Positions 1 through 24,644 of a DNA stretch of 24,644 nt are shown here, in pieces. The stretch's first letter is position 1. Each line of letters opens with the position of its first letter. This DNA comes from an uncultured virus (IMG/VR IMGVR_UViG_3300035670_000116) (lineage: Duplodnaviria > Heunggongvirae > Uroviricota > Caudoviricetes). The notes under the pieces are model-generated. The model worked only from the letters and a program-made list of their open reading frames with translations. It made no database searches and was not told where the DNA came from. The stretch is from the IMG/VR virus record IMGVR_UViG_3300035670_000116, one strand, 5' to 3'. Made by a program: the position numbers and the translations under genes.

Positions 1-228
1 AAACGATTCTTTGGCGCTGTTTAGTTCTTCAAGAGTCATGTAAACAACACCCTTCTCCTGCTTAGGTTGAAAGCACATAACCCCTGGGCCTTCCGCCTGC
101 CAAAACTTGTAGTAAAGCGAACCCATATCACCGAGAATGAAATCAACCGTCTGGTTGAGCATCTTGGCCTTGGTTTCGTCTACCTCACCCTGCAACGCAG
201 CGTGAATCAGCTTCTCTCGACGGTTCAT
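1..228 (-). CDS. Hypothetical protein, truncated at the left window edge (MNRREKLIHAALQGEVDETKAKMLNQTVDFILGDMG...)
   Basis: Hand-translated. ATG at 228, open for 76 codons to position 1, start overlaps the 3' end of the 185..685 ORF. Not in the ORF track because it has no stop in the window. Confidence 0.75.
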   Translation of the reverse strand, partial: MNRREKLIHAALQGEVDETKAKMLNQTVDFILGDMGSLYYKFWQAEGPGVMCFQPKQEKGVVYMTLEELNSAKESF

Positions 229-685
229 TTTCAATCAACCCCTGGCGAACAAGGGACTCTAGGAGTTTAGGAAGCGGCTTATAAATGACAACCAACTTGC
301 CAAGATTGCCGCGTTTCTTAACAAGTTTACCGGTTTCGTCACGGAGCTTGTCAAACTCACCAGACCGAATGAGGTATTCGGCCACGCAACGCAACCTACG
401 TTTTAAGGGTAGCTCTGCCTGGGGGAACTTACCACAAATTGTGTCTGGTTGCATATCAACGAATGCCAAACGCAAGCGGTTCGCCAAGGTCATGCCCGAA
501 TTGGCGTCTTCTTCTTCATAATTCCGTACGTTTTCCAGGTAACGACGCAAGCATCCGTCATCGAACGATCCCGAGGGCGGAAGAAAATCCTCAACTTGCC
601 GGAACAAAGATTCGGGCAATAGTTGCGAACAGTTCTCAACAGTAATCGCCAGCAGGTCTACTCCCTGGAAACGGTTGGGAATCAT
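185..685 (-). CDS. Hypothetical phage protein (166 aa)
   Basis: Long ORF with an ATGA overlap to the upstream gene (682-685). No recognisable motif. Confidence 0.8.
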   Translation of the reverse strand: MIPNRFQGVDLLAITVENCSQLLPESLFRQVEDFLPPSGSFDDGCLRRYLENVRNYEEEDANSGMTLANRLRLAFVDMQPDTICGKFPQAELPLKRRLRCVAEYLIRSGEFDKLRDETGKLVKKRGNLGKLVVIYKPLPKLLESLVRQGLIENEPSREADSRCVAG

Positions 686-1089
686 TCCAATTTCTCCTGC
701 GTCGTCTGGTACTTCCTGCCATAGAAGTCAGACAGATCAATCTCTTTGTTTTTGGAAAAAGACATCACCAGTTGGTTCCAGGGAATCCGAATTACTGCTT
801 TTTTGCCAGAGTCCGGGGCGACGTTGACGTAGTGCAACCCTTCCGTCCACCCCTTCTCAGGTTGCTTTCGGCCAACAGCAATCCAGTTCCTGATGGTTTG
901 ATCCGACACGGCGAGCCTGCGGGCACATTCTTCAGTAGATATGTACTCATCAGCGAACGCTTGTGGATTCATACGGTCGGTTTCCTGCGTTTGATACCGG
1001 CTGTGCCACATGGAAGCCAAGATGTTTTTCACACCCTTTAACTCATGGGCAATATCTTCTAAACCCTTTCGGATTCCAAATGTTGCCAT
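682..1089 (-). CDS. Helix-turn-helix DNA-binding protein (excisionase/MerR-like HTH)
   Basis: YISTEECARRLAVSDQTIRNWIAVG fits the AxxLxVSxxTIRxW HTH pattern, followed by a wing-like EGLHY...IRIPW segment. Confidence 0.75.
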   Translation of the reverse strand: MATFGIRKGLEDIAHELKGVKNILASMWHSRYQTQETDRMNPQAFADEYISTEECARRLAVSDQTIRNWIAVGRKQPEKGWTEGLHYVNVAPDSGKKAVIRIPWNQLVMSFSKNKEIDLSDFYGRKYQTTQEKLE

Positions 1090-1143
1090 CGTGTCAAACG
1101 TTTTGTTTAGATGCTAGTGTGTGGGAAAACATTTTGCATCACC

Positions 1144-1515
1144 ATGGAAGATCAGGTTCCTTCCAGTACTCCGCCGCAGTTTTCTGATTTGAAGAACCCT
1201 CCGATCCCTGGGGGGATAACACCTGAGCTTTTGGAGCAGATGAAAGCTCGTGCTCGGGAAGAAGCCATTCGGATGACCATTCTCCAACAGCAGGCTGCAG
1301 CTCAAGAGCAAGCGGACTATCCCAGCGGACAGCCAGAGGTTCCATCCAGGTTTCAGTTTCCACAACAACCTCAGGTTGTGTATGTGCGCCGGAACCTGAC
1401 GGTTGCCGAACTAATTTTGGTTTTTGCCCTGTCTTGCGGTGTAGTCACAGGGCTACAAGCAACTTGGAATTTTGTGTCCAATAACCTGCCGAGGATTGAA
1501 ATCAAAGCCCGGTGA
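1144..1515 (+). CDS. Hypothetical membrane protein (Pro/Gln-rich, one C-terminal TM segment)
   Basis: ATG at 1144 (MEDQVP...) preferred over 1111. Hydrophobic stretch LTVAELILVFALSCGVVTGL. Confidence 0.7.
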   Translation: MEDQVPSSTPPQFSDLKNPPIPGGITPELLEQMKARAREEAIRMTILQQQAAAQEQADYPSGQPEVPSRFQFPQQPQVVYVRRNLTVAELILVFALSCGVVTGLQATWNFVSNNLPRIEIKAR

Positions 1516-1568
1516 GGTTGAACACACTGCGACTATAATTCATTTTATAGGGTTATGTGATTTAATAG

Positions 1569-4493
1569 GTGGCTAACAGACGGATATCTGAGCTACAGGA
1601 ACTCGCAGGTCTCGACTTAGCCGATAACGACCTATTGACGGTTGTTGATACCGGCGAAGTTGACCCTGCGATTAAAAATAAGAAGCTCACAATATCCGGG
1701 ACCAAAGCGTATCTCAGCGTTTTTTACCTTCCCCGTACCGGCGGTACGATCAGTGGATCTATCAACGTTCAAGAAGACGTTGTAATTGGAAGCGGGCTTA
1801 CTGTATCTGGTGATACTTTACTTAATAACTTAAGCGTTACCAATGCGGTGACGTTTTTGAATGCTACGGTTCAAGGCAACTTGACCGTCAGTGGCAATAT
1901 CAGTGGCAATACGATTACCGGCAACGTTGGAGCCTTCACGACCCTCAATGCTGTTTCTGGTAATTTCAGTGCCCAGGTAACGGGTGGCACTTTTACGGGT
2001 ACGACGTTTAATGGTGATACCGGTCGGTTCCAAACCCTTACGGCACAAAACGCCACCGTTAGTGGAACAGCCAACTTGCGCGGCAACACCTTTGTTGGTG
2101 GTGCATTAACGGTCACTGGTGCAGGCACATTCCAGTCCAGCGTTAATGTTAACGGCACCTTAAGCGGAACAACCGTTACTGGTACTGCAGCTCAGTTCAC
2201 GAACATTACCGGTAATTCCATTGTTGGTACAAACCAGATTTCCGGAGCCACGATTACCGGAAACACGGCAAACTTTACGAATTTAACCAGCGTCTCTGGG
2301 GTATTCACCAGCCAGCTCTCTGGTGCAATTATCACTGGTAATACGATCCAGGGCACGACCATTACCGGCATCAACGGTCGTTTTACTGTTGTTACTGGTG
2401 TCTCGGGTACCTTTACCAGCCATCTTTCCGGTGCTGTCATTACTGGAAATACCGGCCAATTCACCCAGCTGACCGGAATCAGCGGGGTATTCACCTCTCA
2501 AGTTTCTGGTGCAACGATCACAGGAGACACTGTTCTTGTAACTCAACTGACTGGGATCAGTGGCGTCTTTACCTCCCAGCTTTCAGGCGCAGTTATTACC
2601 GGTGATACTGGTCGGTTCACACAGTTGACTGGTATTAGTGGTGTTTTTACCAGCCAAGTATCTGGTGCAACAATCACCGGTGACTTGATCCAGGGGACCA
2701 CAATCACTGGAATCAACGGTCAATTTACGCAAATTACCGGAATTTCTGGTGTTTATACATCTCAGCTCAGTGGAGCTGTAATCACTGGCGACACCGTTCG
2801 TGTAACGGAAATCACCGGCATCAGCGGGGTATTCACCAGTCAAATTTCTGGAGCCACCATCACCGGAGATGTTGCTAATTTCACAACCCTAAACGCAATA
2901 ACCGCAACGGTTGAGACCGGGATTGTCAAACAGAACATTACAGTCACCGGCAACATCCTGACCAGTGGTACGCTCACTGTTGATCAGACGGCAACTATTG
3001 CGTCTGGTCTGACCGTAACCACAGGGACAATCTCTGGTGTTACGTTTACTGGCACCACTGGACAATTCACTGAACTATCTGGAATTTCCGGAGTGTTCAC
3101 CAGCCAGCTCTCAGGAGCTGTCATTACTGGCAACACAATTAACGCAACGACCGGTAATTTCCAAACTCTTGTTACCAGTGGTCATACGGTCCAAGGAAAC
3201 CTAACCGTTAGCGGCGATCTTGCGGTCCTTGGCTCTGGTTCCTTTGCTTCTGGTGTTACCGTCACCGGCACGCTCAGCGGCACAACCCTTACTGGTAGTA
3301 CGGCGCAATTCACGCAGATCACCGGAATCAGCGGAGTATTCACTAGTCAGGTTTCAGGTGCCACAATTACTGGCGATCTGATCCAAGCAACAAACTTGAC
3401 GGGTATTGCCGCAGGTTTTACCACCGTTACAGGCACTACTGTCACTGGAACTACCGCCAACTTCAGCTCTGGTGTCTTCACCACTCAAATCAGTGGCGCA
3501 ACGATTACCGGTGATGCCGCCCAATTTGGCACGCTTACTGGAAATACTGCAGGTTTCACAACGGTTACCGGTACCACAATTACTGGCACTCAGATTCAGG
3601 CCGATAGCGCCAACTTCACTACCAGTGTTACGGGCACCACAATTACTGGGATCACGGCAAATTTTGTTTCCGGCGTTTTCACGACGCAAGTTAGTGGCGC
3701 AACTGTTACCGGTGATCTCGGTCAATTCACAAACTTAACTGGTATTGCTGCTGGATTCACAACGATTACTGGGGCCACAATTACGGGTACTCAGGTTCAG
3801 GCAGACAGTGCCAACTTTACGACCAGTGTTACTGGTACCACCATCACCGGCGTTACCGCCAACTTCCAATCCGGTGTATTCACCGCTCAAGTTTCTGGTG
3901 CCACTATCACTGGAGATGCGGGCCAGTTTGGAACCCTCACTGGAAACACGGCAGGCTTTACTTCTGTCACGGGCACTACTGTCACTGGAACCACCGCTAA
4001 CTTCAGCTCTGGTGTTTTCACAACTCAGATCTCTGGTGCCGTCATCACAGGAGACGCAGGTCAGTTCGGAACCCTGACAGGAAATACGGCTGGATTCACT
4101 ACTGTCACCGGCATTACTGTTACTGGAACTACCGCAAACTTTGCTTCTGGCGTTTTTACGGATCAAGTATCCGGCGCCGTCTTCCAGGCTGGTGGAACAA
4201 TTTTTGTCAGCGGTGCAGGCGATGTCCGTCCTCGTGGTCTGTTCTCCTTCCCAACGACTGTTGGTACAGCTGGATTCGTTCTTCAAACCAACGGAAACGG
4301 CACAACTTCTTGGGTTGTTCAGAGTGGTGGCGGCGGTAGTGGTCCTACCACCATCATGCAAAGTAAAATTGTCATTGATGTCAACTTTGGCTTAACTTCT
4401 GGATATAATGGATTGAGTCAAGGTCCTGTTGAAATTGCATCAGGATTTGCCGTGGATGTCCCAAGTGGATCTCTGTGGGCTGTCCTTGTGTAG
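1569..4493 (+). CDS. Long Thr/Gly-rich repetitive tail-fibre-like virion protein (974 aa)
   Basis: N-terminal RISEL...DLLTVVD segment typical of phage fibre N-termini. Long pentapeptide-periodic repeats ([IV]TGxx / xxxF). C-terminal FPTTVGTAGFVLQTNGNGTTSW fibre motif. Confidence 0.75.
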   Translation: MANRRISELQELAGLDLADNDLLTVVDTGEVDPAIKNKKLTISGTKAYLSVFYLPRTGGTISGSINVQEDVVIGSGLTVSGDTLLNNLSVTNAVTFLNATVQGNLTVSGNISGNTITGNVGAFTTLNAVSGNFSAQVTGGTFTGTTFNGDTGRFQTLTAQNATVSGTANLRGNTFVGGALTVTGAGTFQSSVNVNGTLSGTTVTGTAAQFTNITGNSIVGTNQISGATITGNTANFTNLTSVSGVFTSQLSGAIITGNTIQGTTITGINGRFTVVTGVSGTFTSHLSGAVITGNTGQFTQLTGISGVFTSQVSGATITGDTVLVTQLTGISGVFTSQLSGAVITGDTGRFTQLTGISGVFTSQVSGATITGDLIQGTTITGINGQFTQITGISGVYTSQLSGAVITGDTVRVTEITGISGVFTSQISGATITGDVANFTTLNAITATVETGIVKQNITVTGNILTSGTLTVDQTATIASGLTVTTGTISGVTFTGTTGQFTELSGISGVFTSQLSGAVITGNTINATTGNFQTLVTSGHTVQGNLTVSGDLAVLGSGSFASGVTVTGTLSGTTLTGSTAQFTQITGISGVFTSQVSGATITGDLIQATNLTGIAAGFTTVTGTTVTGTTANFSSGVFTTQISGATITGDAAQFGTLTGNTAGFTTVTGTTITGTQIQADSANFTTSVTGTTITGITANFVSGVFTTQVSGATVTGDLGQFTNLTGIAAGFTTITGATITGTQVQADSANFTTSVTGTTITGVTANFQSGVFTAQVSGATITGDAGQFGTLTGNTAGFTSVTGTTVTGTTANFSSGVFTTQISGAVITGDAGQFGTLTGNTAGFTTVTGITVTGTTANFASGVFTDQVSGAVFQAGGTIFVSGAGDVRPRGLFSFPTTVGTAGFVLQTNGNGTTSWVVQSGGGGSGPTTIMQSKIVIDVNFGLTSGYNGLSQGPVEIASGFAVDVPSGSLWAVLV
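2270..2880 (+). repeat. Coding tandem repeat, 26-aa (78-bp) unit: xxFTQLTGISGVFTSQ[LV]SGA[TV]ITGDT
   Basis: The GISGVFT codons recur at 2475, 2553 and 2631 (78-bp period), with synonymous divergence between copies. Confidence 0.9.
3410..4180 (+). repeat. Coding tandem repeat with 46-aa and 67-aa units (short-long-long-short-partial)
   Basis: TQ[IV]QADSANF at 3588 and 3789 (201 bp apart). Near-identical ggcactactgtcactggaac.accgc.aacttcagctctggtgt at 3432 and 3972 (540 = 138+201+201 bp). Confidence 0.9.
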
Positions 4494-4535
4494 AATTGAT
4501 TTAACCTAGAAAGTAAGACAACAAGGGAAACAGTA

Positions 4536-5408
4536 ATGGCTTACGGAACCCTAAAAGTTGATAATATTACTTATACAAACGCAGGGGTTGACGCCAGTAC
4601 CTCGGTTAGCGGCTTAGTTGAGGGTGTTTTTCCAAACCTGACAATTACTGGCACCATTTCCGGTGCAACTATTACTGGTAATATTGGTGATTTTGGTACG
4701 ATTACTGCTGTTACTGGAATTTTTACCAGTACCCTCAGCGGTCAAACCACAACTGGTGTTACGGCAAACTTCCAGTCTGGTGTATTTACAACTCAAGTTT
4801 CCGGTGCAACGATATTAGGACCAACTCATACAGGTACAGTTGCAAATTTCGATAGCGCTAACTTTACCGGCCCTGTTACAGGTGTTGTAATCAGTGGTGC
4901 TACCGCCAACTTCAACAGTGCTAATTTCACTGGTCCCGTAACAGGCGTCACGATCAGCGGAACAACGGTTAACGCTGTTAGTGCCAACTTTACTACCAGT
5001 GTTACCGGGGTCACTGTCACGGGTACCACCGCAAACTTTATTAGCGGCAACTACACTGGCACACTATCCGGTACCACAACCAGGGATGGCATTGGAAATG
5101 TTCGCGATATTCCTCAAAACTCTCAAACAACTTCTTATACTCTTGCTGCTGGTGATGCAGGTAAACACGTATTCACCACTGACGGTGTGACAGTTCCATC
5201 CGGTGTATTTGCAGTCGGCCAGGCAGTTACCATTTATAACAACACCACGGGAACAATTACCATTACTCAAGGTTCTAACGTAACTCTCCGTCAAGCTGGC
5301 GCATCTGGAACAGGTAATAGAACCCTTGCACAGCGCGGTTTAGCTACAGTATTATGTGTATCAGGGTCCGCAGGGACTGAGTTTGTTATTGCAGGTAACA
5401 TCACCTAA
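4536..5408 (+). CDS. Tail-fibre-like virion protein (290 aa)
   Basis: N-terminal TLKVDNI motif, same Thr/Gly repeats as the upstream gene, and a C-terminal domain (IPQNSQTTSYTL...TGNRTLAQRGLATVLCV) of a type common in aquatic phage fibre genes. Confidence 0.7.
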   Translation: MAYGTLKVDNITYTNAGVDASTSVSGLVEGVFPNLTITGTISGATITGNIGDFGTITAVTGIFTSTLSGQTTTGVTANFQSGVFTTQVSGATILGPTHTGTVANFDSANFTGPVTGVVISGATANFNSANFTGPVTGVTISGTTVNAVSANFTTSVTGVTVTGTTANFISGNYTGTLSGTTTRDGIGNVRDIPQNSQTTSYTLAAGDAGKHVFTTDGVTVPSGVFAVGQAVTIYNNTTGTITITQGSNVTLRQAGASGTGNRTLAQRGLATVLCVSGSAGTEFVIAGNIT

Positions 5409-5417
5409 TTAAGCAAT

Positions 5418-7274
5418 ATGTCTCTTCTTCAATTGCTTTTAGCAGCTTCTTCTTCTTCTGCAGCTGGAGACATTGTTGCAACTGGTGGAATTATTAGCGA
5501 ATATGAAACTGGAGGCATTAGGTATCGAGCGCATATTTTTACATCCAGTGGCCCTTTTAACGTAACAGCGGCTCCTGCCGGAAGCACAGTTGATCACTTA
5601 ATTATTGGGGGTGGAGGTTCCGGAGGTACCACTCAAGAGACAGTTGCAGGCGGCGGTGGAGGCGCTGGCGCGGCTATTTATAAAACAAGCGTTCCAGTTT
5701 CTGTTTCAGATTATACGATTGTTATCGGTGCGGGAGGCGCTTCGCCCAGTAGTGGTAATCAACAAGGAGGATCAGGAACTAATTCATCTGGTTTTTCTTT
5801 AACAGCAACCGGAGGTGGCGGTGGTGGCGCTTATGTTGTTAATAGTGGATTACCGGGGGGATCGTCAGGCGGTAACGCTTGGCAAAACGGCACTGCAACT
5901 CCATCCACTGGAGCTTCCGGGGGCTCTGCTAATGCAGCATCTCCTGACAATGGATGGGGTAATACAGGAGGAGTAGGCCAACCAGGACCTGGATCACCTA
6001 CTGGACAAGGCGCTGCCGGTGGCGGTGGTGCGGGGACTGCAGGTAGTCCTTCTACCGGGCCTTTGCCTGGGCAAATAGGTGGGGCAGGTGGTAATGGACT
6101 TGCTTTTAGTATTACCGGCACATCTATTACTTACGCCGGTGGCGGAGGCGGTGGCGGCGGTAGCGCTGCTGTTCCTTCACAGGGAGTAGGCGGAGCGGGT
6201 GGCCCTGGCGGCGGTGGAGACGGTGGAAACGGCGCCCCTACGGCAAACCCTGGCACGCCAGGAGCATTTGCAAAAGGCGCTGGCGGCGGTGGCGGTAGCG
6301 GTTCTATTGGTAGTCCTTATCCAATTGGTCGAGGAGGTGCAGGTGGATCAGGAATTGCGGTTATTCGTTACGCCATTCCTCCTTCCTCTACTACTGCTAA
6401 AGCCACCGGTGGCGCAATTAGTTTTTATAGCGGGAAGACTATTCATACATTCGTAAATACAGGTACATTTACCAATACCAGTCCTAGTCCGTTAACTGTC
6501 GAATATCTTGTTCTTGCCGGAGGAGGCGGCGGCTCATCTCACGGGGGCGGTGGTGCCGGTGGTTTATTGAGTAACATTCCTGGTTTTACTCCTGGTGTAA
6601 CCAGTATTCCTGCTATTGGACCTGGTGCTCCAAACGCAATTACAGTCACTGTAGGCGCAGGTGGCGCAAGACTTACGAATGGCGGACCTTCAAGCATTGT
6701 TGGACCAGGCCCCGTCAATGTTTCAGTAAATGGTGGTGGCGCTGGTTCAACTGGAACCGGTTCTAATGGCGGTTCGGGTGGCGGCGGCGGGGGCTCTGGT
6801 GTTAGCTCCCCTGGTGGCGCAGGTACAAATTTCCCTGGTCCTTCTCAACAAGGTTTCCCCGGTGGTAGTGGTTTAGTTCAGCCTGATTTCGACCTTGGCG
6901 GTGGCGGCGGTGGCGCTGGTGGCGCCGGTGGAAATCCTGGCGGCGCACCAACAGACCAAGGTGGCCACGGCGGTGCTGGCCTTCAGTTACCTTCTGCTTT
7001 AAGGGACCCCCTCTCTGGTGTCGGTGCCCCTGGACCAGGCGGCGGTGGCTATTGGATTGCAGGGGGTGGCGCTGGTATATCTGGACCTCCAGCACCTGAT
7101 GTATCTAAAGGTGGTGGCCCTGGTGGTCCTTATGCAGGTGGTGGTGATGGAGGAAGAACAACCGGAGCCAGCTCTACTGCTGGCCTGCAAAGCACAGGCG
7201 GCGGTGGCGGCGGTGCACCAGCTGGAAACGCCGCAGGTGGTTCCGGTTTAGTTATTATCATGTACCCGAGTTAA
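5418..7274 (+). CDS. Glycine-rich tail-fibre/receptor-binding-like protein with two Gly-rich domains (618 aa)
   Basis: Two copies of the ATGG...HxFxxxGxF...[DE]xL[IV]xxGGG...GGSG[IL]xxIxY architecture. Very Gly-rich, with many GP/PG dipeptides. Confidence 0.75.
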   Translation: MSLLQLLLAASSSSAAGDIVATGGIISEYETGGIRYRAHIFTSSGPFNVTAAPAGSTVDHLIIGGGGSGGTTQETVAGGGGGAGAAIYKTSVPVSVSDYTIVIGAGGASPSSGNQQGGSGTNSSGFSLTATGGGGGGAYVVNSGLPGGSSGGNAWQNGTATPSTGASGGSANAASPDNGWGNTGGVGQPGPGSPTGQGAAGGGGAGTAGSPSTGPLPGQIGGAGGNGLAFSITGTSITYAGGGGGGGGSAAVPSQGVGGAGGPGGGGDGGNGAPTANPGTPGAFAKGAGGGGGSGSIGSPYPIGRGGAGGSGIAVIRYAIPPSSTTAKATGGAISFYSGKTIHTFVNTGTFTNTSPSPLTVEYLVLAGGGGGSSHGGGGAGGLLSNIPGFTPGVTSIPAIGPGAPNAITVTVGAGGARLTNGGPSSIVGPGPVNVSVNGGGAGSTGTGSNGGSGGGGGGSGVSSPGGAGTNFPGPSQQGFPGGSGLVQPDFDLGGGGGGAGGAGGNPGGAPTDQGGHGGAGLQLPSALRDPLSGVGAPGPGGGGYWIAGGGAGISGPPAPDVSKGGGPGGPYAGGGDGGRTTGASSTAGLQSTGGGGGGAPAGNAAGGSGLVIIMYPS

Positions 7275-7293
7275 ACTGTAAAAAAAGATTAAA

Positions 7294-7695
7294 ATGGCAC
7301 ACTTTGCAGAACTAGACGTAAACAATGTTGTCACTCGTGTGATCGTAATTGCCAATGAAGAAACACACGATGTTAACGGCGTTGAAAACGAAGAATTGGG
7401 CGTCGCTTATTGCCGCCGTTTATTTGGCTTGAACACCAACTGGAAGCAAACGTCCTATAACGGGAATATTCGTTTTCGTTATGCAGGCATTGGGTATAGC
7501 TACGATGCAACGCTTAATGCGTTTATTCCTCCCAAGCCATATCCTTCTTGGATCTTAGATCCAACTACAGCAGACTGGAAGGCTCCGATTCCAATGCCAG
7601 AGCTGACACCCGCTGAGATTGAAGCAGGCTATTACTACACCTGGGACGAAGCTAATCAAAATTGGGAACTTCACGTTCCGTTACCCAAAAATTAG
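7294..7695 (+). CDS. Small fibre-associated protein (MAHFAELD family, putative assembly chaperone)
   Basis: MAHFAELDxNNVVTRVIV...WKQTSYN...YAGIGYSYD...FIPPKPYPSW...W, a family I recognise as following Gly-rich fibre genes. The chaperone role is inference. Confidence 0.65.
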   Translation: MAHFAELDVNNVVTRVIVIANEETHDVNGVENEELGVAYCRRLFGLNTNWKQTSYNGNIRFRYAGIGYSYDATLNAFIPPKPYPSWILDPTTADWKAPIPMPELTPAEIEAGYYYTWDEANQNWELHVPLPKN

Positions 7696-7724
7696 GTATG
7701 ATGCACCAAGATTGACTCTTGGTG

Positions 7725-8345
7725 ATGGCATTTCAAAGTGTTTGGTACTTTACAGACATCCCTGAGGATGTCGTAAATATTATTGAGCGAGACCTGTCTG
7801 AAAAGTTTGACGATCAGATGGCGGACTCCAAGCTCCATGGGGACGCATTAAATAAAGATAAACGAAACTCAAAGAATGCCTGGGTGCCCACCACGAATTG
7901 GGTTGGTGGTTTTATTTGGCATTACATTGAGCGTGCAAACCGGGAAAACTTTCTTTACGAGTTGCGTTGCATTGACTCTGAATCTATGCAATACACCAAA
8001 TACGAGAAAGGTGAATTTTACGGTTGGCACAATGACGCCGGTTTGGCTACGCAGTACAAGCCAGTGTCCGTGGGTAATAGAACTGACGGCCTTGCTCAAG
8101 ATTATCTCAACGAACGCGTTGAGATGGTTCGCAAGCTTTCGTTTGTTCTGCAGCTTTCTGATCCAGACGATTACGAAGGAGGAAACCTGCAACTTCTTGA
8201 TGAAGCTGGTAAGTCCTACATTGCACCTCGCAAACGGGGTACCATAATCTTGTTTGACTCCCGTACTCAGCACCGCGTATTGAAAGTACGCAAAGGTGTT
8301 CGTAAATCCTTGGTGGGTTGGACCGTTGGCCCTCGTTGGAAGTGA
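7725..8345 (+). CDS. 2OG-Fe(II) oxygenase (prolyl-4-hydroxylase/PKHD-like)
   Basis: HxD (WHND), RKLS...YEGG.L, distal His (HRV) and 2OG-binding Arg (RKSLVGW). Alternative starts at 7719 and 7722. Confidence 0.9.
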   Translation: MAFQSVWYFTDIPEDVVNIIERDLSEKFDDQMADSKLHGDALNKDKRNSKNAWVPTTNWVGGFIWHYIERANRENFLYELRCIDSESMQYTKYEKGEFYGWHNDAGLATQYKPVSVGNRTDGLAQDYLNERVEMVRKLSFVLQLSDPDDYEGGNLQLLDEAGKSYIAPRKRGTIILFDSRTQHRVLKVRKGVRKSLVGWTVGPRWK

Positions 8346-8353
8346 GGTAAATC

Positions 8354-9064
8354 ATGGATATTCATCAGCTTGCTGTTCAAGAACGGACCAATACCGGCAC
8401 TGCTTGGACTCGGAATGAAAGTTTTGACCGAGATGGCTATCTCGTCATTAAAAACCTTTGGGACCCTAAAGAGTTGTATCACCCTGTTCCTAAGGAACGA
8501 GGACAAATCAACTACTTTGGCAAGACAACGGATCAATTTCATCACAACCCAGTTGAAGCGCAGGTCGAAGGATCACTCGCTCGGTACTGGCACCCGCAAT
8601 ACCGCGAGATCCACGGTCAAATCCGCATCAAGCTGGAGAAGGAACTTGGTCGCCCGCTGTACAACACGTATTACTACGACAGGTTTTATTTCCCTGGCCA
8701 AGAACTAAAGATGCATGCAGATCGTGATGCATGTGAGATTTCAGTCACTGTTCATATCAGTACCAACTTGACAGGAGGCGATGAAGAATGGCCAATCTGG
8801 ATTAAGACACCTGATATCTATTCAGATAAAAAGAAAGAAAATGTCCTTGTCCCTGGAGAAGATCGCAAAGTAATCCTGGAACCAGGAGACGGCATGGTTT
8901 ATAAGGGATGTGAGCGTCCTCACTGGCGAGAAGCAATGCCTGGTGCTAACCGAAGTAAAAAATTGTTTGGTAAAGGAGAAGAACTTTACTATCATCAGAT
9001 TTTCTTCCATTACGTTCTTCAGGACGGACAACGCGCACACTGCGCCTTTGATGCAGCCAGGTAA
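8354..9064 (+). CDS. Second 2OG-Fe(II) oxygenase-like protein
   Basis: HxD (MHADR), CEISVTVHI, GDGMVYKGCERPHWRE, QIFFHY. RBS GAGG upstream. Confidence 0.8.
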   Translation: MDIHQLAVQERTNTGTAWTRNESFDRDGYLVIKNLWDPKELYHPVPKERGQINYFGKTTDQFHHNPVEAQVEGSLARYWHPQYREIHGQIRIKLEKELGRPLYNTYYYDRFYFPGQELKMHADRDACEISVTVHISTNLTGGDEEWPIWIKTPDIYSDKKKENVLVPGEDRKVILEPGDGMVYKGCERPHWREAMPGANRSKKLFGKGEELYYHQIFFHYVLQDGQRAHCAFDAAR

Positions 9065-9088
9065 AATTAGTACATATGCCTTAGGGCG

Positions 9089-10204
9089 ATGACTATAAAG
9101 TTTATTGATGCGGCAAAATTCTTTAAGGATTTACCACATCAAGTAGAAGCATGGGAGTGGTTGCAAACCGCAGTCACTCCTGATGTTTTAGAGCAGTTTG
9201 CAATTAAATATCGCAACGAAAAAAAAGAAGAGTTTCCCAATACTTGGGATGGGGTTATCGCTGCTGCTAAAAAAGCAGGTGCCAAATTTCCAGAATGTGT
9301 TGCAGCGCAGTGGTATCTAGAAAGTACGCAAGGGAAACACACAGCTTGCACTCATAATTACTTTGGCATCAAGTCAAAAGATGGCGAAGGTTGTTTTGTT
9401 GAAACCAAAGAAGTTGTTGGTGGAAAAGAAATAACAATCAAAGATTGGTTTAAACGTTTCCCCGATCTTTACAGCTGTGTTGATTACCTGGTGAGTCGCT
9501 GGTATAAGGATTTTAATGGGTACAAGGGAGTCAATCGTGCCGCTAGTCGGAATGAGTGTGCCCAACTGCTGCAAAAAGAAGGTTATGCAACAGATCCTTC
9601 CTACAGCACAAAATTAATCCAGATCATGGATCGAGAATTAAAAACTCTCGACGCCAATCAACCGGGTGCGGTATTACAAAAGGTATTGCCTGTCCCTTAC
9701 GAGTACCAGCTGGATAACCAATCTGGCACTGGTTACAGGGAGTGTTTTTCATCGACGTGTGCCATGATCTGCCGCTATTACGGCAAGGTCAAAAATGATG
9801 ATGAATACAACAAAATTCGTGCAAAATACGGTGATACCACCAACCGCAACGCACAGCTCCAGGCCATGAGGGAGCTGGGACTTAATGCCCGATTTATTAC
9901 CAATGGAAATAGCGCATTGCTAGAAAATGAAATTCGCAATGGCAGGCCGGTTGCTGTTGGTTGGTTGCACAAAGGAAACGTAACTTATCCAACTGGTGGT
10001 GGACATTGGACTTGCTGCATTGGGTTCACACCAGATTCCTTTATATTCCACGATCCCAACGGGGAAGCTGATATGGTGAATGGCGGTTATGTCAGCAATG
10101 ACCGCAAGGCAGGTACGGCGGTTCAGTACAGCAAGAAAAATTGGTTACGGCGTTGGGAATGCGACGGAAAAAACACAGGCTGGGCAATTCTCGTAAGCAA
10201 GTGA
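9089..10204 (+). CDS. Endolysin: GH73 glucosaminidase domain plus C-terminal C39-like cysteine peptidase
   Basis: GH73 motifs AAQWYLES, HNYFGIK and GYATDPSYSTKL. Peptidase motifs YQLDN, ECFSSTCAM (Cys), GGGHW (His) and HDP (Asp). Confidence 0.85.
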   Translation: MTIKFIDAAKFFKDLPHQVEAWEWLQTAVTPDVLEQFAIKYRNEKKEEFPNTWDGVIAAAKKAGAKFPECVAAQWYLESTQGKHTACTHNYFGIKSKDGEGCFVETKEVVGGKEITIKDWFKRFPDLYSCVDYLVSRWYKDFNGYKGVNRAASRNECAQLLQKEGYATDPSYSTKLIQIMDRELKTLDANQPGAVLQKVLPVPYEYQLDNQSGTGYRECFSSTCAMICRYYGKVKNDDEYNKIRAKYGDTTNRNAQLQAMRELGLNARFITNGNSALLENEIRNGRPVAVGWLHKGNVTYPTGGGHWTCCIGFTPDSFIFHDPNGEADMVNGGYVSNDRKAGTAVQYSKKNWLRRWECDGKNTGWAILVSK

Positions 10205-10362
10205 AGAAGTACAAAGAACCGTATATCCGGGTCAATATTTGCTGGGAAGTTGGAGACGAAAGAAAATGCGCCACCCTAGACAAGAGTGACGCATATGCAA
10301 CCCGTGAATGGGTAGAAAAAAATGATGGGGTCGTGTACTGGTTCCAGGCTTTACCTGATTGA
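10201..10362 (+). CDS. Small hypothetical protein (53 aa)
   Basis: GTG start overlaps the endolysin stop (GTGA). This is the C-terminal part of the 10141..10362 track ORF. Confidence 0.6.
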   Translation: MKKYKEPYIRVNICWEVGDERKCATLDKSDAYATREWVEKNDGVVYWFQALPD

Positions 10363-10527
10363 TCAGCGTTGCTTGGCGCGACCGATCACCAGAGCACAGA
10401 TCTCGATTAACTTGTAGAGCTTGCCGACAAGCTTGTCATCCTTTGGCGTAGGAGTCAAAGCAACAATGGCAGAGCATGCCGCATGAATGGCAAGCGCAAC
10501 TTCCAGGTACTTGTTGAGGTGTTCCAT
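10363..10527 (-). CDS. Small membrane protein, TPTPKDD family (putative holin-like)
   Basis: Hand-translated: MEHLNKYLEVALAIHAACSAIVALTPTPKDDKLVGKLYKLIEICALVIGRAKQR (54 aa). Hydrophobic helix, TPTPKDD turn, amphipathic helix, basic tail. TAGAAT lies about 20 nt upstream. Confidence 0.75.
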   Translation of the reverse strand: MEHLNKYLEVALAIHAACSAIVALTPTPKDDKLVGKLYKLIEICALVIGRAKQR

Positions 10528-10545
10528 GGGTATATCCCGTTTTCT

Positions 10546-11037
10546 TTATTCTAAATCGTGTGGTTTATAGATATAAAAAGATTTTGTTTCTTCATCAATA
10601 GCGTACAGAAGATTTGGATGATGGCGGTTAATCCATTTCTTCCAGATCACCATCTGACGTTCTGCTTCTGCTGATTCGCAGTAAAACATAACCATATCCC
10701 CTGGAGGAAGTACATCCAGCCATACGTACAGCTGCCGAAGAGCAATGGCATGACCAGAATTTCCCCCCAGCCCTGTCAGGTTGTTATCTAACTTTTGAAC
10801 GCGCTTTCTTTTGGTGCGGCGCATCAACCAATCGTTAATCTGTCGCCGGCTTTTGCCAACGGCTAAACTGGCCATCCACGCGTAGTTTTTCCCAATACAT
10901 ATCCATGGAATCAAACGGGTCACCGCTATCGCACCGTTCTTTAGACGCAGTGTTGTCACCAGCTTCTTTCGTTTGATTCGCTTGCATTTTTTCTTTTTAA
11001 TTAAGGAAGTAAAAGTTAGTTGTCGTAAATCCGACAC
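10546..11037 (-). CDS. Hypothetical basic protein (up to 163 aa, start uncertain)
   Basis: Long ORF whose only early in-frame starts are GTG (11037 and about 10959). Confidence 0.65.
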   Translation of the reverse strand: MSDLRQLTFTSLIKKKKCKRIKRKKLVTTLRLKNGAIAVTRLIPWICIGKNYAWMASLAVGKSRRQINDWLMRRTKRKRVQKLDNNLTGLGGNSGHAIALRQLYVWLDVLPPGDMVMFYCESAEAERQMVIWKKWINRHHPNLLYAIDEETKSFYIYKPHDLE

Positions 11038-11153
11038 TGGACCGCACCAGGATTTTCTTCACAATAGCGATGAAACTTTTCCGTTGGTGACGGGTAATAG
11101 ATCCGACAGCGCTTAAAGAGCTTGCAGATAATCCAGTTGTAGAAACCCATCAT
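11016..11153 (-). CDS. Minimal CP12-like peptide (45 aa)
   Basis: Hand-translated: MMGFYNWIICKLFKRCRIYYPSPTEKFHRYCEENPGAVQCRIYDN. The C-terminus matches the CP12 motif F/YxxYCxxNPxAxECRIYD. ATGA overlap with the upstream stop at 11150-11153. Confidence 0.8.
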   Translation of the reverse strand: MMGFYNWIICKLFKRCRIYYPSPTEKFHRYCEENPGAVQCRIYDN

Positions 11154-12073
11154 GGCCTGTTAGTTAAAGTAACAAAAATCTCTGGGAACTTTTCGTCTGG
11201 ATGATGTTGTTCGCTCCAAGCTTCTTTCCATTCTGACAGGGTATGGTCATGAACAGTATTGATAAATTCAGGATCTCCAAACTCAAGTAAGAAGAAGTTG
11301 TCATCAGCCAAAGCTGCACCACTACCCTGCGGGCTGCCAATTAACCACTCAGATCCGTTAAGGATTTCTACTGTCACACCAGGGTTGATGATGCATTCGG
11401 TATCAGTAAAACCGTTTGGCTTCCCTGGGACCGTTGAAATTTGAGTGTCAACAGTAATGGGAGAGTTGTACGTGACGGTTGTAACGTCATCAATGGTTGT
11501 TTCCTGGAGGTAGAGGGTGAAGTCCTCTAGGGCAAGCAAGTATTCAACTTCAGCAAACTCAACGATTACGCCAACGTTGTAATCAAGGCGTTCGTTGCGA
11601 GTTGTAGAAACACATAAGAGATAGCTACCAGCCTGCAGGGGATAGTAACGGTCATCCCCGCGATCCAGTCGGAGTCTGGAATAGGTGTTATACAAATCCG
11701 ACTGGGTACTCATTGCGGTATCCAAGTACGGAAAGTATGCCTCTTCCGTTGTCAGGCTGGTTCCCTGACGAATTGAATCTTCTTGGAAGATTGGCAGACC
11801 AACAATCGGTGTTTGATTGAGGTCATACATTGATGTTTGTATGTAGTTTGGGCGAGGCCCATCCTTAACAACAATGATCCATCCCGGTTGACCTAAATTG
11901 ATTTGAAACCAGTGGTTATATGTACCGCCGCCATAGCCATTCAGGCCAACCTGGTTCAAAGGTCCAAGAGTTCCCTTCAGGTAACGCAAAGACAGCTGAG
12001 AAAAATATCCCAGGTCAAGAGGGTTTTCTTTTGTTCTTTGACGTTGGCCTGTTTGATTTGAATTCCTAGACAC
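11150..12073 (-). CDS. Hypothetical, possibly virion-associated protein with a beta-sandwich (PPC-like) domain (307 aa)
   Basis: WFQINL...LQAGSYLLCVS resembles PPC-like domains. Contains an INPGVTVEILNGSEWLI module similar to the fibre C-terminus. Confidence 0.6.
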   Translation of the reverse strand: MSRNSNQTGQRQRTKENPLDLGYFSQLSLRYLKGTLGPLNQVGLNGYGGGTYNHWFQINLGQPGWIIVVKDGPRPNYIQTSMYDLNQTPIVGLPIFQEDSIRQGTSLTTEEAYFPYLDTAMSTQSDLYNTYSRLRLDRGDDRYYPLQAGSYLLCVSTTRNERLDYNVGVIVEFAEVEYLLALEDFTLYLQETTIDDVTTVTYNSPITVDTQISTVPGKPNGFTDTECIINPGVTVEILNGSEWLIGSPQGSGAALADDNFFLLEFGDPEFINTVHDHTLSEWKEAWSEQHHPDEKFPEIFVTLTNRP

Positions 12074-12091
12074 TTCTATACAACAACCCTT

Positions 12092-12784
12092 TTACTCATT
12101 GTACTCGGGCCGTTCTTTCACGTATTCAGGATGAGTGATAACATTCTTGTACTCCTTTTCAATCACTGGTCTAATACCAGACTCACGTTGAGACTGACGG
12201 TTGAAGAGCATTAGCTTCTCAGCTTTGAAGTCAACCTCCAGTGGAGTCACGCTCGCCGGCGGATAACTGCGGTTGAAGCTGGAAACCATATGCAAGGGGT
12301 TGGCGCACTTCGGGTTACTGCACAGGCGCGTCACCACCAGGCTTCCCACGTCCCCCCACGCACACTGGTAAATCGCCTTGTGGACGTTGACGTTCTCGGA
12401 CTTGTTTCTGCTGTACCCAGACCTGTAGGACGGAAGACACACTCTCTTTGGGGTACTGCCACCAGGGGATTCCATCTCCCAACACTCGTCAGGAAAGCTG
12501 ATCCGAATCTTTTTCCACAGCTTGGCGTACTTGTGTTTGTAGTCGACGTGCAAGTAGTTGATGTCAAAGCCGCACACGTTGCTCAAAATCTTCTTCGCGC
12601 ACTCGTAACACCAGTGTCCTTCTGAGTCTCGAATGAGATGACCGTGAGGGCATGCGAAGCCCCGGTAGTAGCCCAGCTTGTTGAGCTGCTCCTCTTCCAG
12701 GTTCTCGATCCCGCTGACGTGCCGGAAGTTGGGCTGCCCGAACTCCTTCTCGATCTGCTGGAGCTTCTTGACCACGCTTGCCAT
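12092..12784 (-). CDS. Zn-finger / His-Me (HNH-like) homing-endonuclease-fold protein, probably catalytically inactive
   Basis: N-terminal CPHGH...CYEC ribbon, ECW, VHKAIY and RLCSNPKCANPLHM (CxNxxCxNPxH Zn loop). Arg sits where the catalytic His of HxC normally is. Confidence 0.7.
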   Translation of the reverse strand: MASVVKKLQQIEKEFGQPNFRHVSGIENLEEEQLNKLGYYRGFACPHGHLIRDSEGHWCYECAKKILSNVCGFDINYLHVDYKHKYAKLWKKIRISFPDECWEMESPGGSTPKRVCLPSYRSGYSRNKSENVNVHKAIYQCAWGDVGSLVVTRLCSNPKCANPLHMVSSFNRSYPPASVTPLEVDFKAEKLMLFNRQSQRESGIRPVIEKEYKNVITHPEYVKERPEYNE

Positions 12785-12837
12785 GGGTACACACGGTGAC
12801 TCATGACATTCTAGGGGGTCATTTTGTAAGGGTCGAC

Positions 12838-12956
12838 TGCAGACTTGCAGACTTTGACCCCTTTTTTACCTTTATATAAGCTACATAACACTCTCATTCA
12901 AAGTGTAATGTACGTCACGTAAGGGTTAAAACACCCCCAAAGTCTGCATCTCTGCA
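12838..12956. other. Dyad-symmetric element with inverted tandem TGCAGA iterons and an AT-rich core (putative replication origin)
   Basis: Three arm pairs share one axis at 12897: 12838-12856/12938-12956 (17/19 complementary), 12863-12874/12920-12931 (10/12) and 12882-12892/12902-12912 (10/11). The origin function is inference. Confidence 0.65.
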
Positions 12957-13020
12957 CCGACATTTGAGTCTCAGACTGGGATTTCAGTACATCCGTACTT
13001 TCGTGCCGCACCAACGCACG

Positions 13021-13046
13021 AAAAAAGCCCCTGCCGAAGCAGAGGC
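13021..13046 (-). terminator. Rho-independent terminator of the replication operon
   Basis: The minus strand reads GCCTCTGC-TTCG-GCAGGGGC-TTTTTT (8-bp stem with one G-U pair, cUUCGg loop, U6), about 30 nt after the glycosyltransferase stop. Confidence 0.9.
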
Positions 13047-13075
13047 CTTCTCCCACAGGATTCACCCGCAGCAGC

Positions 13076-14332
13076 TTAGGCCGGAACCAGCTCCCGCTCC
13101 TTCTTCTTCGCTTTCTTTTTCGGTTCCACCAGCGCCTCAGCCTCCATCACAGGGTTGAGCACCTCCTGGAACACTCCATCGAATTGAGCAGCGATTGTGG
13201 CCCATGCAAACTGCTCGTCAGTCGCCCGCAGGTAACAGAGTTCAGCGACGGCATCGAGCTTCTCGCGGTCCTCGTACAGCTCGTTGAGGATCTCCGTCAT
13301 GTGCTTGGCGGAGGGGCAGGGCATCTCACGGGCGAAGTTGGTGTCCACATCAACGTGATCACAGCGGATCAGTTTGCCGTAACCCTCAAAAATCTCCTTG
13401 CAGGACGTATGATCCGGCACCACCTGGGCCACACGGCAGGCAGCATGCTCGAAGTTGACAAGGCCCCAGCCTTCACCCTTGCAGGTATTGACGCCCACAT
13501 CAGCAGCCTGATAAATCGTTTCCAGCATGTCCACCGGTACGGACGGCGGGTTAGGAGTGTTGGCGGTCATGATGATGCGACCGTTGGGATCGAGCCCCCT
13601 CTTCTGCATCTCCCGAGCGAAGACAGCCATCACATCCCAGCCCTGGTCCTTAGTACCCATGTGCAGGTACAGGTGGGCATCCGGCTTATCGACAGCGAAA
13701 TCAGCGAAGGCGTCAATCGTGATGTCGATCCGTTTGCGGAATTGGTTCCTGTTCCCGTTGAAGACGATGAATGCGTCCTCCTTAATACCCAGCTTTTTGC
13801 GAGCTGCAATCTTGTCACCAGGCTTGAACTGACCTGGCGTCACCCCATGGGGAATGACAGTGATGGGCTTCTGGACCCCACCTTTAATGAATTCGTGCGC
13901 CCCAAATTCCGTGTAGGACACCACTGCGTCCCAGTTATTGGCGGTATCGGAGAGGGCACCAACCCAGTTGTAGGAGTCCATGGGCATGTAACCCACGAAC
14001 TTGAAGCCCAGTTGCTTGTGGAGATCAGCGATCTGGGCGTACTGGGTGTTGATTATCCAGCAGTCGTTGATCGTGAAGACCACGTCAGGCTTCTCGATCT
14101 GGACAATCTCCCGAATCCGTTCCTCACCAAAAGGAGCCTGCTGGAACCGGTTGGATGCCGGGTAGATCTTGTACTCCTGCTGCATGGGATCTGGGTCGCC
14201 ATGCCAGTTGCAGCCCAGGATTACAATCTCGTACTTATCTTTCAACAACTCAATGACGTTGTGCGTTACACGCGCAAAACCGGTGGTGGCAATTACGTCA
14301 CCAACCCACAAAAGCTTTGGTTTTTTTGTCAC
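13076..14332 (-). CDS. GT-B fold glycosyltransferase (GT4-like)
   Basis: TTGFARV N-terminal loop, VIPHGV, NRNQFRKRID, IYQAADV and EGWGLVNFEHAAC (ExFGLxxxEA-type motif). GTG start at 14332 preferred over the track start 14365. Confidence 0.9.
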   Translation of the reverse strand: MTKKPKLLWVGDVIATTGFARVTHNVIELLKDKYEIVILGCNWHGDPDPMQQEYKIYPASNRFQQAPFGEERIREIVQIEKPDVVFTINDCWIINTQYAQIADLHKQLGFKFVGYMPMDSYNWVGALSDTANNWDAVVSYTEFGAHEFIKGGVQKPITVIPHGVTPGQFKPGDKIAARKKLGIKEDAFIVFNGNRNQFRKRIDITIDAFADFAVDKPDAHLYLHMGTKDQGWDVMAVFAREMQKRGLDPNGRIIMTANTPNPPSVPVDMLETIYQAADVGVNTCKGEGWGLVNFEHAACRVAQVVPDHTSCKEIFEGYGKLIRCDHVDVDTNFAREMPCPSAKHMTEILNELYEDREKLDAVAELCYLRATDEQFAWATIAAQFDGVFQEVLNPVMEAEALVEPKKKAKKKERELVPA

Positions 14333-14357
14333 GGAAAATCGGATTATTCTCGATTTA

Positions 14358-14717
14358 CTATACACAAACTGACGGAGTAATAGAACGGGTTAATTCCCGC
14401 TCCTCCGATGTCTGCGCCTTAAGTTTGTACTTCAGAAACTCAGCAGCCTTGTGGGTGTTGGTCGTGTCGCCACAGGTGTAGAGGTCAATGGCGGCATAGC
14501 CCATCTCTGGCCAGGTATGAATTGAGGCGTGGGATTCAGCCAGCAGTGCCAGTAGGGTCACGCCTTGGGGTTCAAACTTCTCTCCAAAGATCCTGAGGAT
14601 CGTGGCTTTGGACATCAGAAGAGCAGCCTCAAGCCACTCCTCCAGCAGGTCATAGTTATCCAAGATCTCTGGATCGCAGTCATACAAATCCAGAATTAGG
14701 TGACGCCCATTAGACAT
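14358..14717 (-). CDS. speD: S-adenosylmethionine decarboxylase proenzyme (pyruvoyl-dependent)
   Basis: GRHLILDLYDC, FEPQGVT, LLAESHASIHTWPE (E-S self-cleavage site) and YAAIDLYTCG. Confidence 0.93.
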   Translation of the reverse strand: MSNGRHLILDLYDCDPEILDNYDLLEEWLEAALLMSKATILRIFGEKFEPQGVTLLALLAESHASIHTWPEMGYAAIDLYTCGDTTNTHKAAEFLKYKLKAQTSEERELTRSITPSVCV

Positions 14718-17349
14718 CTGTAATTTCTAGTTCATCCTCCATTGTCGCATCTACCTTTGCATCTAGCTTCATTCCGTAGAACTCTTTGTACTTTTCCTTA
14801 TCAGATGACACCTCAACAATGGAGGGCCAGCCTTCATACTTCGGGCTGGACTCCCTAACAGCAACGTTTACCACCCGCATGCCCCTGGTATTCCTCATGG
14901 GAAACACATCAATCTTTAGCTGGTGCTTACATACGTCAATGAACAGGGGCTCAAATCGGTTACGCGACATGATGCCAACGTTGCACTGACGGCAGAATTC
15001 TGCATAGCTGGCGTACAACCACTTGTCCTGGTTGGCATAGATATGGGAAGAACCCATCGGTGCGTTCTTCGTGAACCCGACCGCTGAGCTGATACCTGGA
15101 TCAAAGATGATCTTGTGTTCCATCCAGTCCAACAAGGGGTTGGACCGGAGGTTCTGCATCTTCTCGTACTTCTGGAAGAACTTCACCTTCTTGGAAGTTT
15201 CCATCAAGTACTCACGCATTTCCTCTTCGCTCATGTCCAGGAGCCAGTTCACCAGCCCTGGCAGTAACGGCGAGAACACACCCTGTGGTTCACCCTTGGA
15301 ATTGAACTTAATCAGTTCCTTCTGTTCGTTTGGACCACCAGTGAACGGGCGGTCGAACGGAATGGTGAGGCGACGACGAGCCAGACCAGAGGTGTAGTCA
15401 GTTGATTGAATTGCTTCGTTGGCAGTAATCATCACGACACCGTGATACTGGAATGGATCCAGACCTTCACCCTGATACTTGCGTTCACTACGGATCCAGT
15501 CATTACCAGTGATGGCCTTCAGGCGAGAGACCGAACCACCCCAGCGGTCAGCATCCTGGAACAGCAGAAGTTTCTTGCCCATGTAGGCAGCCGCCTCAAA
15601 GCGGTTCTTCTCCATGTTCTCGAAGTCCGTCGAGTAGGTATTGCTCTTCCCGACCAGCGCCACTGCCAGGTTGGCGTAGGTGGACTTACCCGACTTACCC
15701 GGACCCACAATCTCAACAAACTTCTGGATTTCATAGCGCCCGAGCAGGGTTGCCCGCAGCCATGCCCGCAGAACCTGAGTGCGTTCCCAGCTGTCGTGTT
15801 GCGTGTTCTTCAGCCACTTAACAATTTCTTCACATGTGGCAGCCGGATCGTAGGGGTAGGGCATCTGCTGAACCAGGTGCATCTCCCGGTTAAACGGCAG
15901 CAGTTCCCTGGCCGCAACATTCAGAACACCATTGGTGAACAGCAGCAGCTCCGTGCCGTCATACCACTCCTCAAAGGCAAGCACCGACTGCAGCTGGGTG
16001 CAGACATCGTTCATAAGGTTGGTGCTGAAGCCGTTGGGAAGGAAGTCCCCAAGCTGTTGCAATTTGCTACGGATGTCCCCAAGGATTTCAATCTTGGTTA
16101 AAGGCGACCACAGACCACGAGCCTCCTTTTCGTACAGAAAGAACTGACCATGGGGTTGACTGAAGAGCAGATCCCCTCTATACAGATCCAGAACAACGTC
16201 GGTAACTACGTTCGATGAAGGGTTTCTGGTCCGTTGGTCTTTGCCTGTTTTGTCTGCAGGCACCCGCTTTTGCCTCACCTTCCAGACAGGTTCAGCTAAA
16301 TCTGGAGCGTTGGTTTCCACCAGAACTTCAGGCGCCATTTGTAGATCCTCTTCTAATTCAGCAAGTAATTTGGAGACGTGCTCTAGCGTGCCATCGTCCA
16401 CATTCATCGCACGATGCTCCTGAGATGGCTTCCAACCATGCTCCTGAGCGATATGAATGAGTGAGCCAAGGCCCCGGCCACCATCTTTAGAGAAGGAACG
16501 CCACCGCCTGTGGCACTCACCTTCCCTGTACTTTTCCGACTGCTTGGACCATTCATCCCAGTTATCAAGCAGGGACTCATCCAAGCTGTGAAGCGTCTGG
16601 CCAATCGTGATCCAGATGTCGTAATCATCTGCGGCCTCTGGTGGCAGTGCCCACATGGCTTCTGTCGCCAGTTTCATGTCCCGCTCAAGCGAAATCTCAG
16701 CGTTGATCGCAAATCCCGGACCCACAATCCGAGTGCGTTCCTTGGCCGGTGTCCCCTGGCGAACGTTCTTATTGATGATGGCGTTCAGTAACCAGTCCGG
16801 GAACTCAGGCAGCTGGTCAACCCACTCAAAGCCCTGGCCGTCAGCAGTGAAGTAACCATCAGTCTCAGGGTGTAGACCCATGAGAACACCCTGGTGCCGC
16901 TGCCACAGAATCTCAAGTTTTTCCTTGTCGGCTTCTGCGTGCCAGGTGTATTTGTTCCGAACAAAATGCTTATGTTTATCCCTGTTGAGTTTGTATAGCT
17001 TTCGTTCGCGGCCAATCTTGCCGCTCATGATGGTCAGGGTTGGCGGCAATGCCTCCAGTAGGGGCTTATCCGAGATCCCCTCCACCAGCTGGTAAACGCT
17101 TGGACCGTCGATGTCGACCCAGACCAAACCGTAGGGATGGTTGTAGACCGGACCACCCAACAGACCGATGGCACGGCAGTTGCCAGCTACAATTTCTTCT
17201 TCAATTTCGCGGACGCTGAAAGGCTTGTTCTGCCAGCCGTTGACGTACGGATCCTTCTTGGCACCCAGGGGAGTGAGGGGCCAATCCATGGGGATGTAGC
17301 CCAGGTTGATCTCGCCCGGACGCAGGGCCTGCTGATTTCGGCTGGTCAT
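14710..17349 (-). CDS. Primase-helicase: Prim-Pol N-domain, PriCT-2, D5-type N-domain and SF3 helicase (879 aa)
   Basis: WPLTPL...KDP, IGLLGG, VWVDID and HP (Prim-Pol). DDYDIWITIGQTLH...W.EWS.QS.KY...EC...W.SF (PriCT-2). FTNGVL (D5_N). Walker A GPGKSGKST, Walker B LLLFQD, motif C MITAN, arginine finger ARRRL. Confidence 0.93.
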   Translation of the reverse strand: MTSRNQQALRPGEINLGYIPMDWPLTPLGAKKDPYVNGWQNKPFSVREIEEEIVAGNCRAIGLLGGPVYNHPYGLVWVDIDGPSVYQLVEGISDKPLLEALPPTLTIMSGKIGRERKLYKLNRDKHKHFVRNKYTWHAEADKEKLEILWQRHQGVLMGLHPETDGYFTADGQGFEWVDQLPEFPDWLLNAIINKNVRQGTPAKERTRIVGPGFAINAEISLERDMKLATEAMWALPPEAADDYDIWITIGQTLHSLDESLLDNWDEWSKQSEKYREGECHRRWRSFSKDGGRGLGSLIHIAQEHGWKPSQEHRAMNVDDGTLEHVSKLLAELEEDLQMAPEVLVETNAPDLAEPVWKVRQKRVPADKTGKDQRTRNPSSNVVTDVVLDLYRGDLLFSQPHGQFFLYEKEARGLWSPLTKIEILGDIRSKLQQLGDFLPNGFSTNLMNDVCTQLQSVLAFEEWYDGTELLLFTNGVLNVAARELLPFNREMHLVQQMPYPYDPAATCEEIVKWLKNTQHDSWERTQVLRAWLRATLLGRYEIQKFVEIVGPGKSGKSTYANLAVALVGKSNTYSTDFENMEKNRFEAAAYMGKKLLLFQDADRWGGSVSRLKAITGNDWIRSERKYQGEGLDPFQYHGVVMITANEAIQSTDYTSGLARRRLTIPFDRPFTGGPNEQKELIKFNSKGEPQGVFSPLLPGLVNWLLDMSEEEMREYLMETSKKVKFFQKYEKMQNLRSNPLLDWMEHKIIFDPGISSAVGFTKNAPMGSSHIYANQDKWLYASYAEFCRQCNVGIMSRNRFEPLFIDVCKHQLKIDVFPMRNTRGMRVVNVAVRESSPKYEGWPSIVEVSSDKEKYKEFYGMKLDAKVDATMEDELEITDV

Positions 17350-17531
17350 ACCGTACGTTCTTTCTCGAGTTCTACTCTAAAGTTCCGCTCCGGAAAAGAT
17401 GCTTCTTTCACCAACTGATAGGCATGAAGATGCATCAGGGAGGGCAGATAAAAACAATCCCCATCCACCGCATTACCCATGCGGATCTGAAGAGTATTTA
17501 TCCACTCTCCCAGGGAAATGTGAATTTCCAT
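17346..17531 (-). CDS. Small hypothetical protein (61 aa)
   Basis: ATGA overlap with the primase start. TAGGAT lies about 25 nt upstream. Confidence 0.7.
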   Translation of the reverse strand: MEIHISLGEWINTLQIRMGNAVDGDCFYLPSLMHLHAYQLVKEASFPERNFRVELEKERTV

Positions 17532-17601
17532 CTGGGGTGGAGCTGAGTGTCTTCTTATCCTACGGCGACCAATCCGGGAGACCCTTACGAGTTTTTATAG
17601 A

Positions 17602-17874
17602 TTATTTGGACTCATTAGACTCAGGTTTGTACCAGGGTGCGGTGAGTTGCATTGCTCCACCTAGCTTTTGGGATTCGCCAGTCTGAAGCTCTGGGTCGAT
17701 GGGGTGCTCTGTGTAGATCGGCTTGGCAGCCTCCTCCCTCTCTATCTCAGACTCAATTTGATTCTCAAGTTCGATCATCTTGAGACGCGCTTTGAGTTTG
17801 GACTCAAACCAAAGCTTTTTCCACCAATCCACGATGGCCTGGACCATCTGGCCAAACAGTACGGACCAGTTCAT
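17602..17874 (-). CDS. Hypothetical protein (90 aa, amphipathic N-terminus then coiled coil)
   Basis: ATGA overlap with the upstream ORF, in the operon direction. Confidence 0.7.
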   Translation of the reverse strand: MNWSVLFGQMVQAIVDWWKKLWFESKLKARLKMIELENQIESEIEREEAAKPIYTEHPIDPELQTGESQKLGGAMQLTAPWYKPESNESK

Positions 17875-18056
17875 TCGATGTTTTCCAACGCAGATTCAAT
17901 CTTGTGGAGCATCTTCTCCATGTACGGCTGCCAGAATGTGTAGCCCCACTTCTCGCCGTAGGGAATGTAGATGCGCCTGGCGGACAAGAACCCACGGATC
18001 AGATCTAACTCTTCTCGCGTGAGATTCACTTTGATATCAGCAGCTTCCGATTCCAT
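17871..18056 (-). CDS. Small hypothetical protein (61 aa)
   Basis: TGATG coupling to the nuclease stop at 18056. Confidence 0.7.
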   Translation of the reverse strand: MESEAADIKVNLTREELDLIRGFLSARRIYIPYGEKWGYTFWQPYMEKMLHKIESALENIE

Positions 18057-18910
18057 CAGATGAGATTAGGATCGTAGACATTACAATTCTCGACCTGTTC
18101 ATAATATTCAGCAACTATCTTGTACCAATCCTCGTGCAGAATATCGAGAAAGCGCCTGGAGATCTTGAAGACCTGGGTGCGTACAGGTGTTGAAACCAAG
18201 ATCGCAGCCTGCTGAACCTTCATGCCCAAGGTCTGCTGTATAGCAATGTCATATGCCGCTAGCTGCTTGCAGGTCTTCTTGAACTTCATGTGACCGCCCA
18301 AAAGATCTCGCCATTCAGGCGAACCTTTATCCAGATCCTTAGGCCACTTGCGACTGTAAGGTTTGACGCTGGTCTTCAAGTCAGCAAGAGTAAGTTTATT
18401 ATTAGCCACCCCAATGATGTCAGGAGCACCAGCCCAAGCACGACCTTCTCCGTCACAACCCCAAACGCGAGCAACGTCATCAGCACCAATAGTGAACTTA
18501 AACTTATCCAGAACAGGGGACTCGGCCCAAAGGACTTCCTGGAATTGATCCAAAATTGGCGGCATGCCCGACCAAAAATCCGTGTAGTCCTCTGGGATCT
18601 CAGGGTTTTTGTTCCCCTTGAGGTACTGCTCCATACCGTAGTGAATGGCAGTACCCCTTTCAGCAGCAGCTTCTTTAACACCTGGGTTAGCTTTCGACCA
18701 CATTTCCAGCTTCCGTTTGTTTGCTTCGGAAGCCGTTTCGCTGATGATAGTAGTTACTGACGGTGCAGGTCCAGTAGGTAACGGAGTTGTGTAATGCCGT
18801 TTTCCGTTAAGCGTAATCCTGGCTGCGGTCCTGTTTAGGTCCCGCATCATCTCTGGTTGCTCATCCTTGGCTTGGATCCAAGGATCGGATGTATTAACTT
18901 TAGCAACCAT
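18056..18910 (-). CDS. PD-(D/E)XK nuclease (phage exonuclease / RecB-like)
   Basis: PSVTTII, RGTAIH, E, GAPD, ADLKTS (D-x-K) and QLAAY. Confidence 0.88.
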   Translation of the reverse strand: MVAKVNTSDPWIQAKDEQPEMMRDLNRTAARITLNGKRHYTTPLPTGPAPSVTTIISETASEANKRKLEMWSKANPGVKEAAAERGTAIHYGMEQYLKGNKNPEIPEDYTDFWSGMPPILDQFQEVLWAESPVLDKFKFTIGADDVARVWGCDGEGRAWAGAPDIIGVANNKLTLADLKTSVKPYSRKWPKDLDKGSPEWRDLLGGHMKFKKTCKQLAAYDIAIQQTLGMKVQQAAILVSTPVRTQVFKISRRFLDILHEDWYKIVAEYYEQVENCNVYDPNLI

Positions 18911-18922
18911 TGAAGGTTTTGT

Positions 18923-18952
18923 ATATTATTGTCAGCTTACCTAGGGTGTCAA
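18923..18952 (-). promoter_or_regulatory. Sigma70-type promoter of the nuclease/primase operon
   Basis: The minus strand reads TTGACA (18952-18947), 18-nt spacer, TAATAT (18928-18923), 12 nt before the nuclease ATG. Confidence 0.65.
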
Positions 18953-18962
18953 CGAACCGCGA

Positions 18963-19067
18963 ATGAAGGACTTCACGTACGCAATCCTGACCATCCTTGG
19001 CGCTATTCTTATAATCGTAGGTATTGATGCCTACCTCCTTTTCTCAGGATGCCTGCTCCCGTCATGA
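18963..19067 (+). CDS. 34-aa single-pass membrane peptide
   Basis: Hand-translated MKDFTYAILTILGAILIIVGIDAYLLFSGCLLPS. Its stop forms an ATGA overlap with the hli-like start at 19064. Confidence 0.6.
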   Translation: MKDFTYAILTILGAILIIVGIDAYLLFSGCLLPS

Positions 19068-19339
19068 ACAAAATCCTGCTGGGGATCCAAGGTTACGTCT
19101 CTTGTTTTGGTTGGGTTTTTTCCGCAATGTTCAAGTGGATACTGGAAGAATGTCCTGATTTAAAATTTTGGAAAGGGCATACGCACCTCAACGATCACAT
19201 CTGGTACGCCGAAAGGGTGAACGGCCGTATCGCGATGCTGGTCCTGAGCGCCGTACTCTTGTACGAATTTACAACTCATACCAGTATTTGGAGTCTGATT
19301 GATGGCCTCAAATCTCACCCGGTTTTATCTGGACACTGA
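19064..19339 (+). CDS. hli: High-light-inducible protein (HLIP)-like with an N-terminal extension
   Basis: AERVNGRIAML is the ExxNGRxAM chlorophyll-binding motif, followed by a TM helix and E-x-x-T. Confidence 0.8.
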   Translation: MNKILLGIQGYVSCFGWVFSAMFKWILEECPDLKFWKGHTHLNDHIWYAERVNGRIAMLVLSAVLLYEFTTHTSIWSLIDGLKSHPVLSGH

Positions 19340-19463
19340 TGACGATTGCCGCACTGGCTGCCTGAATGGCAAGGCCTTTGAGGATGTCGAAAGAATTGAT
19401 GCAGATACTTTCGAAGCACGTTTACAAGAGCAAGAAATCTCTTATATTCGGATAGATCTGTAA
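19302..19463 (+). CDS. Small acidic hypothetical protein (53 aa)
   Basis: Hand-translated MASNLTRFYLDTDDDCRTGCLNGKAFEDVERIDADTFEARLQEQEISYIRIDL. Fills the gap before the glycosyltransferase gene. Confidence 0.6.
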   Translation: MASNLTRFYLDTDDDCRTGCLNGKAFEDVERIDADTFEARLQEQEISYIRIDL

Positions 19464-19470
19464 AACTTCA

Positions 19471-21012
19471 ATGGCTGGCAAGCGCATCGCAGTGCTCACA
19501 CTGTGGCGGGATAGTAGTGACATTATTAGTCACGCGCTTGCCCAGTACGAATGGATGGAAGATGAGTTGATTCCCAAGGGTTATCGCTTCATCTACGCCT
19601 TCCTGGAGAATGATTCCAAGGACATGACCGGCGGAATCCTGTTGCGGTGGATGGATGATCGCAAGGGATTCTTGATGTCCGAGAAGACTGGATCCCGTAA
19701 GTGGGGCAGCGTCCAGTCCACCGAACGCACCAAGTGGCTAGCCCGTTACCGGAATGTATGCCTCAGCTCGCTGGACTTCTGGGCTTTCGATTATCTGCTT
19801 GTCGTTGATAGCGACGTACATTACCGCCCTGACCTGATTGAAACCATGGTCATGGAGCTAGAGAACGATCCGAGCATGGGGATGATTACCCCCAATACGG
19901 TTCAGGATGTTATCGATGCGATTGGCGATACCGGTCTCCCGTCCTATTACGACAGCTGGGCGCTTGTTGATACGAATGGTATGCAGGCAATGACCTTTGC
20001 CTCCAACCCATTCCTTGACAAACGAGACCGCGATCTTTGGGACGAAGGCTTCCCAGTGGATGTATCCAGTGCGTTCGGCTCGATTGCTTTGATCCGTGGC
20101 TCGATCCTGGAGGAGCATGACATTGCATGGGACGGCGAGAACGGTTGCGAACACTGGGGTTTGTGTAAGGGCATCCGTGATGCGGGCTATGCAGTTGTCG
20201 TTGACCCCGAGCTGCACGCCGAGATCAAACACAAAGATCCCGTGGTTCCCAACCCGGATGTAGTTGAGTTCCATAAGAAACGACTCAAAGAATCTGGTCG
20301 CCAGTTCAACAACAAGGGCGATGAAGAGTACACCATGACCTTTGGCATCTGCACTGGTTATGAGAATGCAGAGCACCTGATCAAATGCGTGGACTCCATC
20401 CGCAACCAACAGCTGGATGACTACCAGATCATCCTGGTTGGCCCCGAGGTTCCCGACCTGATCTATGACGAAATCGCTGGCGACGACATTGAGTTTGTCG
20501 AGTTTGACGAAAGTGTCCGTCCCCTGTGGATCACCAAGAAAAAGAATCTGATTGCACGCAAGGCAGACTTTGATCGCCTTTGCCTGCTTCACGACTACCT
20601 GTGGCTGACACCCAAGTGGGCAAAGGAGCTGCGCGAATTTGAGAAGCGACACCCATGGTCTGTGCTCGCGTTCCCGCAACAGCGTTCAGATGGCGGTAGG
20701 TTCTGGTATGACTGGAGTGGTTTCCGTGGCCCTCGCCACCTGGATAACCGCCAGTTCTATAAGTACACCGACTGGACACACAATGATGAGGTCTACATCT
20801 CAGGCAACATCCTCTGCGTCAACCGCCACCTGCTGTTAGATCACCCATTCGACGAGAGCTTGGGCCACATGCAAGAGGAAGACCTGGAATGGAGCCGCCG
20901 AATTGCACCTTATGTCCAGTTCAAATGTGCGTTTAATTCGATGGTGTGCCACCAGAAAGAGCACCGGGATCTGAAGTACTTTGAAAAAGTAGATCGCAAT
21001 TACGGACAATGA
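19471..21012 (+). CDS. Two-domain GT-A glycosyltransferase (Anp1/CAP59-like N-domain plus GT2-like C-domain)
   Basis: Domain 1: ENDSKD, LARYRN, VVDSD (DxD), YYDSWA, SAFGS, CEH. Domain 2: TFGICT...CVDSI, ITKKKN, LLHDY, FDESL...EEDLEWS. Confidence 0.82.
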   Translation: MAGKRIAVLTLWRDSSDIISHALAQYEWMEDELIPKGYRFIYAFLENDSKDMTGGILLRWMDDRKGFLMSEKTGSRKWGSVQSTERTKWLARYRNVCLSSLDFWAFDYLLVVDSDVHYRPDLIETMVMELENDPSMGMITPNTVQDVIDAIGDTGLPSYYDSWALVDTNGMQAMTFASNPFLDKRDRDLWDEGFPVDVSSAFGSIALIRGSILEEHDIAWDGENGCEHWGLCKGIRDAGYAVVVDPELHAEIKHKDPVVPNPDVVEFHKKRLKESGRQFNNKGDEEYTMTFGICTGYENAEHLIKCVDSIRNQQLDDYQIILVGPEVPDLIYDEIAGDDIEFVEFDESVRPLWITKKKNLIARKADFDRLCLLHDYLWLTPKWAKELREFEKRHPWSVLAFPQQRSDGGRFWYDWSGFRGPRHLDNRQFYKYTDWTHNDEVYISGNILCVNRHLLLDHPFDESLGHMQEEDLEWSRRIAPYVQFKCAFNSMVCHQKEHRDLKYFEKVDRNYGQ

Positions 21013-22379
21013 ATAAACTCATCTGCTTTGACCTTGATGGAGTTCTAGTCGACAGCAAGGAGATCCATTACGAGGCGCTGAATGAAGCCCTGGCAGAGAT
21101 CGACCCCAAGTATGTGATCACAAAAGAGGAACACCTCAAGACATACGACGGGTTATCTACCAGCGTGAAGCTGCAGATGCTTACACGCAACAAAGGATTA
21201 CCAGCAGACTGCCATCAACGGGTGTGGAATCTGAAGCAAAAGTTAACCACGGATTATTTCAACGAGTTTGAGATGGATCCGCAGTTGATTGAGCTGTTGA
21301 TTGAGATCAAGTCCAGAGGCATCAAGGTTGCAGTAGCATCCAACTGCATCCGTAAGTCGGTGCAGAACGCTCTCTACTCCCTGCATTTGTTCCCCTTTAT
21401 TGATTACTTCGTCAGCGCAGACGAGGTGTCACGCAAGAAGCCATCACCTGATCTGTACTGGCAGTGCATGATCCAGTGCAACGCAACACCTTCCAACACA
21501 GTTGTGTTCGAGGATTCCCACGTCGGCCAACAAGCTGCCCTGGACTCTGGTGCCCATGTGATCTGCGTCAAGAATCGCCTGGATCTGACTGCAGAAAAGA
21601 TTCAAAAAGGTATTAACATTCTCACAGAAGAAGTAATTACAAAACCTAAGCCACACATGGAAGATCTCAATGTGTTGATTCCAATGGCAGGCCGTGGCTC
21701 TCGGTTTGCAGCAGCTGGTTATACCTTCCCCAAGCCATTGATTGATGTCCGTGGCAAGCCCATGATTCAGTGGGTGGTTGAGAACGTAGGTATCAAAGCT
21801 AACTACACGTTCATCGCCCAGCAGGAACACATCGAGCAGTACAGCCTACCCAGCCTCCTCAACCTGATCTCCCCTGGTTCCAATGTGGTTCCAGTCGATG
21901 GAATTACCGAAGGTGCCGCCTGTACCGCACTTCTTACCCGCGAAATTATTGATGTTGACAAGCCGTTGCTGATCCTTAACAGCGACCAATACCTTGAGTG
22001 GGATCCAATCCACAGCCTGTATCAGCTGGAGAACAGCGATGCAGATGGTGCGATCTTTACGTTCTACAGCACCCACCCGAAGTGGAGTTACGTCAAGCGT
22101 CAGCCTGGCACCACCACTATCGTTGAAGTAGCCGAGAAGAAACCCATCAGCCATGACGCAACCTGCGGTGTGTACTGGTGGCGTAAGGGTTCCGACTTCG
22201 TTAAGTACGTGGACCAAATGATTGCTGCGGATGACCGCACCCTTGGTGAGTTTTACATTTGCCCTGCATATAATTACGCCATCAAGGAAGGTAAAAAAAT
22301 TTCTGCAGTCCCAGTTCGGGCCATGCACGGGCTTGGTACTCCAGAAGACCTTGACATCTTTCTTAAGGAGTTTGCTTGA
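21009..22379 (+). CDS. HAD-family phosphatase/phosphomutase fused to a sugar-phosphate nucleotidyltransferase (BcbE-like)
   Basis: HAD motifs FDLDGVLVDS, ASN, KKPSPD and FEDS. NTP-transferase motifs IPMAGRGSRF, PKPLI, NSDQ, EKK and GLGTPEDL. Confidence 0.9.
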   Translation: MNKLICFDLDGVLVDSKEIHYEALNEALAEIDPKYVITKEEHLKTYDGLSTSVKLQMLTRNKGLPADCHQRVWNLKQKLTTDYFNEFEMDPQLIELLIEIKSRGIKVAVASNCIRKSVQNALYSLHLFPFIDYFVSADEVSRKKPSPDLYWQCMIQCNATPSNTVVFEDSHVGQQAALDSGAHVICVKNRLDLTAEKIQKGINILTEEVITKPKPHMEDLNVLIPMAGRGSRFAAAGYTFPKPLIDVRGKPMIQWVVENVGIKANYTFIAQQEHIEQYSLPSLLNLISPGSNVVPVDGITEGAACTALLTREIIDVDKPLLILNSDQYLEWDPIHSLYQLENSDADGAIFTFYSTHPKWSYVKRQPGTTTIVEVAEKKPISHDATCGVYWWRKGSDFVKYVDQMIAADDRTLGEFYICPAYNYAIKEGKKISAVPVRAMHGLGTPEDLDIFLKEFA

Positions 22380-22867
22380 TGGTATTTATTAGCCCGATTT
22401 CCCATCGTGGTAACTTACGAGGCCCAGAGCCAGAGAACGAAAATAACCCGGACTACATTGATGCAGCGATCAATGAGCTGTTTGAAGTAGAAGTCGACAT
22501 CCGATATATCGAAGGCAACTTCTACCTGGGCCATGACCATGCAGAGTATTTCGTTGATCTCCATTGGCTCAAGCAACGTAACGATGCATTGATCCTGCAC
22601 TGCAAGAACCTGCCCGCCTTATACCTTCTCAAGGATCAGTTCCATTGCTTCTGGCATGAGAACGATTCGTACACCCTGACCACACAAAAGAAAATCTGGA
22701 CCTACCCCGGCCAGTACGTTGGGCCAGACTGCATCATCGTCGACCTGGAACCTCCGACCAAGGAGCGGATTGAGGCGTGGAAGGCCAAGGATTGTTATGG
22801 GGTTTGTAGTGATTATGCAGATAGTATTAGTTACGGGTCGGACTTTCTCCCTAATATGGTTAAGTAA
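22379..22867 (+). CDS. Minimal glycerophosphodiester-phosphodiesterase-like (PLC-like TIM) protein
   Basis: SHRGN, ENN, EVEVDI, LGHD, HCKN and GVCSDY. TGATG coupling to the upstream gene (track start TTG at 22376). Confidence 0.75.
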   Translation: MVFISPISHRGNLRGPEPENENNPDYIDAAINELFEVEVDIRYIEGNFYLGHDHAEYFVDLHWLKQRNDALILHCKNLPALYLLKDQFHCFWHENDSYTLTTQKKIWTYPGQYVGPDCIIVDLEPPTKERIEAWKAKDCYGVCSDYADSISYGSDFLPNMVK

Positions 22868-22885
22868 ACCGAACACATAATTGAA

Positions 22886-23086
22886 ATGGCACTGCAAGAA
22901 TACGAAGATGCCCTGGTTGCGGGTTACGATTTCCTCAACAACCACAACCAGTTACTCCACAGTTTGAAACTTTCGAGGCTCAATGCTGATAATCGCACCT
23001 ATACTGAGAACACCCAAGGAGTCGGAAATGGCCCTATCGAATCAGGTGAAGGAGTCGGTGAGTCAGGCGAAGGATTCGCTTCGTGA
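22886..23086 (+). CDS. Hypothetical acidic protein (66 aa)
   Basis: ATG downstream of TAATAT (22852-22857). Its 3' part overlaps the next gene. Confidence 0.5.
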   Translation: MALQEYEDALVAGYDFLNNHNQLLHSLKLSRLNADNRTYTENTQGVGNGPIESGEGVGESGEGFAS

Positions 23087-23222
23087 CGCACTGGCTTTTG
23101 CAGCACGGGCTGAGCATCCGGTTACCATCAGCATGATCTCCGACATCCTCTCCAGGCTGGATTCCCTGGAGCATGTGGATGAGATCATGGAGCAGTTCGG
23201 TGCCCGAGCAGCCCAAAAGTAA
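23028..23222 (+). CDS. Cyanophage-type conserved hypothetical protein (MALSNQVKES...LRDALAFAAR)
   Basis: AAGGAG RBS before ATG 23028. Resembles a small helical family I recall from cyanophages. Confidence 0.75.
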   Translation: MALSNQVKESVSQAKDSLRDALAFAARAEHPVTISMISDILSRLDSLEHVDEIMEQFGARAAQK

Positions 23223-23385
23223 GTTTAGGCAGCCGACTGAACAAGAACGGCTAGAAGAATATTTCTGGCAGCTGGAGCGCATGATCCCTAATCCCCCAAG
23301 GGACTGGGCTAAAGCTGCTCGTCCGTGTAAGTGGGCTAAAATATTAGAAGAAAAGAAAAACAATCCTGATGGCTCAGGACGATAG
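23200..23385 (+). CDS. Small hypothetical protein
   Basis: GTG at 23200 preceded by GGAG (track start 23173). Fills the gap to the next gene. Confidence 0.55.
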   Translation: MPEQPKSKFRQPTEQERLEEYFWQLERMIPNPPRDWAKAARPCKWAKILEEKKNNPDGSGR

Positions 23386-23653
23386 TAAATATTCCAAACC
23401 TGAGTTACGCGAGCGAATTAAAGATCGTGTGATGGCTGGTTCCAAGGGCGGCAAGCCAGGGCAGTGGAGCGCACGCAAGGCCCAGCTTGTTGCACAGGAA
23501 TATGAGAAAGCAGGTGGGGGATATAAGGGAGGTAAGGGAGAGAAGCAGAAGTCCCTGGAGAAATGGGGGAAAGAGAAGTGGATGACCAAGGATGAATATG
23601 AAAAACGCAGTAAAGCTAAAGCTGCTGCCAAGAAGTACAAGGACTCTAAGTAA
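23369..23653 (+). CDS. Basic protein, N-terminal half of the DUF5872-like family
   Basis: YSKPELRERIK...GSKGGKPGQWSARKAQL..EYEKAGGGY motif. Confidence 0.75.
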   Translation: MAQDDSKYSKPELRERIKDRVMAGSKGGKPGQWSARKAQLVAQEYEKAGGGYKGGKGEKQKSLEKWGKEKWMTKDEYEKRSKAKAAAKKYKDSK

Positions 23654-23859
23654 TGGCAGACCGGGCTATACAGAAGGGATATACAAAGCGGTACCTACCG
23701 GAATCCGCCTGGGCGTCACTGTCCAAAGAAGAACGACAGGAGACAGACCAGAAGAAACGTGCTGCTAGCAGAGAAGGAAAACAATTCGTTAAGAATACGG
23801 AAGCAGCAGAGAAAGCAGGCCGTGCCGCCCGTGCAGCCAAGCGTTATAAGAATAAGTAA
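23653..23859 (+). CDS. Basic protein, C-terminal half of the DUF5872-like family
   Basis: RYLPESAWASLS.EE...TD.KKR...GKQFV.NT motif. TAATG coupling to the upstream half. Confidence 0.72.
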   Translation: MADRAIQKGYTKRYLPESAWASLSKEERQETDQKKRAASREGKQFVKNTEAAEKAGRAARAAKRYKNK

Positions 23860-23894
23860 TTTCTCGTATAATTAGTAAAGAAATATTTCTAATC

Positions 23895-24062
23895 ATGGCT
23901 GAAGGCAAGAAGTTTGTCCCTGGCAAGGGCATGGTCCCTGCTGGCAAGGAAGCCCCCGCCAAGGGCGCCAAAAAGGAAGCCGTTCCCCCCAAGAAAGGTG
24001 CTGCTCCAGCCAAGAAAGGTACGGCTCCTGGCAAGAAGGCTGTTCCCCCTAAGAAAAAGTGA
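23895..24062 (+). CDS. Lys/Ala/Pro/Gly-rich histone-H1-like peptide (55 aa)
   Basis: Hand-translated MAEGKKFVPGKGMVPAGKEAPAKGAKKEAVPPKKGAAPAKKGTAPGKKAVPPKKK. TATAAT at 23867-23872 upstream. Confidence 0.75.
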   Translation: MAEGKKFVPGKGMVPAGKEAPAKGAKKEAVPPKKGAAPAKKGTAPGKKAVPPKKK

Positions 24063-24070
24063 TCTATTGC

Positions 24071-24121
24071 AACTTCTAATTTGTTCCTAATTTGAAATAG
24101 ATTAGGAGTTCATTAGGAGTT
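24071..24121. promoter_or_regulatory. Dyad of tandem 11-bp-period repeats covering the RBS of the downstream gene
   Basis: aacttctaat (24071) and tgttcctaat (24082) are inverted against attaggagtt (24101 and 24112) about a common axis at 24096. Confidence 0.55.
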
Positions 24122-24124
24122 TAG

Positions 24125-24644
24125 ATGACCACTCTTGTAGCGAACGTACCTCCCGTCAAGGTCTGGGTGCGGCGCGAGTATTTGCGTGACCTGCGCGATG
24201 GCCATGGGGAATACACCCCCGGCTATTGGGTTACATGTAAATCGCTTACTGGCCGCGCCCTGTACTTTGAGACGTACCTGATGGAGTACGGAGCGCTGTA
24301 TGACAAGCTGCCCATCAGTGCGTTCTTGTCCTGGGACCCTGACCATCCGGACAAACCCGTAGCGCCAACCCCAGATCTAGAGTTGACAGACCTTCAGTTC
24401 TGGAATGGGTTTGATCACGGGTTAGTTGTTGTCGAAAAGAACTTGATCTTCAATATGAGTTTTGAAGTCCTGACACGAAGTGCAGGTGTAATGAAGGGCA
24501 CATATCTATTTACGGTTGACAATTACCATCCTCATAGAAACGAACCCGACTTTTACTTTGCGGAGTTTCCAGATGAGCACAAATCCCATAACATCGTGGC
24601 TCTGGACAACGGTCAAATTGGTGCTTATCCCAATAACCGTTGTC
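24125..24644 (+). CDS. Conserved phage hypothetical protein, truncated at the right edge (MTTLVANVPPVKVWVRREYL...YDKLPISAF...PNNR)
   Basis: AGGAG RBS, open to the window end. Motifs resemble a family I recall from cyanophage and T4-like genomes. Confidence 0.8.
   Translation, partial: MTTLVANVPPVKVWVRREYLRDLRDGHGEYTPGYWVTCKSLTGRALYFETYLMEYGALYDKLPISAFLSWDPDHPDKPVAPTPDLELTDLQFWNGFDHGLVVVEKNLIFNMSFEVLTRSAGVMKGTYLFTVDNYHPHRNEPDFYFAEFPDEHKSHNIVALDNGQIGAYPNNRC

Follow-up and report, generated by a model that had tools for sequence, protein, structure and literature searches.

CP12 is a textbook case of a phage gene that rewires the carbon fixation of its host, and it is known in nearly full-length form from marine T4-like cyanophages. 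The stretch of DNA analysed here (24,644 nucleotides, hereafter the window) is a piece of a freshwater, S-EIV1-like Synechococcus phage, and an ORF of 45 codons in it raises the question of whether a phage CP12 can consist of the GAPDH-binding tail only, and of what such a peptide would do in the host cell. It is probable that this ORF, which we call mini-CP12, encodes a genuine CP12 derivative reduced to the tail, whose docking on the GAPDH of the host does not involve PRK; this degree of confidence applies to that core claim, and every further step discussed below is less certain.

The mini-CP12 ORF and its overlap with the upstream gene

The mini-CP12 coding sequence occupies positions 11016..11153 on the minus strand, where the original prediction had claimed an ORF, and comprises 45 codons followed by a TAA stop codon (11018-11016); its assignment draws on the ORF list, Pfam CP12, homologues and purifying selection. 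The product, MMGFYNWIICKLFKRCRIYYPSPTEKFHRYCEENPGAVQCRIYDN, has a pI of 8.8 and is thus basic overall, in contrast to canonical CP12, which is acidic. Its ATG (11153-11151) lies over the TGA (11152-11150) of a 307-aa ORF located upstream, giving the ATGA start/stop overlap that had also been predicted (11150..11153, minus strand), and this arrangement makes translational coupling of the two genes likely. The same ATGA overlap was found in 20 of 23 FYNW-type loci, the remaining three having TAATG.

Searches of PHROGs and NCBIfam rendered no match for the mini gene or for either of its two neighbours, and the ORF is unannotated in the GenBank record of phage S-EIVl. A promoter/terminator scan around the mini gene gave the same counts as shuffles, the sole strong hairpin of that scan being located where the minus-strand block ends (10294-10266).

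Homology of the tail to CP12

The CP12 tail of the peptide (residues 24-45, TEKFHRYCEENPGAVQCRIYDN; 11019..11084, minus strand) is delimited by the Pfam match, the profile matches to CP12 chains and the co-fold contacts described below. Its loop, Cys31-x3-Pro35-x4-Cys40, stands at the extreme C-terminus, as in CP12, and is followed by R-I-Y-D-x as the last residues. Against Pfam CP12 (PF02672) mini-CP12 scored 27.0 bits (E 7.8e-6), above the curated gathering cut-off of 22.7 bits, residues 24-44 corresponding to positions 50-70 of the 70 in the profile. A match to PF02672 at E<=0.01 was obtained for 33 of 34 family members and for all 44 distinct peptides from the equivalent slot in related viruses (see below), of which 36 reached the cut-off. 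A family profile matched the solved CP12 chains 3zdf_C (2.2e-9), 6gfo_E (6.2e-9), 3b1j_C (5.6e-6) and 3qv1_G (1.4e-4), as well as CBS-CP12 (E 3e-7) and, weakly, the C-terminal extension of GapB (2pkq_O, E 0.026). Residues F27, Y30, C31, N34, P35, C40, R/K41, I42, Y43 and D/E44 are common to the tail and to the solved GAPDH-bound CP12 peptides.

Positions 1-49 of the PF02672 profile found no match in mini-CP12, so that the AWD_VEE(L) motif, with the PRK-binding acidic patch, is absent, as had been anticipated; the available text of PMC6800369 describes the AWD_VEEL region of CP12 as an acidic patch. BLASTP aligns WIICKLFKRCR with WDIVEELQAER of a cyanobacterial CP12; in this pairing, which may be due to chance, the charges are reversed. 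Judged by its sequence, mini-CP12 is a CP12 derivative in which the GAPDH-binding C-terminal loop remains and the PRK-binding half is missing, which agrees with the proposal of a stripped-down CP12 that retains only the GAPDH-binding tail.

With regard to the tail cysteines, Cys31 is present in 33 of the 34 family members and Cys40 in 29, and both are present in all 44 distinct slot peptides. Since five of the 34 lack the last Cys and gp30 of S-CRES3 lacks both, a redox switch is not universal in the family. Another viral protein, P0020, has 66 aa and combines a Cys-rich head with a CP12 tail.

The original prediction had also pointed to a Gln in place of the CP12 Glu (ECRIY), and in the alignment Gln39 (codon 11039-11037) indeed falls opposite Glu69 of Thermosynechococcus CP12. 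According to the part of PMC6800369 available, Glu69 clashes with the 2'-phosphate of NADP, which makes binding of CP12 and of NADP(H) mutually exclusive. The equivalent position holds E in 19 of the 34 family members, Q in nine, S in three, and H, G and A in one each; among the 44 slot peptides it holds G (14), E (10), C (9), A (4), Q (3), S (2) and D (2). The NADP-excluding Glu is therefore frequently lost across the family.

Spread of the family and selection

Phage S-EIVl and 22 of 22 viral loci that were confirmed have homologous ORFs of 44-46 aa. When 80 related viral loci were fetched through the 307-aa upstream gene alone, 65 carried an ORF of 37-47 aa with a CP12 tail in the same slot and 15 were without the gene; in 64 of these 65 the start lies at position -1 of the upstream stop, and the 65 reduce to 44 distinct peptides. 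Across the 190 pairs formed by 20 distinct coding sequences, median pS was 0.83 and median pN 0.26, and the median dN/dS, for the 44 usable pairs of the 190, was 0.16. Mini-CP12 is under purifying selection, with synonymous sites saturated and replacements few; conservation in related phages and dN/dS, both proposed as checks, thus speak for the gene.

A scan of cellular genome contigs with the family alignment gave 24 stretches with the pattern, none of which was confirmed. The search for fused forms rendered 36 longer matches, all of them cellular CP12 or CBS-CP12 and none joined to the 307-aa family, which is weak evidence. Three long proteins of the representative search (P0004, P0012 and P0013) were set aside as repeat or low-complexity sequences. 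The mini gene is represented in three protein clusters, versus 954 homologues for its upstream neighbour, and gene callers mostly overlook it.

An ORF that arose by chance, between genes or overlapping one, would be expected to be as short as these 45 aa and to go without annotation in S-EIVl and without PHROG or NCBIfam matches, but this reading is practically untenable: the Pfam match exceeds the cut-off, and dozens of diverged loci with saturated synonymous sites share the ORF as well as its length and start overlap, so that the Pfam, conservation and selection results already contradict it.

A variable head joined to the tail by a linker

The head was defined from column counts as residues 1-16 (MMGFYNWIICKLFKRC; 11106..11153, minus strand), with a hydrophobic stretch, then Lys/Arg, and with Cys10 and Cys16. 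It is followed by a variable linker, residues 17-23 (RIYYPSP; 11085..11105, minus strand), which holds the first, non-conserved 'CRIY'. In the region of residues 17-26 the median pN was 0.58. In the FYNW set the head had a pN of 0.09 versus a pS of 0.91, figures that are biased because the set was found via that motif.

Two features of the window peptide had been given a wider meaning. The motif CRIY does occur twice in the window sequence; as a sign of internal duplication it was ruled out, since Arg17 is present in one of 34 family members, position 17 being elsewhere E, Q, H, A, C, T or S, and the doubled motif is unique to the window sequence. Likewise, the basic/hydrophobic N-terminal part with its own Cys pair (C10/C16, CKLFKRC) is present in the window, but such a pair does not hold as a family feature, being found in four of the 44 distinct slot peptides, a sample fetched via the upstream gene and unselected on the peptide. 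The pair in the head therefore characterises a sub-clade.

A helix was predicted at residues 2-13 of the window head with low confidence. In 16 of 17 non-redundant heads the alpha-helical hydrophobic moment was above that of shuffles (Stouffer z 5.0, a rough value, as the lineages are related), while the beta periodicity of the same 17 was -2.0; slot peptide L131 is one hydrophilic head among the 17. The FYNW-type head of the window had no amphipathic excess (z 0.0; 602 of 2000 shuffles reach its value). The head is therefore a basic helix that in most relatives is amphipathic, though not measurably so in the window form. A short helix with a hydrophobic and a Lys/Arg face, whose moment exceeds that of composition-matched shuffles, is the mark of membrane-targeting in-plane anchors, and heads of the family may be tethered to a membrane in this way, as had been suggested for the window peptide. 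Head sequences differ widely between lineages and their chemistry is kept, as is seen more often where lipids are bound than at a dedicated contact between proteins. A search of the ESM Atlas with residues 1-22, covering the head, gave no usable match.

Comparison with known CP12 systems

In cyanobacteria, algae and plants canonical CP12, whose solved structures include those of Thermosynechococcus (6GFO/6GVE) and Synechococcus elongatus (3B1J), has about 75-90 aa, compared with 45 in mini-CP12, for which the co-fold predicts the same Gap2 cleft. Its classical marks, in the available portions of PMC3906501, are a C-terminal CxxxPxxxxC pair, a central AWD_VEE(L) and an N-terminal Cys pair that closes the PRK-binding helical hairpin. 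Mini-CP12 differs in lacking the two-helix PRK-binding domain, AWD_VEEL and a homologous N-terminal Cys pair, and in having Gln instead of the conserved Glu69. The five residues between C10 and C16 contrast with the nine between Cys19 and Cys29 of Thermosynechococcus, and the context is non-homologous.

T4-like cyanophages likewise carry a CP12 (for example of the P-HM2 type) that shares the C-terminal loop and whose presumed target, in the same portions of PMC3906501, is the Calvin cycle of the host. It is longer (70-78 aa), with a long acidic helical N-terminal part, and covers nearly the whole Pfam profile, whereas mini-CP12 corresponds to the last third only; the accessible part of a preprint on viral CP12 (bioRxiv 10.64898/2026.09.10.750766) gives 95.7% of the residues of P-HM2 CP12 as aligned to the profile. 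This kind, at 69-78 aa, accounts for 42 of the 61 distinct peptides of the tail scan. The head of mini-CP12 is by contrast basic/hydrophobic, and its phages are without talC and psbA: transaldolase and psbA were each found in none of three genomes, S-EIVl and two 100%-complete relatives, in which mini-CP12 is the only CP12 match.

The CxxxPxxxxC end has been described as a portable GAPDH-binding module that is also present on GapB and algal ADK3 (PMC9406205, available in part). Like the GapB extension of plant A2B2 GAPDH, Chlamydomonas ADK3 and CBS-CP12, mini-CP12 is a CxxxPxxxxC tail on an unrelated N-terminal module; unlike them, it is free-standing and phage-encoded, and its partner module is a helix of 12-16 residues. 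In those parts of the literature that were available no tail-only phage CP12 is described, and 'truncat' does not occur in the main text of the preprint as far as it was accessible. The literature search found no link between S-EIV1 and CP12, nothing on inhibition of GAPDH by a C-terminal peptide of CP12 and nothing on S-CRES3, the S-EIV1 genome paper (PMC4542036) and Thompson et al. 2011 (PMC3182688) lying outside its scope.

Neighbouring genes

The upstream partner gene (11150..12073, minus strand) encodes a hypothetical protein of 307 aa with 954 homologues at E<=1e-5, none of which has a Pfam domain and which are called 'hypothetical protein' wherever they are named. It is conserved next to the mini gene: all 23 FYNW-type loci, and 36 of 102 loci in a further search, have a homologue directly upstream, and in the 14 tail-scan loci where this is so the ORFs are all short and tail-only, their heads being rich in Lys/Leu/Phe or of the FYNW type. 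The 307-aa protein ends in an invariant L-T-N-R. A profile of the protein found no match among PDB sequences, and the Atlas search rendered only leads, at 0.80-0.83. Its AlphaFold2 model has a pLDDT of 50.6, and the best fold match of the model is a collagen-binding/pre-peptidase C-terminal domain (Z 8.0, rmsd 2.9 A, 97 residues), a borderline Z that is within the range for models without true matches. The model thus hints, weakly, at an N-terminal beta-sandwich like those of pre-peptidase C-terminal and collagen-binding domains.

The downstream gene, of about 140-163 aa, belongs to the same operon (10546..11037, minus strand, from the ORF list and comparison with relatives). In this sub-clade its first possible start is a GTG formed from the Gln39 and Cys40 codons of the mini gene, and its true start is therefore uncertain. 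This candidate start is a GTG within the mini gene for the window and for loci L002, L003 and L005, and an ATG located 1-4 nt past the mini stop in L008, L011 and L016.

Predicted docking on Gap2

Co-folding of mini-CP12 with Synechocystis Gap2 (G3P2_SYNY3) and NAD gave 0.85 in three of three runs, versus 0.00 for the best of three controls; among solved complexes 116 of 157 reach this mark, and among mismatched pairs 2 of 215 do. Agreement of contacts between runs is at least 97%, with a partner pLDDT of at least 78. Only the tail (residues 27-45) is placed in the active-site/S-loop cleft of Gap2, the head being without confident contact; the contacts involve residues 27-28, 31, 35-36 and 38-45 of the peptide and residues 98-100, 122-123, 153-155, 181, 184-196, 199, 211-214, 233, 242 and 317 of Gap2. 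The pose resembles that of solved CP12-GAPDH complexes. The structure prediction with a cyanobacterial Gap2, which had been put forward as a check, came out positive, although the pass may be recall of those structures and the Gap2 used was a Synechocystis stand-in modelled as a monomer. On this modelling, mini-CP12 likely docks on GAPDH.

The available text of PMC6800369 indicates that residues 55-75 of CP12 are by themselves the GAPDH-binding domain. It also reports that in the binary GAPDH-CP12 complex of Thermosynechococcus the Vmax with NADP+ is not lowered and CP12 can be displaced by NADPH, full block of GAPDH being attained only in the ternary complex with PRK. A CP12 tail alone may therefore inhibit weakly.

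Possible mode of action

We propose that mini-CP12 would be made together with the 307-aa protein via the ATGA overlap and that its tail loop, by homology with solved CP12-GAPDH complexes, would insert into the active-site/S-loop cleft of the Calvin-cycle GAPDH of the host (Gap2). The inserted tail would occupy the catalytic sites and hinder the use of NADPH. Since the two-helix half that binds PRK is missing, carbon fixation would be affected, if at all, via GAPDH alone, and not via the canonical GAPDH-CP12-PRK dark complex. The part of PRK could be taken by the head helix, which would add avidity or attach the peptide a second time, be it to a membrane, to another copy or to a protein of the phage. 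Against this proposal speak the frequent replacement of the NADP-excluding Glu, the missing amphipathic excess of the window head, the hydrophilic head of L131, the loss of tail cysteines from some members and the 15 of 80 related loci that are without the gene. The fullest form of this proposal, a PRK-independent trap in which the tail plugs Gap2, loss of the Glu makes binding insensitive to NADPH and the heads of up to four peptides pin the tetramer, is doubtful as a whole. The head would then attach either to an anionic membrane (thylakoid or plasma) or to the 307-aa protein translated alongside it, giving an avidity like that provided by PRK. If so, only the NADPH-consuming reduction step would be switched off, RuBP regeneration and carboxylation would go on, and 3-phosphoglycerate and NADPH would be diverted to phage synthesis, a mode of Calvin-cycle hijack unlike that of T4-like cyanophages.

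The same docking could have the opposite consequence. The peptide might act as a decoy that takes the CP12 site on Gap2 and keeps host CP12 from linking GAPDH with PRK; the dark complex would then not form, leaving PRK free and NADPH-loaded GAPDH active, so that the phage would keep the Calvin cycle running instead of damping it. We regard this as rather unlikely, although a peptide without the PRK-binding domain would suit it, as would the unimpaired NADP+-dependent Vmax of the binary complex and the displacement of CP12 by NADPH (PMC6800369, in the part available). The lack of transaldolase and psbA, the companions of CP12 in T4-like cyanophages, from all three genomes is also in its favour, since the usual gene set for shutting the Calvin cycle and boosting the pentose phosphate pathway is thereby absent. 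A simple competitor, however, needs no conserved head, and yet 16 of 17 non-redundant forms retain one that is hydrophobic and basic, and the frequent loss of the NADP-excluding Glu suits an NADPH-resistant binder at least equally.

The conserved head could alternatively belong to an adaptor, with the tail on Gap2 and the head on a second protein, which would be brought to GAPDH as PRK is by CP12, or as ADK3 is by its own tail; the co-translated 307-aa phage protein is the prime candidate. The tight linkage of the two genes (an overlap in each of the 23 FYNW-type loci, a start at -1 for 64 of 65 slot ORFs, all 14 tail-scan loci with short tail-only ORFs), the invariant L-T-N-R end of the 307-aa protein and the recruitment of other proteins to GAPDH by CP12-like tails (PMC9406205, as far as available) are consistent with this. 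It is nevertheless quite unlikely: the linkage may be mere operon compaction, the 36 longer matches included no fused form (a weak negative), the variation of the head with kept chemistry points more to lipid binding, and the fold of the 307-aa protein is poorly modelled, as the pLDDT and Z values above indicate. That the loop has been repurposed away from GAPDH, the four-Cys peptide binding a metal or another host protein instead, is very improbable. The four Cys of the window form (C10, C16, C31 and C40), the metal binding reported for CP12 in the accessible part of PMC9406205 and the variability of position 42 and of the residue before the last Cys would fit such a role, but the head Cys pair is confined to 4 of 44 distinct peptides, the residues of the solved GAPDH-bound CP12 peptides are kept, the tail stops exactly at the C-terminus as in CP12, and the co-fold puts it in the known site.

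Significance for the biology of the phage

The S-EIV1-like lineage carries a tail-only CP12 in a fixed slot behind the 307-aa gene. Mini-CP12 is a natural 'separation-of-function' CP12, with which it can be asked whether GAPDH docking without PRK alters host metabolism, and it lets the roles of the NADP-excluding Glu and of the disulfide be tested; the peptides have 37-47 residues and can be obtained by chemical synthesis, and decisive biochemistry is therefore cheap. The window gene belongs to a widespread and largely unannotated family of phage genes, which may act on host carbon fixation while sparing PRK.

A CP12 tail encoded by a short overlapping gene

The minus-strand ORF at 11016..11153 encodes MMGFYNWIICKLFKRCRIYYPSPTEKFHRYCEENPGAVQCRIYDN; its start codon (ATG, 11153-11151) shares nucleotides with the stop codon (TGA, 11152-11150) of the 307-aa ORF upstream (11150..12073, minus strand). 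The single Pfam-A match of this peptide, referred to here as mini-CP12, is CP12 (PF02672; 27.0 bits versus a curated cut-off of 22.7, E 7.8e-6), with residues 24-44 aligned on profile positions 50-70 of 70. The original prediction of a CP12-like peptide lacking the AWD_VEEL core is thus borne out by the Pfam search, and, as judged from its sequence, mini-CP12 retains only the last third of CP12. In canonical CP12, residues 1-52 form a PRK-binding hairpin with AWDA(V/L)EEL and residues 55-75 constitute the GAPDH-binding domain, which enters the active site (McFarlane et al. 2019, PMC6800369), whereas the mini-CP12 family is devoid of the PRK half. A profile of the family matched the solved CP12 chains 3zdf_C (23 residues; 2.2e-9), 6gfo_E (6.2e-9), the CBS-CP12 5nmu_A (3e-7), 3b1j_C (25 residues; 5.6e-6), 6kez_M and 3qv1_G (both about 1e-4) and, weakly, the C-terminal extension of GapB (0.026). 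The CxxxPxxxxC end is described as being present also on GapB, ADK3 and argininosuccinate lyase and as mediating the interaction with GAPDH (review PMC9406205).

The string CRIY, present twice in the peptide, had been taken as a hint of internal duplication. Arg17 is found in only 1 of 34 aligned family members, so that the first CRIY is a quirk of the window sequence and a duplication is discarded.

Conservation and distribution

A word-indexed protein search rendered only three mini-CP12 clusters (44-45 aa), all of them pre-labelled PF02672, and when viral contigs were scanned with the alignment of these clusters, 22 loci were confirmed from 287 pattern matches, each with a 44-46 aa ORF. In 190 pairwise comparisons of 20 distinct coding sequences, the median pS was 0.83, which is saturated, and the median pN 0.26, with a median dN/dS of 0.16 over the 44 pairs for which dS was computable. 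By segment, pN was 0.09 in the head (residues 2-16), 0.58 in the linker (17-26) and 0.27 in the tail (27-45); these loci were found via head-derived patterns, and the near-invariant FYNWL[IV]CKLFKRC in them, which names this FYNW-type, is therefore partly ascertainment. A 45-aa homologue (64% identity, tblastn E 7e-12) lies, without annotation, in Synechococcus phage S-EIVl from a high-arctic lake, the sole phage record with DNA similarity to the window. Its annotated neighbours are the genes for 'PurM' and for AHV82134 (312 aa, homologous to the upstream protein). The tblastn and dN/dS checks on conservation thus both speak for the ORF.

In S-EIVl, in two relatives with a completeness rating of 100% (85 kb and 82 kb) and in two partial ones, PF02672 matched the mini gene alone (profile 47/49-70), apart from one extra match in the 85-kb genome, which is sub-threshold (12.1 bits) and has an internal stop. 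Neither transaldolase (PF00923) nor the photosystem reaction-centre family (PF00124) was found in S-EIVl and the two complete relatives (0/3 in each case). Among 185,579 species genomes, none of 24 pattern matches was confirmed as a mini-CP12 relative. From the 247 relatives found in a tail-based scan, 80 were retained, giving 61 distinct peptides. Counted by hand, 42 of the 61 are the 69-78 aa CP12 known from T4-like cyanophages. Where a 307-aa homologue lies immediately upstream (14 loci), the ORF is in every case short and tail-only, its head being either rich in Lys/Leu/Phe or of the FYNW-type. A representative-library search added CP12-tail peptides of 38-55 aa whose heads differ again; some of these are hydrophilic and one is rich in Cys.

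The called copies of mini-CP12 are already tagged as PF02672 in database pipelines, and gp30 of phage S-CRES3 as 'CP12 domain protein'. According to reviews (PMC3906501, PMC9406205), cyanophages encode proteins that resemble CP12 in its C-terminal region. Across the 1,421 CP12 homologues analysed in a 2026 preprint (bioRxiv 10.64898/2026.09.10.750766), median profile occupancy is 0.964, and the portion of its text that was searched has no mention of truncated forms. We found no paper linking S-EIV1 with CP12 or describing a tail-only phage CP12, either of which could be mentioned in the S-EIV1 genome paper or by Thompson et al. 2011.

Peptides behind the upstream gene

At E<=1e-5, 954 homologues of the upstream protein were found; no Pfam domain is present in any of them, and all given names are 'hypothetical protein'. 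A scan of viral contigs with the alignment of this protein, in which the peptide played no part and which therefore serves as an unconditioned sample, produced 241 relatives, and 80 of them were retained. In 65 of these, an ORF of 37-47 aa with a CP12 tail at its end begins at the stop of the upstream gene; the start lies at -1 (ATGA) in 64 cases and once at -11. In the remaining 15 the upstream gene is followed directly by a ~140-aa gene or a PurM-like gene. The 65 ORFs represent 44 distinct peptides, all with both tail cysteines and a PF02672 match at E<=0.01 (36 reach the cut-off). Over positions 2-14, hydrophobic residues average 6.7, basic ones 3.6 and acidic ones 0.1. The N-terminal Cys pair noted originally is present in the window peptide and is not family-wide, since only 4 of the 44 have it. 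The window peptide thus represents a sub-type, the FYNW-type with cysteines in its head, within a larger orthologous family in which heads usually resemble MIKQLLALFRKK.

The gene start overlaps the upstream stop in 23/23 FYNW-type loci (ATGA in 20, TAATG in 3). Because no slippery sequence was seen by eye before the upstream stop in the window, the arrangement is taken as termination-reinitiation coupling and not frameshifting.

The 307-aa protein was poorly modelled (pLDDT 50.6). Its residues 10-172 matched collagen-binding/pre-peptidase C-terminal domains (Z 8.0, rmsd 2.9 A, 97 residues) and PliG (Z 7.8), a range also met in models without true matches; the Atlas gave the same weak lead (0.80). 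The N-terminal beta-sandwich of the model weakly resembles the collagen-binding/pre-peptidase C-terminal domains. The protein belongs to a large phage family with an invariant C-terminus (L-T-N-R), and two 375-aa homologues (P0127, P0135) contain an internal repeat of the PNGFT...INSG.TVTVL segment.

In the window (10546-11037, minus strand) and three other loci (L002, L003, L005), no ATG precedes the conserved Lys/Arg-rich N-terminus of the downstream gene, and its first possible start is a GTG from the Gln39/Cys40 codons of the mini gene, which results in a 22-nt overlap. In L008, L011 and L016 the gene starts with an ATG 1-4 nt past the mini stop. A 50-aa ATG ORF in a different frame (10835-10987) may be spurious. 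P0028, a 94-aa metagenomic protein, combines an S-EIVl-type mini-CP12 head with a C-terminal portion of the PurM-like protein encoded downstream (compare L001:4004-5032) and looks like a deletion variant without the CP12 tail. A hairpin of 12 pairs with a T-run (10294-10266, minus strand) is the probable end of the operon holding the mini gene.

PHROG and Pfam scans of the window identified a primase, a group-1 glycosyltransferase, an endolysin and an HNH endonuclease (12092-12784, minus strand), the latter between the glycosyltransferase and 307-aa genes. S-EIVl has three small hypothetical genes at that position, so that the endonuclease gene is probably a mobile insertion. Host-like genes encode S-adenosylmethionine decarboxylase (14358-14717, minus strand), two adjacent 2OG-Fe(II) oxygenase-like proteins (7719-9064, plus strand) and a ferredoxin cut by the window end (24125-24643, plus strand), which may bear on the redox context for a CP12 disulfide.

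Head and tail of mini-CP12

AlphaFold2 placed helices at 2-13, 23-33 and 38-44 with low confidence (mean pLDDT 65.6). For 17 heads from the unconditioned sample with <=8 of 14 identical residues, the alpha-helical hydrophobic moment of residues 2-13 (fixed window, 2000 shuffles) exceeded the shuffle mean in 16 (Stouffer z 5.0, a rough value since the lineages are related); beta periodicity was -2.0, and an earlier, selected set of 13 heads picked by eye pointed in the same direction. The exception is the FYNW-type head of the window itself (z 0.0; 602 of 2000 shuffles reach its moment). Amphipathic helices that are short and rich in Leu, Phe and Lys are a typical means of membrane targeting, an example being the end of MinD. 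One of the 17 heads is hydrophilic: L131:1915-2055, a 47-aa CP12-tail peptide behind the 307-aa gene, with a Lys/Glu/Thr-rich head and a tail ending in CLMYDD. BLASTP against a cyanobacterial CP12 paired W7-I-I-C-K-L-F-K-R with W-D-I-V-E-E-L-Q-A, and the Pfam alignment extends back to profile positions 32-37 in 3 of the 44 peptides, so the head may, on weak grounds, be a charge-reversed remnant of CP12 helix 2. Its positive charge, to which mini-CP12 owes its pI of 8.8, speaks against binding at the PRK site, itself positively charged, to which the acidic AWD_VEEL patch attaches.

As predicted, Gln replaces the conserved CP12 Glu in the window peptide; Glu is kept in only 19 of 34 aligned family members and 10 of the 44 peptides (residue preceding the last Cys: G 14, E 10, C 9, A 4, Q 3, S 2, D 2). 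In CP12, Glu69 clashes with the NADP 2'-phosphate, making CP12 and NADP(H) binding mutually exclusive (PMC6800369). The last Cys is Ala in 5 of 34 members; the FYNW-type relatives lacking only this residue are L010, L017, L019, L020 and L021. S-CRES3 gp30 (L024:2405-2569, 54 aa) has Leu and Ala instead of both tail cysteines and by its sequence is a CP12 tail without a possible disulfide. With these losses, the redox switch is dispensable in some lineages.

Possible function

Structure prediction with a cyanobacterial Gap2 gave a docked model: when the family alignment was co-folded with NAD and Synechocystis Gap2 (G3P2_SYNY3; a monomer from another host, used as a stand-in), all three runs scored 0.85 and the best of three controls 0.00. 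Among solved complexes 116 of 157 attain this score, and among mismatched pairs 2 of 215. Contact agreement between the runs was >=97% and partner pLDDT >=78. Confident contacts involved only tail residues 27-28, 31, 35-36 and 38-45, and Gap2 residues 98-100, 122-123, 153-155, 181, 184-196, 199, 211-214, 233, 242 and 317. Similar complexes being already solved, this result represents likeness and not binding.

We consider it fairly probable that mini-CP12 is a tail-only CP12 derivative that docks on GAPDH, each further step being less so. Mini-CP12 would dock on host Gap2 via the CP12 loop and act without PRK, with the head as a second attachment. Less probably, it could be a decoy keeping host CP12 from building the dark complex. 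It could also be an adaptor serving the co-translated 307-aa protein, of which the overlapping starts are suggestive; a fused form of the two was looked for and none was found. A CP12-derived loop repurposed for another use is a further, less likely alternative. With regard to docking on GAPDH, the binary GAPDH-CP12 complex retains Vmax with NADP+, full inhibition arising from avidity in the PRK-containing ternary complex (PMC6800369). From the Thermosynechococcus kinetics, a bare tail may inhibit only weakly, so that interest in this phage peptide centres on its head and on the lost Glu.
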